Shown here: piece by piece, positions 1 through 64,000 of the stretch
Layout: every line of letters starts with the position of its first letter
Position numbering within the stretch: the first letter of the stretch is position 1
Origin: Coleofasciculus sp. B1-GNL1-01
GTDB taxonomy: Bacteria > Cyanobacteriota > Cyanobacteriia > Cyanobacteriales > Coleofasciculaceae
Assembly: GCA_040220235.1 (NCBI GenBank)
Contig: JAVJTO010000157.1
Reading direction: 5' to 3' (one strand)
Length of the DNA stretch: 64,000 bases
Position numbers and translations under genes: made by a program
Notes under the pieces: model-generated
The model's input: the letters and a program-made list of their open reading frames with translations, nothing else
Told to the model about the DNA's origin: nothing
The model's database searches: none

Positions 1-119
1 CAGTAGGTATCCGTACCATCTAGGGCAATACTCCCCAAACCAATCGTACCCGCCACAATGAGTTCGGCGGCGATGGGAGAGTTCCAGGAACCGTAGGGAG
101 AGATTTGCGGTTGAGTCAT
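1..119 (-). CDS. S9 family peptidase, 5' part only (runs off window start)
   Basis: Manual translation from ATG at 119: MTQPQISPYGSWNSPIAAELIVAGTIGLG..., matching the 'apYGsW.SPi' N-terminus of S9 dipeptidyl aminopeptidase/acylaminoacyl peptidases. Confidence 0.75.
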   Translation of the reverse strand, partial: MTQPQISPYGSWNSPIAAELIVAGTIGLGSIALDGTDTY

Positions 120-653
120 CGTTAATTCGATTATGCCGTCGTTCGTTAATTTTACCGACTTCACATACTTCACGACACGATCACTTAGAGTATTACGCAG
201 ATTATGATTATATTGGTAAGGCAGGTTTTTGGGGAATTAGCGACGTTTCCGTTAACTCTCCTCAATTCAAGGATTTTAAGTACCATCCCCAAATTAGGTA
301 AATATACCTAGCATAACACTCGATTTATGAAGCTTTGATGAAGTCAAGGGCTTTTTGTATAAAGATTCAGTAAAGATACGGAAAATCTCTTTCCAAAAAA
401 ATAAATTAGCGATAAAGTTACAGACAAGAAAGGAGTTAGTAGCTATCTCGATGTAGAGAGTGGGTGGACGTTTAAATAGTTAGTGCTTGATCCAATTAAT
501 GGAAGCCACTGATACCAACATTTGTAGGTATCGAGGTAATCAAACCCTATCTTTGACCGCCTGCTTTATTAAGATTCTGTAATTTTATCTAGGCTCATAC
601 TAACTCACTTTGTTAACTTGTGTCAACTTTAGCCGAATTTGGAGATATATAGT

Positions 654-1367
654 ATGAACCGTCAAAGTGCATTCGCCGTTGCCTGTGCCGTTAGCGCTAC
701 CACAGTGTTGGGAGTTGTGGCAAGTCCAGCTGGGGCACTTACGCTAGGAGAACCCATTATTGTTGGAGAGAAGAAGTTTACCTTCACTGAGTGCTTTATT
801 GTTCGTGGTGGTAATCAAAATGTCAGTCCTGGCAGTTGTGATGATATTGGCATATTACCAATTTTAGGAGAGCATCAAGGTATCTCAATTCGATCTCCCT
901 TTATTGCTTTTGATGATTCCTCTATCGATGTTTCATTGGAATACATTTTAGAAAAGGCAGACCCAGATTCCGATAGTTTGTTCACCGATGCCAAACTATT
1001 TTTTAATGGGGCATTTACCGGTCCTGGACTCACAAACGTGACTGAAACTTTCTTTGATGCTGATACGGATGAAGTTATTGGACAATTTGGAGTAACCAAT
1101 CCTCCACCAGACTTAATGGACCCTCCCCTAGAAACAGTATTTCCTTTTGGAGGAGATGTACCCTTCAGCAAACACGTAGCAAAAGTTAAAGTTAAGAAAG
1201 ATATCGGACTGGTAGCCTTTGAGGGCGCCCAAGCAAATATTTCGATTATCGATCAAACCTTCAAGCACAAAGACGTACCCGAACCTGGTACAGTGACTGG
1301 CTTACTCGCCATCGGTTCCTTAAGCGTCGGCGCAATGTTGAAGCGGCACTTTGGCAAGAAAGCCTAA
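654..1367 (+). CDS. PEP-CTERM sorting-domain exported protein
   Basis: Signal peptide ending ASPAGA; C-terminal VPEP + hydrophobic helix + basic tail (VPEPGTVTGLLAIGSLSVGAMLKRHFGKKA); GGAGA upstream of ATG 654. Confidence 0.9.
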   Translation: MNRQSAFAVACAVSATTVLGVVASPAGALTLGEPIIVGEKKFTFTECFIVRGGNQNVSPGSCDDIGILPILGEHQGISIRSPFIAFDDSSIDVSLEYILEKADPDSDSLFTDAKLFFNGAFTGPGLTNVTETFFDADTDEVIGQFGVTNPPPDLMDPPLETVFPFGGDVPFSKHVAKVKVKKDIGLVAFEGAQANISIIDQTFKHKDVPEPGTVTGLLAIGSLSVGAMLKRHFGKKA

Positions 1368-1498
1368 ACTGAATATCTAGGCTACACGCACCAAATCTAA
1401 TCATTCAGTAGCTGAAACAGTAGCTGAAATTTTGCCGCCGTCAACCACCCAGTTGGTAGGGCGGATTTTTCTTGGCTGTCAATGTTTTGGCAACATCT

Positions 1499-1759
1499 GT
1501 AGGGGCGACCCGCTGTATTAAAATAGGAGAACCAACCTATCAATTTGATCGGGTCGCCCGACCCATGATACCGTCAATTCAAGACTAATAATCTTGGGGT
1601 TGCCCCTGAAAAAAATTCACACAGGCAACCCATTCATCTTATCGCGGGAACCCGGCATCAAGTATCAAAAATAATTGAACACCATCTAGATTTAGACTAG
1701 GGCGAGTCGAGACAGGTTAATTGTCACACCTCAATAGTTGCTCAGCGACTCGCCCCTAC
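1499..1759. repeat. Cluster of GTAG-type REP-like inverted repeats
   Basis: GTAGGGGCGACCC...GGGTCGCCC; GGGTTGCC...GGCAACCC; TAGGGCGAGTCG...CGACTCGCCCCTAC. Confidence 0.65.
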
Positions 1760-1867
1760 AACCGCGAACCCGATAATTCCCACAACCGCGATCGCGTCTT
1801 GGATCGGGTTATGGTTGAAAAGGTGAACTTCGCCAAATCCTCCCAGCCCGATCGCCAATCACTCTTG

Positions 1868-3445
1868 ATGGATATTAATCAGTTACTCCTCTGGATTGTC
1901 TGCACCTCCTGCATTCTGAACATTATCGTCGGAATTCGCCGTGCTAGTATTTCGGATTCAGCCGTGTATATCCGTAGCTGGATGCTTGTTTCTGGTTTAG
2001 TATTAGCCACAACAGGTGTCTTATATGTCCTCACTCCAGAGAATGCAGGCTGGATTGGTGGGGGGTTATGGGGGTTGTTGATCTTAATGCCGATTCTGGG
2101 GTTTAGACTCATGAATCAACTGGCATATCAGGAACGCTTTGGTGCAGCTAGCCGACTGGGTAAACTCCTGTGTTGGCTACACCCCGCCCAAAATTGGCGT
2201 CAATTTGCTGAATTGTTGGACACCCTGGAACAATTGAAGCAGGGTTCAACTACTGAAGCCACGGCGATTATTAACCGCTACAAAACCACCAATCGTCCTC
2301 TGGTGCGACATACCATTGCCACTCTCTATAAAATGGAGGCACGTTGGCAAGAGTTGCGGGAGTGGATTGAAACCAACGTATCACAGACCGCCCTGGAACA
2401 TGATCCCAGTCTAATCCTGTACTACCTGAGAGCGTTGGCAGAGATGGGGGACTTAAATCATTTGCTCACCCAAGTTGATCGATTTGAACGTATCTTAGAA
2501 CGGAGCGATCGCGGCATCAATCAGAGTCAAGCTTATTTATTTGCCTTTGCCTTTTGCGGTCAAAAAGCCCAGGTCGTACAATTACTCACTGGACCTTTAG
2601 CATTTTATCCAAAGTACATTCGCCAATTTTGGCTGGCTACAGCAGATTGGGCGGCGGGAGACGTAGAGGAAGCACGTCAGCAACTGTCGGCTATTTCTAA
2701 CCGCCATACTGGACTCTACCGCCATGCGATTCAAGCTCGTTTATCCCAGTCACCTGTTAACCCTGATGCTGTTTTGACTCCATATTCTCAGCAGATTTTA
2801 GCGCGACTTACACTCAATCTCCAACATCAGATGCGATACGGTTCCAGAGAACGGTTTCTAGGTTCTAGAGCCTATACAACTTGGGCAATTATTGGATTAA
2901 ACCTGATTGTATTTGGATTGGAAATTCACTTTGGTGGAAGTGAAAATCCGCAAGTTTTATACAAACTTGGAGCCTTAGTACCAGAGGAAGTTCTCGACGG
3001 TGCTTGGTGGCGGTTATTAACCTCAACATTTTTGCACTTTGGATTTCTGCATCTATTAATGAATATGCTGGGTCTGTATATCCTTGGACCCTTTGTCGAA
3101 TATGCGCTCTCTGGGTGGCGATATTTGCTGCTTTACCTCAGTTGTGGTGTTGGTTCGATGTTTGTGGTATCTCTAGCCACTCATTTCGGATATTCTGAGG
3201 CACAATTTGTGGTTGGGGCATCCGGTTCCGTGATGGGGATTGTGGGCGCAACTGCAGCTATTTTACTTCAAGGATGGCGGCGCGAAAAATCGCGTTTAGC
3301 CTCTCGTCGTTTACGGTTTATTTTATTTATTATTGCCTTTCAAGTTATCTTTGACTTATCAATTCCTCAAGTCAGTGTCACGGGTCACACATCAGGCTTA
3401 ATTATCGGTTTTTTGGTTGGGAGTATACTAAGTCATAAATCATAA
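1868..3445 (+). CDS. Rhomboid intramembrane serine protease with N-terminal TM and TPR-like region
   Basis: WWRLLTSTFLH, HLLMNM, catalytic GASG and GHTSG motifs; start placed at MDINQLL (ORF track starts at 1721 inside a REP). Confidence 0.9.
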   Translation: MDINQLLLWIVCTSCILNIIVGIRRASISDSAVYIRSWMLVSGLVLATTGVLYVLTPENAGWIGGGLWGLLILMPILGFRLMNQLAYQERFGAASRLGKLLCWLHPAQNWRQFAELLDTLEQLKQGSTTEATAIINRYKTTNRPLVRHTIATLYKMEARWQELREWIETNVSQTALEHDPSLILYYLRALAEMGDLNHLLTQVDRFERILERSDRGINQSQAYLFAFAFCGQKAQVVQLLTGPLAFYPKYIRQFWLATADWAAGDVEEARQQLSAISNRHTGLYRHAIQARLSQSPVNPDAVLTPYSQQILARLTLNLQHQMRYGSRERFLGSRAYTTWAIIGLNLIVFGLEIHFGGSENPQVLYKLGALVPEEVLDGAWWRLLTSTFLHFGFLHLLMNMLGLYILGPFVEYALSGWRYLLLYLSCGVGSMFVVSLATHFGYSEAQFVVGASGSVMGIVGATAAILLQGWRREKSRLASRRLRFILFIIAFQVIFDLSIPQVSVTGHTSGLIIGFLVGSILSHKS

Positions 3446-3476
3446 ACATGCCCTCGAAGGTGATGAAGGGTCAATT

Positions 3477-3543
3477 GTAGGGGCGGGTTTAGCCACTCGA
3501 ACAAGCTTGTTACCAATAACTGACCAACAAAACCCGCCCTTAC
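3477..3543. repeat. GTAGGGGCGGGTTT...AAACCCGCCC REP pair; further copies at 4423..4482, 5365..5668, 16760..16823, 39184..39247
   Basis: The same inverted repeat recurs in several intergenic regions, usually just after a stop codon. Confidence 0.8.
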
Positions 3544-3622
3544 TCAAATCTTGCGCTACTCCCCCAGCCACCAAGCTAAAATCAAACAACGACTTTCATC
3601 TCGTGGGGCGCAACTAAGTTTG

Positions 3623-4411
3623 ATGAAATTGCTGATCAGCAACGATGACGGAATTTTTGCCTTGGGGATTCGCACCTTGGCTGATACACTGGCACAAGCG
3701 GGTCATGATGTTACCGTCGTTTGTCCAGATCGAGAGCGATCGGCAACGGGTCACGGTTTAACCCTCCATGATCCCATTCGCGCCGAAGCAGTTGATACGA
3801 TTTTTCACCCGGCGGTTAAAGCTTGGTCTTGTTCTGGAACTCCCTCCGATTGTGTAAAGTTAGCATTGGGAGCCTTAATTGATAGTCCTCCCGATTTTGT
3901 CCTATCTGGGATTAACCACGGTTCTAACTTAGGAACTGATATCCTTTACTCTGGCACGGTTTCCGCCGCCATGGAAGGGGTTTTAGAAGGAATTCCCAGT
4001 ATTGCCTTCAGTCTGACTAGCTACACGTCAAAGGAGTTTCATGTTGCAGCCACGTTCGCCAAAAGCCTGATTGAGCGACTCTCTGGTACACCCCTAGCCA
4101 AAGTCATGTTACTTAATGTTAATGTACCGCCTGTGAGTCAGGCGGAAATTGCTGGGGTTAAGGTTACCCGCCAAGGAATTCGTCGTTATTTCGACACCTT
4201 TGAGAAACGAGTTGATCCACGGGGTAAAACCTATTATTGGTTAGCGGGTGAAGTGATTGAAGATATAGAACAACCCCCCCATTCCCATCTTCCCCCCGAT
4301 TTAGCTACCGATGTTCAAGCAATTAAGGAAAACTATATTGCCATTACCCCCCTGCAATACAACCTGACGGATATTGCTGGCGTCTCTAGTTTGCAGAGTA
4401 TAGAGTTTTAA
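3623..4411 (+). CDS. surE: 5'/3'-nucleotidase SurE
   Basis: [45 protein letters not shown]. Confidence 0.97.
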
Positions 4412-4504
4412 GTCATTTAGACAGGGCGGGTTTAGTGACATTAGAGTGGGCAAAAAACGATAGTAGTAAAACCCGCCCCTACATATAAAACTCTTTTCTA
4501 GCTA

Positions 4505-4715
4505 GGGCTTGCTGCACAACTCCCAAACCCTTAGCTATCAAGGCTTTGAGTGGTATTGATATTTGCTCCTGTTCAAGGAAAAAGGGTTAAACCCTTTTAT
4601 ACCCTTGCACCGCTATCAGGGAAAATGTACTATGGCTCCCCCAGCTCCCCCAGCTCCCCCCGCTTCCCCTGCTTCCCCTGCTCCCTACCCCCACCACAAT
4701 TTATTCAGCAAGCCC
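4505..4715. mobile_element. MITE with imperfect terminal inverted repeats, TA on both sides
   Basis: Ends GGGCTTGCTGCACAA and TTATTCAGCAAGCCC; internal 9-mer C-rich repeats; a similar single end follows argB near 24083. Confidence 0.7.
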
Positions 4716-4719
4716 TAAT

Positions 4720-4947
4720 TTATTGGGGCGTTTTCTGCAACTCCGGTCGCTCTTCCGGAACGATCGCGCCTTCTACAGGACAGACCTGTAAACATATACC
4801 ACAATCGATGCAGGTATCGAAATCAATCCAATACCAGTCTGTCCCCTTGACATTTTTGCCGGGACCTGGGTGAATGCAAGCAACTGGACAAGCATCGACG
4901 CAATCTGCAACCCCTTCGCAGGTTTCCGTAACAATAGTGTGAGACAC
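4720..4947 (-). CDS. Bacterial-type [3Fe-4S][4Fe-4S] ferredoxin (Fed8/Ssr3184-like)
   Basis: [12 protein letters not shown] and [12 protein letters not shown] cluster motifs in 75 aa. Confidence 0.9.
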
Positions 4948-5052
4948 GCTATTCCCTCTCGTAGTTACATGACATTGAGAGATGATCCCCCATGGGTTTT
5001 ATGTTACTGCATTATCGGCAAGGAATCCATGTATCTCAACACCAATCAACGA

Positions 5053-5244
5053 TTATAGTGTGCCGTTTATTGCTCCACCTTTTCCCCGACAATTCGCCAA
5101 ATAGGAATGAATAAGACTTGCTTCGGGTGTATCTTTGACTTCTCGACGAGTTTTGATCAGGAAGCCACCAATGACATAAGCCGCAAATAAGAGTGCGATT
5201 CCGATGACAACCTGAAGCACGATATTACTAGGGCGTTTTTTCAT
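5053..5244 (-). CDS. Small hypothetical single-TM protein
   Basis: 63 aa, basic N-terminus followed by one hydrophobic helix. Confidence 0.5.
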   Translation of the reverse strand: MKKRPSNIVLQVVIGIALLFAAYVIGGFLIKTRREVKDTPEASLIHSYLANCRGKGGAINGTL

Positions 5245-5396
5245 AGCCGATTAAGTTTGAACATCTTTTGCAGGGGTTTCCTGTTGATAAGAAGTCAGTA
5301 GAAACGTTCCGCCAGAACGTCTGTATCAAGCATGTCCTCTTGTCGCAATGAAGGAGCAATTTTCGGGGCGGGTTTATCGGTTTAATTCGGTATCTA

Positions 5397-5637
5397 AGCG
5401 GTTCGGCATTTAAACCTTAATGTCAATCATGGCTCTCATCCTTGTAGTGCGTTTAGCGAAGCCATGCCGCAGGCTTTAGCGAAGCCATGCCGCAGGCTTT
5501 GCATCTTGCTCGCTACTAATATCCAATTTACAGCGCTTTTCACGTTTATGGAATACAAAATTGTATCGGCTTGCTTGTCAGCGCAATCATCGTCTGTAGT
5601 CTACTAACTTGAAAACTGCTGTAAATGCATGACAGCT
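5397..5637. mobile_element. TA-flanked MITE (family A) carrying a nested 91-bp MITE at 5531..5621
   Basis: Ends AGCGGTTCGGCATTTAAA and ...AATGCATGACAGCT; homologous copies at 16859, 17034, ~44270, 46831; inner element CAGCGCTTTTCA...TGAAAACTGCTG with duplicated TA. Confidence 0.75.
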
Positions 5638-6056
5638 TACCGATCACCTCTCAACCAAACCCAGCCCTGCTTCCAGACGTGTCATGGAACGCCTGCCCCC
5701 ACCATATCGCTCGATCTATTGGCGTCTGGCTGTAACTGGGTGCAGAATGATTGAAGGGCAATCCTCAACTCAGCCAGCAGAAGTCCCTCTGGTCATGGGG
5801 TGAGGAGGGCAGAAGGATGAGACAATAGAGGTAATAGTGCATGACAAAGCATATAAAACAAATAATAACTCAGACAGATAAATTTATCTAAAATTGAGAT
5901 TGGTCTAAACTAACTGAAAACGGAAGCGTTTTTCAACGTTCACCGATATCGCTGCGCTTATTTGTTTTAAATCTCCCGACTGAAACAGTCAACCAGACGT
6001 GCATGAGCGTGCGTCTGACAGCCAGAGCAAAAAGTAGCTGCTCAACAGCGAATACT

Positions 6057-8660
6057 ATGACACTGTCTAATGCCGGTAGCGTTCTTGCTACATTGACCCA
6101 GTTAACCCAACTCAATCGCACGAGCGTTTTAACTCATCGAGTTAAAGACCTATCCCTTCCCGAATTTATCTGCTTACTGGACTTCATCACCGCCGAATTT
6201 CAGCAATTTCTGCGGGCGCTGGAAATGATTAACCATGAAGCGCTAGAAACCATGCTGGAGCAGGTGATGGAGGCGTTTACCCTAAAAATCGGTCAACTCC
6301 TACAAGCTGAGCGTACTACTATCTTCCTCGTTGATGGTGACAAAGACCAGCTTTGGGCAAAAATTCCCTCGGGTGAGGACAACGCCGCCAAGGAGGTTCG
6401 CATTCCCCTAAATGTGGGTTTAGCGGGTCATGTGGCGACGACAGGCGAATCACTCAATATCACCGAAGCCTATAACCATCCACTGTTTAATCCTGAAGTT
6501 GACGAATCTCCGGGCTATCATACCAATTCACTCTTGTGTATGCCCATTGTCAGTAGCAATAAAAAGATTGTCGCTGTCGTGCAGTTGTTGAATAAAGCGG
6601 GGGGTGTCCCGTTTGACGAAGAAGATGAACAGCGCTTCCGTGACTTTGCCGCCTCGATTGGCATTATCCTGGAAACCTGTCAATCGTTCTATATGGCAGC
6701 CCGTAACCAACGTGGTGCAGCCGCCCTCTTGAAGGCAACCCAGTACCTGGGTCAAAGTTTAGACCTAGAAGCCACACTGCGTCTAGTTATGGATCAAGCG
6801 CGGGAGTTAATGCAAGCCGACCGCTCTACCTTATTTATGCTCAGTAAAGATGATGGGGAACTGTGGAGTAAGGTCGCCACGGCTGATGGCAAAGAGATGG
6901 TGGAAATCCGAATCTCAGCCAATCGGGGAATTGCTGGATATGTAGCGTCTACGGGTCAACCGTTGAATATTGCCGATGCCTATAAAGATCCTCGCTTTGA
7001 TCCAACGACGGACAAAAAAACAGGCTATGTCACCCGTAATATTCTCTGTATGCCTGTCTTCAATTCGGGTGGCGAATTAATTGGTGTGACTCAATTGATT
7101 AATAAGAATCAAGGCAGCTTCACTACCTCCGACGAAGAGTTTATGCGGGCATTTAATATTCAAGCGGGAATTGCTCTAGAGAATGCCAAACTTTTTGAAA
7201 ATGTTCTGATCGAAAAGCAATATCAAAAAGATATCTTGCAAAGCCTTTCTGATGCGGTTATTTCTACCGATATGCAGGGACGAATTGTGACAATTAATGA
7301 TGCGGCGTTAGGATTACTGGGATGTCCCTTACAACAACTCGACAATCGCAACCGTCAGTTGTGGGAAGAAAAACTTACCAATCGCTATGTCTGGGATGTT
7401 GTACCCATTGAACATCTGCAATTCCGCTTACAAGACAGCCTAACTACGGGGGCGAAGCATTACCTTCCTGAACAAAATTTAATGGTTGGTCTGTTCCAAT
7501 GTCCCCTGGAAGAGATAGAAATACCCAATACTCCCCCCTATTGCCAATCCCATGATGATACTCATCTTTATCTCCTAGCTATTCCCAAAAGCGATGACCC
7601 AAAAATCTATAGTTTGTGGAATGAAGATTCTGATAATTCTGGGGGTTTAGGTTACCTGTCTAAACAGCAAGTTCAACCTATTGAACGGAGTATTAATTTA
7701 ACAGTTAATCCGCTAACCAATCCCCAAGGAATGGTGCGAGGGGGTCTGGTTGTATTAGAAGATATTAGTCGAGAAAAGCGGCTGAAAACAACCATGTATC
7801 GCTACATGACTCCAGAGGTGGCGGATGAAGTCTTAGCCTTAGGTGAAGATGCGCTGATGCAGGGGAGTAAAAAGGATGTCACTATTTTATTTTCAGATAT
7901 TCGGGGGTATACGACTTTAACCGAAAATTTGGGAGCGTCGGAAGTTGTATCGCTACTGAATAAATACTTTGAAACAATGGTCGAATCGGTATTTGAGCAT
8001 AAAGGCACCTTAGATAAATTTATTGGTGATGCACTGATGGCAGTTTTTGGCGCTCCCTTGGCGTTAAAAGAAAATCATGGCTGGATGGCGGTTCAATCTG
8101 CCTTAGATATGCGGTGGCGTTTAGCCAAGTTTAATGAACCTCGGATGCGAAATCGCCAACCTTTAATTCATATTGGGATTGGAATTAGTTCGGGAGAAGT
8201 GGTGTCAGGTAATATTGGTTCCCATAAACGCATGGACTACACGGTTATCGGAGATGGCGTGAACCTCAGCGCCCGCCTGGAAAGTATTACGAAAGAGTAC
8301 GGTTGCGATATTATCATTAGTGAATATACCTATAACCTCTGTCGTCATAATGTTTGGGTGCGGGAACTGGATAAAATCCGCGTGAAGGGGAAAAACCAAG
8401 CGGTCAGCATTTATCATTTGATTCAAGATATCGATACCCCTCTTAATGATAACACCCACAAATTTTTAGACCTGTATGCTAAAGGGCGTCAGGCATACAT
8501 AAGTCGCGACTTCTCGAAGGCAATTGTTTATTTTGAACAAGCCTATCAACTTGAACCTAATGATAAGCCAGTTTTGATTCATATTGAACGGGCTAAACAT
8601 TATCAGAATAATCCTCCTCCCGATTATTGGGATGGCGTTCATACGATGACTAGAAAATAG
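6057..8660 (+). CDS. cyaB1: Class III adenylate cyclase, GAF-GAF-PAS-CYC-TPR (CyaB1 type)
   Basis: Two GAF domains with NKxxFxxDE motifs; catalytic SDIRGYT, DKFIGDA, DYTVIGDGVNLSARLE; C-terminal TPR; N-terminus MTLSNAGSVLA resembles Anabaena CyaB1. Confidence 0.9.
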   Translation: MTLSNAGSVLATLTQLTQLNRTSVLTHRVKDLSLPEFICLLDFITAEFQQFLRALEMINHEALETMLEQVMEAFTLKIGQLLQAERTTIFLVDGDKDQLWAKIPSGEDNAAKEVRIPLNVGLAGHVATTGESLNITEAYNHPLFNPEVDESPGYHTNSLLCMPIVSSNKKIVAVVQLLNKAGGVPFDEEDEQRFRDFAASIGIILETCQSFYMAARNQRGAAALLKATQYLGQSLDLEATLRLVMDQARELMQADRSTLFMLSKDDGELWSKVATADGKEMVEIRISANRGIAGYVASTGQPLNIADAYKDPRFDPTTDKKTGYVTRNILCMPVFNSGGELIGVTQLINKNQGSFTTSDEEFMRAFNIQAGIALENAKLFENVLIEKQYQKDILQSLSDAVISTDMQGRIVTINDAALGLLGCPLQQLDNRNRQLWEEKLTNRYVWDVVPIEHLQFRLQDSLTTGAKHYLPEQNLMVGLFQCPLEEIEIPNTPPYCQSHDDTHLYLLAIPKSDDPKIYSLWNEDSDNSGGLGYLSKQQVQPIERSINLTVNPLTNPQGMVRGGLVVLEDISREKRLKTTMYRYMTPEVADEVLALGEDALMQGSKKDVTILFSDIRGYTTLTENLGASEVVSLLNKYFETMVESVFEHKGTLDKFIGDALMAVFGAPLALKENHGWMAVQSALDMRWRLAKFNEPRMRNRQPLIHIGIGISSGEVVSGNIGSHKRMDYTVIGDGVNLSARLESITKEYGCDIIISEYTYNLCRHNVWVRELDKIRVKGKNQAVSIYHLIQDIDTPLNDNTHKFLDLYAKGRQAYISRDFSKAIVYFEQAYQLEPNDKPVLIHIERAKHYQNNPPPDYWDGVHTMTRK

Positions 8661-8755
8661 GGGACAGGCACAAGTTTGGATTCTTTGATGTTAATCGACT
8701 ACAGAACATTCTACTTACAGCAGATTTGGTGGTTGATGAAGTATAGCCTTAAGCA

Positions 8756-8788
8756 AGATCCCCGACTTCTTGAAGAAGTCGGGGATCT
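8756..8788. terminator. Perfect palindromic hairpin repeat between convergent genes; degenerate copy at ~63665..63697
   Basis: AGATCCCCGACTTCTT-G-AAGAAGTCGGGGATCT. Confidence 0.6.
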
Positions 8789-8838
8789 GTCTTACTTTTG
8801 GTCGGGATCTGAAAAACCTCTCTCCAAACCTCTCTCCT

Positions 8839-9486
8839 TCAAGGAGAGAGGCTTTGAACTCTCCCCCTTTTGAAGGGAAGAGGGGGATCTAAAAGGGAAG
8901 GGGGCTGGGGGATTAGGTTTGATATCGATTTTTCTAGATGACGTGAAAAGTCAGGGGGATCTGTCTCGATTTCTGTGATCAATAATTGCCACTCGATAAC
9001 TAAAGATTTGGGAATAGTTAAGGAGAGGGGTTGTCCATGATTGAGGGGTATGGAAAGGGTCAGGGATTCATCCGCTTGTAATTTGGCAAAAACATCGGTA
9101 ACATCGTACTGACCAACATTAGGCGCAGGCGCGGCTTGGGCAAATACATCAGGGGCGGTGAGCAGTTTACCCCCTGCTGTGGCAATTTCCAGGAATTGGG
9201 GATGGGTAAACTCAGCCATACCCGGAAAGCCGACTAACCGCAGATTCAGGCGCGTTGGTTGACCTGGTATGATTTTTTTGAATAGAACTACCTGCCAAGT
9301 TCGTCCTGATTTATCTTTCAACGACTCCTGGGAGTGATAGCGCATGATTCCCGGCGCGTCTTGGTGTTGTCGCAGTACAGCGATGGCTGGCGGAGTCAGG
9401 AATGTGGCTTGGAATAGGAGTAATATCATGAGGAATCTACCAAGCGTTAGAAGCCAAGAAAAGCATTGCTGAATAGGATTAACCAT
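8839..9486 (-). CDS. DUF3122 family protein (C-terminus extends into a repeat element)
   Basis: SLKDKSGRTWQVVLFK, LRLVGFPG, PAPNVGQYD are typical of DUF3122; last ~25 aa are encoded by a CCCCTTCCC-type repeat. Confidence 0.75.
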   Translation of the reverse strand: MVNPIQQCFSWLLTLGRFLMILLLFQATFLTPPAIAVLRQHQDAPGIMRYHSQESLKDKSGRTWQVVLFKKIIPGQPTRLNLRLVGFPGMAEFTHPQFLEIATAGGKLLTAPDVFAQAAPAPNVGQYDVTDVFAKLQADESLTLSIPLNHGQPLSLTIPKSLVIEWQLLITEIETDPPDFSRHLEKSISNLIPQPPSLLDPPLPFKRGRVQSLSP

Positions 9487-9715
9487 AAGTACTCGATATC
9501 AAGCTAACTCAAGGATGTTTGTATATTTCCCCAGAAGGCTTCGCCCATTCGTTACCCCCGCCAGAAACAAATATCAATAATACCAAGGATAGATGTGTCG
9601 GGGTGACCTGCTCACCTAAATTAACAATTCAAATTCATTAAATTTTATCGGGTCGCCCTTTATTCTCGCTAATATGGGATATCTTATTTAAATTGTGCCA
9701 TAGGAGAAATTCATC

Positions 9716-10051
9716 ATGACCAGTCAAATTCCCAGCCAATCATCGTTTTCATTGCAATTGCGCGATCGCATAGAATATCCTGAAGGAGGTGTGGTGAGTA
9801 AAGTTATCCATAAAGATGACCAGTGTGACCACACGTTGTTCTGTCTGGCGGCGGACACGAGCATTTCTGAACATACGTCACCTCGTAACGCTACGATTAA
9901 TGTGATTGAAGGAAAGGGAATCTTTACTTTGGAGGGTAAGGAGATTGAATTGGAACCAGGCGTTTTTATTTCAATGGAGGCGAATGCGCCCCATGCTTTA
10001 AAGGCGGAACAAAATCTGGCGTTTCTGTTAACGCTATGGAAAAATGATTAG
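9716..10051 (+). CDS. Cupin domain protein
   Basis: EHTSP...VIEGKG...PG...MEANAPHAL; AGGAGA ribosome-binding site. Confidence 0.88.
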   Translation: MTSQIPSQSSFSLQLRDRIEYPEGGVVSKVIHKDDQCDHTLFCLAADTSISEHTSPRNATINVIEGKGIFTLEGKEIELEPGVFISMEANAPHALKAEQNLAFLLTLWKND

Positions 10052-10327
10052 TGTGGAAATGCAGGGGTGCGATCGCGTATCATTATCTTTATATCAATGG
10101 CGCTGAAAAATTGCCTTTTTGGATCGCTAAAACCCTTGATATACTTACTGTAGGGTGGGTTTCGACTTCGCAAGAGCCCACCAGCCTTAATGAGCGTGAC
10201 ATTCATCTTTTTGTCCAAAGTCCAATCTATGTCCCCAATCCCCAATTAACCCCAATATGATACATCCCCTAAGCGAAACGGGAATACTTTAGTATAGCCG
10301 TCACGCTAATCCCGCTTTTGCCCAAGG

Positions 10328-12727
10328 ATGTTCATGAGTCAACCATTACCCACCCCCGAATCCCTTCCGCTTAACGCCCTCAAGGAACAACGCGAGTTAA
10401 CCGCAGCGATGTTGGATTTAATCGGTGCGTTAATTGTTATCCTCGATGCTCAAGGACGAATTGTTTATTTCAATCACGCCTGTGAACAGTTAACGGGTTA
10501 TTTGTGCCAGGAAGTTCAAGGTAAATATGCTTGGGATTTATTAATCTTACCGGAAGATGTAGCCTCAATTCAAGCCATTTTTGATAACTTAATCCCCGAT
10601 AATTTCCCCCAACCCTGTGAAAGCTGCTGGGTGACGCGGGATGGAGACTGGCGCTGGATTGCGTGGATGGATACGGTTTGTTTGAATGAACAGGGGGCTG
10701 TAGAATATGTAATTGCTACAGGTCAGGATATCACAGAGCGTAAACAGGCAGAAAAGGCGCTGCGGGAATTGGCTACTTTAAATCAAGCGATTTTAGATAG
10801 TGCCAATTATACGATTATCTCCACTACCGTTGATGGTACGATTTCCACCTTTAATCGAGCGGCTGAGAAATGGCTCGGTTATTCGGCGTCAGACGTTGTG
10901 GGTAAAACCACACCCGCTCTATTTCATGACCCTGAAGAAATGGTAGAGCGATCGCGCGAACTTTGCAAAGAACTTGGTACTCTGATTCAACCTGGATTTG
11001 AGACATTTGTTGCCAAAGCTCGTTGGGGAGAAATTGATGAACGAGAATGGACTTATATTCGCCACGATAGGAGTCTCTTTCCAGTTTTACTCTCGATTAC
11101 CGCTTTATATAACTCCGATAACCAAATTGTCGGATTTTTGGGGATTGGTAGTGATATTAGTCTCCGGAAACAAGCCGAACAATCCTTGCGCGACAGTCAG
11201 CACTTTAGTCAACGCATTGCGGATACAGTTCCTGGTATCTTGTACCTCTATGATGTAATAGAACAACGCAATGTTTATGCCAATCGTTCTACGGTTGAAC
11301 TGTTAGGGTATACACCCCAAGACATTCAAGATATCGGTACAGATTTTATGTCTCATCTGGTACATCCAGAGGATATTCCTCACATTATAGAACATCAAAA
11401 GCACTTGACGACGCTTACCGAGAATGATCATCTCACGCTTGAGTATCGGATGAAACATGCCAATGGAGAATGGCGCTGGCTGCGGAGTCGAGAAACGGTT
11501 TTTTCTAGAACAGTTGAAGAATTACCGAAACTGGTTCTCGGTATCGCAGAAGATATTACTGACTATAAACGGGTTGAGGATGCCCTGCGTCAAACCAATG
11601 AAGACTTAGAACAGCGGGTAAAACAGCGAACGGTTGAGTTGGAGAATGCCCATCATCAATTACGGTTTCATGTCGAAAATTCCCCTCTGGGAGTGATAGA
11701 GTGGGATAGTCAGTTTCGGGTTCAGCGTTGGTCAAAACAAGCCGAGTTTATGTTTGGCTGGAAGGGAGAAGATGTTCTGGGCAAACGGTTGACGGATTGG
11801 CAGTTTGTTTATCCAGATGACCTGGAATTTGTCCATCAAAAAGCTTTAAACCTATTGAATCCAGAATCGCCACCTGAGATTATTGAAAACCGGAATTTAA
11901 CTAAGGATGGCAATATGGTATATTGCCAGTGGTATAACTCGGTCTTGTTTGATGAATCAAACGCTGTCGTTTCTATTCTGTCTCTGGTGCAGGATCAGAC
12001 AGAACGTAAGCACAGTGAGGAACAACTCCAGCAACTGAATCAACAGCTTCAGCGTTCTAACCAAGAATTAGAACAATTTGCCTACGTCGCCTCCCACGAT
12101 TTGCGAGAACCCCTACGAAAAATTAGGAGTTATAGTGATTTATTGGTGAAACGTTATCAGGGTCAATTGGATGAACGAGCGGATAAATATATCAACTACA
12201 TTACCGATAGCGTTATCCGGATGCAGGCGTTAATTACAGATTTATTGACCTATTCACGAGTCAGTCGCAATGAACTGGTTTTAGAACCAACTGATTTAGG
12301 TGAAATTCTTCAGCAGACGTTAATGGATTTAAGTCCAGCGATTGAAGAAAATCACGCAATTATAAATACCACGCTGCTGCCCATTGTGCAAGCAAATCCC
12401 TTACAAATTGGGCAAGTATTACAGAATTTAATTGCCAATGCGATTAAATTTTGCCGCGAACAGCCGCCACGAATTGATATTAAGGCTGACTGTCAGGATA
12501 ATTTTTGGCAGATTTCCATTCAAGATAATGGAATTGGCATTGATCCGAACTATAGCGATCGCATTTTTGCCATTTTTCAACGCCTACATTATCGGGAAGA
12601 GTATCCAGGGACAGGGATTGGGTTAGCTATTTGTCAAAAAATAGTGGAACGTCACGGCGGAAAAATTTGGGTTGAGTCAGAATTTGGTCAGGGAAGTACA
12701 TTTTACTTTACTCTACCTGTTGTGTAG
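10328..12727 (+). CDS. Multi-PAS histidine kinase (Cph1-type transmitter)
   Basis: Four PAS/PAC repeats; FAYVASHDLREP H-box; NLIANAIKF, DNGIGI, GTGIGLA. Confidence 0.93.
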   Translation: MFMSQPLPTPESLPLNALKEQRELTAAMLDLIGALIVILDAQGRIVYFNHACEQLTGYLCQEVQGKYAWDLLILPEDVASIQAIFDNLIPDNFPQPCESCWVTRDGDWRWIAWMDTVCLNEQGAVEYVIATGQDITERKQAEKALRELATLNQAILDSANYTIISTTVDGTISTFNRAAEKWLGYSASDVVGKTTPALFHDPEEMVERSRELCKELGTLIQPGFETFVAKARWGEIDEREWTYIRHDRSLFPVLLSITALYNSDNQIVGFLGIGSDISLRKQAEQSLRDSQHFSQRIADTVPGILYLYDVIEQRNVYANRSTVELLGYTPQDIQDIGTDFMSHLVHPEDIPHIIEHQKHLTTLTENDHLTLEYRMKHANGEWRWLRSRETVFSRTVEELPKLVLGIAEDITDYKRVEDALRQTNEDLEQRVKQRTVELENAHHQLRFHVENSPLGVIEWDSQFRVQRWSKQAEFMFGWKGEDVLGKRLTDWQFVYPDDLEFVHQKALNLLNPESPPEIIENRNLTKDGNMVYCQWYNSVLFDESNAVVSILSLVQDQTERKHSEEQLQQLNQQLQRSNQELEQFAYVASHDLREPLRKIRSYSDLLVKRYQGQLDERADKYINYITDSVIRMQALITDLLTYSRVSRNELVLEPTDLGEILQQTLMDLSPAIEENHAIINTTLLPIVQANPLQIGQVLQNLIANAIKFCREQPPRIDIKADCQDNFWQISIQDNGIGIDPNYSDRIFAIFQRLHYREEYPGTGIGLAICQKIVERHGGKIWVESEFGQGSTFYFTLPVV

Positions 12728-12777
12728 GGGAGATGAGGGAGATGAGGGAGATGGGGAAGATGGGGGAGAAAACGAAG

Positions 12778-12885
12778 GACAAATGACAAATGACAAATGA
12801 CAAATGACAAATGACAAATGACAAATGACAAATGACAAATGACAAATGACAAATGACAAATGACAAATGACAAATGACAAATGAC
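12778..12885 (+). repeat. Heptamer tandem repeat (GACAAAT)x15, STRR type
   Basis: Perfect tandem array read directly. Confidence 0.95.
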
Positions 12886-14758
12886 CATTATGTATATTCC
12901 CCACGGACATTGTTATCTTTGGCAAACAAATTTAGTTGGATTGCATGTTATTGCGGATGGTTTGATTGCCCTAGCCTATTATTCAATTCCGGTTACGCTG
13001 CTGTACTTTATCCAAAAGCGGCAGGATGTACCCTTTAAAGGCGTATTTTGGTTATTTAGTGCCTTTATTATTAGCTGCGGTACGACTCATTTAATGGGGA
13101 TTGTAACACTCTGGCATCCTATCTATTGGGTATCGGGATTGATTAAAGCCATAACCGCCCTTATTTCTATCTACACAGCTTTGGCAATAATCCCGATGCT
13201 CCCGCAAGCATTAACGTTACCCAGTCCCGCCAAACTGAAGCAAATTAACGATGAGTTAGCTGCTCAAATTGCCCAGCGAGAGCAAATAGAAGCATCGTTA
13301 CGGGAAACACAAGAGCGATTTATTTTGGCAGTTAGGGGGTCAGGCGATGGATTATGGGATTGGAATGTTTTGACACAGGAGGTTTATTACTCGCCTCGAC
13401 TTAAACAGATCTTGGGTTATGAAGAACAAGAAGGCGAAAATTATTATAATTTCTGGGAATCTAGAGTCCACCCCGACGATCGCGATCGCGTCATGAATGC
13501 GATGCAAGATCACTTAGAGAATCACGTTCCTTATGCCATAGAATATCGCCTCCGCCAAAAATCTGGGGACTATTGCTGGATTTACGCTAGGGCGCAAGCA
13601 ATTTGGGATGAAACGGGTAAACCAACGCGAATGGCGGGTTCAATTAGTGATATCACGGATCGCAAACGCGCTGAAGAAGCCTTACAGCAAAGTGAGGCAA
13701 AATATCGGGCATTAATTGATACCACGCAGACGGGTTATGTGGTATTGGATCAACAGGGTATAGTGTTAGATGCCAATCAGGAATATGTTCGCGTTACTGG
13801 ACAGAGTAATATGTCCGATATTCTGGGTCAACCTGTTCTCAATTGGATAGCGCCTTATGATTTAGAACGCAATGTGGCGGAAATACAAAAGGCGTTAGTG
13901 GAACGATCAGTGCAAAATTTAGAGACTGATTATTGTCATGCCAATGGTACAATTATTCCGATTGAAATTAATGCTAAAGTTATCGACACCGACGAAGGTT
14001 GTCGCATCTTAGCCTTATGTCGAGATATTACCGAACGCAAACAAGCCAGACAAGAACTCAAAGCCGCGATCGCAGATTTAGCCCGTTCTAATCAAGACTT
14101 AGAACAGTTTGCTTATGTCGCCTCCCATGATTTACGAGAACCGCTGCGAAAAATTAGGAGTTATAGTGATTTGTTAGTGAAACGTTACCGAGGTAAACTT
14201 GACGAACGCGCCGATAAATATATCGCCTATATTACTGATGCAACACAGAGAATGCAAAGCCTGATTAGCGACTTGTTAACTTATTCACGGGTAAGTAAAC
14301 CGGAACTGATTCCCGAACCCACGGATTTGGGACACATTCTTAAGAAAACCCTGGCAGATTTAAGTCCTTTGATTAAAGAAAATAAGGCAATAATTACCAC
14401 TGACTCGTTACCCAAAGTGAACGCCAATCCCACCCAAATGGCGCAACTGCTGCAAAACCTGATTACCAATGGGATTAAATTCCGTACCCAACAGCCGCCT
14501 CGCATCCACATCACGGCGACGCGAGAGGGTCAATTTTGGCAGATTGCGGTTCAGGATAATGGTATCGGAATGGAATCCCAGTATCGCGATCGCATCTTTG
14601 TCATTTTCCAGCGCCTCCATTACCGGGAAGAGTATCCAGGGACAGGGATTGGACTCGCCGTCTGCAAAAAAATAGTCGAACGTCACGGCGGACAAATCTG
14701 GGTAGAATCAGAGTTAGGACAAGGTAGCACGTTTTACTTTACACTACCCGCCGTGTAG
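12881..14758 (+). CDS. Histidine kinase with ETR1-type ethylene-binding TM domain and two PAS domains
   Basis: ADGLIALAYYSIP...FIISCGTTHL aligns with ETR1 SDFFIAIAYFSIP...FIVLCGATHL; Cph1-type HisKA/HATPase; start may be 12890. Confidence 0.9.
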   Translation: MTIMYIPHGHCYLWQTNLVGLHVIADGLIALAYYSIPVTLLYFIQKRQDVPFKGVFWLFSAFIISCGTTHLMGIVTLWHPIYWVSGLIKAITALISIYTALAIIPMLPQALTLPSPAKLKQINDELAAQIAQREQIEASLRETQERFILAVRGSGDGLWDWNVLTQEVYYSPRLKQILGYEEQEGENYYNFWESRVHPDDRDRVMNAMQDHLENHVPYAIEYRLRQKSGDYCWIYARAQAIWDETGKPTRMAGSISDITDRKRAEEALQQSEAKYRALIDTTQTGYVVLDQQGIVLDANQEYVRVTGQSNMSDILGQPVLNWIAPYDLERNVAEIQKALVERSVQNLETDYCHANGTIIPIEINAKVIDTDEGCRILALCRDITERKQARQELKAAIADLARSNQDLEQFAYVASHDLREPLRKIRSYSDLLVKRYRGKLDERADKYIAYITDATQRMQSLISDLLTYSRVSKPELIPEPTDLGHILKKTLADLSPLIKENKAIITTDSLPKVNANPTQMAQLLQNLITNGIKFRTQQPPRIHITATREGQFWQIAVQDNGIGMESQYRDRIFVIFQRLHYREEYPGTGIGLAVCKKIVERHGGQIWVESELGQGSTFYFTLPAV

Positions 14759-14818
14759 AAGAGATGGGGGAGCTGGGGAAGCTGGGGAAGTTAACTACAA
14801 AACTTTACCTTACTTATT

Positions 14819-14971
14819 CTATAGCCTATAGCCTATAGCCTATAGCCTGACGAATGACGAATGACGAATGACCAATGACGAATGACCAATGACGAATGAC
14901 CAATGACCAATGACCAATGACCAATGACCAATGACCAATGACCAATGACCAATGACCAATGACCAATGACA
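14819..14971 (+). repeat. Heptamer arrays (CTATAGC)x4 then (TGACGAA/TGACCAA)n
   Basis: Tandem arrays read directly. Confidence 0.9.
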
Positions 14972-15053
14972 AACAACGTTAGTTTTCCCCAGATTTGGGG
15001 AATTATGTAATAAATGGGAATAGTGCGAAAATTATCCACAAACACTGTATGTT

Positions 15054-15506
15054 ATGACCTGCTTGATGAACCCAGTAACTAAAGCGATTGAAATTCTCCT
15101 AGTTGAAGATGATCCGGGGGATATTGACTTAATTGAAGAAGCCCTAGAAGATGCCAAATTACAGATTAACCTCAATAGTGTCAGGGATGGAGTTGAGGCG
15201 CTGGCTTACTTACGACAAGAAGGCAAATATACTCAGGCTATCTCGCCCGACTTAATTCTCCTGGATCTCAATCTACCCCGTCGAGATGGGCGTGAGGTAC
15301 TCCAAGATATTAAAGGTGACAACTACTTTAAACGCATCCCTGTGGTGGTTTTAACCACGTCCGATGCTGAGGACGATATTCTTAAGTCCTATAACTTGGG
15401 TGCGAACTGCTATGTATCAAAACCTCTGGGTATGCAGGACTTTATCAAAATTGTCGAATCCATCGAAAACTTCTGGTTTACCGTTGTCAAACTTCCACCC
15501 AAATAA
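15054..15506 (+). CDS. Single-domain response regulator (Rcp1-like)
   Basis: [41 protein letters not shown]. Confidence 0.93.
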
Positions 15507-15511
15507 TTACC

Positions 15512-16741
15512 ATGTACACTGCTCCTATCCGAGTCTTACTCATTGAAGATGACCTCGGTGATGCTGATTTAATCACAGAATTCCTCGATTTGATCAAGTC
15601 AACTCCGTTCCAAATTACTCACCATCGCTGTTTGCAAGAGGTACTACAGCCGAGGGAGCAAGATGCTTATGATGTTATCTTATTGGATTTGTCATTACCC
15701 GACAGTTTCGGATTGGAAACTGTTGAGCAGGTGTACAATCAATTTCCCACTATTCCCATTGTGATTCTCAGCGGATTAGAGGATGAATCGCTAGCGACGA
15801 TTGCGGTTCAGAAAGGAGCGCAAGATTATTTAGTTAAGGGTGATTTTGACAGTAATTTATTAGTGCGTTCTATTCGCTATGCCATTGAACGGTCTAAAAT
15901 TATCCAATTACTCAATCAAAAAGAGAAACAATTACAACAGGCAAATGAACAACTCGAACATCGCGTCGCTGAACGGACAAGCGAACTCCAACACGCCAAT
16001 GATCAATTACGAACCTTAGAATCTCAGTTGCGTCTAGCGCTGGCTCAAGAACAAGAACTCAGTCATTTCAAATCTCGGATTATATCTACCGTTTCTCATG
16101 AATACCGCACGCCATTAACTACGATAAACTCATCTGCCGAAATTCTGGAACGGTATCTCCACAAATTGGATGAACAGAAGCAGCGCAAACATTTTCAGCG
16201 GATTCAGATCTCCGTTAAACATCTAACCGCTTTAGTGGAAGATGTGCTGTTTATTAATAAGGCAGAACTTGAGAAAGTCGAGTTCAACCCAGAACTTATC
16301 TACCTGGTTGGCTTTTTTGAGGAAATCGTTGAAGGATTACAAATTACCGTTGATGAGAAACATCAGCTAATTTTTACGCATCACGGGAGTTGTGAGTGCG
16401 CTAATTTCGATCCTAAATTACTACGACAAATGATTACTAACTTGCTCTCGAATGCGATTAAGTATTCACCGCAGGGGGGTAAAATTATGCTAACGTTAAC
16501 CTGTAAAGACAAGCAGGTTGTATTTCAGGTACAGGATCAGGGGATTGGTATTCCCCAAGCCGACCAATCAAAGTTATTTGAATCTTTTAGTCGTGCCGGG
16601 AATGTGGGAACGATTGCCGGAACCGGGTTAGGATTATCAATTGTTAAAAAATGTGTTGAGTTACACCAGGGTGAGATAACAGTAAAAAGCGAGGTCGGTG
16701 TTGGTACAACCTTTACGGTAAAATTACCTTTAATTAAGTAA
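15512..16741 (+). CDS. Hybrid receiver-histidine kinase
   Basis: N-terminal REC (LLDLSLPD); SHEYRTPL H-box; NAIKYS, DQGIGI, GTGLGL. Confidence 0.92.
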   Translation: MYTAPIRVLLIEDDLGDADLITEFLDLIKSTPFQITHHRCLQEVLQPREQDAYDVILLDLSLPDSFGLETVEQVYNQFPTIPIVILSGLEDESLATIAVQKGAQDYLVKGDFDSNLLVRSIRYAIERSKIIQLLNQKEKQLQQANEQLEHRVAERTSELQHANDQLRTLESQLRLALAQEQELSHFKSRIISTVSHEYRTPLTTINSSAEILERYLHKLDEQKQRKHFQRIQISVKHLTALVEDVLFINKAELEKVEFNPELIYLVGFFEEIVEGLQITVDEKHQLIFTHHGSCECANFDPKLLRQMITNLLSNAIKYSPQGGKIMLTLTCKDKQVVFQVQDQGIGIPQADQSKLFESFSRAGNVGTIAGTGLGLSIVKKCVELHQGEITVKSEVGVGTTFTVKLPLIK

Positions 16742-16858
16742 TAAATAATAAGTCATATTGTAGGGGCGGGTTTAGGCACTCAGGTAAGCTTCTCACCGAT
16801 AAGTGAAGAGCAAAACCCGCCCTTCACTTATCGGGGCTTCTGGATTTATGCATTCTTA

Positions 16859-16953
16859 AGCTGTCATTCATTTAAATTGGGTATTAGTAGTGAGCAAGAT
16901 GCAAAGCCTGCGGCATGGCTTCGCTAAACGCACTACAAAGATTTCGCTATTAT
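16859..16953. mobile_element. Truncated MITE family A copy with one 23-nt insert
   Basis: AGCTGTCATTCATTTAAATTGGGTATTAGTAG... matches the ends at 17034 and 46831. Confidence 0.65.
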
Positions 16954-17033
16954 AATCTTCCTCCTTCTCTTCTGCCTTCTGCCTTCTGCCCTCCGCCCCT
17001 CTACTCTCTGCCTTCTTGAATCCTTTGACACTA

Positions 17034-17240
17034 AGCTGTCATGCATTTAAATTGGGTATTAGTAGCGAGCAAGATGCTCAATCTAGCGAGCAAGGTGCTC
17101 AATCTAGCGAGCAAGATGCTTAATCTAGCGAGCAAGATGCTTAATCTAGCGAGCAAGATGCTCAATCTAGCGAGCAAGATGCTCGCACTACGGCAAGGAT
17201 TGCGCCCTTATTGATATTAAGGTTTAAATGCCGAACAGCT
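17034..17240. mobile_element. MITE family A copy with an internal 21-nt tandem array (six units, 17063..17184)
   Basis: Ends AGCTGTCATGCATTTAAA and TTTAAATGCCGAACAGCT, TA both sides; unit TAGCGAGCAAGATGCTYAATC. Confidence 0.8.
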
Positions 17241-18031
17241 TATAACCATCCTCGTAGCCAATAAACGGCTGTACCAATATATTCCTTAATCGCCCGGGTC
17301 GTCATATCTAAATTTTGAACATCTGGCAAACCATTCAATAAAATAGCCGCTAGACTACTATTCGGTTCATTCAGTTCTTGTTGAGTGACCAAAAAATCAG
17401 TCGGTGCTGGAATCGCCTCAATCCCCTGACGTTGAAAAACCCGCAGGGCGCGGGGTGTATGCATGGCAGAAGTAACTAATAATACCTTTTTTATCCCTTC
17501 CTGCTGTAAAATTCTTCGCACATTGACCGCATTTTGGTGAGTGTTCAGAGACGCCGGATCTTGTAAAATTGCTGAGGGAGGAACGCCAATCATTTCCAAG
17601 ATTGCAGCCATATCCGCTGATTCCGGAGAACCCCCACCCCGCCACTCAATCCGTCCCCCAGAGGCAATAATCACAGGGGCTTTCCCTTGCTGATAAAGCT
17701 GCGCCCCGTAGAAAACGCGATCGCCTGCTTCATTTAAATCTGGTGCAGGGCGCGGCGGAATGGCAGATCGCGTCGCCCCACCCAAAATCACGATCGCTTC
17801 CGCCTGGGGTAACTCGGTTGGCGGAATATGCTGCCACTCTAGGGATTGAACCATGCTATTGGCAACCCAACCATTGCTAGCGACTAACAAGATGATCAAT
17901 CCTAAGGCGACAGGGATAGGAACCAAACGGGGGCGTTTCCAGGACAAGACTAACGCCACAACCATGAGTATGCAAGCGAGTCCTAATGGATACACAAATA
18001 AGGGAAGTAGCTTTGAGAGAAATAAAAACAT
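17240..18031 (-). CDS. YdcF/ElyC (DUF218) family membrane protein
   Basis: IVILGG, IIASGG, SLNTHQNA, LVTSAMHTPRA, PAPTDF, KEYIG. Confidence 0.9.
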   Translation of the reverse strand: MFLFLSKLLPLFVYPLGLACILMVVALVLSWKRPRLVPIPVALGLIILLVASNGWVANSMVQSLEWQHIPPTELPQAEAIVILGGATRSAIPPRPAPDLNEAGDRVFYGAQLYQQGKAPVIIASGGRIEWRGGGSPESADMAAILEMIGVPPSAILQDPASLNTHQNAVNVRRILQQEGIKKVLLVTSAMHTPRALRVFQRQGIEAIPAPTDFLVTQQELNEPNSSLAAILLNGLPDVQNLDMTTRAIKEYIGTAVYWLRGWL

Positions 18032-18232
18032 ACAGTAGTAAAATTAAATCTATCCAGCCTTATGGTAAGGTTAAGGATGTAGCAATCAACCCCTCTACTG
18101 TATAAAGAGCTACACAGTCCTCCTCCTAACCCAACTGACTGGTCTGTGTCTAAAAGCGTTAATTGAGGTGGGGATAACTAACCTCAACAAAAATGCAACA
18201 ATAAAAGTAACCTAAACTCATTCTGAAGTGGA

Positions 18233-18838
18233 ATGCTTCGCCCCGGCGACGCCGATATCTTAAATTTTCTTGAACAAATCCAGCTGGCTCGAAACGTCAC
18301 GGCTGGTTTACGCTGCTATCGTCTGCGAACGATGTGCTTACATTTTGGGCGATGGCTGAAATTAAGCAAAACCCAACTGCGCCAGCTTGTTTTCCTGAGT
18401 TACTGTCATGGCTTAGGCAAACTCAGCATTCCCGACTCGATTTTACTCAATCCCGGTTCCTTAAGTGAACAGGATTGGGTAAAAATTCGCGAGTATCCCG
18501 AAGTGTCTGCTTTGATCTGCAAGCAGCTTCCGGGGTTGAAAGAATTTGTCCCTCTTGTCTTGTCTCATCAAGAACGACTCAATGGCACCGGCTATCCTAA
18601 AGGACTCAAGGGTGATGAAATTCCGTTTATTGTCCAAGTTTTCCAGCTTGTCAATATCGCCGATGCCATTATCAGTAAGCGACTCCATCGCACCCGGAAT
18701 GAACCCTCAAGCGATCGCCCCTACTGGATGCAAGCCATAGAGGAGATTACCAAGGAGATGGAAGCAGGCGCACGCGATCCCAACTTATGTGAGAAGTTTT
18801 TCCGATTTCTGGAGCTGTTCTACCAAGGCGGCGGGTGA
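18233..18838 (+). CDS. Stand-alone HD-GYP domain protein, degenerate active site
   Basis: HGLGK (for HDIGK), [15 protein letters not shown]. Confidence 0.8.
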
Positions 18839-18859
18839 TGGGAAGATTGGGGAGCTGAG

Positions 18860-19050
18860 GGAGCGGGGGGAGCAGGGGGAGCAGGGGGAGCAGGGGGAGC
18901 AGGGGGAGCAGGGGGAGCAGGGGGAGCAGGGGGAGCAGGGGAAGCAGGGGGAGCAGGGGGAGCAGGGGAAGCAGGGGGAGCAGGGGGAGCAAGGGGAGCA
19001 GGGGGAGCAGGGGGAGCAGGGGAAGCAGGGGGAGCAGGGGAAGATGGGGG
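18860..19050 (+). repeat. 9-mer tandem repeat (GGGGAGCAG)n, followed by (TTCCCTA)n heptamers to ~19146
   Basis: Tandem arrays read directly. Confidence 0.92.
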
Positions 19051-19227
19051 ACACAATTTCTATAGCCCATTACCCTATTCCCTATTCCCTATTCCCTATT
19101 CCCTATTGCCCATTCCCTATTGCCCATTCCCTGTTCCCTATTCCCTGACAAATGATGAATGACGAATGACCAATAACAAATAAGCTATCGTAGAGGTTAA
19201 ACTGGCACGATAGACGGATGGTTGCCA

Positions 19228-20991
19228 ATGAAAAAGTTTTTGTTACTGTGTTTGTTTGTAATTGGGCTAGGTTTTGCCCTGTTCAACTTTAAAGGGTTGG
19301 CAAATCAGGGGGAATTTGGCTCAATTGTACTGGATTTCCGGGAAGATATTCCCGCCACAGAGATTAGCGCTGAGGTGGACGCGATCGCACAAAAATACGG
19401 TGTGACGCCGCGACTCAATAGCGAATTCTCTGACGTTGACAATATTTACATTTTGGAGGGAGATAAACAAGTCCTGCGTCAGCTCAAACGGTCAGAACTG
19501 GCAAAAGACACTGAATATATTGAACCCAACTACATCTACAGTACGTTTTTTGTTCCCAACGACCCCAGCTATAGCCAGCAATGGAATCTTCGCAGCATTA
19601 ATGTGGAAGCCGCCTGGGATGAGACGCGGGGAAGTGGGATTACGGTAGCGGTGATTGACACTGGGGTTAGTCCGGTTCCTGATCTCAAAGATACCAAACT
19701 GGTTGAAGGGTACGACTTCGTAAACGATAGAGTTGATGCCTTCGATGATAATGGTCACGGGACTCACGTTGCTGGAACCATTGCCCAATCTACCAATAAT
19801 AGTTATGGGGTGGCTGGTGTAGCCTACGAAGCCAGTCTCATGCCCTTAAAAGTATTGAGTGCGGGTGGCGGTGGTACGATTTCCGATATCGCCGAAGCGA
19901 TTAAATTCGCCGCTGATAATGGCGCGGATGTGATCAATATGAGCTTGGGCGGTGGCGGTGAAAGTAAACTGATGCAAGAAGCGATCGACTATGCCTATAA
20001 CAAAGGTGTGGCGATTATTGCAGCCGCCGGGAATGCTAACCAAAATTCCGCCTCCTATCCCGCCCGATATCCCCATGTTCTCGGTGTTTCTGCGGTGGAT
20101 TCGGCTGGCGTGAAAGCCCCCTATTCTAACTACGGTGCAGGAGTTGATATTTCTGCCCCTGGTGGTAGTGAAGCGGGTAAGATTGTCCAAGAAACCATTA
20201 ATCCCAAAACCAAAACTGCCATGTTTTCTGGCTTTCAGGGAACCAGTATGGCAGCCCCCCATGTTGCTGGGGTAGCAGCTTTGGTGAAAGCGAGTGGGAT
20301 TAATGATCCCGATGAAATTTTCACCGTTCTCCAACAATCCAGTCGCCAGGTTGAAGATGATCCCCTCAACCACTTTGGCGCGGGACAACTAGATGCTGGA
20401 GGTGCAGTGCAATTGGCGACGAAGGGACAAATTACCTTCCGTGATTTCTTCCGGTGGTTGCGCGATAACGGTTATCTGAATCTCCGGTTCTGGATTGATG
20501 GTGGTGCAGTTGCACTGTTGCCGAAAGTTCTCATGGTTCTGGGTTCCTACCTCTTGGCGTGGTTCTTACGGAATTATTTGTCCTTTGGCTGGAGTTTGAC
20601 CACAGGATTAGTGGCTGGAAGTTCGGGATTATTCTTCCTGCGCGGCTTCTATATCTTTGACTTACCCCAGTGGCCCCTACGAGTCATGGGCAGTTCGATT
20701 CCGGAACTGGGTACTGCGGTTCAAGGCAGTAGTTTATTAAATCCCATTTTTGCCAGTGTGCTGATTCCCTTTGTTTTAGTGGCATTGTTCCTGGGAAATC
20801 CCCAATGGAAATGGGTGGCAATTGGTTCAGCCTTGGGTGTTGCCAGTTGCTTGGCGGTAAGTGTGGTAATGTCTCCTAGTCTGCTGTGGCTAGGAAGTGG
20901 GATTGGGGCGCGTCTATTCTTAATGGCGAATGCTCTCCTCTGCTTTGGACTTGCCTATTTTGCCTCTAAAGAAGAGGGGAGATTTGCATGA
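19228..20991 (+). CDS. Subtilisin-like S8 serine peptidase with C-terminal multi-TM domain
   Basis: Triad motifs AVIDTG, HGTHVAGT, GTSMAAPHVAG; hydrophobic C-terminal third. Confidence 0.93.
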   Translation: MKKFLLLCLFVIGLGFALFNFKGLANQGEFGSIVLDFREDIPATEISAEVDAIAQKYGVTPRLNSEFSDVDNIYILEGDKQVLRQLKRSELAKDTEYIEPNYIYSTFFVPNDPSYSQQWNLRSINVEAAWDETRGSGITVAVIDTGVSPVPDLKDTKLVEGYDFVNDRVDAFDDNGHGTHVAGTIAQSTNNSYGVAGVAYEASLMPLKVLSAGGGGTISDIAEAIKFAADNGADVINMSLGGGGESKLMQEAIDYAYNKGVAIIAAAGNANQNSASYPARYPHVLGVSAVDSAGVKAPYSNYGAGVDISAPGGSEAGKIVQETINPKTKTAMFSGFQGTSMAAPHVAGVAALVKASGINDPDEIFTVLQQSSRQVEDDPLNHFGAGQLDAGGAVQLATKGQITFRDFFRWLRDNGYLNLRFWIDGGAVALLPKVLMVLGSYLLAWFLRNYLSFGWSLTTGLVAGSSGLFFLRGFYIFDLPQWPLRVMGSSIPELGTAVQGSSLLNPIFASVLIPFVLVALFLGNPQWKWVAIGSALGVASCLAVSVVMSPSLLWLGSGIGARLFLMANALLCFGLAYFASKEEGRFA

Positions 20992-21212
20992 GCATTAATG
21001 TTACGGGCAAAATCGAACACAAGGATATTGGCATGGGGGCTTGGGCTTTAGTTGCCGATTCTGGAGAAACCTATGAACTTCAGGATGCCCCCGATGAGTT
21101 ACAGCAATCTAACCTGAACGTGAAGGTGCAAGGAGAGGTGCGAGAGGATGTGATGACCACAGCAATGATTGGTCCAGTCCTACAAGTGCAGTCCTTTGAA
21201 GTGATGGATTGA
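20988..21212 (+). CDS. Small conserved hypothetical protein, coupled to the S8 gene
   Basis: ATGA start/stop overlap; 74 aa with OB-like beta pattern. Confidence 0.75.
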   Translation: MSINVTGKIEHKDIGMGAWALVADSGETYELQDAPDELQQSNLNVKVQGEVREDVMTTAMIGPVLQVQSFEVMD

Positions 21213-21226
21213 ACTGAAAATCTAGG

Positions 21227-21280
21227 CTCTCCCGTAATTGATGTGATTCCTAAAAACTTATCACATTAGTTACGGGAGAG
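21227..21280. terminator. Long hairpin between convergent genes
   Basis: CTCTCCCGTAATTGATGTGAT...ATCACATTAGTTACGGGAGAG. Confidence 0.65.
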
Positions 21281-21371
21281 TTGCTTTTTGGGGAATAACT
21301 AACATAGCCAAAAGTTCTCTTTTTCATAAAAAGACCTAAGTTCTATGTAGAAAATCAAAATTGAGCGATCG

Positions 21372-21938
21372 CTAAAAATCCCACTCTTCAAACAGTTCAG
21401 CAACCGACATGGAAAAGCCAGGAACGATCGCGTCACCCTCTAGCGTGTCTTGAGGACGAAGTAAGCGATCGGGTTCGGGCGAATGGTAAACCAGAACATA
21501 TTTTTCATCGGGATGAATCACCCAAACTAAGCGAGTATCGTTGTCAAAATATTCCACAATCTTGTCGTGGATTTCTTCAACGGTATTGTTGGGAGAGAGA
21601 ATTTCCACCGCCAGATCAGGAGAACCTTGAAAGAACCCACGAGGGGGACGCTTTAAACCCTTGAGCCGTTCTTTAGAGACAAAAGAGACGTCAGGCGATC
21701 GCTTGTTGCCGTTCTTTAAGGTAAACGCTGTACTAGAATCACAAACCGTTCCCAATTTGTGTTGCCGAACATAGATTGCCAGAAGCCCCCCCAGAAATGA
21801 GCCAATTCCGCCATGCTCCATCCCTGAATTGCCCATATTCACAAGCTCCCCGTTTACTAACTCATAACAATGCCCATCTTTGGACAGTGCCATAAATTCC
21901 TCATCTGTCCAAACTTTTTTCTCAGTGGAGATTGTCAT
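21372..21938 (-). CDS. Uma2 family PD-(D/E)XK endonuclease-like protein
   Basis: YELVNGELV, RSPDVSF, PDLAVEILSP, LVWVIHP. Confidence 0.93.
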   Translation of the reverse strand: MTISTEKKVWTDEEFMALSKDGHCYELVNGELVNMGNSGMEHGGIGSFLGGLLAIYVRQHKLGTVCDSSTAFTLKNGNKRSPDVSFVSKERLKGLKRPPRGFFQGSPDLAVEILSPNNTVEEIHDKIVEYFDNDTRLVWVIHPDEKYVLVYHSPEPDRLLRPQDTLEGDAIVPGFSMSVAELFEEWDF

Positions 21939-22022
21939 AGCCCAAGCTTCCTCTCGATTTTCCGGAATCGCTACTTCTAGTTTGACATGTTACATGACGG
22001 GGAAAAAGGATACATCATTTAG

Positions 22023-22051
22023 GTAGAGACGTTCCGGCGGAACGTCTCTAC
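22023..22051. repeat. GTAGAGACG REP palindrome; related copies at ~5298, ~23081, ~44360
   Basis: GTAGAGACGTTCCGGCGGAACGTCTCTAC. Confidence 0.8.
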
Positions 22052-22112
22052 AACAGTTCTTTTGTCCTAATAGATGTGTCTACTGCTATAACCAATACTA
22101 CCGGATTAACTA

Positions 22113-22907
22113 TTATTGAGCAGAGGGATAGATGGATTTAGCGATAAAGACAGGCTTATTCTCGTATTCGGCTTCCAGTTGACGTTTGACATCCAAATCC
22201 CAAGTTAACTCATAATCCCGCTCAAATTCAGCGGCGACAAAGGGACGTATCTCACCCGTCACGACAACATCTTCACCTTCAACCATGGTTCTCTCCGGTG
22301 GGACTAAGGTGAAGACTAACAAATCACCGCCACCTGCTATCTGGTCTTCATCAAGGGTAAAGGTATTGTTACTCATAATCTCTTCCACTTCACCCTCTAC
22401 AGCCACAATTTGATTGTAGAATCGGCTAGGATCTTCGGTAATTTCTCCGGGGTCGGGTGCAAGTGCCAGTGATTCAGCGACAATAGCAGGCTGTTGTTCG
22501 TAGTCGGTATCGAATTGCAAGTCTAAGTCGAATTCTTCCTCAAACTCTACCCTATTAAACTGACGCACTTCACCGGTGACTTGGACTTCAACATCGTCCT
22601 CTTCTGGCAGCATAAAGGGTTCGCCAGAGGTATTGACTACGATAATCTCATCACCAAAAAGCTCATCCTCTGAGATGGTAAAGGTGACATTATCCAGAAC
22701 CTCTCTCACTTCGCCTCGTATGCTCACGCTTTGACCGAACAGTTGTTCGGTGTTCTCCTCGACTTCCTCAGCCGTTACGTTTTCTTCCTCTTGTCCTGCG
22801 GTGACAACGTCTTGTGTAGTGTCGGCGCAGGAGGGAAGCAGTACAGCCATCAGCGCTAAGGCGATCGCACTGGCAGGTAAGCTTTTACGATAGTGTTTAA
22901 TAAACAT
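22113..22907 (-). CDS. Acidic lipoprotein with two internal OB-fold-like repeats
   Basis: Lipobox LLPSC; two similar units (VSIRGEVREV..VQVTGEVRQF / VAVEGEVEEI..VVVTGEIRPF); GAGAGGA upstream of ATG 22907. Confidence 0.7.
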   Translation of the reverse strand: MFIKHYRKSLPASAIALALMAVLLPSCADTTQDVVTAGQEEENVTAEEVEENTEQLFGQSVSIRGEVREVLDNVTFTISEDELFGDEIIVVNTSGEPFMLPEEDDVEVQVTGEVRQFNRVEFEEEFDLDLQFDTDYEQQPAIVAESLALAPDPGEITEDPSRFYNQIVAVEGEVEEIMSNNTFTLDEDQIAGGGDLLVFTLVPPERTMVEGEDVVVTGEIRPFVAAEFERDYELTWDLDVKRQLEAEYENKPVFIAKSIYPSAQ

Positions 22908-23182
22908 GTATGAATGTCCTCTCTCAATAGTTAGCAAATCTTAGAAGTTAACGCTTCCACCATTCATTCAAAGGCAATCTAGCCGCGATCGCATCTTTCT
23001 CAGGAGTAGCAATCAACTCTATCCGATGGGGGATTTTGGCGATTAGGGAAATGGGGAAGATGAGGGAGCAGGGGGAGCATGTAGAGACGTAGCATGCTAC
23101 GTCTGGGGAGCTGGGGGAGATATTTGATAAAAAAATGATCTAAACTGCTTGGGATATCTTATTGGTCTTCCAGTTGCTGTCA

Positions 23183-24082
23183 ATGCAAAAAGAAAACAAT
23201 CACGATTTAATCCGGGAAGCCGAAGCAACCCGTGTGCAGATACTCAGTGAAGCCCTACCTTACATCCAGCAGTTTGCAGGACGAACGGTTGTGGTTAAGT
23301 ATGGAGGGGCGGCGATGAAGGATAGCAACCTCAAAGATAAAGTGATTCGGGATGTTGTCTTCTTATCCTGTGTCGGCGTTCGTCCCGTCGTGGTTCACGG
23401 CGGTGGTCCCGAAATTAATAGCTGGTTGGATAAGCTGGGGATTGAACCACAGTTTAAGGATGGGTTGCGGGTAACGGATGCACCCACGATGGATGTTGTG
23501 GAGATGGTTCTCGTGGGTCGAGTTAATAAAGAGTTAGTCTCTCTGATTAACCGGGCTGGGGGTTTAGCCGTGGGACTTTGCGGTAAAGACGGAAATTTAA
23601 TCAAAGCCCGTCCGGAAGGGCGCAAGGGGATTGGCTTTGTTGGAGAAGTCAGCAGTGTTGATATTAAACTGGTGGACTCCTTGGTCAAAAGTGGCTACAT
23701 TCCAGTTGTGTCAAGTGTTTCTGCTGATGAGGCGGGTCAAGCCTATAATATCAACGCTGATACCGTTGCTGGCGAAATTGCTGCCGCTTTGGGAGCCGAA
23801 AAGTTAATTCTACTCACTGATACTCCGGGGATTTTGCAGGATTACCAAGACCCCTCCACTCTCATGGCTAAGCTGGATATCCAACAAGCACGAGAGTTAA
23901 TGGCATCAGGCGTTGTGGCTGGCGGTATGATACCTAAGGTTAACTGTTGTGTGCGATCGCTGGCTCAGGGGGTACGGGCGGCTCATATTATTGATGGTCG
24001 AATTCCCCACGCTCTACTTTTAGAAATTTTTACCAATAAAGGAATTGGTTCTATGATTGTGGCATCTGAATTTACAGAATAG
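23183..24082 (+). CDS. argB: Acetylglutamate kinase
   Basis: [40 protein letters not shown]. Confidence 0.97.
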
Positions 24083-24166
24083 CGCTTGCTGAATAAGTGT
24101 TGCGGTGAGGGGAGGGAACAGGACACGGGGAATAGAGAACAGTGCGAGCGTCTCGCTCGCTATTTT

Positions 24167-24293
24167 AGTAGGTGGACACAATTAAAGTTAGCGGTGGAGA
24201 TTAGGGAACAGGGAACAGGGAACAGGGAACAGTAAGGGTTTGAGGCTTGTTTACATAACTTAATCTAGTTAAGTTTATTTCCACCAACCTACT
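24167..24293. mobile_element. Putative MITE containing (AGGGAAC)n
   Basis: Imperfect inverted ends AGTAGGTGGACACAATTAAA / TTTATTTCCACCAACCTACT. Confidence 0.5.
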
Positions 24294-24379
24294 TTGTATG
24301 GCTTTTTGGCTCTTTTGGCTCTATCGAGGTTTTCTTCTTTTTTGTCCGACGACTTACCTGTTCCCGGATTGAGAGTACA

Positions 24380-24715
24380 TTACTTACTTCGGTTTAATAA
24401 TCCCGTCAATGGAATGGAGCTTTTCTGGGAACGCCTCCTCGCTCTAGCATCTCGACGCTGTTTCGCCAAGGTTAATCCACTTAACTTGACGGGGGTTTCC
24501 TCTGGCTCATCTTGGGGTTCAGAGGGTGCTTCCTTTGGTTTATCTTTACTATTCCACCAAGCCACAATCCAGCCGCCAGCAATTCCCCCAACAGCACCCA
24601 CCACGATACTGAAGGGAACTGAGTATCCCAGTAAAACCAGACATAGCAAAAACACTAACCATACTCTTAGCGCTACAGGGAACCCCTCGGAGAAACCTGG
24701 CAACAGTTTATTCAT
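24380..24715 (-). CDS. Hypothetical membrane protein
   Basis: Two TM helices with GAVGGIAGGW, then a charged tail; (TCCTTTG)n repeat upstream. Confidence 0.7.
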   Translation of the reverse strand: MNKLLPGFSEGFPVALRVWLVFLLCLVLLGYSVPFSIVVGAVGGIAGGWIVAWWNSKDKPKEAPSEPQDEPEETPVKLSGLTLAKQRRDARARRRSQKSSIPLTGLLNRSK

Positions 24716-25114
24716 TCCTTTGTCCTTTGTCCGTCCTTTGTCCGTCCTTTGTCCTTTGTCCTTTGTCCTTTGTCCTTTGTCAAGGGGCAGTTGTTAAATA
24801 TTGTGTGAAGATAAAATCTATTAATTAGCATAAGTTTAGCTTATATTTATAAGGATTGGCTTGGGTGAAATAGTTAATTTTATTGAAGTGTTGTAAATAT
24901 TTTTTACGAATATGGGAATATTTTTATCGATGTACCTGGAATGATGGGTCTATCCGCTCATCTGTGTAACGCCTTTCTTAACCATTATTAAATTTAACAA
25001 TGATCCCATTAATTGATCGATGTAAAGAGTTTGTGAAGAAGACCAAAAACTAGAGAATTAAACTTTGGACTTATGTATTCTGAATATTAGTAAGCTGATT
25101 ATAGCATCACTAAT

Positions 25115-25963
25115 ATGAATAAGCTATTAATAACAATAACCTTATCCCTAGCTATTCTTCTCGAAGCTTTAGGAGTAAATTCGGCAGGTGCATTAACGAT
25201 AAGAAGTTGGGACAGCGCAAATCAGCGTGGGGGTGACTTATTTAATGCCGGAAATGGTGCATTGCAATATGGTGCATTCAGCTTAAGTCTTCTGGAACGT
25301 TTACATACTATCCTTCCAGGAGTATCAACCCTAACCGAGGCAAATCTTGCTGACGTTGATATATTCTTTCATGGAGCGTCCTCAAAAACACTGACGAACA
25401 CTGAAAGTAGCGTGCTGAGAAATTTCGTCAAAACTGGTGGTTGTCTGATTATTGAAGCCGATTCAACTCGTTCTGAGCAGACATCGGCTAATTCTGTACT
25501 GGAATCGCTAGGACTCGGTTCCCGATATACAGGTGTTGTCGGTGGTGTCAATTCTTCTACAGGTGGCACGTTTACAAATACGGTGTCTCTAACCACTGTC
25601 GGCACATTCGGCGACCTCAGAGGTCAAACATTTGGTACATCTTTAGCCACTGATATTAACCCAATGGTAACCGATATTTCTTCACATGGAGGGATGCTGA
25701 TTGGTACAAATGGCTCAATCAGGTCGATAGTGGAATTTCAGCCCTTTGCTAACGGTGGTAAAGTCTTGGCTGTTGGTGATCCCTACGGTTTTAATCTTTT
25801 CCAGAGTTCAGATGATTCTTTGTATAATTCTAACAATCAAAAAGCCTATTTAAATTTCATCGAGTCTAAACAATCGAGAATACCTGTTCCGGAAACATCA
25901 ACGGTATTGGGTCTATTAACATTAGGGACTTGTGCTGTGGGAAACAAATTCAATAAAAAATGA
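25115..25963 (+). CDS. Exported PEP-CTERM-like protein
   Basis: Signal peptide ending NSAGA; tail PVPETSTVLGLLTLGTCAVGNKFNKK; body resembles a GATase-like fold (LRNFVKTGGCLII, VLAVGD). Confidence 0.72.
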   Translation: MNKLLITITLSLAILLEALGVNSAGALTIRSWDSANQRGGDLFNAGNGALQYGAFSLSLLERLHTILPGVSTLTEANLADVDIFFHGASSKTLTNTESSVLRNFVKTGGCLIIEADSTRSEQTSANSVLESLGLGSRYTGVVGGVNSSTGGTFTNTVSLTTVGTFGDLRGQTFGTSLATDINPMVTDISSHGGMLIGTNGSIRSIVEFQPFANGGKVLAVGDPYGFNLFQSSDDSLYNSNNQKAYLNFIESKQSRIPVPETSTVLGLLTLGTCAVGNKFNKK

Positions 25964-26136
25964 TTAAACCATGGATAATTCAGAAAATCCCCGGGGTGAC
26001 AGTAGGGGGATATTGTCGCTGATTGGGGAGACGCATTGATGTGCGAATCGGCAGTTAGGGAGGCGGATTTCGGGTAGTCTCAACCCTCACAGGTGTCAAG
26101 GCTAGCCAGTTTTTGGTTTAATGTATCGTTTTGCCT

Positions 26137-26155
26137 GTCATTTTGTGGTCATTTT
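26137..26155 (+). promoter_or_regulatory. Putative OmpR-family binding direct repeat
   Basis: GTCATTTT-gtg-GTCATTTT, 11-bp period, upstream of the OB-protein/RR/HK operon. Confidence 0.55.
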
Positions 26156-26202
26156 TCATCAGTATATTCATTATTGTTCCTCAACAGTGTCAGGACTAAA
26201 CC

Positions 26203-26757
26203 ATGAAACGCATCAAAACATTAACCTTGATCGCCGCCGGAGTCTTGTCTACCATCGCTGTGCCACTTGTGAGCCATACACAGACAACCTACACGGGAAC
26301 AGTTGAGCGGGTGTGGGAAGATGGATTTCATTTCAGAACCGGCGATCGCAGCTTCAAGGTGGATACATGGGAACTCTACGGTGATAACACAGCCGAACAG
26401 ATTAAAATAGGCGATCGCGTAACCATCTCTGGAGAATTTGAAAATGGCGAATTTGATGCCAACTCCCTCACCAATGCGGCTACCTCTAAACCTTCAACGA
26501 CCGATACGGAAACTGCCACACCGTCACCGGTGAGCCGCGCCCAGACAACCTACACAGGAACAGTTGAGCGGGTGTGGGAAGATGGATTTCATTTCAGAAC
26601 CGGCGATCGCAGCTTCAAGGTGGATACATGGGAACTCTACGGTGACAACACAGCCGAACAGATTAAAATAGGCGATCGCGTAACCATCTCTGGAGAATTT
26701 GAAAATGGCGAATTTGATGCCAACTCCCTCACCGATGCGGCTACCTCCACACCTTAA
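26203..26757 (+). CDS. Secreted OB-fold (BOF/YgiW-like) protein with a tandemly duplicated domain
   Basis: Signal peptide; two near-identical copies of YTGTVERVWEDGF...GDRVTISGEFENGEFDA. Confidence 0.75.
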   Translation: MKRIKTLTLIAAGVLSTIAVPLVSHTQTTYTGTVERVWEDGFHFRTGDRSFKVDTWELYGDNTAEQIKIGDRVTISGEFENGEFDANSLTNAATSKPSTTDTETATPSPVSRAQTTYTGTVERVWEDGFHFRTGDRSFKVDTWELYGDNTAEQIKIGDRVTISGEFENGEFDANSLTDAATSTP

Positions 26758-26848
26758 ACAGGGCGGCTAAAAGTGTTTTGTGGGCTGTGGAAGGCACAAA
26801 TGCCAAATCCACAGTTCCGATCATAGACTCTCACCCACGCCACAAGAT

Positions 26849-27526
26849 ATGCGAATCTTGCTCGTCGAAGATGATCCAGAACAAATTGAACCCCTCCACG
26901 CCGCCTTGACTCGTTCAGGACATATCGTCGATGCGGTGGAAGATGGAACAACCGCCCGATGGCTGATGGGCGAAAAAGACTATGACTTGCTCATTTTAGA
27001 CTGGATGTTGCCCGGTGAGGATGGTATTTGTCTGTGTCAGCAGTATCGTCAGGCAGGAAAAGCCGCTCCCATTCTCATGCTGACGGCAAAAGATACCATT
27101 GCCGATAAGGTGATGGGGTTAGATGCTGGCGCCGATGATTATCTGGTCAAGCCTGTGGATATTCAAGAACTGCTGGCGCGGGTGAGGGCTTTGCGGCGAC
27201 GAGCGCCCCTCTGGTGCGGTGACGTGGTGCAAGTTAGCGATCTATCCCTGCATCTCGACACCATGCGCGTGGAACGGGGAAGCGTTAGCCTGAAACTAGC
27301 AAGCCGGGATTTTCAACTTCTGGAGTACATGATGCGCCATCCCCACCAGATCCTCACTCACGATCAGATTGAACAGGCACTATGGGAATGGGGAGAGGAA
27401 CCCGAAAGTAATGCGGTAACCGCTCGGATTAGACGCCTGCGTCAACGGTTGCGCGAAATCGGTGTAGACGGTTGGATTGAAACCCTCTACGGCACAGGTT
27501 ATCGTCTTGAACCTCCTTCGGATTGA
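26849..27526 (+). CDS. OmpR-family response regulator (RppA-like)
   Basis: ILLVEDD, ILDWMLP, LTAKD, GADDYLVKP; winged helix ending IETLYGTGYRL. Confidence 0.93.
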   Translation: MRILLVEDDPEQIEPLHAALTRSGHIVDAVEDGTTARWLMGEKDYDLLILDWMLPGEDGICLCQQYRQAGKAAPILMLTAKDTIADKVMGLDAGADDYLVKPVDIQELLARVRALRRRAPLWCGDVVQVSDLSLHLDTMRVERGSVSLKLASRDFQLLEYMMRHPHQILTHDQIEQALWEWGEEPESNAVTARIRRLRQRLREIGVDGWIETLYGTGYRLEPPSD

Positions 27527-27529
27527 GAT

Positions 27530-29014
27530 ATGACTCATCCAGTTTCTGTTGTTCATCAACGCTGGCAAACACTGCCGATTCGAGTGCGGGGAACCGTGAT
27601 TATTGTACTTCCCGTAACCTGTTTGTTCATGGCATTGTCGGCATTTGCCTGGTTGAAAGCCAGCTTGGTGGAAGATGAAACCTGGGTGCAACACACTCAA
27701 ATTGTGCGTTTGGAAACCAAACGTCTCTTGAATGCCTTGGTTGATGCGGAAACCGGAGTTCGAGGGTATGGATTGACCCAACGAGATGAATTTTTGACTC
27801 CTTACAACCGGGCTAAAGCGATTATTCCTAAATCGTTGGATCGATTAGAACAACTGGTACAAGACAATCCTCAACAAACCCAACGAATACAGGATATTCG
27901 GACAGGGGTTGATGAGAATCTAAGGATTTTTCAACAGAAATTAACCTTACAGCGAGAACTAAAACTCATTCAGGGACAAACCGATATTTTTGTTCCAGTT
28001 GCCTCTCTCTATGCGTGGTTAGAGGAAGGAAAAGCGACGATGGATGCTACCCGAACAGAAATCGATCGCTTTGCCCAAACCGAGGAAGAATTATGGGTAC
28101 AACGCCGACAACACCAAGACTTTTATCGACAAATTACCTGGATTGTGTTATGTATTTTTGGCGTAATTGGGACGCTCAGTGCCTGGTTTGCCGTTCACCT
28201 TTTCTATCAGTTGGAACGAGAGTTAGCCAACCGGGAAGATCGCTTGCGTCAAACGAATCAACGTTTGGAGATTGTCTGTGAGCAACTCCAACGATTTACC
28301 GCCAATGCCTCTCATGAATTGCGGGCGCCTTTAGCGGCAGTGTTGAGTAATGCTCAGGTGGGATTGATGGATCTCGATGACTTGGAAGAGGAGTCAATTC
28401 CACTGCGCCAACGACTCGACAAGATTGTCAATTTGACCAAACAGATGAGTTCACTGGTGAGTGACTTGTTATTTTTGGCGCGACATGAAGGGTTATTGGC
28501 GGCTGATTCACTCCAATGTGTTGATCTGACCGATTTATTAAGTAATTTAGTGGTCGATTGGCTACCGCAAGGGAAAACCCATCAGCTAACGCTAACGAGT
28601 CAGTTACCCAAAATGGCGGTTGAAGTGAATGCCGATGCCAACTTGTTGCAGCAAGCGATCGCGAATCTCCTCAGTAATGCTTGCCGCTATACACCCGCCG
28701 GAGGCATGATCGAACTGCGTCTACTTACACGCACCGATCAAGCCTTGATTCAGGTTGAAGATACTGGAATCGGTATTCCCCCAGAGGCTCTACCTCATCT
28801 GTTTGAACGGTTTTATCGCGTTGATTCAAAGCGTGCCAAAGCCTCCGGCGGCTTTGGCTTAGGATTAGCGATCGCACAACAGATTGTTCAGGCTCATGGG
28901 GGACACATCAACGTTACCAGCACCCTGGGACAGGGTTCGACGTTTCAAATTTCTCTACCCTTGAACATTTCCACGAAGGCGGCGCAAAACCTCAACAGGA
29001 ATGGCATAAAATGA
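27530..29014 (+). CDS. CHASE3 sensor histidine kinase
   Basis: TM-CHASE3 ([19 protein letters not shown])-[23 protein letters not shown]. Confidence 0.93.
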
Positions 29015-32000
29015 CTGTTCGCTGTAACTCTGTCCACTAGAGTTCTCCCGTTTGCGCTCCGTGAAGAAGCTTAACAATCCCACAACCTCTCCCAATTGAT
29101 TCAAAATCGGCGCACCGCTAATCCCCCCCTGAAGCGGAATACTCACCTCTAGCACCCGCTCAGTGCAAAGTTGACTCGGTCGGATACGGTTGACCAAGCC
29201 AACATTACAGTAGAGATTTTCTTCAAACCCACCCTCCCCAGGCGCCGGAAAACCAACGGTCAAAATCCGCTCCCCAACCTCAACGAGTTCCGAAAAGCCT
29301 AACCGTAATGGAGTAACAGGAGTAGACTCAGGTCGCAAGCACAGGATTGCCACATCGTCCGCGCCCCAAGTCGGTAAATAGATTTCTGTTACCTGGAGAC
29401 GACCTTCCTTGGTAATTACGCTGACCGCTTCCGGTAAAATGCATTGTCCTGTGGACTGGTTTACGACAACGTGACGGTTGGTCGCCACTGCATCGGGACT
29501 AATAACAAAGCCACTACCACTGCCAGCAAATCCGCCTACATTCACCTGTATCCAAACCACGGAGGAGGCATAAATCCGCACCGAATGATTGAGGCTCTCA
29601 AAGTCGGGACTGTGAGAGCCAAGCATTGGGGCGTGGTCTAAAAACAATGCGCTATAAGCCTCTCGTTGGCGGGAACGAGCCAAAATTTCCAAACCGAGTT
29701 CGACCTGGGATGGAGATAGGGGAGCCTCAATCCGATGAAAATGAGTAATGGCTTCTGAATAGCGGTTAAGACGGAGGAAATGTTGAGCCAGTTCTTCAGC
29801 ATTTCCCTCAGGGTTAATCGGAAGGTTCTCAATGGCACTCAACCATCTCCTGTAAGTCGCCGCCACGTCTGTCACCTCTTGGGCGGCTGAGCGGGTGCGC
29901 TCAAGCAGGCTAGTGCCTTCCTCGATTAATTGCTCCACTTGCTGTGAGACTTGTGTAGAACGCCAATCGAGCGACCCATAACCCTCCAACCAAGTCCGGC
30001 TACTCCGGCTCAAGCTGTCCCATCGATCCTGGGCTAACCGTGCCTTCATCTCTAATTCGTCGCGGTTGCGGTAGACCTCAAACAACCTGTCATTGTCTGT
30101 CGGAGTCGGCAAATACCGCTCTCGGTGACGTTCATAGTAGTGCAATCGCTGTTGCAAACCGGCTGAGAGTTCCAGAATATTGATCCGTTGGGTCTCTTGC
30201 AGCATCTGTGTGAGGTTCCTCGCCAGTTTCTCTAACCCTGTCAGGTGTCCTTGATGAGTCTGAGAGTCTCGGAATCTGGCTTGCAGCGAAGCCGCTTGAG
30301 CCGGCGTCAGTAGGTGCGAGTCGGAGATAGTGATGCTGCATTGTTTTCCCGTTCCAGCATCGCGAGCGGTCACAGTCAGAAGGCAATTGCTATCGATATC
30401 AAAAGTGACATCGATTTGGGGAATTCTAGCTTGGGCGGGAAGTATTCCTTGCAGAATAAATTGTCCGATCTTAAAATTTTCCTCAGGAACAGAGGATTCT
30501 CCCTGAAAGATCTGAATTCTAACGTTGGTCTGATTGTCCTCAACTGTAGTATAGCGTCGTGTTGTTTGAGTCGGGATGGTCGTGTGCTTGGGGATTAAGG
30601 AATCAAACTTGAACTGACCCGGTGCTACATAGGATTTAATCCCCAGACTGAACGGAACAGCATCCAACAAGATAGCATCCTGTAGTGAACCCATCAGGAT
30701 CGCCGCTTGCAGAGCCGCTCCACGGGCAACGGCTGTTAGCGGATCTAAATCCGAGTTAGGGTCTTGGGCAAACACATCCCCAATACACTCACGAACCGCA
30801 GGCATCATCGCTCCACCGCCGATGAGAAGTATCCGACTCGGTTGGCGATTAATCTTTTGGCAGGTTGTCCGAATGCGATCCAGCCAAGGTGCAGCTAGGC
30901 GTTCGAGTTCGTCTCGTGTCAGTTCCAGGGTGATCGGGCTACCGTTAATCAAATCGGGTAGCTCAATTGTCCAAGCGCTGCGGGAGGACAGTTCAATCTT
31001 GAGTTCTTCGCCAGCCTGACGCAGACGGGTGACGGTGCGGCGATCGCCGTTTATATCCTGCCCGGTTTCAGCTTTAATCACCTCTAGAAAATGAGCATAC
31101 AACACATCATCTAAATCAGCACTGCCAAGTGCATTATCTCCCTCGATTTCCAGTACCTCAAAGACGCTTTCCTCGACTTCAATAATGGAAAGATCAAAGG
31201 TTCCTGCTCCCAAGTCAGCGACTAAAATCGTTTCATTGATAGAAGAGCGGGTACGCTGGGCAAGGCAAGCCGCCGTTGGTTCGTGAATTAAGCGCAGGAT
31301 GTTGATATCCGCCAGCACTCCGGCAGTCTTTGTCGCTTGTTTCTGGGCATCATTGAAGTAAGCCGGTACTGTAATCACAGCATTGGCTAAAGGAATGGTG
31401 GGGGGATGTTGATCGAGGTAGGTTATTACCCAGTCCTCTGGCACAGATGTTCCGATCACCTGAGCCGCCATTCGGGAAATTTTCTCACCAATCTTTTTGT
31501 GCAGATACTCCCTCGCTAATTCACGGGCGTGGTTAATAATCCGCGCTGAAATTTCTTCAGGACGGTATACCTGACCCCCGGCTTTGAATTTGGTGTCCGT
31601 TCCCATCTGCCGTTTAGCTTGAGTGACAATGGCGCGAGGTGATTTCCCCAGCAGCTCGGATATCGGCACACCAACCCGTTCCCGCCCCACTTGATCGATC
31701 GCAAACACGGACGGAATCTGCCGTCGCCCCTGCCATTCGACAACCTCTGGCTCTCCTTGCTTTTGGTTATACAGACAAACCACACTGTTACTGGTACCCA
31801 GGTCAAGCGCGATCGCATCAATGTAGTCTGCCAGAATCTCCTGAGTCGCGGCTTGCACCCATCGATCCGCTTGCTCTTCAAATCGACGCCTATCTAACGC
31901 CTCAATGCTGGGCAACTCTGTAGCAACCAGGTCTAGCCATTTGCCACTCACCAACCCTTGCTCTCCTAGGTCTTTCAGGCGTCGTAGTAAACGCGCTTTT

Positions 32001-33658
32001 TCCTCGGGCGGTTGCTCCCGTTCGTAGGCTTGAGCCGCGCAAAGTTCCGCCAGTTCCTCGACTTGACCGGCTTTGGTGATTAATTCTTGGAAGCGATGAT
32101 CGAATACGACCCGCTGATCGCCAAGTTGCTGCCGTCGGAGTTGGGCAGCACGCTGGTATTCCCTCGCCTGTTCGTACATTGAAATCGCCTGTTCGATTTC
32201 TCCCAAACGTTCGTAGAGAAGTCCCGCCATAAAGAAGTCACCGCCTTGCTCGAGCAACTGAGCCTTTTTCCGAGGGTTGGGATGGTCTGGATCGGCAGAA
32301 TCCAGGGCAATCAGGGCTTGACCAAAGGCACCGGCTTTCTCAAATAATAAGGATGCGGCAAAATAGTCTTGAGCTTTCTCTGCCTGGAATCCAGCTTCGA
32401 GATAATTACCAGCAGCTTCTTCCAACAGGCTCCATTGTTTGAACAGGTCTTTTTCTGATTGTCCCTGAGTCGTTGGCAATTGGGCTTCAAAGGAGGCTCG
32501 AACGGTTCGGATTACTTCCGAGAGCAGGTGTTGGGTGCGATCCGCCTCAGAGCGAAGACTTGACTCGGCAGATTTGTTTCGCCATGCTTGCTCTACGGTT
32601 CGTAGTAGGCGAACTGCCTCTAAAAAGTCTTGGCGATCAAGATGCCCTCGGACGGTGTTCTCCATTGCCTCTCGGATATCGAGTATCCACTCAGAACGAA
32701 TCGCGGGACGGAGTTGGATTGCCAGTTCGAGCTGTCCCATTTGTTGGTAACAGTCGCTGGCGCCCTCGAGGTTGCCAGCTTTTTGAAAGTGTTCTCGGGC
32801 ATCGGCATAACTCCCTTGCTCCCAGAACCATGAGGCTACGTTCTCATGGGCTTGGGCAATTGTATCGGGGTCTTTGACACGCTCCGCCAAGTCGAGAACG
32901 CGAAGGGCAGTTTCTTTACCTGGAACAGACAGGAGGTAACGGATAGCACTGGCGTAATCTCTGGCTACTTCTGCCAAGTTTGCCGCTTCCTCATAGCGCT
33001 CCATTAGGGCATAAACCTGATGAATTTGAGGCAGTTGGGTGTCCGGAAATTCTGAGAAGAAGGCTTTCCAGGGATGGCTATCCTCAAAGGAATTGTGGTC
33101 TAAATAGGTGGAGAGGATTTCATGGAGTTCGGCTTTAGGGAGACACCCTTGTTCTCGTCGCTTTAGCAACTTCACCAGTAGTCCATTGGTGTCACCAATT
33201 CGGGCAGATTGGACACAGATTAGCTGTTGTATCTCGGTTTGCCGTAACGGGTTTTGCAGTCGCCCCGAAAGCCGCCATGCCGCATCGAGGGCTTGAGCCG
33301 TTGGCGATTGGGCTTTCAGTAGAACCGAGAGCGATCGCTCTTGCCGAAAGCTGGAATTGGGCTGCCACTCCCCAAAGAGCGGGTCAAATTGCACGATGAC
33401 TTGGATGAGTTGTGAGTAATCGCATTGCTCAGCCAGGGATAGGGCTTTGCCATAGGTTTTCCAAGCTTTCTCTTTCGCGCGATCGGAAGGGTTAGCAGTG
33501 GTTAATTGCTTGTGTAGCGTTTGGCAAGTCACTGTCAACTGCTGCTGGGGTGAGCCGAATCCTGGTATTCGTTTCCGCAAAAAGCTGGGCAAAGTTCTGG
33601 TCAGATGTTTGCCTAAAACCTGAAACAACCTCTGTAAGTTTAGGTGCCAATTAAACAT
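28955..33658 (-). CDS. Fusion protein: alpha-solenoid/TPR repeats + Hsp70 + trypsin-like serine protease
   Basis: [26 protein letters not shown], linker [22 protein letters not shown]-terminal GSGF, TNRHVV, DVAIL, GISGAP. Confidence 0.9.
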
Positions 33659-34467
33659 CTATGTAAGGATTTAGGTTGAGTGTGCATTATACGACTAAAG
33701 CAGAAGGCTGACGGTTACCAGAAGTTCAGTATAGATATAATATCCTACGTCTACAGGGAGTCAACCGTCAAAAAAGGGGAATTGAGTATCTTAGATTACC
33801 GTTTTTTAGGAAATGATCACTGACGAGAACGACATGAGATCAAGATTTAACACAAATTCCGGCGGAATCGTTTCTCCTGAAAGGGTAGCAGGAGATTCGA
33901 GTCCCTCAACCTCTCGAAGCATGGAAGTGCTGGTACTTTATGCACCTTTGATCGTCCTCAAAACCTTTATTTTTCTGGATTTGGCGAGTTTTGCAGCCAG
34001 CCCTAAGGAGTCGGACTTTCATTCAAGTTAATGGTTGAGGTTAGGGAACTCACGGATTTTTAACAGGGAAACGTAAGGATTGAGCGGCTCCTTAACATTT
34101 CTTAGTACAGCGGCAAGAATTTATGTCCAGGTACTTATTTGAGTAGCTTACCCGTCCCTTCAGCACTCTAGATCGGGTTCGAGACATTCGCTCAACTGGA
34201 CATCTCCTCGAAGCCTAGAGAGGAATTTTATCGGGTTCGCTAGGTGGAAGTTACCTTCTTTTTTGTACGATAGGTTGATAGGACAAGTTATCAACTCTCG
34301 ATGACCCACAGCGGTTCTTTGCCGAATCGTGTTGCTTAATGGCGTTCCCCATACCTGCCGATTGCTCTTAAGCCATTGGGTATTGCGGCAATTTGAATCA
34401 TAAAAGAGGGGAATTGTCAAGAGTTTGTTGCCAAGCTCAAGCTAAACACTGCTTATCGCTTATTTGA

Positions 34468-36519
34468 ATGATCATCAAAACTTCGGTGCTGGCTCACTTA
34501 CTCCAAGCCATGCCCCACCTGAGGCAACAAGTATATTTCAAAGCGTCGTTGACCGCACTCTCCCATGCGATGGAAGATCAGGTCTTAGCTGGTTCGGAGC
34601 AACCGTTGGTGATTGCCTGTTTTCAGCGAGAACGCTTCTATCGTCAGGAAGCCCATCGCTATCGACGCATTGCCCAACGGACACCTCATGTCTATGTCTT
34701 AGCCGCACCAGAAACGGATTTCAAGAATAGCTCAGATCACTACGAAACCGTGGCATTTGATCCGGGCGATGGCTTAAGTCACGAGTGGCATTTAGTGGTG
34801 ATTGGTTCTCACTACGCCAACTGTTTGATCTGCCGAGAAAAACGTTCGTCTTCCTCCAGTAGCGCCAATGGGGAGATGGATACCTCTCGACGTTTTGAGG
34901 GAATTTGGACATTTGACCGGACGGTTAGCGCTAAAGCCGCTGAGTTGATTTTGGATCGCATTGCCACCTATCGACCGGAGTTAGCGGATAAAATCGAGCA
35001 GGCAAAAGCTGAGTATATCAGTTTTGGCTCCACTCAACCCTCAGATCGGAATCTGGGAGACTCACCCAATCCTGATCCATTTGTGCATCGGTTGGTGACT
35101 TACTTACAAGCGGGTCAGTATAAACTCCTGAAAGCCTATCGCTCGATCACGGCTCAAGAACAACGCGAGCGTTTGGTGAATTCGATTACCACGGCGATTC
35201 GGCGATCGCTCGATCCTCATGAAGTTCTAGAAATCGCGGTGCAAGAGTTAGGACGCGCCATGGGTTCCTGTCGCTGTCTACTTTACCGCTGTAAAGCCAC
35301 GGATACTCAAGCCACGATTACCCATGAGTACCTAGAAACTCAAGGGCGCGATCGCACGATCCTCTGTTCTACTCTAGGTAGTCCTTGGCCCCTAAAAGAC
35401 AATACTCTGTTTCAAGCGATTGTCGAACATCAAGAGTCCATTTCCGTAGAAGACACCCAACATGATCCTCGGCTGAATCAGACATCCAGTAAAAATGCAA
35501 ATTCCCCGTCTTCTAAATTAAAGGAATTGGTGCAAACCTTTGGTATGCGATCGTGGCTGATGGTTCCGGTATTGTATCAGGGTCGATTATTGGGGATGGT
35601 TGAGTTACACCATTGCGGCGAAACCCCTTATCGGTGGAAGGATGAAGAACTCGCCCTCGTGGAAGCGATCGCAACTCAAGTGGGTGTCGCCTTAATCCAA
35701 GCGGAAGCTTACGCGAATTTGCAAGATTTGAACCAACAACTCGCCGCCCTTGACCGGACTCGTAGTAACTTAGTGGCAATCACGGGTCATGAACTCCGTA
35801 CCCCCCTGTCCACAATTCAGGTGTGCCTAGAAAGTCTCGCCAGCGAACCGGATATGTCACCGGAATTGCGTCAGGTGATGCTGAATACCGCCCTTGACGA
35901 CGCTGAACGCCTGCGGAAACTGGTGCAAGACTTTCTCACCCTCTCGCGCCTGGAAAGTGGTCGTGTGGAATGGAATGTCGAAGCCCTTTCTCTACAAGAA
36001 TGTGTTGATTTAGCCCTCAGCCGGATCAACGTCCATTGGTCAGAGGATCGACGACCGAACATTATCACTCAAGTTCCCACAGATCTGCCCTTAGTCCAAG
36101 CCGATGGCGAGTGGCTGGTGGAAACCCTTGCCAAATTGTTAGACAATGCCTGCAAATTTACGTCTCCCCAAGGAGAAATCACGATTGGGATTGAAACCAA
36201 TGGAAATTCGATGTTAAAAGTGACTGTCGCCGATACCGGGCGAGGGATTGAACCGAATCGCCTAGAGGATGTCTTTGATCGCTTTTATCAAGAAGAAGGG
36301 GCGCTGCGACGGACTACAGGCGGCACAGGCTTAGGTCTAGCAATTTGTCGCCAAATTGTCAAGGGATGGGGCGGTAAAATTTGGGCAGACTCAGCGGGTA
36401 AAGATCAGGGGTCTCAGTTTCACTTTACGGTGCCAATGATTGCGCCAACCTCAGATTCTCAGTCCTCTAAAGGAAAGGGAAAAGGTAGTCGTAAGGGGTC
36501 AAGAGTTAAGCGCAAGTGA
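34468..36519 (+). CDS. DICT-GAF sensor histidine kinase
   Basis: DICT motifs (LTALSHAMED, FQRERFY, HEWHLV, FEGIWTFD); GAF; GHELRTPL; GTGLGL. Confidence 0.9.
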   Translation: MIIKTSVLAHLLQAMPHLRQQVYFKASLTALSHAMEDQVLAGSEQPLVIACFQRERFYRQEAHRYRRIAQRTPHVYVLAAPETDFKNSSDHYETVAFDPGDGLSHEWHLVVIGSHYANCLICREKRSSSSSSANGEMDTSRRFEGIWTFDRTVSAKAAELILDRIATYRPELADKIEQAKAEYISFGSTQPSDRNLGDSPNPDPFVHRLVTYLQAGQYKLLKAYRSITAQEQRERLVNSITTAIRRSLDPHEVLEIAVQELGRAMGSCRCLLYRCKATDTQATITHEYLETQGRDRTILCSTLGSPWPLKDNTLFQAIVEHQESISVEDTQHDPRLNQTSSKNANSPSSKLKELVQTFGMRSWLMVPVLYQGRLLGMVELHHCGETPYRWKDEELALVEAIATQVGVALIQAEAYANLQDLNQQLAALDRTRSNLVAITGHELRTPLSTIQVCLESLASEPDMSPELRQVMLNTALDDAERLRKLVQDFLTLSRLESGRVEWNVEALSLQECVDLALSRINVHWSEDRRPNIITQVPTDLPLVQADGEWLVETLAKLLDNACKFTSPQGEITIGIETNGNSMLKVTVADTGRGIEPNRLEDVFDRFYQEEGALRRTTGGTGLGLAICRQIVKGWGGKIWADSAGKDQGSQFHFTVPMIAPTSDSQSSKGKGKGSRKGSRVKRK

Positions 36520-36689
36520 ATTGAGGATTACGCGGTCAGATCAAGTTCATTCGTATGAATTATATTTTGTTAACGCAGAGTACGCAGAGGATACCGCTCC
36601 AGGTACGCAGAGGAATTGAGCGGACTTGAATGAAAATTTTAGAGAATTTGGAAACAACTGGAAATGAGAGGAGCCATCCCTATTTTTCC

Positions 36690-37007
36690 TTAAATTTTAT
36701 AGCAGGGATTGTTTTTGACGATGGGCGTTTGGACTTCGTTCATCCAGGAATAATCCCAATCGGGTTCGGATTGTTCAGTTAGGGACACCATATCGCCCTG
36801 ATAGTTTTGATTGATTTGAATGGCTTTAGAGTGCAAATGTTCTGGGACATAGCACAAATCAACGGGCAATCCATGTGCCACCATAAATTCTGCTAATTGC
36901 TCAGAATTAATGTAGATGCCTTCTCGATGGAGGCGTTGTAATATTTCCGTAAATGTGTGCCAGCGCTGATCCGTTCTTGGTTGAGATGGTAAGGGTGTGG
37001 GTAACAT
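36690..37007 (-). CDS. Hypothetical protein
   Basis: 105-aa ORF with natural composition (LHREGIYI...HGLPVDLCYVP). Confidence 0.65.
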   Translation of the reverse strand: MLPTPLPSQPRTDQRWHTFTEILQRLHREGIYINSEQLAEFMVAHGLPVDLCYVPEHLHSKAIQINQNYQGDMVSLTEQSEPDWDYSWMNEVQTPIVKNNPCYKI

Positions 37008-37282
37008 ACTAGGCTAGAGCGTCAGTTCAATCTTGAAGAATCATCCCAGAAATAAGCCATCAGGTAGACGGTTCCAGAGGAACATCTATGGGAAGGTTGG
37101 GTAGCTAATGGTATCATTTATCGGCTGAGTCTACTGAGTCTTGGTTTTCTACAGAGCCTAACCCAGACGCGATCGCGCCTATCACAACACCACCAAAACT
37201 GTTCCCCTACTGCTGAGCTTACCTATCGGTGATCTGTGATGAATCCAACGAAACAGAATTATTTTCCAGGAGGATAATCTTC

Positions 37283-37813
37283 ATGATAACAGGCAAAATA
37301 AATGTCATTGAAGGCGATATCACTCAGTTAACCGTTGATGCGATTGTCAATGCGGCAAACACCTCTCTCCTCGGTGGTGGTGGTGTGGATGGGGCGATTC
37401 ATCGGGCGGCTGGACCCGGTTTGTTGGCAGAATGTCGAGGGTTGAATGGCTGTGAAACGGGTGATGCTAAAATTACTCAGGGTTACAATCTTCCGGCTGA
37501 TTGGGTGATTCATACCGTGGGACTTGTCTGGCGGGATGGTAATCATGGCGAGGATGCTTTGTTAGCGAGTTGTTATTATCGGAGTTTAGAATTAGCTGAG
37601 CAAAATAATATTCGCAGTATTGCTTTTCCGGCAATTAGTACGGGCGCTTATGGGTTTCCGCCAGAACGGGCTGCCAGAATAGCTGTAGGTACAGTTAAGC
37701 AGGTTTTAGCAGAAAAGACAACTATCGAACAAGTGATTTTTGTTTGTTTCTCTACGCAATCCTATAATCACCATCGGCAAGCCGTGCAGGACATTATCAC
37801 AAATAAGGGATAA
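37283..37813 (+). CDS. Macrodomain O-acetyl-ADP-ribose deacetylase (YmdB-like)
   Basis: [44 protein letters not shown] before ATG 37283. Confidence 0.92.
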
Positions 37814-37816
37814 CGA

Positions 37817-39172
37817 GTGATTTCAATAGCTCTAATTCAACTCAGTTTAACTGCCATTCTTGCCTTCTATGTCGCTTGGAATCTAGGCGCTAATGATGTG
37901 GCGAATTCCATGGGAACGTCAGTTGGCTCAAAAGCGGTTACGCTACGACAAGCGCTAATTATTGCAGGAATTTTGGAGTTTACGGGTGCGGTTTTATTTG
38001 GTCAAGGGGTGGCGACAACGTTAGCCACGCGAGTGATTGATCCGACGTTATTTGCCCAAACGCCACAGGTGTTATTACTGGGGATGATGTCTGTATTACT
38101 CGCTTGTGGGTTATGGTTACAAATTGCCACCAGTCTGGGGTTACCTGTCGCCTCATCCCATGCTGTAGTTGGCGCGATCGCCGGATTTTGTTGGGTGGCG
38201 ATTGGGGTGCAGGCGGTAGATTGGGGAACCTTGGGGCGTATTTCGTTAACTTGGATTATTACGCCTGTTGTTAGTGGTAGTTTAGCCGCCGTATTTTATA
38301 GTATTATCAATACCTCAATTTTAAGGCAAAGGAATCCGATGGTTCAGTTCCGGGAATGGATTCCTTGGCTAAGTGCTATTCTTTTGAGTATCTTTGGCGC
38401 GATTGTTATGCCAAGTTTATTTAATCGTCCTCTATTTTATGCCTTGCCAATTCCTACCCATGATTTACCAATTATTACGGTTTCAGTGGCGGCTATTGTC
38501 CTGAGTCTGATTAGTTGGCGTCAGTTGGAACGTAGCCCTTTAATTCTACCTGTTAATCCTGAAGAATCAACAGATAAGGATATTCGCCTCTGGGAAACTG
38601 GAGAAGCAGAAATTGAAGCTAATATTGCCCCACCCCCTAATGCTGTGTCTCCCTTTCCCTCACCAATTGAGCAACAACTGGCACGGTTTCAAGTTCTCAG
38701 CGCTTGTTTTGTAGCATTTGCTCACGGTTCCAACGATGTCGGGAATGCGATCGCTCCCTTAGCGGCGATCGCGTATATTATTGCTACGGGTACGGTTCCC
38801 CTCACGGCGTTTGATATTCCGTTGTGGATTCTCATCATTGGTGGTGCTGGTATCGTTGCAGGGTTAGCTGTTTGGGGTAAAAAGGTGATTACTACCGTTG
38901 GGGAAAATATTATCCCGTTGCAACCTAGTAGTGGATTCTGTGCCGAAATTGCCACGGCGACAACTGTTTTACTCGCCTCCCGCTTCGGTTTTCCGGTTTC
39001 AACGTCTCACGCTTTAGTGGGTGGTATTGTTGGCATTGGATTGATTCAGAATTGGCGCACAGTTCGCTTTCAAACCCTTAAATCGATTGCTCTGGCTTGG
39101 TTGATTACGCTACCTGTAGCCGCTAGTTTAGGGGCGATTATTTTTATTAGTTTACGTGGGATTTTTCTTTAG
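37817..39172 (+). CDS. PiT family inorganic phosphate transporter
   Basis: GANDVANSMGTSVGS and HGSNDVGNA signatures; PVSTSH. Confidence 0.93.
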   Translation: MISIALIQLSLTAILAFYVAWNLGANDVANSMGTSVGSKAVTLRQALIIAGILEFTGAVLFGQGVATTLATRVIDPTLFAQTPQVLLLGMMSVLLACGLWLQIATSLGLPVASSHAVVGAIAGFCWVAIGVQAVDWGTLGRISLTWIITPVVSGSLAAVFYSIINTSILRQRNPMVQFREWIPWLSAILLSIFGAIVMPSLFNRPLFYALPIPTHDLPIITVSVAAIVLSLISWRQLERSPLILPVNPEESTDKDIRLWETGEAEIEANIAPPPNAVSPFPSPIEQQLARFQVLSACFVAFAHGSNDVGNAIAPLAAIAYIIATGTVPLTAFDIPLWILIIGGAGIVAGLAVWGKKVITTVGENIIPLQPSSGFCAEIATATTVLLASRFGFPVSTSHALVGGIVGIGLIQNWRTVRFQTLKSIALAWLITLPVAASLGAIIFISLRGIFL

Positions 39173-39283
39173 GCTCTTAAACAAGGGCGGGTTTTGTTGC
39201 TCATTTATCGGTTCTTCATTAGCGTTAGTCCCTAAACCCGCCCCTACAATTGACCATTTGATTGACTTGATTCGAGAGAATGC

Positions 39284-39901
39284 TTATTTATTAAATTTTT
39301 CGGCGATATAACCAATCCGATCAACAATATCGGCAACCTTACTAATGTAATAATTATTTTCGTTAACCGATAGTGTCAAGTTTTCTAGCAATAAAAACGA
39401 CCAGACTTCCCCATCGGTGATAATGCCGTAGACTTGATCTTGCTGGAACTTCTTGAGAGTGGCATACATTTCAGCGACACATTGCCCTAACCCATCAGAT
39501 AGACTGCTTTTTTTTACTTCAACCACTGAAATAATCGGCGAGATAAAATCAATCTCATCAAGACTTAAAGCGCAATCGTATTTACCATTTAAAGGGTGAG
39601 GCAAACCCGGTGTTTCCTCTGGATTAATATCAACGGGTGGTTCAAAAAAGATACCGAGATTATAAGTGTCGCTAGCTTCCCACAAAATGTGAGATACTAA
39701 GAGGCTGCCTCGGGTTGCTTCGTTATCCGATTTGGACAGGCTAATGCGAGACTTCATCTTTTTCACGGCTACCTGCAAATCAGGATAAGACTGATCTGTG
39801 GGGTGAAAGTTGTTAAATAAATTAGCGTCTTTCAATAGCGTGATATTAAAGATAGCTTTTAATTCAGCGGCTGAGTATTTTCTATAGTCACCAAAAGACA
39901 T
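39284..39901 (-). CDS. PD-(D/E)XK nuclease-fold hypothetical protein (HsdR N-terminal-like)
   Basis: NGKYD...VEVKK...GQCVAEM...YGIITDGEVWSF. Confidence 0.75.
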   Translation of the reverse strand: MSFGDYRKYSAAELKAIFNITLLKDANLFNNFHPTDQSYPDLQVAVKKMKSRISLSKSDNEATRGSLLVSHILWEASDTYNLGIFFEPPVDINPEETPGLPHPLNGKYDCALSLDEIDFISPIISVVEVKKSSLSDGLGQCVAEMYATLKKFQQDQVYGIITDGEVWSFLLLENLTLSVNENNYYISKVADIVDRIGYIAEKFNK

Positions 39902-40173
39902 AATGTGCCTTCAGAATTAGGTAAAAATAGCGATTTGTCCTGTACAGGTAACGGTTGTACTATGATAACGTTTGTGCGATCGCTCACCAAATTCGCGGTT
40001 CAGTGAGTTCCTGTTGCCGATAGCGATCGCCTTCTAACCAAAATACCCGCAATTCGTCAGTATAGCGGTCGAAGACGATGTAGTAGGGAATGCTCTTTTC
40101 AAGTTGTGGGCTATGCCCGATGCAATCTCACGGCGCTTCTTCAGGAGTTTTGAAGGTTTTGCAGCTATTTACC

Positions 40174-41394
40174 TTAAGCTAAATTCAGAACCGACCATGT
40201 CACCGCCCCCACAATCCCATCTGCTGTCATTCCTTTTGAGCGCTGAAACGCAATAACGGCGGCTTTTGTCTTGGGACCATAGATCCCATCAGCAGGACCT
40301 GGATCAAAGCCTTCTTGCTGCAAAATCTCTTGGACTTGCTTCACTTGGGGACTCACGGAACCTTCCTGGAGTGGTAAAAAAGGCTCTAACGGTTGATTGC
40401 GCCATTTTTGGGAAAACTCCACCAATGTCGCCTGAGGCAGTTGTGCTTGTAACCACTGAATGGCTTGGGTTTGATGGGGGAGTTCCCGGTAATATTTATA
40501 GGTATCGAGGAGTTGAACTTGGGTGAAAGGGGTTTGTGGATTCAACGGTGTACTTCCCCCCGGTGTTGTATCCGGCGCCGTCGGAGTCCCAGTGTCGGTG
40601 GGAGGTGGCTGTGTCGGTTGAGACACCCGTTCTAAAACCTTCCACGTATTCGGTCCGACCAAACCATCGGGTTCTAACCCATAAAACTTTTGGAACAAAA
40701 CCACCGCATCTTCAGTACCCGCGCCAAAAATACCATCAATTGGACCCGGATTAAACCCTTGAGCGCTGAGAATTTGCTGGAGTTCCTTCACTCGTAGTCC
40801 GGTGTCTCCTTCCCGCAAAACTTCGATGAAAGATGCTCCTAATCGCTGACGGACTTCCTGGCGTAAGCGAGGTAATTGACTATATAACCAATCTCCCGGA
40901 CATTGAGTGGGAGAAAAGTCACGATGTCCGAGAATATTATCCGGGCTAATTTTAGTCGTTGAGCAAATCGAGGCGCATAATTCAACCAAACTATCCCACT
41001 GTTTGGCATTCATTTGATAGGTGATAAACGTTCCTTCATTTTCAATACCTGGCGACTGATTCCCTTTATTACTACCCGCATGGGATGAACGCACACTGCG
41101 TCCTTGTTTAGCCGCCGTCAGACTTCCATGTCTACCTTCTAGCAAATATCCGCCCGTCGTGTTTAAAAAATTGTGACCGGAATCAATCCAGCCAAAGCCA
41201 TCCGTATGGGCTGTTTGAATGCTGCGGGCGAAGGTTTTGGCTCCCGTTAATGTCCCTCTAGAGACATCATTGGGGGGATTAGGAGTCGCCGTATGATGAA
41301 TGATAATATATTGCGGTCTCGTTTGGGGGGGCCACTGTTTTGGGGGTCTAGCGCCCCATTCGTTCGTTGAAATAACACTCGCTGTAAATGCCAT
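40174..41394 (-). CDS. Amidase_2 N-acetylmuramoyl-L-alanine amidase with two peptidoglycan-binding domains
   Basis: IIIHHT, GHRD, TQCPG zinc ligands; two 'DGIfG..T..AV..FQ...GL..DG.VG..TW' units. Confidence 0.9.
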   Translation of the reverse strand: MAFTASVISTNEWGARPPKQWPPQTRPQYIIIHHTATPNPPNDVSRGTLTGAKTFARSIQTAHTDGFGWIDSGHNFLNTTGGYLLEGRHGSLTAAKQGRSVRSSHAGSNKGNQSPGIENEGTFITYQMNAKQWDSLVELCASICSTTKISPDNILGHRDFSPTQCPGDWLYSQLPRLRQEVRQRLGASFIEVLREGDTGLRVKELQQILSAQGFNPGPIDGIFGAGTEDAVVLFQKFYGLEPDGLVGPNTWKVLERVSQPTQPPPTDTGTPTAPDTTPGGSTPLNPQTPFTQVQLLDTYKYYRELPHQTQAIQWLQAQLPQATLVEFSQKWRNQPLEPFLPLQEGSVSPQVKQVQEILQQEGFDPGPADGIYGPKTKAAVIAFQRSKGMTADGIVGAVTWSVLNLA

Positions 41395-41548
41395 ATCGAT
41401 TCGCCCTCCATTCAATTTAAATCAGCCGTGAGTTGACTCAAACCAATCTGATTTGTTCTGATTCTACCTAATCCCTGCTCAGTAGAATGCGTTATCTTTT
41501 ATTGATATTTGCTATTCTACGTTCGGGTTGACACACTTGGAACGCAAA

Positions 41549-42400
41549 ATGACACCAGCACGGCAAACTGTATCCTTACCTGGAATCCAACTGTCTTATC
41601 TGGAGTGGAAGCAAGGTTCAGAACCCTTATTACTGCTCCATGGTTTAGCGGATCACGCTTTAGTGTGGTCGAGTTTAGCAGAGTATCTAGCTGAGAGCTA
41701 TCATATCATCGCTCCCGATATGCGCGGTCATGGGGAGAGTAGTAAGCCCGAAGATGATTATACCTTTGCCAGTGCGATCGCGGACTTAGAAGCCCTCATG
41801 GATTACTTGGGATGGTCATCAGCTCATATTATCGGACATTCCTGGACAGGTAAATTAGCGCCGATTTGGGCAAAACAGCATCCCGAACGGTTTTGCAGCA
41901 TGATTCTGGTTGATCCGATTTTTATCTGGAAAATGCCTAGTCTGCTCAAGGTTACATTCCCTTTGTTATACCGGGTTTTGCCGTTTCTCAAAGGAATGGG
42001 TCCGTTTGAGAGTTATGAAGACGCCGAACAGAAAGTGCGTCAGTTAAGTCAATATCAAGATTGGACGCCATTACAGCAGCAAGTTTTTCAAGCCAGTATT
42101 GAGCAGAAACCCGATGGTTCTTGGGGGAGTAAGTTTACCGTGGCTGCCCGTGATGGTACGTTTGAAGATGTGATGCTCGTCGCCGGATTAACGGTTCCGA
42201 TTCATATCCCTACCCTGTTTGTGCAACCGGAAAAAGGAGTGAATCGCCAAGACTGGCAACTGAAACCCTATAAAACCTATTTAAAAAATTTACAAGTTCG
42301 TCAGGTTCCTGGTAATCATTGGCCCTTTTTGGTCGCGCCAGAGGAGTTTAACCAAGCAGTAGCAGCATTTTTAGAGCAACATCGAAAAGCTAACGTTTAA
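41549..42400 (+). CDS. Alpha/beta hydrolase
   Basis: LLLHGL, PDMRGHGES, GHSWTG, GNHWPF. Confidence 0.88.
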   Translation: MTPARQTVSLPGIQLSYLEWKQGSEPLLLLHGLADHALVWSSLAEYLAESYHIIAPDMRGHGESSKPEDDYTFASAIADLEALMDYLGWSSAHIIGHSWTGKLAPIWAKQHPERFCSMILVDPIFIWKMPSLLKVTFPLLYRVLPFLKGMGPFESYEDAEQKVRQLSQYQDWTPLQQQVFQASIEQKPDGSWGSKFTVAARDGTFEDVMLVAGLTVPIHIPTLFVQPEKGVNRQDWQLKPYKTYLKNLQVRQVPGNHWPFLVAPEEFNQAVAAFLEQHRKANV

Positions 42401-42480
42401 CCAGATTGATATTCATCTTCAATAAATAACCTGCACTCTCATTCACGATACATTCTTAATGAGAGTCACAAACTGCCAAC

Positions 42481-43656
42481 ATGACAAAACCTGCTCACTT
42501 GATGATTAAATCCCTGTATCAGGCAATCAACCGCAGGGATATTTCCGCCGCTATAGACTGCATCGATGATCAGTGCGTCTATGAGGATCTTAACTTTCCC
42601 CAACCCTTTCGTGGGAAAGCCGCCGTTCAGCAACTTTTTGAAGAATCCTATCAAGGTGTACCCGATGACTTACTCTTTGTTATTGATGATATTACGACAG
42701 GAGATCCATCTTCCACGGGTGTCCTTTGGCATGTTGAACTGGATGGTATTCCCTTTCCCAATGGACGAGGGGTCAGCTTTTATCGCCTATCTGAAACCAC
42801 GGGGAAGTTAGTTTTCGCCCGTGATGTGGTGGAACCGCCAATTAAACCCGGTAAAGTTGCATTCTGGATTATTCGATTGGTTACTCCTCTGGTACGACGA
42901 CTGCTTAAACGCCAGCCAGAAACCCATGCTATGGCTAAATCAGAACAACCTCAGCCATGGGTTGCGATCGCGTTGGCACTGATGGCTATACTCTATACTT
43001 ATGTCCTCTTACTCTCTCCACCCAATCAACTTCTTCCCGGAGAACCAATTTGGGCAATTCAACCCGAAACCTTACAGGAAATTCTGGATGAGTCGCTCAA
43101 TTTCTTCTTGATCTTACCGATTCTCAATGGGGTGGGTATTCATGTCATGGAATCCCCAACGGTTCACCCTACCCTAGAAGCACTGTTTAACTTTGCCGAA
43201 GCCTGGATATTTATGTTTCTCCCCTTGCTGTTAATGGATAAAAGGGGACGCCATTTACCTAAGGTTTTGATGTGGAGTGTGGCAATGTTCCTGACGAATG
43301 TTATTCTTACGCCTTATATGGCATTGCGTTATACCGTTCCCCCTCCTCAAGACAAGGATGAACCTGAAAAAAGCTGGTTAGCTCGTCTTTTCGGATGGAT
43401 TGGGCTGATTGTAGGTACTCTAGCTATTGTATGGGGTTTTGTCGGAAGACCGGAGTTTGGAGATTTAGCACAGAGGGCGCACTATTTTAGAGAACTGCTA
43501 ATGAGTAACCGGGTAACGATCGCATTTTGTATTGATTTGGTGTTGTTTTCCATTTTCCAGGGTGTACTGTTAACCGCCGTCATTCCATCTAATCAAAGGG
43601 GGCGCTGGCTGCGATATGTTCCCTTCTGGGGATTGGCGGTTTGGCTGATTATCTGA
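42481..43656 (+). CDS. NTF2/SnoaL-like domain fused to a multi-TM domain
   Basis: N-terminal YQAINRRD..CVYED..GKAAV..WHVE..GVSFY; hydrophobic C-terminal half. Confidence 0.8.
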   Translation: MTKPAHLMIKSLYQAINRRDISAAIDCIDDQCVYEDLNFPQPFRGKAAVQQLFEESYQGVPDDLLFVIDDITTGDPSSTGVLWHVELDGIPFPNGRGVSFYRLSETTGKLVFARDVVEPPIKPGKVAFWIIRLVTPLVRRLLKRQPETHAMAKSEQPQPWVAIALALMAILYTYVLLLSPPNQLLPGEPIWAIQPETLQEILDESLNFFLILPILNGVGIHVMESPTVHPTLEALFNFAEAWIFMFLPLLLMDKRGRHLPKVLMWSVAMFLTNVILTPYMALRYTVPPPQDKDEPEKSWLARLFGWIGLIVGTLAIVWGFVGRPEFGDLAQRAHYFRELLMSNRVTIAFCIDLVLFSIFQGVLLTAVIPSNQRGRWLRYVPFWGLAVWLII

Positions 43657-43782
43657 TTAGTGATTTGTCATTTGTCTTATGTCTTATGTCCTTTGTCCCA
43701 GGTTTTATGCCAATCATTTAACTTGCTGAAAGTGCAAAACGTGTCAAAATAGATAGATGTAAAGAAAGATGAATTAAAACCG

Positions 43783-44265
43783 ATGGGAGAACAACTGAGT
43801 CAAGTCCTAGAACCTATCGCGGCGTGGTTTCGCACGTTAGGCGTTCCTGAACCGATTGTTCACTGGGGACATCCTGTCATGATGGGAATCGTGATATTTG
43901 TTCTTGGTAGTTTTGTCGCCTATATGGGATGGCGTAGTCGGTTGACGAAGGATGGGGAAGTGGCAGCGAAAAGTCGGGCGTCTCACCGTCAGCTTGCGCC
44001 GTTGATGTACTTGTTTATTGCGCTGGGATATACCGGAGGAGTTCTTTCCCTGGTTATGCAGCATAAACCTATTTTTGAAAGTCCGCATTTTTGGACAGGT
44101 TCTTCTGCTGTCATTTTGTTAGGAATTAACGCGGTGATGACTTTCGGTTTTGGGGGTGATCAGAAGGAATCGTTTCGTACTGCTCATGCTTATTTGGGTA
44201 GTACAATCATGATCCTGCTCGTTGTTCACGTTGTCCTTGGTCTAAAACTGGGTCTTTCAATTTAA
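43783..44265 (+). CDS. DUF4079 family membrane protein
   Basis: HWGHPVMM, ESPHFWTG, RTAHAYLG; His-bearing TM helices. Confidence 0.82.
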   Translation: MGEQLSQVLEPIAAWFRTLGVPEPIVHWGHPVMMGIVIFVLGSFVAYMGWRSRLTKDGEVAAKSRASHRQLAPLMYLFIALGYTGGVLSLVMQHKPIFESPHFWTGSSAVILLGINAVMTFGFGGDQKESFRTAHAYLGSTIMILLVVHVVLGLKLGLSI

Positions 44266-44384
44266 AACGTTAATGTCAACAACTGCAACATCGTTGTCAT
44301 GTGAGCATCTTGCTCGCTACCCATTGCCAATTTAAATGCGTGACCGCTTAGAGACGTTACAGACGTTCCGCCGTAACGTCTCTA

Positions 44385-46718
44385 CTAAGAACGATCGCCT
44401 TCCATAATAGTCCTAATTGCCCGATCCAGCAGTTCAATCGCTTCATTTTCATAATGATAGGTTTTAAACTTTTGTCCAGATTCTATCACTTCTGGGCGCT
44501 TGGAGGGACGGCGACCATAGTGGGATTGATAAAGCTGGAGCGCCAACGAGCCAATCGAAGTCTTTTGCCCTTTGGTAGCATCAATATTGAGTTCACGGAG
44601 TCGCATCGCCACGCTAACAAATTGTTGATTTGGCGATGCTGGAGACTGCATCGTTCTCACCTGATTCAGTGCATCAATTAAAGTTTGATGAGACTCAGAT
44701 AATAATAAAGGCAACTGAGTATATCGGCGCATTGGTTTATCGATACTAACAGCATACCTTAACGTTTCTGGTCTACCAACGGCGATAAATCCACCATAGC
44801 TGGCACGAGTCATTGTGGTGTAGAGAAGTTGACGAGAAAGCATCCGGTGGTTTGAAGGCGACAGAGGCATAATTACATACTGGAATTCACTACCTTGAGC
44901 CTTATGGCAAGTTAGGCAAAACGAATGCATAATCTGCTCAAAAATGCCGGGGACATAATCAACAACCGCGCCGCCTTCAAATGCAACCGTAACCCGTTCA
45001 GGATTGGATTTGGTTTTAACCTCAATCACCCAACCCCCCTCGCCATTCATTACCGCCGGGATTGTATCATATCTATTCTTCAATTGAATCACGCGATCGC
45101 CAACTCGATACACCACCTCCCCCGTTTCCACTTCTGGCTGTTCCGGTTGTTTTGGGTTAAACAGAGGCTGCAATCGTTTATTTAACGCTTGAACCCCAAC
45201 CACCCCTTTCTTTTGGGGAGCAAGAACCATTACCTGATCTTTTAAGTTAACCTGATCACGCTGCATCTGTGCCACTAGCTCGACAATGGTATCGGCAATT
45301 GCTTCCGGGGTGTGGCGACACAGCAGGGCGCAATCGGAAACTCGTTGCCATTGTTGAGGAGAGTAAAACTGTTGCAACTGAGGAACCAAGCCACGAATAA
45401 CATCTTCTGCGGCATAGATAATTGGACTTTCTTGCCGTTGGCGGTAAATTTTGTTCAGGCGAGAACAGGGTACAACTTCAGATATCAGTAAGTCGCGCAG
45501 CACCATTCCCGCGCCCACACTCGGAAGCTGATTATGATCCCCAACCAACACGATTCTCGTATGGGGTTCTAAGGCTTTTAAGAGGGAATTAAACAGGAAA
45601 ATATCAACCATACTAAATTCGTCGATAATTAACCAGTCAATCGGCAAGGGATTGTCCTGATTAAACTCAAACTTTTGACCGTACCCTCGCCACTGAAGTA
45701 GACGATGAATCGTTTGGGCATCTAACCCGGTGGCGTTCTTCATTCTTGTCGCTGCCTTTCCCGTAGGTGCAGCTAAAGCCACCTTGAATCTACACTCCGT
45801 TAGCCAATCGATCAAATACTTCAAAATATGCGTTTTCCCTCGCCCAGCACCCCCCGTAATAATGCTAATGGGTTGGGCATAGGACTTTAACAGTGCCTGT
45901 CGCTGTTCTAGATCAAGCACCCCAGACTGCCGCCATTCTACTGCTTCTAGTTCTTGTAACCACTCCTCTAACGGTTCGATAGGCAGTTTTCTGCGAGAGG
46001 CAAAATACAGAATCAATCGGGCGACATTAACCTCCGCCCGATAAATTGGTTTTAAATAAAGAGACTCGGATAACCGTCCCTCCACTACAATTTTTTGGGT
46101 GAGCGCATTCTCTAATACCTGATTAAGTAACTGGGGATTTGGTGTATGTCCCGGACAACTCAATAACTCTAGTGCTGCTTCAATAAGTTCGGAGCTGGGG
46201 AGAAAACAATGTCCCTGATTTCTGGCATCTTGTAAGGTTTGAAGAATCCCTTGCTCATAGCGCAGGGGACTATCAGGAGGCATCCCCAACTTGAGCGCTA
46301 AACTGTCAGCTATTTTAAATCCGATTCCATCAATCTCATTAATAATCTGATAAGGGTTGGTGTTGAGGACGGATGCTGTACGCTGATCATAGTAGTCAGT
46401 CAGTTTTAGGGTTAACCCCAAAGATATCCCCATCCCCAGCAACCAAGCTTGAGTCCCTCGGACTGGGTTGCTCTTGCTTTTCTCCCAAGCTGAGAGGATG
46501 GCATCAATCCGATATTGGTATAACCCAGGAATAAGTTTAAGTCGTTGGGGTGAGAACTCCAGAACGTCTAGGGTATCAGAGCCAAAATAGGCTGTCAGCA
46601 AAGTCGCTGTCTTCTTGCCAATGCCATGAAATATACCACTGGCAAGATACTGTTCGATTTCTGCTGGATCGAGCCTGGGGAATTGATCGTTGTTGTCTGT
46701 TGGGAAAGCCATTGGCAT
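44385..46718 (-). CDS. RecD2-like SF1B helicase, no N-terminal OB domain, extra C-terminal domain
   Basis: HhH GIGKKTA and NPY..GIGFKIAD; motifs GGAGRGKT, APTGKAA, TIHRLL, DEFSM, GDHNQLPSV, YRQ, HKAQGSEF, LYTTMTRA. Confidence 0.9.
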   Translation of the reverse strand: MPMAFPTDNNDQFPRLDPAEIEQYLASGIFHGIGKKTATLLTAYFGSDTLDVLEFSPQRLKLIPGLYQYRIDAILSAWEKSKSNPVRGTQAWLLGMGISLGLTLKLTDYYDQRTASVLNTNPYQIINEIDGIGFKIADSLALKLGMPPDSPLRYEQGILQTLQDARNQGHCFLPSSELIEAALELLSCPGHTPNPQLLNQVLENALTQKIVVEGRLSESLYLKPIYRAEVNVARLILYFASRRKLPIEPLEEWLQELEAVEWRQSGVLDLEQRQALLKSYAQPISIITGGAGRGKTHILKYLIDWLTECRFKVALAAPTGKAATRMKNATGLDAQTIHRLLQWRGYGQKFEFNQDNPLPIDWLIIDEFSMVDIFLFNSLLKALEPHTRIVLVGDHNQLPSVGAGMVLRDLLISEVVPCSRLNKIYRQRQESPIIYAAEDVIRGLVPQLQQFYSPQQWQRVSDCALLCRHTPEAIADTIVELVAQMQRDQVNLKDQVMVLAPQKKGVVGVQALNKRLQPLFNPKQPEQPEVETGEVVYRVGDRVIQLKNRYDTIPAVMNGEGGWVIEVKTKSNPERVTVAFEGGAVVDYVPGIFEQIMHSFCLTCHKAQGSEFQYVIMPLSPSNHRMLSRQLLYTTMTRASYGGFIAVGRPETLRYAVSIDKPMRRYTQLPLLLSESHQTLIDALNQVRTMQSPASPNQQFVSVAMRLRELNIDATKGQKTSIGSLALQLYQSHYGRRPSKRPEVIESGQKFKTYHYENEAIELLDRAIRTIMEGDRS

Positions 46719-46830
46719 GATTGATTGCTCCCTGAACAGGTGAACCAGAAATCCTAAACTATACCTAATTTCAAGTCTGGTAGTATCTTCATTGTACAGT
46801 GGAGAGCGATCGCAAAAACCTGATTTAGTA

Positions 46831-46977
46831 AGCTGTCATGCATTTAAATTGGGAATGGGTAGCGAGCAAGATGCAAAGCCTGCGGCATGGCTTCGCTAAA
46901 GCCTGCGGCATGGCTTCGCTAAACGCACTACAAGGATTTCGCCCTTATTGATATTAAGGTTTAAATGCCGAACAGCT
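46831..46977. mobile_element. MITE family A copy with two 23-nt inserts
   Basis: Same ends as 17034..17240, TA-flanked; (AAAGCCTGCGGCATGGCTTCGCT)x2. Confidence 0.8.
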
Positions 46978-47209
46978 TAACAGCTTTAAAAGGTGACAAA
47001 TTTAGGAAAAGGGCGCACGTCTATGCGCCCCTACAGTTAATTAATCAATTGCCAATATTATGGGAAACGGGTGTAATCCTTTCGTCAGATAATTCGGGTT
47101 TTCTGACTGACGCGATCGCACCATCTCTCTACCCCGTTTAAGGCACAAACAACCACTAAAGTGGCTACTACAAACAGGCTGCTACAAACAGCGCGATCGC
47201 ACGTTTCCT

Positions 47210-49246
47210 TTAACGCCAATCGTCCCAATCCTGATTAAAAATCGACGTATCTGGAAACGCCGTCGGATTATTATTCCGTTCCAACCGTCGCCGCAACACC
47301 TGCAACTGCGGATCATGGGGTGGAAGTCCATCCACCAATTCAAACGGTGCAATTCCCTTCTCCAACGCAAACGCCGCCGCCGTTCCCGCCCCTGCACCCG
47401 ATGACCATTCAAAGGAATGCACCCGATACGCCGCCGCTGCAATATGACTCGTGGCAATACTTTTTCCCGCCACTAACATATTGTCAATCTTTTGCGGAAT
47501 CATCGCCCGCAGGGGAATTTGAAACGGATAGGCTTGACCCGCCCCCTGACGTTCCCCCTCTCGTTCTGTATTTCCTGGCGCTTCTGGGGGAGAGAAACTC
47601 ATGCAGGGATGAAAATCAATGGCATAATGTCCAATTCCCACCGAATCGGGATAGATGGTTGAACGAGTACGTCGATTCACCTCATCGGGCGATACCTCAC
47701 CCTGAATCACCGAAATCGCTTCTCGTCCCGCCAAAGCCGTCCATAATTGGCGATACATTTTGGGAGATAAGGTTTGACGGTAATAATCCTCCCGGTAATT
47801 GCGGCGAGACATATCAATTTCCCAAATTGTAAACCCCTCCGGATACCCAAACGCAGGGCGTCCGATAATTCGCCGTCCTTCCCGCATATAGGGATACTTA
47901 GATAACCCATGTACTGTTCCCATGGGAGAGTCTAATCCGGATAAATAACGATAACTGGGATGGGGTTCCTTGACGCCATCACCAAGTTGGGAGTCTGTTG
48001 TTCCGTCAACTAACCAATAGAAATATCCCAGGGAGAGTTCCTCTGCTTTGCGTAAACTCTCGGTTCGCAAACCACCCATCCAACCTCCGGGGGCTAACTG
48101 TCCCGTCTCTTGCAATTGGTCAGGAGTATAAACAAGGTTATCAGCTTCAGTACCGGGACGATAGTCATTTCCCCACGTCCAGTTTTGCATGGAGATATCC
48201 CCGACGGTGGGCGCGGTAAAGGAAATTCCGCCAAATTTCTCCGGTTCACCTTTTTTAGGACTCCAAATCCGCCGATAGGTAAATACTAAGTCAAAGTCGG
48301 CTAAGCGGGGTAATTCATAACTATAGTAGGGTTCGTACTGCCGATAAAATGGCGGCATTTCATGGCTTTGCGGTTCCTTGGTGGCTTCCATGGCAAAGGT
48401 GTAGGTAAACCCCTGAGTACAATAGGGATTCCCGGTGGCGCTGGAAGACGAGGGTTCGAGATGAGAACGGGGGTCAATTCCCAGGCGGTAAGGGACATCC
48501 GCCAACCCAATCAGTTCCCCGGTTTCTGTAGCCTCCACCACATACCAATCTGGGACGTTTCCCGGTGATGAGTTTTGAGGAACGAAGCGGATAATAGTTT
48601 TGTCAAAGCGGGGGGAATCTTGGTACTGATACCAATCTTCAATGGTTTGTGATAGAGGAAATGTATTTAGGGGGAGTGCATCCGAGGCGGGTTGATGCTG
48701 AATGGCGATCGCACTTTTAATCAAGTTCCCGGTAGGATTGTAGTCGAGTTCCTTTATCACCGTGGAGGGAAACCACTTCAGTGTCCCTTTCCCCCGTTTG
48801 GCTGCATCCTGCAACATATCCAGGAGGATATCATGGGCGTCGCTGGGAATAAAACAGGATTCACTCACCCAACAATCCCCCGGATTCAGTTCCCCATATT
48901 TGCGTCTAATCCGTTCCCGCAATTCCAAATAACCGCGAGAATAGAAAAGGCGCGATCGCTGAGTCGGGCGTTCATCCAGTGCAGAGGTTCCCTGGGAGGA
49001 AATCTGTCCCCCTACCCAGTCGGTAATCTCCGTCAAGCAAACCGTTCGTCCCGCGAGTAACCCTTCATAGGCTGTCGCTGCACCCGCTAATCCACCCCCA
49101 ACCACCAAGATTTCACAGGTGACGGTTTCATCGGGCGTGCCATCGGAAACGCTACGGGCAATTGGGGCGAGGGATAGTAGAGAAATCAGGCTAAAAGACA
49201 AGGAAATGATAGATTTTCCGGCAGATACACGTCGAGAACGCTTCAT
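47210..49246 (-). CDS. FAD-dependent oxidoreductase, probably exported
   Basis: VVGGGLAG, WVGGQ, PYMREGRRI, PFQIPLRAMIP; N-terminal RR plus hydrophobic signal. Confidence 0.88.
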   Translation of the reverse strand: MKRSRRVSAGKSIISLSFSLISLLSLAPIARSVSDGTPDETVTCEILVVGGGLAGAATAYEGLLAGRTVCLTEITDWVGGQISSQGTSALDERPTQRSRLFYSRGYLELRERIRRKYGELNPGDCWVSESCFIPSDAHDILLDMLQDAAKRGKGTLKWFPSTVIKELDYNPTGNLIKSAIAIQHQPASDALPLNTFPLSQTIEDWYQYQDSPRFDKTIIRFVPQNSSPGNVPDWYVVEATETGELIGLADVPYRLGIDPRSHLEPSSSSATGNPYCTQGFTYTFAMEATKEPQSHEMPPFYRQYEPYYSYELPRLADFDLVFTYRRIWSPKKGEPEKFGGISFTAPTVGDISMQNWTWGNDYRPGTEADNLVYTPDQLQETGQLAPGGWMGGLRTESLRKAEELSLGYFYWLVDGTTDSQLGDGVKEPHPSYRYLSGLDSPMGTVHGLSKYPYMREGRRIIGRPAFGYPEGFTIWEIDMSRRNYREDYYRQTLSPKMYRQLWTALAGREAISVIQGEVSPDEVNRRTRSTIYPDSVGIGHYAIDFHPCMSFSPPEAPGNTEREGERQGAGQAYPFQIPLRAMIPQKIDNMLVAGKSIATSHIAAAAYRVHSFEWSSGAGAGTAAAFALEKGIAPFELVDGLPPHDPQLQVLRRRLERNNNPTAFPDTSIFNQDWDDWR

Positions 49247-49394
49247 AAGAGTTAAAATGCAGTGCGTATCAGATGTTACATTACAGTGGATGCCTTGACG
49301 TTGCCATCCCCCAATAAGTTCATCTCCTCAACGAAATCTTTCTGTATTATAATTGTAGTATGTTGATATTATTTAGCGCTAGAGGCGCATATTT

Positions 49395-50576
49395 ATGCCT
49401 TACGAACAACTGAAACTGTCCACCGATAAGCCCGTTTTATCCTGGGCAAATCATGATTTAGGAAAGGATGAAACCCAAATGGCAAAAAATGTGGCATCCT
49501 TACCGTTTGTGTTTAAACATGTGGCGTTAATGCCAGATGTTCACTTAGGTAAAGGCGCATTAGTTGGGTCTGTTCTTGCCACCAAAGATGCGGTTATTCC
49601 TGCCGCTGTCGGTGTCGATATTGGCTGTGGGATGGCAGCAATTAAAACGCCATTTAGGGCGGAACAACTGGAGGGGAAACTCAAGAAAATTCGCTTAGAT
49701 ATTGAAGCCGCCATTCCGCTGGGATTTAACCAAAATAAAGAGGTGGAAAAAGATGCCAGCAATTGGCAAGGCTGGGCGCATTTCAAAGACTTACATCGCG
49801 GTGTGCAGGATGTGCAAGGAAAAGCGATGAAGCAGTTGGGTTCTCTGGGTGGTGGAAATCACTTTATTGAAGTGTGCCTTGATACGGAGGATTCCGTTTG
49901 GTTAATGCTTCATTCCGGTTCTCGGAATATTGGTAATCGCTTGGCGCAGTGTCATATTAGCACGGCAAAGGAATTAGCCAAATTAGCCGAAAATCGCTTA
50001 CCTGATCCGGATTTAGCCTACTTTATCGCCGGAACTCCAGAATTTGCCGCCTACTGGCGAGATTTACAATGGGCGCAGAATTATGCCCGTTATAATCGCG
50101 ATGTGATGATGGCGCGTTTTAAGCGAATTGTGGAACAACATTTGGCGGGCGGTAAGTCAACCAAGCCCTTGTTAGAGGTAAATTGCCATCACAATTATGC
50201 CGAGAAAGAAGTCCATTTTGGGGAAGACGTGTATGTGACGCGCAAGGGTGCAGTGCGGGCGCGTGAAGAGGATTACGGGATTATACCCGGTTCGATGGGG
50301 GCAAAGTCGTTTATTGTCAAAGGGAAAGGGAATCATGCAAGTTATTGCAGTTGCTCCCATGGCGCTGGGCGTTTAATGTCTCGGAACAAGGCAAAGAAAC
50401 AGTTTTCCCTGGATGATTTGGTGACACAGACGCAAGGGGTTGAATGTCGCAAAGATGGTGGGGTTTTGGATGAGATTCCCGGCGCCTATAAACCCATTGA
50501 TGAAGTGATGAATAATCAAGCGGATTTGGTGGAGGTGGTGGCGACACTGAAGCAGGTAGTTTGCGTGAAAGGCTGA
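49395..50576 (+). CDS. rtcB: RtcB RNA ligase
   Basis: MPDVHLG, GVDIGCG, GGGNHF, LHSGSR, HHNY, PGSMG, SHGAGR, DEIPGAYK. Confidence 0.95.
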   Translation: MPYEQLKLSTDKPVLSWANHDLGKDETQMAKNVASLPFVFKHVALMPDVHLGKGALVGSVLATKDAVIPAAVGVDIGCGMAAIKTPFRAEQLEGKLKKIRLDIEAAIPLGFNQNKEVEKDASNWQGWAHFKDLHRGVQDVQGKAMKQLGSLGGGNHFIEVCLDTEDSVWLMLHSGSRNIGNRLAQCHISTAKELAKLAENRLPDPDLAYFIAGTPEFAAYWRDLQWAQNYARYNRDVMMARFKRIVEQHLAGGKSTKPLLEVNCHHNYAEKEVHFGEDVYVTRKGAVRAREEDYGIIPGSMGAKSFIVKGKGNHASYCSCSHGAGRLMSRNKAKKQFSLDDLVTQTQGVECRKDGGVLDEIPGAYKPIDEVMNNQADLVEVVATLKQVVCVKG

Positions 50577-50746
50577 TTTGTCGGGTGGGCATTGCCCACC
50601 TTATTTGTTGATACTAAATTTGCTTTTCTATTTTTAGAAGCTTACCTCATGCTAGACAACTATAAGTTGTGGCTAACACAGACTCAATGATCAAGATTCG
50701 AGTTAAAATCGGATGAGTGTAGACATGACAAACGTTTCCTTTGAGA

Positions 50747-51823
50747 ATGAAAATTTACCTAAAATCTCCTCAAGTCACTCTCTATCACGGAGATTGCTTA
50801 GATACACTGCGCTTGCTACCTGATGATTCAGTTAATCTTATCCTTACTGATCCACCTTATCATTCGACAAAAAAAGCCAACATTACGGGTGACAAAGACT
50901 TTAAACATGACCAAGATTACCTTAACTGGTTAGACACTATAGCAGAGCAATGGCAACGGGTGTTAGCTCCCAACGGTTCCCTATACTGTTGTGCCTCTCT
51001 CAAGATGGCAGCCAGAATTGAGGTGATGTTAGCTGAACGATTTAATGTACTCGCTTCAATCACCTGGACAAAGCCCAATGCTCCAGGGTATGACGGATGG
51101 AAGCAGAAAACAAACAAGGAAAGTCTACGCAGTTGGTATTTACATTCTGAGCGGATTATTTTTGCTGAGTCAGCATCCCCAGAAGAGCCTAAACAGGCTA
51201 CTCGAAGATGCTCATCTCGCTCTGCTGCTACCACTTCATTATCCGCCTTTGGCAGCTTACTTAGAAAAACTCGCTTGGCAGCAGGACTATCTACAATTCA
51301 ACTAACAGAAGCTATTGGTGAATATGGTAGTGTAAATCACGGTGGTGCGGTATCCAATTGGGAAACTGGCAGGAATATCCCAAGTCCTGAGCAATATCAA
51401 AAACTAAAATCAGTATTTGCTAAACTCAGTTCCCAAGTTCCCGAACTGCCTGATTACGAGAAAATAATCAGACCTTTCTGTGTAACAGCTAATATCCCCT
51501 ACACGGATGTTTGGGATTTCCCTACAGTCAAACCTTATCCGGGTAAACATCCAGCGGAAAAGCCCCTAGATCTAATTACACATATTATCAAAGCCAGTTC
51601 TTATCCAGGTGACGTCGTTCTGGATTGCTTTGCTGGCTCAGGTGTTGTGGGACAAGCTGCTAAAATGTTAGGGCGTAAAGCCATTCTCGTTGAAATTGAG
51701 GAGCGTTGGTGTCACAAAATTGCTCTACGGTGTTCCGAGCCATCTGAGTTATTACCAGAAGTTAAGAAATCAGCCTTTGATTGGCAGAAAGAACCCTTAT
51801 TTCAGCTATTGAACGATGGATGA
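50747..51823 (+). CDS. Beta-class amino (N6A/N4C) DNA methyltransferase with an internal XRE-type HTH
   Basis: Motif IV TDPPY precedes HPAEKP and motif I DCFAGSG; inserted LRKTRLAAGLST...AVSNWETGRNIP. Confidence 0.9.
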   Translation: MKIYLKSPQVTLYHGDCLDTLRLLPDDSVNLILTDPPYHSTKKANITGDKDFKHDQDYLNWLDTIAEQWQRVLAPNGSLYCCASLKMAARIEVMLAERFNVLASITWTKPNAPGYDGWKQKTNKESLRSWYLHSERIIFAESASPEEPKQATRRCSSRSAATTSLSAFGSLLRKTRLAAGLSTIQLTEAIGEYGSVNHGGAVSNWETGRNIPSPEQYQKLKSVFAKLSSQVPELPDYEKIIRPFCVTANIPYTDVWDFPTVKPYPGKHPAEKPLDLITHIIKASSYPGDVVLDCFAGSGVVGQAAKMLGRKAILVEIEERWCHKIALRCSEPSELLPEVKKSAFDWQKEPLFQLLNDG

Positions 51824-51838
51824 TATAGGTAAGTAAAA

Positions 51839-52822
51839 CTATTTAATACGTTGATTGTTTCGGAGGACTTTTTCCATCCATTCTAGCGTATGTTCAACTC
51901 CCCAATCTCTTGCGGCTGCATTACAGTGGTGATGTCCCCATCCCAGGTTATAACGTCGATGGTTATATACTCCTGCTCTTAATTCCTTAACATGAAAAAG
52001 ATTGGCTGTAGTCACTGTTAAATCTGGGACATTTCTGCCTTCAGCTTGTTCAACACGAGAAGCAAGTTCTTTAGCCGAAATTCGCTCTAAACAAAGAGGA
52101 CAAACTGTACATCCATGACCATCCAGTAGCCTATTTTCCTGAAGTTTTTCCAGATTAGCCAGATCCATTTCCCGGCATTTATCCTCGATCCTCTGCTGGC
52201 ATTCTTCAAGATTCGATATGCCTTCTTGACAAGCCATATCCATAATCCCCTCTGTTCGCCAAGCCAAAAAAGATAGTTGATACTTAGTTGCTTCTATCTC
52301 TTGAGAAGAAGCATACTCATAGACGCGGATTCCTGCCCCTTGACCTCCCGTCTTTGTGCCTGTATATCCATGTCTTATCTGAGAGTCATCAGAACGGGTA
52401 GTGTCGGGTACACGAGCAATGTATTGTCCGCCAAGTGGTGGAGTTCGGGAAGTTGCTGGAGACCAATCGTACTGACTCGGAGGGTAATTATTCCAGTGAT
52501 ATCTTGTTTCATAAAGAACTAATAAATTTCTGCCAAGCTTTAGGTCGTTGGGTAAATCGGGATGAGGCTCTGGAGGATTATCAGAAAAGTAATCTTCTGG
52601 AGAAGCAAGAACGATATAACCCTTCTCGAATCCACCTTCTGGTTGAAGAAAGTTACTGTTCCAAGAACTGATTGGGATTAGGACGGTATTACATCTCTTT
52701 ACACGATTTTGGTATACAGTATCTTTTTCAGCTCCCCTTGTTTGACTGGTCTTGTAGATTTTCATCGCTATGGCTTCTGGCAGTCCAAGTTTGTAGCTTA
52801 GCTTAGTTTTTTTAGCCTTCAC
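51839..52822 (-). CDS. BstXI-family type II restriction endonuclease (HNH-like)
   Basis: KIYKTSQTRGA...YQNRV...TVLIP N-terminus and CPLC...NLFH...NLGWGHHHCN C-terminus, recalled as RE_BstXI; converges on the MTase. Confidence 0.82.
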   Translation of the reverse strand: MKAKKTKLSYKLGLPEAIAMKIYKTSQTRGAEKDTVYQNRVKRCNTVLIPISSWNSNFLQPEGGFEKGYIVLASPEDYFSDNPPEPHPDLPNDLKLGRNLLVLYETRYHWNNYPPSQYDWSPATSRTPPLGGQYIARVPDTTRSDDSQIRHGYTGTKTGGQGAGIRVYEYASSQEIEATKYQLSFLAWRTEGIMDMACQEGISNLEECQQRIEDKCREMDLANLEKLQENRLLDGHGCTVCPLCLERISAKELASRVEQAEGRNVPDLTVTTANLFHVKELRAGVYNHRRYNLGWGHHHCNAAARDWGVEHTLEWMEKVLRNNQRIK

Positions 52823-53064
52823 TCTTCTACCTCAATGCCGTAATTAGTAAAGAGAGCAGAAACAGATATATTTAGTGCTTTAGCTAGCTTTTCAATATTT
52901 TCTAATGAGGGATTGCGACTCCCCCTTTCAATACTTGAGATGTAAGTGCGGTGAAGGTCAGCTTTTTCAGCAAGTTCCTCTTGAGAAAAATCTAATTCTC
53001 GCCGACGTCGTCTTATCGCTTTGCCAAAGCGCTGTTTAATATCTGGTTTGCTATCTTGCCTCAC
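52819..53064 (-). CDS. R-M controller (C) protein, XRE HTH
   Basis: SQEELAEKADLHRTYISSIERGSRNPSLENIEKLAKAL; GTGA overlap with the REase start; likely GTG start at 53064. Confidence 0.88.
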   Translation of the reverse strand: MRQDSKPDIKQRFGKAIRRRRRELDFSQEELAEKADLHRTYISSIERGSRNPSLENIEKLAKALNISVSALFTNYGIEVEE

Positions 53065-53085
53065 AGCATAATTTTTAGGGAGCGC

Positions 53086-53133
53086 AGACAATAAGTCTAC
53101 ATACAATAAATAACTTTTTGTATACTATGAGTA
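53086..53133 (-). promoter_or_regulatory. Two C-box-like operators upstream of the C gene
   Basis: Minus strand TACT-CAT-AGTA (53133..53123) and AGACT-TAT-TGTCT (53098..53086), close to the GACT-N3-AGTC C-box. Confidence 0.65.
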
Positions 53134-53169
53134 ACAAAATGGACATAGGCGATCGCTTAATCCCCAAAA

Positions 53170-53409
53170 CTACTCCTCATCCTCATCTGACTCATCTAAA
53201 TACAGCCGAATAAACTCTTGCGCCGCCGCCGGATCAATCTTCCGCAGTGCCTTTCTGATTTCCAAAACTGTCTCAGCGGAAGGATCTTGAGTGTTTTGAT
53301 ACCAGTAGTGAACCGTTGATCGACCAATCCCCATTGTCACCGCCAATTTATTTTGGCTGATTTTGTACGTCTGCAATACCTGTCTTAGCGCTTCACCTGC
53401 TTTTCCCAT
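53170..53409 (-). CDS. XRE-family HTH transcriptional regulator
   Basis: ISQNKLAVTMGIGRSTVHYW...DP. Confidence 0.88.
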   Translation of the reverse strand: MGKAGEALRQVLQTYKISQNKLAVTMGIGRSTVHYWYQNTQDPSAETVLEIRKALRKIDPAAAQEFIRLYLDESDEDEE

Positions 53410-53446
53410 GGTTTCTATAGTGTCAGAGGCTTATGACTCAGTAAAT

Positions 53447-53499
53447 GTTCATAGTTATGAACTTTGTGCTAAACTGACTTTGTGTTCGTTTTTATGAAC
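53447..53499. promoter_or_regulatory. Two palindromic operators in a divergent promoter
   Basis: GTTCATA-GT-TATGAAC (53447..53462) and GTTCGTT-TT-TATGAAC (53484..53499). Confidence 0.65.
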
Positions 53500-53527
53500 A
53501 TAAGCCCCAAAAATTAGGACAACTCCA

Positions 53528-53779
53528 ATGACTGAAGACTTTATCCGCGATTCCTCTCCAACTCCCAATCCTGAAACCCCTGTACCATCTACGCCCCCGC
53601 CAGACAACCGACACCCTCTAAAAGTCATCGTTATCAGTTCACCCCAAGGCGTCACCCGCACCATTCATACCCTCTATCGCCTCGGCTACGCCCACGTCAG
53701 CGAGTGGAGTAAGCCCCAACCCACCCAGAATCCTGGCGAAGTGATGAGTGTTCTCTACCGCCGCCTTCGGATCGATTAA
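53528..53779 (+). CDS. Small conserved cyanobacterial hypothetical protein
   Basis: SPQGVTRTIHTLYRLGYAHVSEWSKP...GEVMSVL; AGGA upstream; divergent from the HTH gene. Confidence 0.72.
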   Translation: MTEDFIRDSSPTPNPETPVPSTPPPDNRHPLKVIVISSPQGVTRTIHTLYRLGYAHVSEWSKPQPTQNPGEVMSVLYRRLRID

Positions 53780-53859
53780 TGAACAGACTTAACCCCTAAC
53801 CTCCTTCTCAACCCGGGAAGGGGGAAAAATCAAACCCCATCGAAAACCCAAAAATAGCC

Positions 53860-54216
53860 ATGATGCGAATCCGACACCGTATTAATCCCCAAACCTTTGT
53901 CATCACTCTCAACCAAATCGCCAAATACTTGAACATTGATCCCCGGCGCATCCTCAACTGGGAAAAATGGCACAATGTTCTTTGGGTACATATCCAAGGA
54001 CGGGGCGGTTATTTTGTGAGTTATCGCCATCTCGAACAATGGATCGCCGCTTGCCGTACTCTGATCCGCTTCTGTCCAAACCTAGAAGCCCTAAACCTTC
54101 TCTGGTCATTGATTCAGCAAGAAGCCCAACGGTATACAAAACAGGTCTGGGATCGGCTTCAAGCTATGTGCCAGCAACGCTACGCCGAGTTATCTAGACG
54201 TTCAATGGTGATATAA
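53860..54216 (+). CDS. Hypothetical protein
   Basis: 118-aa ORF (WEKWHNVLWVHIQGRGGYFVSYR), same strand as the preceding gene. Confidence 0.68.
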   Translation: MMRIRHRINPQTFVITLNQIAKYLNIDPRRILNWEKWHNVLWVHIQGRGGYFVSYRHLEQWIAACRTLIRFCPNLEALNLLWSLIQQEAQRYTKQVWDRLQAMCQQRYAELSRRSMVI

Positions 54217-54875
54217 CTTCCATGAACGTGATTGTAAAAATAGCCTCAAACCCTTGTCCTGTCGTCCTACAAGGATGAACCTATAAACGATAGGGATAGG
54301 ATAGGGATATCCTTAAAGTAAAATTAGGGATTGAATAGCCAGACTTCATCACCCCTAAGGCGTATAATTGAGGTAATCGGATTAATTTTTCTTAAATATT
54401 GAATGCAGTAGTCTCGCCGTTTATCTTCATCAAACTTAGGATTTATGGCAGGGTTAAATTAGGGTAGTTTCAACGGATTTTTGGCGAAACATCACATCTC
54501 CATTGTGATGTAAATCAATTGACCCAGTGATTGAAAATACAAAGAAATACTGAATTCTTCATAACAATAGAAAATAAGCAAATGGTGGGCTAAGTCAAAA
54601 TAAGGAGCGATCGCCAAGCCAATAACCAAACAACGGCGATGTTCCAGGTCAGTGACAGCTAGGAACTAGACAGAACGTTTCCCCGTCAGGACTCAGACAT
54701 TTAGAAACTCTAGATCTGACCCAACCGACTTATTGCCCAAAATCTTCCAGCTAAGGCTGGATGTAAGGGCTGCATCTATCGTAGAGCATCAAACAAGTGC
54801 GATTATTCCCATCGATATCACTATCGATCGCGATCGCGCCCTGTGAAAGCATCTATGATAAAAAGGTTTTAGTGC

Positions 54876-57542
54876 ATGTCCGAACAATTCCGTCTGTTGC
54901 AATCTCTGATTCCGGCAATCGCCAAGGTTCCCGATCTTCACTCAGCACTGGATCTAGTGCTGCATCGCGTCTGTGAAGTGACCCATTGGGATTATGGTGA
55001 AGCATGGCTTCCGACTTCTGATTCTCGTCGTTTAACCTGTAGCCAAGCTTGGTCTGGTGATCCGTGTGATCTACAACCATGGCGACGCAGCAGAGAAACA
55101 CTAATATTTTCCCCCAATATCGGCTTACCCGGACGGGTGTGGAGATCAAAACAACCAGAGTGGATTGACCAAACCAAGGCAAATGGGATTGATCCTGATG
55201 CCGAAACTACTCTGCTTAGCGCGACGGATCAGCCGCAAGGGTTTCAAGCTGGAGGCGCGATCCCCATTCTCCTTGATGATCAGGTACTTGCTGTCTTAAC
55301 ATTTTTTACCCGCCACTCTCATCCCAGCGATCGCCAATGGATGGAATGGATCGCGGCGATCGCGATGCAGTTAGGGTTGGTGATGGAATGCCAACAGTTA
55401 ACCGAACAACTGCACCAACAACAGGAATTTAATCAAAATTTAGTCGAAACCCATGGTGGCTTTTTTGTCGCCATTGACCCCCAGGGAAAAACCCGGATGA
55501 TGAATCCTAGATTACTAGAAACGTTGGGTTATACCCTGGATGAAGTGAAAGGAACGGATTTTGTCACCACATTTATTCGAGATGTTGACCGCAAACCCTT
55601 TGCCAAATTAATCAAAACCAGTCGTGAAAACTCAGAATTAAAATCGCCCACCGTACACCAAACCGGAGTCCTGACCAAAGAGGGTCGAGAACTTTGGGTA
55701 GAATGGCGTAGCCAACAGGTTTTTAAGAAAACGGGTGAACTTGACTTCTTTTTTGCCATCGGACGGGATCAGAACGAACATTGTCTTACCCATCAAGAAA
55801 CAGCCCGTTTAGCCTCGTTTCCCCTATTGACCCCCAATCCCATTGTCGAAATTGATTTAGCAGGGCGGGTGCGTTATCTTAACCCAGAAGCCATGCGCTT
55901 GTTGCCAGAATTATTAGAGAGTGAAGCTGAACATCCATTTTTAGCAGAAATGCCCTCGATGATTCGATTGATGCAGCAGCAAAGTTCCTTGAGACGCGAG
56001 GTAAAAATTGGGGAAATTGTTTATGAACAAGTCCTGCATTACGTTCCCGAAATTGAGTGCATTCGCATTTATGCCTTAGATATTACCGATCGCAAACGAG
56101 CCGAAGAACTATTATTGTTTAATGCCTTTTACGATCGCCTCACCGGACTAGCGAACCGCGCCTTATTCATGGATCGCTTGCAGCAAGCCGGACGACGCGC
56201 CCAACCAGGTCAGGGGGAAAACCTGGATTCTGAACCCTATCGATTTGCCGTGGTGTTACTCAATCTCAATCGCTTCAAAGTGGTTAACGAAAGTTTGGGA
56301 AACCATTTGGGCGATCAATTGCTGCAAGCGTTTGGACAGCGCCTACAAGAGTGCTTGCGTCCCACGGATACTGTCGCCCGTTTGAGTGGGGATGAGTTTG
56401 CTATCCTGCTAGAAGGGATTCAGGGGGTTTGTGATGCCATTCAAGTGGCAGATGCGATTGAGCAAACCTTGACATTACCGTTTAACCTGGAAGGGCGGGA
56501 CGTGTTCATGACAACCAGCATTGGCATTGCCCTAAATACGAATCGCGATCGCCAAATTTTATCGGCTGAAGATATACTCCGTAACGCCAATACTGCCATG
56601 CATCGCGCCCGTTCCCAAGGCAAACCGGGCTATGCTATCTTTGATAACCAGATGTTAAGTCGCACGGTTGATCGATTACAGCTAGAAACAGATATGCGGC
56701 GTGCGATCGAACGGCAAGAATTTCAAGTCTATTATCAACCCATCGTCTCCCTACTCACCCATCAAATTACTGGCTTTGAAGCATTGGTACGTTGGCAACA
56801 TCCGCAACGCGGGTTAGTCTTTCCTGCCGAGTTTATTCCCATCGCCGAAGAAACTGGATTAATTATTCCGATCGGCTGGTGGATACTGCGGGAAGCTTGT
56901 CGCCAACTCAGTATTTGGCAGCAGCAATTTCAAAGTCCCCAACCGTTGACGATGAATGTCAATTTGTCCTGTAAACAGTTTACCCAACCGGATTTATTGG
57001 CGCAAATTGACCAAATATTAGAGGAAACCAATATTGCAGTTGGCAGTTTAAAGTTAGAGATTACCGAAAGTGTGGTAATCGATAATCCGGAACTGGTCAA
57101 AGACTTACTGTTGGAATTGAAAAAACGGCAAATTCACCTGTGCATTGACGACTTTGGCACTGGCTATTCTTCCTTAAGCCGCCTACATAATTTTCCGATT
57201 AGTACGCTAAAAATTGATCGCTCCTTTATCAGTCGGATTGGTGCGTTAGGTGAAAACTCAGAAATTGTTCAAGCGATTATCACCCTCGCCCGTACCATGA
57301 GTATGGATGTGGTGGCTGAGGGAATTGAGTTATTGGAACAAATTTCGCCTTTAGTGGCGTTGCAATGTCACTATGGTCAAGGATTTTTATTCTCAAAACC
57401 CGTAGACAGTGATGGCGCTAGAGAATTACTTCGAGGAAAATCGGTTCAGTTAGAACGTCAGTTTAGTCGTTCAGTGAGCGTTAAAAATGAAGTCAAAACT
57501 TCTGTATCTGTCGAGGATGAGCAAGTCCAAAAATTTTATTGA
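54876..57542 (+). CDS. GAF-PAS-PAS-GGDEF(degenerate)-EAL protein, likely c-di-GMP phosphodiesterase
   Basis: LNLNRFK and SGDEF in the GGDEF domain; EALVRW, EITES, DDFGTGYSS, KIDRSF, EGIE, QG in the EAL domain. Confidence 0.92.
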   Translation: MSEQFRLLQSLIPAIAKVPDLHSALDLVLHRVCEVTHWDYGEAWLPTSDSRRLTCSQAWSGDPCDLQPWRRSRETLIFSPNIGLPGRVWRSKQPEWIDQTKANGIDPDAETTLLSATDQPQGFQAGGAIPILLDDQVLAVLTFFTRHSHPSDRQWMEWIAAIAMQLGLVMECQQLTEQLHQQQEFNQNLVETHGGFFVAIDPQGKTRMMNPRLLETLGYTLDEVKGTDFVTTFIRDVDRKPFAKLIKTSRENSELKSPTVHQTGVLTKEGRELWVEWRSQQVFKKTGELDFFFAIGRDQNEHCLTHQETARLASFPLLTPNPIVEIDLAGRVRYLNPEAMRLLPELLESEAEHPFLAEMPSMIRLMQQQSSLRREVKIGEIVYEQVLHYVPEIECIRIYALDITDRKRAEELLLFNAFYDRLTGLANRALFMDRLQQAGRRAQPGQGENLDSEPYRFAVVLLNLNRFKVVNESLGNHLGDQLLQAFGQRLQECLRPTDTVARLSGDEFAILLEGIQGVCDAIQVADAIEQTLTLPFNLEGRDVFMTTSIGIALNTNRDRQILSAEDILRNANTAMHRARSQGKPGYAIFDNQMLSRTVDRLQLETDMRRAIERQEFQVYYQPIVSLLTHQITGFEALVRWQHPQRGLVFPAEFIPIAEETGLIIPIGWWILREACRQLSIWQQQFQSPQPLTMNVNLSCKQFTQPDLLAQIDQILEETNIAVGSLKLEITESVVIDNPELVKDLLLELKKRQIHLCIDDFGTGYSSLSRLHNFPISTLKIDRSFISRIGALGENSEIVQAIITLARTMSMDVVAEGIELLEQISPLVALQCHYGQGFLFSKPVDSDGARELLRGKSVQLERQFSRSVSVKNEVKTSVSVEDEQVQKFY

Positions 57543-57637
57543 CGTTTTCTGACATTAGCCGACATTCTATGTCCGGAATGGTATTCGTTTTATATAGCCG
57601 ATGTAGGATTAAAGTATAATCATCGATTTTTCATTCC

Positions 57638-58906
57638 ATGCTCCAAGTTAACTGGGACAAAAGCACAGGGCAAAGCATCAAAGGGAAAACAGCACTGATT
57701 TTGTTAGGCATGTTCCTACTGTCGCTGTTCTTGCCGTTGTTCCTGAGTGGAGTCGGATTGTGTCTGAGTCTCTGGGTGATTGTCCCAGCGCCTAAGTTAT
57801 GGATGTTACCTCTAGCCGTGGCTGCGCCAGAAGCCAGTCCTTGGCTGCTGGGTGTGAATGCGATCGCACTAATACTCGCTATCTTAAATTTACATGAAGG
57901 CGGGCTTGACAATTTTGCCGTAATCTGTAGCCTGATTGGTTTAATCCTCAGCCTTTTACCGTTAATCCAGTTTCCCGCCGTGAATGCACGAATGGCGGCT
58001 CAAATGCACAGGGTTCTGGGTGTAGAGGATTGGGCAACAATTACTCCAGATGCACAGACACCCATGCGTCCTCAGCCTTTTAGTTTAGCCGATGCGTTTC
58101 GGGGGATTGCAATCTGGGAGGTTCGCATTGATCGAGGGATTATATTTTCTCAACCGGATGGGGTAAACCTTAAACTCAATGTTTACCGACCGTTGACGCT
58201 TGGCAACTATCCGACGATTATTACTATATATGGGGGGGCGTGGCAAATAGGGACTCCCGATAACAATGAGACATTTAACCGCTACATGGCAAATCAGGGC
58301 TACTCTGTGATCGCGATTGATTACCGCCATGCTCCCCAGTATCACTTTCCGACTCAACTTGAGGATGTACAGGCGGCTCTATCCTATATCCAAAGCCATG
58401 CTAATGAGTTGGAAATTGATACCGAACGAATTGCTCTCATGGGGCGATCGGCAGGAGCGCAACTGGCAGCACTTGCAGCTTATCATCTAGATACGATTCC
58501 GATTCGGGCTGTGGTGAATTACTACGGACCCGTTAACCTCAACCAGGGATATTATGATTTGCCCTGTCCTGACCCCATCAACGTTCGTTCGATTCTCCAT
58601 GACTTCTTAGCCGGAACACCGGATGAAGTTCCAGAACTCTATGGGCAAGCTTCTCCTATTCGTTATATTAAATCCAATCTGCCTCCTACGTTATTGGTCT
58701 ACGCGAGTCGGGATCATATCATCAAGGCAAAGTTTGGACACCAACTCTACGAGCAATTACAAGCGGCTGGAAATTGTGCTGTTTGGTTAGAAATTCCTTG
58801 GGCTGAACATGCTTTTGATGCGGTTTTTAATGGCGTGAGTAATCAGTTGGCATTGTATTACACTGAGCGATTTTTGGCTTGGGCGTTGAAGTTGAAGTCT
58901 TCTTGA
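57638..58906 (+). CDS. Membrane-anchored alpha/beta hydrolase (esterase/lipase)
   Basis: N-terminal TMs; YGGAW, DYRHAP, GRSAG, HAFD. Confidence 0.88.
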   Translation: MLQVNWDKSTGQSIKGKTALILLGMFLLSLFLPLFLSGVGLCLSLWVIVPAPKLWMLPLAVAAPEASPWLLGVNAIALILAILNLHEGGLDNFAVICSLIGLILSLLPLIQFPAVNARMAAQMHRVLGVEDWATITPDAQTPMRPQPFSLADAFRGIAIWEVRIDRGIIFSQPDGVNLKLNVYRPLTLGNYPTIITIYGGAWQIGTPDNNETFNRYMANQGYSVIAIDYRHAPQYHFPTQLEDVQAALSYIQSHANELEIDTERIALMGRSAGAQLAALAAYHLDTIPIRAVVNYYGPVNLNQGYYDLPCPDPINVRSILHDFLAGTPDEVPELYGQASPIRYIKSNLPPTLLVYASRDHIIKAKFGHQLYEQLQAAGNCAVWLEIPWAEHAFDAVFNGVSNQLALYYTERFLAWALKLKSS

Positions 58907-58952
58907 AAATGAAGCGGGGAACTCAAGTTCCTGCTAAAAGCTCAAACCCGTT

Positions 58953-59089
58953 AAGTAGTCGGACAAAAGTTTTGGGACTGTATAAAGTTTTGTAAATATT
59001 GGTGAGTTGCCATTCTCGCTAGTATTATTACTTAAATCTAAACAGATAGTCGATTCCGGGTCAGTATTAATAATGTCCGAGCCTATTTG
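58953..59089. mobile_element. Possible degenerate MITE
   Basis: Imperfect inverted ends AAGTAGTCGGACA / TGTCCGAGCCTATTT. Confidence 0.3.
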
Positions 59090-59260
59090 TACTAAAAAAT
59101 CATTAACATTGTGACCTATGTCACTACCTAACTTGATCACAGATCACGATTTACTCTTTAGGCAAATCACAAACTATCTTTTAGGACGATCACAAAATTG
59201 ATCGAGAAAATCATTCATAATTATGACAACAAAAATGAACATTTAATATTTGTGAAGTCA

Positions 59261-59470
59261 ATGAACGTTACTCTGCCTCAGACCAATATCGAAGACTTAG
59301 TAACTAAGGTTTTAATGAATCGCTGCCTTACCCCCTCCGATCAGCAATTTTTAAAATGTGCTTTACTGTATAAAGATAGCTTAAAGGAACATGAACGAAT
59401 TCTCATTGAACGAGTGTTTTATGGGATACGACATGGATTACTGGAAATCCTTGAATCTACATCGGTTTAG
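59261..59470 (+). CDS. Small helical hypothetical protein
   Basis: IEDLVTKVL...LTPSDQQFL...IERVFYGIRHGLLEI; start uncertain (59198 or 59261). Confidence 0.62.
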   Translation: MNVTLPQTNIEDLVTKVLMNRCLTPSDQQFLKCALLYKDSLKEHERILIERVFYGIRHGLLEILESTSV

Positions 59471-59486
59471 CGATTGTTCGGGATAG

Positions 59487-59633
59487 ATAAATTCCAGAAA
59501 ATTGGGATGGGCGTGTTCCCACCGATAAAACCTTGTCCTCGAACGAAGTGAAGGAGCCGGAAGCGTAATCCGTCAAATTGCCACAAAGGAAGCCTACACC
59601 GACCCTACGGTTACAGGTGTAGGAGGATGTCAC
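59487..59633 (+). mobile_element. Remnant of an IS200/IS605 tnpB 3' end and right end
   Basis: Decayed IN(I)QKIGMGVFPPIK-RRKRNP; subterminal hairpin CCTACACC...GGTGTAGG; terminal GTCAC. Confidence 0.6.
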
Positions 59634-60682
59634 GAGTGTATTCTACTATTGGGCATGATCGTTCCGGCTAAGGAGGCGTCACTTAAGTCCGCTCCCATTA
59701 AATTCGCGCCAATTAAATTAGCCCCATTCAGATTAGCATGACTCAAGTTAGCATCCGTTAAATAAGCCAAAAGCAAACCTGCTCGCTGGAGATTCGACTC
59801 CGCTAAGTTGGCATGTTCTAAGTTCGCCTCTAGCAAATTAGCCCCTGACAAATTAGCTTTATATAAATTGGCTCGGTTCAGGTTGGCTTTGCTAAGTTGG
59901 GCGCTCTGCAAATTGGCTTTTTTGAGGAGCAATCCACTGAGATTGGCGAGACTGAGATTCGCATTTTGCAAGTGGGTGCCAGTCAGATTAGCCCCCGTAA
60001 GATTCGCATGACTCAGATTCGCACAACTCAAGTCAGCCCTTGACAAATTAGCATGACTCAAATCAGCACCCTTGAGATCCGCATCACTCAAGTCAGCCCC
60101 TGTTAAATTAGCATCTCGCAAATCTGCCCGATGTAAATAGGCTCGAATACAGCAAGCGCCTCTCAGGTTTGCTCCCCTTAAATCTGCTTGGCTGAGAATG
60201 GCTCGATTTAAGATGACTCCCTGCAAGTCTGCGGCTTTGAGATTAGCGCGACTTAAGCTGGCTCCCGTACAGTTTGCCTTTGCCAGTTTTGCTCGTTTCA
60301 TTTTGGCATCGATCAGACTTGTGCCAATTAAGGTAGCATGTCGTAGATCCGCATTGAGTAGAGTAGCGCCCGTGAGAATCGCACCACTCAAATCTGCTTC
60401 CCTAAGAATTGCAGCCGTCAGATCGGCTTGGGAAAGCGTGGCTTCAATCAATAGTGCATTCTTGAGATCAGCCTTACTTAAATCTGCATCTTTAAGCTGA
60501 GCGCCAATCAGTTTAGCTTTGGCTAAATTAGCTCGCTGTAAATGGGCAGCACTCAAATTAATATGACTCAGGTTGGCTTCAGTTAAATTAGCTCTGATCA
60601 AATTAACTCCGGGGAAATTGCGTTCTCCAGTTTCGTGCAAGTTCAGAATTTTTGCCTTAGTTGAACATTGACTTGATTTCAT
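59630..60682 (-). CDS. Pentapeptide repeat protein
   Basis: Continuous A(D/N)LxxA(D/N)L repeats; GERNF start and TIMP end caps. Confidence 0.95.
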   Translation of the reverse strand: MKSSQCSTKAKILNLHETGERNFPGVNLIRANLTEANLSHINLSAAHLQRANLAKAKLIGAQLKDADLSKADLKNALLIEATLSQADLTAAILREADLSGAILTGATLLNADLRHATLIGTSLIDAKMKRAKLAKANCTGASLSRANLKAADLQGVILNRAILSQADLRGANLRGACCIRAYLHRADLRDANLTGADLSDADLKGADLSHANLSRADLSCANLSHANLTGANLTGTHLQNANLSLANLSGLLLKKANLQSAQLSKANLNRANLYKANLSGANLLEANLEHANLAESNLQRAGLLLAYLTDANLSHANLNGANLIGANLMGADLSDASLAGTIMPNSRIHS

Positions 60683-61861
60683 AAAAAAATTGAATTGATG
60701 TTTTTTGGTTAGCTAAAGACTATCGATTGGGAGAAGAAAAGACGTTTTGAAGTGGTGGTTGCATTCTCTATATATGATGTTAAATAGTAAATAAACGCCA
60801 GTACCAATAAAATTTTCCTCAAAAATTGTCATTGTCAAAAACAAAAAACTCGTCCTTTATAGAGTCGAAAATTAATGTAAATTAAATCCATGTCCCTATA
60901 AAAATATTAGATACTGAGTGCCATGATTTCTGTCTGAACGAGTTCGATAGACTAATCATTGTCAATGATTATCTTTGTCTTGCAATCAATAAATATAAAT
61001 AAGCTTGTGGCAACTCTGTTGGTATCACCTCCAAAAGTTGGCATAATGAAAGCCAAAACAATAGGTGGAATTTATCGCTATTCACGGTTTTAGTTCTCAC
61101 CAATTCCTGAGTCTAGGGCGGTATAAATAAGGAATCAGCGAATAGCTTATTTATACCCTGTCCCTTGGGAAAACTGGAGTTTTTTCTAAGGGGAAAACTA
61201 CGGTCTTCACGGTAAAGGTGGTTGAAGCGAGATAAAGCTAGTCAATATCCCGATCCTGAATCAGGAGATAACTGCTCACCGATATTGGTTATTCCAACCG
61301 CTACAAAAAGTCTTTTCCTGACGATAAATTTTGATGCCAACCAGGTCTGGGCATTAAGCTAGAAAAATCGCTGCTCGTTAATGCCCTAGTGAATTGTACT
61401 GCTGCGCCCGAGTCTTGAGAAGGCGTCATACCGTTGGAGTTGAATTGCGTTAGTTTGTTGTTGTAACCGATCGCCCAATTGTCAGTCGCGATAAAGGAGC
61501 TTCCTTAGATAGCCATCGGTCTCTCGATTAGAGATTCCCTCAGACTATACGTCGCCGACAGGCTGACTTCGATTGGCTTAAAGGATGGCAAGAAGCCACG
61601 TTGATAAAACTCATGCTTTAAAGATAATCCCTGGGTGTCAGATCCGGCAAGGTATGATTGCCTAATGGGGCGGAGATGCCCATTCTGCTCAAAAATCATC
61701 CCCAAGGCGTTCTCATTGCTGTTATTGGGGAGTTGAAAGAACAATTTTTGATTCACGAGTATGGTAAACTCTTGTGATACAGGTTTTACAAACAAGCAAC
61801 GTTCACCTCTATCTGATTCCCTAGGGGCAAACGTTCCGGATGTCTACCGCACACCATACCG

Positions 61862-62893
61862 ATGATAACCACTGCCTCATCCGACCCAAAGCTCTTTGGC
61901 TATTGGGCTTATCTAGCTATTGAAAAACATTTCCAGAGAACCGTTCAGTATGAAACTGATGTTCTCAAGGATAAAGATCCCGAAGCGCTACACCAAATGC
62001 GCGTAGGGATGCGGCGGCTACGGACAGTGGTGAGCGGTTTTGCCCCAGCCCTGGTATTACCCAAAGCTGCTCGTGAGAAAAAGATTGCTAAAGTGGCGCG
62101 ACGGTTGGGACAACTGCGGGATTTGGACATCATGCAAGATGCGCTACAAAATCAGTATCTGCCCACTTTGCCCAACTCTGAACAAAAAATAGGCAAAAAA
62201 GTATTAGCAACGTTGGAAAAGCGGCGTCACCAGGTCTTAGTTCAAGTTCAGAAAACTCTCAAGGATAAACCCTATCAGGAAATGAAACGGGCGTTTCAAG
62301 ATTGGTTGCAGACGCCGACTTACGGAATTTTTGCCGAATTTCCAATTGATCAGATTTTGCCGGATTTACTGTTACCGTTTATGAGTCAGTTTTTCCTCCA
62401 CCCCGCGTGGCTTATGGGTGTACACCTTTCAGACGGACAGAAGCAGGTGGCTCAGGATCTGAGTTTAGAGGATGTGGTTGAACTGTTCAGTGTTCAGGGT
62501 TCAGTGTTGCACAGTTTGCGGAAACAAGCCAAACGAGTGCGTTATCAGATGGAATTATTTACTGACTTTTATGAGACGCCTTATCAGGATTATGTGAACG
62601 AGATTAAATCGATTCAGCGTATTTTGGGACAGATTCAAGACAGTTTCGTCTTGGCAGAATTTCTGTCGGATTGTCTGAACTCAGAAATCAAGAAGAAACT
62701 CCCAACCTTGGTAGAGCAGTTGAGTGGCGATCGTTATCAATTATGGCAGGAATGGCGATCGCTCCAGGAACGATATCTCCATCCCCAAACCCGCAAGGAC
62801 TTGCGTCTAATTGTTGTACACCCAGTAGAGAGTGTGACTCACACCTCATCGGTTAATATCCAAGACGCACAACATGCCAATTTGAGTACATAA
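61862..62893 (+). CDS. CHAD domain protein (polyphosphate-binding family)
   Basis: DPEALHQMRVGMRRLR, LGQLRDLD, LHSLRKQAKRVRYQME, LGQIQD. Confidence 0.92.
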   Translation: MITTASSDPKLFGYWAYLAIEKHFQRTVQYETDVLKDKDPEALHQMRVGMRRLRTVVSGFAPALVLPKAAREKKIAKVARRLGQLRDLDIMQDALQNQYLPTLPNSEQKIGKKVLATLEKRRHQVLVQVQKTLKDKPYQEMKRAFQDWLQTPTYGIFAEFPIDQILPDLLLPFMSQFFLHPAWLMGVHLSDGQKQVAQDLSLEDVVELFSVQGSVLHSLRKQAKRVRYQMELFTDFYETPYQDYVNEIKSIQRILGQIQDSFVLAEFLSDCLNSEIKKKLPTLVEQLSGDRYQLWQEWRSLQERYLHPQTRKDLRLIVVHPVESVTHTSSVNIQDAQHANLST

Positions 62894-63010
62894 CATTAGA
62901 TATTGAGATGATTTAATCTCTTGATTACCGAGCCTTTACCTTGATTGCTTACAGTAGAGCTGCCCTGCTATACCAGCTTGTAAAAATCTGGCTGGAGAGA
63001 GTTGCAGCCC

Positions 63011-63658
63011 ATGATTCCAACTTCCAGAGCCGTTTTGGACGTAAACCCGACTCAATCTCTTGGTCAAGCCGAACTTCAAGATTCACGTCGATTGCATTTT
63101 TATGCGAAAGGCGACAAAATTCCCATAATTTCTCAAGGAGTTTGGCAGGTTTGCCAAGGTTTAGTTCAGCTCAGTACGCTTTGTCAGAATGGGGAAGAAG
63201 TGTGGCTAGGTTGGGCAGAGCCTTCAATGTTTTTTGGTCGTTGGTTTTCTCTGCTGAGTGCTTACCAAGCCACGGCATTGTCTGACGTCCATCTGATTTG
63301 GTTTTCTATAGAGGAGATCAATGCTTCACCGCGATTGGCTCAGATGATATTACCGCAAATCGTCCACCGGATACGCCAAACTGAGGCACTCCTAGCGATC
63401 GCGGGTCAGCGTCGAGTTGAAGATCGTTTACAACACTTGTTGCGGTTAATGCAACAGGAAATGGGTCAACCTGTACCCGACGGGACTCGTTTGAAGATGC
63501 GCCTGACGCACCAAAACCTTGCCAATGCGATCGGTACGACCCGTGTCACCGTCACCCGACTCCTGAACAAGTTAAAAAATCAGGGCAAGATTAGCTTTGA
63601 CAGCGATCGCCACATTATTATTAAACCAGATAGCTTTAAAAATGTTGCTGAGTGGTAA
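63011..63658 (+). CDS. Crp/Fnr family transcriptional regulator (CysR/PtrA-like)
   Basis: C-terminal LTHQNLANAIGTTRVTVTRLL HTH; degenerate cNMP-binding domain; start 63002 or 63011. Confidence 0.9.
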   Translation: MIPTSRAVLDVNPTQSLGQAELQDSRRLHFYAKGDKIPIISQGVWQVCQGLVQLSTLCQNGEEVWLGWAEPSMFFGRWFSLLSAYQATALSDVHLIWFSIEEINASPRLAQMILPQIVHRIRQTEALLAIAGQRRVEDRLQHLLRLMQQEMGQPVPDGTRLKMRLTHQNLANAIGTTRVTVTRLLNKLKNQGKISFDSDRHIIIKPDSFKNVAEW

Positions 63659-64000
63659 GGAATTAGATCGCCGACTTCTGCAAGAACTTGGGGATCTGGA
63701 CTAGCCAAAGCCAGATCTTAGATGCAGCCGTTTTGAGCTTCATGATTCTGTCCTCCGTCTTTCCAGGACGAAGGATAAATTTTTTTGTCAATATCCGCTA
63801 TATCTTCTCGGATTGAACGCCAGAGAACGCTACTGTCAGAGAAATTTAGGCATTCCCTGACAAACAATAAGCCACTTAATGCGATCGTTTATCCCGATCC
63901 GGCGAGACTATCTCTACTGACAAGGAAGCGATAGGGGCGAATGAATCGCGTTTTATGAGAAAACTTGTTTTCATGGTATTCATCCTCACAGGTATAATAC

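Follow-up and report, generated by a model that had tools for sequence, protein, structure and literature searches.

A solenoid-Hsp70-HtrA-type protease fusion in filamentous cyanobacteria and actinobacteria, a candidate NLR-like conflict receptor

Domain layout of the fusion protein

We analysed a 64,000-nucleotide stretch of Coleofasciculus DNA (the window), in which a single gene at 28955..33658 on the minus strand encodes, from an ATG start and with zero internal stops, a protein of 1567 aa. A Pfam search detected HSP70 at residues 616-1152 (E 3e-110), Trypsin_2 at 1381-1528 (E 1.8e-22) and weak TPR-type matches at 213-540. The same domain arrangement was found by homologue search in 104 other proteins (some partial), which argues that the fusion is neither a misassembly nor a chance join. 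The giant three-part protein described in the initial annotation (helical repeats, Hsp70, trypsin) was thus borne out by the ORF, Pfam, AlphaFold2 and these homologues. AlphaFold2, the check proposed there for domain boundaries, gave helices only for residues 5-611 (mean pLDDT 90.4), in line with the ~600 aa of helical repeats claimed, and resolved residues 987-1567 into a substrate-binding beta domain (SBD-beta), long helices, four short helices and a trypsin fold (mean pLDDT 88.4).

The first 35 residues (33554..33658, minus strand, as are all features of the protein below) comprise a basic amphipathic helix and a flexible linker, with a net charge of +6 and a moment of 0.64; the helix was modelled at residues 5-21 with low pLDDT. 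The absence of a signal peptide was upheld by eye. The all-helical solenoid follows at residues 37-611 (31826..33550) and resembles TPR and IFT140-172 proteins (IFT172 E 3.2e-15, IFT140 E 4.4e-12 against solved structures, by sequence profile). Foldseek with the N-terminal model returned Hsp70 domains as the sole matches, and the best ESM Atlas match to the solenoid (0.85) is a lead only. The solenoid is conserved to about the same degree as the rest of the protein and is not hypervariable. Its last helix (572-611) continues straight into the ATPase domain, and in the model solenoid and Hsp70 are rigidly joined.

The Hsp70 ATPase domain spans residues 612-993 (30680..31825). Every Hsp70 motif named in the initial annotation is present: DLGTSNS at 619, EPTAA at 793, DLGAGTFD (with the family mark GAGT) at 815 and the linker at 996. 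The predicted catalytic residues are D619, K682, E793, D815, T820 and D822. A family-specific helical insertion of ~34 aa, overlooked earlier, lies at residues ~716-757 (31388..31513) and contains the conserved W743. The interdomain linker and SBD-beta (residues 994-1111, 30326..30679) show the highest conservation between clades (45.9%); SBD-beta is the part most similar to DnaK, and its pocket is DnaK-like and intact. The helical spacer previously taken to stand in place of the normal lid is an elongated lid (residues 1112-1285, 29804..30325), since the Pfam HSP70 alignment extends into the normal lid, to model position 537 of 599, before longer helices follow (the four in the AlphaFold2 model are 1119-1157, 1161-1177, 1186-1228 and 1237-1277). 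With an actin-fold ATPase carrying the catalytic D/K/E/D/T set, a linker and SBD-beta, the protein belongs to the Hsp70 superfamily. It is not a DnaK equivalog: it scored 395 bits against the 648-bit cut-off of the NCBIfam DnaK model, fell below every other NCBIfam cut-off and branched in a clade apart from host DnaK. The host genome also encodes three ordinary DnaK, and the ATPase domain is ~36% identical to host DnaK.

Four short TPR-like helices (residues 1286-1355, 29594..29803) precede the serine protease at residues 1356-1567 (28955..29593). As the initial annotation had stated, the triad is intact, at H1396, D1435 and S1514 (predicted), with the oxyanion residue at G1512. The fold matched Deg1 (Z 24.0, rmsd 2.3, 190 residues aligned), and a helix precedes the first strand as in the HtrA/Deg proteases Deg1, Deg5 and DegS. 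The trypsin fold and triad are those of HtrA/Deg (S1C) enzymes; unlike them, it has no PDZ domain, export signal (judged by eye) or anchor, the chain terminates right after the protease, and the domain is fused behind an Hsp70 lid. The HhoA/HtrA model gave 31 vs 450 bits. By sequence and models, the Hsp70 is intact in its ATPase, linker and peptide pocket, and its lid bears an HtrA-type protease that lacks PDZ. Modelled as an isolated part, the protease formed a trimer, a further likeness to HtrA/Deg (ipSAE 0.84 vs 0.00 for the best control, pLDDT 85, runs agreeing in at least 91% of contacts). The mark applied was attained by 20/30 solved homo-pairs and 1/23 single chains, and likeness to solved HtrA/Deg trimers may be the source of the signal.

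Family distribution, genomic neighbourhood and N-terminal modules

The gene was present in 5/401 cyanobacterial genomes (~1% of those searched), and a further count gave 6/52 genomes. Its hosts are patchily spread among filamentous cyanobacteria, actinobacteria and a small number of further phyla. Within its genus it occurs in 3/9 genomes and the syntenic site is empty in the other 6; the flanks of this variable slot (25970..34170, no strand assigned) are contiguous there. Broken copies were found at three loci (L030, L043, L045). The gene is accessory, gained and lost within one genus. A quick tree placed the family in a separate Hsp70 clade (support 100), with Streptomyces members scattered across four places. 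A viral origin was rejected: 11 loci turned up among viral contigs, each matching the Hsp70 part alone.

The neighbourhood is ordinary. No DnaJ or GrpE was found among the 13 neighbouring ORFs scanned (21372-49246), in agreement with the earlier statement, and no recurring neighbour cluster, dnaJ/grpE included, appeared across loci. A conserved effector partner gene was likewise absent across loci, unlike in the trypsin-MBL, Pepco and EACC1 modules, where a cognate effector gene is adjacent; the sole recurring partner was a kinase in one Streptomyces subclade. The flanking kinase and regulator genes were rejected as partners because one genome (G404) has the gene without 26000-28950. After 13 near-duplicate loci had been dropped beforehand, the neighbour-scoring test set out in advance revealed no enrichment of defence genes (PADLOC, 15/99 vs 8/80, p=0.37), and the PADLOC matches on both sides were mostly generic ABC, kinase or methyltransferase genes. 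The protease part alone matched PADLOC RT-Protease_XI of retron type XI (E 4e-13), with no reverse transcriptase fused; we rejected this match as a sign of defence since an unrelated small trypsin at locus L045 outscores the protein on the same model.

Several relatives carry additional N-terminal modules: TIR (P0130, P0139), PNP+TIR (P0143, L069, L072), CHAT (P0088, P0163) or kinase (L068). These add-ons occur in a minority of actinobacterial loci (8/42), and none was found in the window protein's own clade. The N-terminal 370 aa of another relative (P0151) had zero matches in Pfam and PADLOC; an RxxxxH-like motif was noticed there by eye. A 31-aa motif is present on four actinobacterial members. 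In the same genomes, three NB-ARC proteins begin with it and one small protein ends with it; three non-NLR proteins begin with it too. Such a layout, NLR N-terminus and effector C-terminus, is described for BASS amyloid motifs in the accessible part of 10.1101/2020.01.06.895854. The BASS pattern, one N/Q/G/V-rich motif of ~25 aa shared by NLR N-termini and effector C-termini, is present among the relatives in trans; no Bell-domain gene adjoined the motif-bearing members in the four loci.

The relatives thus bear interchangeable TIR, PNP+TIR, CHAT, kinase and amyloid-like modules on a repeat-NTPase core. This is the module set of NLR receptors and suggests an immune receptor. We give about an even chance to the reading that the protein acts alone as an NLR-like receptor for conflict (immunity or cell suicide) in multicellular bacteria, with Hsp70 as its switch in place of the STAND ATPase. 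The patchy, accessory occurrence, the broken copies, the scattered Streptomyces members, the three ordinary DnaK of the host, the N-terminal modules, the retained ATPase residues and the protease trimer model speak for this reading. Against it count the lack of defence-gene enrichment and of a conserved effector partner, the small share of loci with add-ons and their absence from the window protein's clade, the copies with neither add-on nor working triad, the non-NLR proteins that carry the motif and the even conservation of the solenoid. The conflict role proposed in the initial annotation gained support from the gene's accessory status, its multicellular hosts and the exchangeable immune modules of relatives; the missing link to defence islands is an outcome that the annotation had named as refuting. 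The same protein might instead act as a proteotoxic-stress or developmental switch that is not phage-specific, sensing unfolded protein and setting off signalling or regulated death within filaments, in the manner of CsdK1/2 of Myxococcus. The intact DnaK-like pocket, the ordinary neighbours and the kinase partner would fit such a role; the PilZ-DnaK proteins CsdK1/2 offer a precedent (in the part seen of PMC10313047), and the same option was raised for EACC1-protease-DnaK fusions (available text of PMC12642450). Gain and loss within one genus and the TIR/PNP/CHAT add-ons suit conflict better than core stress biology, and we consider the stress switch unlikely.

Catalytic residues across the family

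ATPase residues were kept in 42/42 actinobacterial loci and 27/27 informative other loci. The protease triad was kept in 23/24 informative non-actinobacterial loci and broken in 33/42 actinobacterial copies. The ATPase residues persist where the triad is broken. In correction of the initial annotation, the conserved core therefore lies elsewhere than in the protease, which cannot be the universal output. Add-ons do not track this loss (7/8 vs 26/34, p=0.66), and effector swap was not supported as its cause; 26 actinobacterial copies lack both an add-on and an intact triad. Retention of the dead protease as an oligomerisation module was not supported either (interface columns 39% vs 43% conserved), and this lack of preferential conservation of the trimer interface in dead copies counts against the conflict-receptor reading.

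The broken triads also weaken the idea of a self-contained chaperone-protease for quality control, in which Hsp70 would catch clients and pass them to the HtrA-type domain. A complete Hsp70 joined to an HtrA/Deg-like protease and the nearly invariant triad outside actinobacteria speak for it; it leaves the immune add-ons unexplained and sits poorly with a gene found in so few cyanobacterial genomes, and we regard it as rather improbable. Least probable is an integrated decoy, with Hsp70 luring phage proteins whose target is host DnaK (for binding, recruitment or cleavage) so that tampering frees the effector: phage protease attack on DnaK and the guard model for DancE (accessible part of 10.64898/2026.10.06.757031) and the well-conserved, most DnaK-like SBD-beta are compatible with it. 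Against it stand the invariant catalytic residues, which exceed the needs of a passive bait, and the divergence of the ATPase domain from host DnaK.

Compared with DnaK, the family has S/E at the K55/R56 positions and a GrpE loop shortened by 4 aa. Both changes would speak for the conflict receptor.

Related systems and proposed mechanism

Like NLR/STAND receptors (Avs, NACHT, NB-ARC-TPR), the family combines repeats, an NTPase and an effector in a single chain, with the same set of N-terminal modules and the same multicellular hosts; those receptors bear TIR, PNP, CHAT, kinase, trypsin or BASS modules. The family differs in that the NTPase is an actin-fold Hsp70 and not a P-loop enzyme (no P-loop STAND NTPase matched in the protein with Pfam, NCBIfam or PADLOC), the repeats lie N-terminal of the NTPase, and the default effector sits at the C-terminus. 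According to a sentence in 10.64898/2026.10.19.760177 that gives no architecture, the switch of tripartite conflict proteins can be an HSP70-like domain instead of the STAND NTPase. A close described likeness is a DnaK-like domain fused to a caspase-like protease in a death or defence context, the EACC1-linked fusions, for which sensing of misfolded protein or of stress from infection has been proposed; as given in the accessible text, these have a cysteine protease, a lidless DnaK ~50% identical to DnaK and an adjacent EACC1 pore gene (PMC12642450). The window protein has instead a C-terminal serine protease, an elongated lid, a 600-aa solenoid and ~36% identity to host DnaK, and is partnerless. 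The initial annotation knew of no characterised protein with this domain order, and our literature search did not find one; the joining of Hsp70 to a defence protease does have a precedent in those fusions. Our literature search found no description of this Hsp70-protease family, nor did the readable text and supplements of PMC7159879 and PMC8195603 contain it; the sources behind the tripartite-protein statement may include it. CoCoNuT CnuD also pairs an Hsp70-like unit with helical (HEAT) repeats in predicted defence systems, and differs in its degenerate ATPase motifs, McrBC operons and lack of a protease (available part of PMC10542128). DnaK, HscA, HscC and CsdK1/2 share the ATPase, linker and pocket; the window protein is set apart by its sub-cut-off score, separate clade, insertion and fusions at both ends.

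For the conflict receptor, we infer a resting state in which ATP-bound, docked Hsp70 keeps the protease domains apart. Capture of a foreign or unfolded protein by the pocket, the solenoid or both would trigger hydrolysis without DnaJ or GrpE, the lid would shift and the protease domains would trimerise, as in the model of the isolated domain. Host targets would then be cleaved after aliphatic residues and the affected cell of the filament halted. Where the protease has decayed, as in most actinobacteria, the N-terminus would supply the output, through TIR, PNP, kinase, the basic amphipathic helix or the amyloid-like motif. We propose more tentatively that the family consists of single-chain immune receptors that arrived at the NLR logic by convergence, by way of a functional Hsp70. 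Its peptide pocket and ATP cycle would detect unfolded or foreign protein and set off one of several exchangeable outputs (HtrA-type protease, TIR, PNP, CHAT, kinase, amyloid templating and perhaps a membrane-active N-terminal helix).

The chaperone-as-switch question has already been raised in print for DnaK-protease fusions. If the receptor reading is correct, it would give the first demonstrated case of a pattern-recognition receptor switched by Hsp70; the allosteric cycle of a chaperone could then take over the part that the STAND ATPase plays in immune receptors, and surveillance of protein folding would be tied to the suicide of cells in multicellular bacteria. The family is attractive for testing: a single gene suffices, clean catalytic mutants can be made at either end, and nature supplies both effector swaps and variants with a dead protease. 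Residues 1-35 of the window protein occupy the position at which relatives have TIR, PNP+TIR, CHAT, kinase or amyloid-like modules.

Domain architecture of the Coleofasciculus protein

The minus-strand ORF at 28955-33658 of the window encodes 1567 aa, and all motifs quoted for it in the initial annotation are present. The full Hsp70 proposed there was matched by Pfam HSP70 at residues 616-1152 and the C-terminal trypsin domain by Trypsin_2 at 1381-1528; TPR-type Pfam matches were weak, and no NCBIfam model scored above cut-off against the protein. Two AlphaFold2 models, each from a 69-row alignment, had high per-residue confidence (pLDDT 90.4 and 88.4) and a domain placement that is not confident (pTM 0.56 and 0.60). 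Residues 37-611 were modeled entirely as helix, as expected from the N-terminal repeats noted before, and the final solenoid helix continues straight into the ATPase domain. The helical spacer thought to replace the Hsp70 lid does consist of long helices, but the lid is not absent: it starts normally and then runs on as longer helices. IFT172 and IFT140 were the top matches of the solenoid profile among solved sequences; this likeness is one of repeat type, and descent is not claimed. The modeled protease has an HtrA/Deg-like fold (Z 24.0, rmsd 2.3, 190 aligned vs. Deg1) and, unlike HtrA/Deg, no PDZ domain.

The host, a Coleofasciculus-type filamentous cyanobacterium with 97-98% identity to named relatives, carries three ordinary DnaK genes. 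Compared with host DnaK, the family (proteins sharing the solenoid, Hsp70 and C-terminal HtrA-type protease) keeps the peptide pocket and linker but has lost the K55/R56 positions and part of the GrpE loop. Nucleotide release in HscA is independent of GrpE; by analogy, the two losses predict a GrpE-independent, HscA-like release in the family Hsp70.

Family extent and conservation of the ATPase and protease

A protein search returned 110 proteins among 8000 scored, of which 104 were aligned with the query (105 rows). E793, A818, and D822 are found in 105/105 rows, and every row contains about 34 inserted aa that DnaK lacks. The triad H, D, and S are present in 91, 97, and 92 of the 105 rows, respectively, with gaps in 7-8 rows. 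In a quick tree of the Hsp70 core (81 rows, with 14 near-duplicates or fragments excluded) the family formed a single clade separate from host DnaK with support of 100. We concluded that the family is real and conserved, and that the window protein is an Hsp70 and not a member of DnaK, NLR, or HtrA. A more distant branch with identical domain order was found among cluster representatives.

The best 80 of 208 matches in a genome scan gave 78 loci, comprising 72 family members and 6 plain Hsp70s. Hosts among these best matches are filamentous cyanobacteria, Verrucomicrobia, Acidobacteria, Obscuribacter, Binatia, one myxobacterium, and 42 actinobacteria; one locus sits on a plasmid. In the same 80 matches, ATPase residues were kept in 42/42 actinobacterial and 27/28 non-actinobacterial loci, the exception being the interrupted L045. 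Outside the actinobacteria, 23 of the 24 informative loci have an intact triad (four more, whose longest ORF misses the protease region, fall outside the 24, and L045 was not scored as broken). In the actinobacteria it is broken in 33 of the 42 loci, the other nine being without the oxyanion glycine. An ATPase kept almost everywhere and a triad mostly lost in actinobacteria point to the solenoid-Hsp70 unit as the core, with the protease as one putative output.

Exchangeable N-termini

Relatives carry N-terminal modules absent from the window protein: TIR (P0130 and P0139; ThsB-like, E 1e-16), PNP plus TIR (P0143, L069, L072), CHAT (P0088, P0163), a Ser/Thr kinase (L068), HEAT repeats (P0199 and P0204, partial), a likely two-helix membrane segment judged by eye (L081, P0160), and a region of 370 aa to which Pfam and PADLOC assigned nothing (P0151). 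Among the best 80 of 208 matches, 8/42 actinobacterial loci have such an add-on; the cyanobacterial clade showed none. Where the add-on is missing, the protein opens with an amphipathic helix of basic character (mean charge +5.75 and moment 0.65 vs. -1.0 and 0.42 for solenoid windows; 84 proteins).

Four actinobacterial members open with a 31-aa N/Q/G/V-rich motif, whose profile also scores P0206. Eight further places in the four genomes matched: three NB-ARC protein starts, one end of a ~120-aa protein, three other small-protein starts, and one stub. Its layout matches that published for NLR amyloid motifs, and TIR, CHAT, and PNP are likewise listed as NLR partners, in the available portion of that source (10.1101/2020.01.06.895854). 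One NLR amyloid-motif system is described as anti-phage in the part seen of a second (10.1101/2024.11.07.622273). No Bell gene adjoins the four motif-bearing family genes. A small protein at L192:1069-1575, with an amyloid-like motif at its end, has a Bell-like size and layout and no Pfam match. Small non-NLR proteins at L190, L194, and L196 open with the 31-aa motif, two having a hydrophobic C-terminal segment. At L050, an NB-ARC/TPR gene (1768-4065) whose N-terminal motif is similar precedes the family gene by 5.5 kb, and a stub (5249-5508) duplicates the family gene's upstream region and first codons.

Genomic setting, proposed function and precedents

The gene is accessory, being present in 5/401 genomes of the phylum, 6/52 of the taxonomic family, and 3/9 of the genus. 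In the six gene-less genus genomes both flanks sit side by side within a single contig; in G401 the sequence skips from window position 28964 to 34178. Three loci among the best 80 of 208 matches are frameshifted or interrupted; the Chamaesiphon copy has a ~1 kb interruption (L045:11890-12952) and is further split downstream. A second variable block at 26203-29014 (DUF5666 duplicate-domain gene, response regulator, CHASE3 kinase) was found only in G000 and G408 among the nine genus genomes. Upstream of the gene, 34003-34140 holds a multi-copy element of ~135 bp (18 genome matches, 9 of at least 100 bp).

Neighbors vary from genome to genome. Only one of them recurs: in a single Streptomyces subclade (L070, L071, L091, L095, L136, L144), the stop codon of the family gene is overlapped by a kinase; in three of these (L091:7669-15306, L136, L144) the run consists of an upstream P-loop ATPase, a dead-protease family gene, and the overlapping Ser/Thr kinase. 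No tie of homologs to defense islands was found: PADLOC matched 15/99 nearest neighbors vs. 8/80 genes >6 kb away (p = 0.37), and this result counts against a defense-island system. The window also encodes a PD-DExK-like protein (39284-39901; PADLOC E 4e-31) and a RecD2 helicase (44385-46718), and a short tandem-repeat array between two genes (18785-19050) gives low-complexity ORFs in several frames.

The analysis shows the parts of the protein, their pattern of conservation, and the exchange of modules. Of the candidate functions, an NLR-like way of working is the most likely, and we consider an NLR-like conflict receptor an even bet. A captured ligand would drive the Hsp70 cycle, the lid would then free or cluster the protease, and protease trimers would cut host targets, at a guess after Ile/Val/Leu because of the HtrA likeness and the Ile cleavage reported for defense trypsins in the sections seen of PMC12642450 and PMC12799240. 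A trimer model of residues 1291-1567 (three copies) reached ipSAE 0.84 (best control 0.00), with contact agreement of at least 91% and pLDDT 85. In calibration, 20/30 solved homo-pairs and 1/23 single chains came up to the mark, a setting from which the trimer model differs. The pass may be due to likeness to solved HtrA/Deg trimers, and copies with a dead protease show no special conservation of that interface. A switch for stress-induced or developmental death is a distinctly weaker candidate, a quality-control role is somewhat less probable still, and a DnaK decoy is improbable.

The domain order, for which no characterized protein had been known to the initial annotation, is indeed undescribed in the literature searched, most subscription journals lying outside it. 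Related precedents, as far as the accessible parts of the sources go, include fusions of EACC1-caspase proteases with a DnaK-like domain that has no lid (PMC12642450; no Hsp70 rows in two of its supplements), DO-GTPase and GAP1-N2 operons that contain an Hsp70 (PMC7159879), CoCoNuTs with degenerate Hsp70-like units (PMC10542128), CsdK (PMC10313047), and one sentence on an HSP70-like NTPase able to stand in for STAND in tripartite systems (10.64898/2026.10.19.760177); no row among the HSP70 entries seen in PMC8195603 matches the family architecture. The concept is therefore already known in principle; what seems not to have been described so far is the family, together with the HtrA-type protease at its C-terminus and the exchange of its modules. 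Among the other proteins found, P0198 is a UvrD helicase with similar solenoid repeats, and in P0106-P0108 Hsp70 is joined to other partners, namely a kinase plus J-domain, PilZ, or zinc ribbons.
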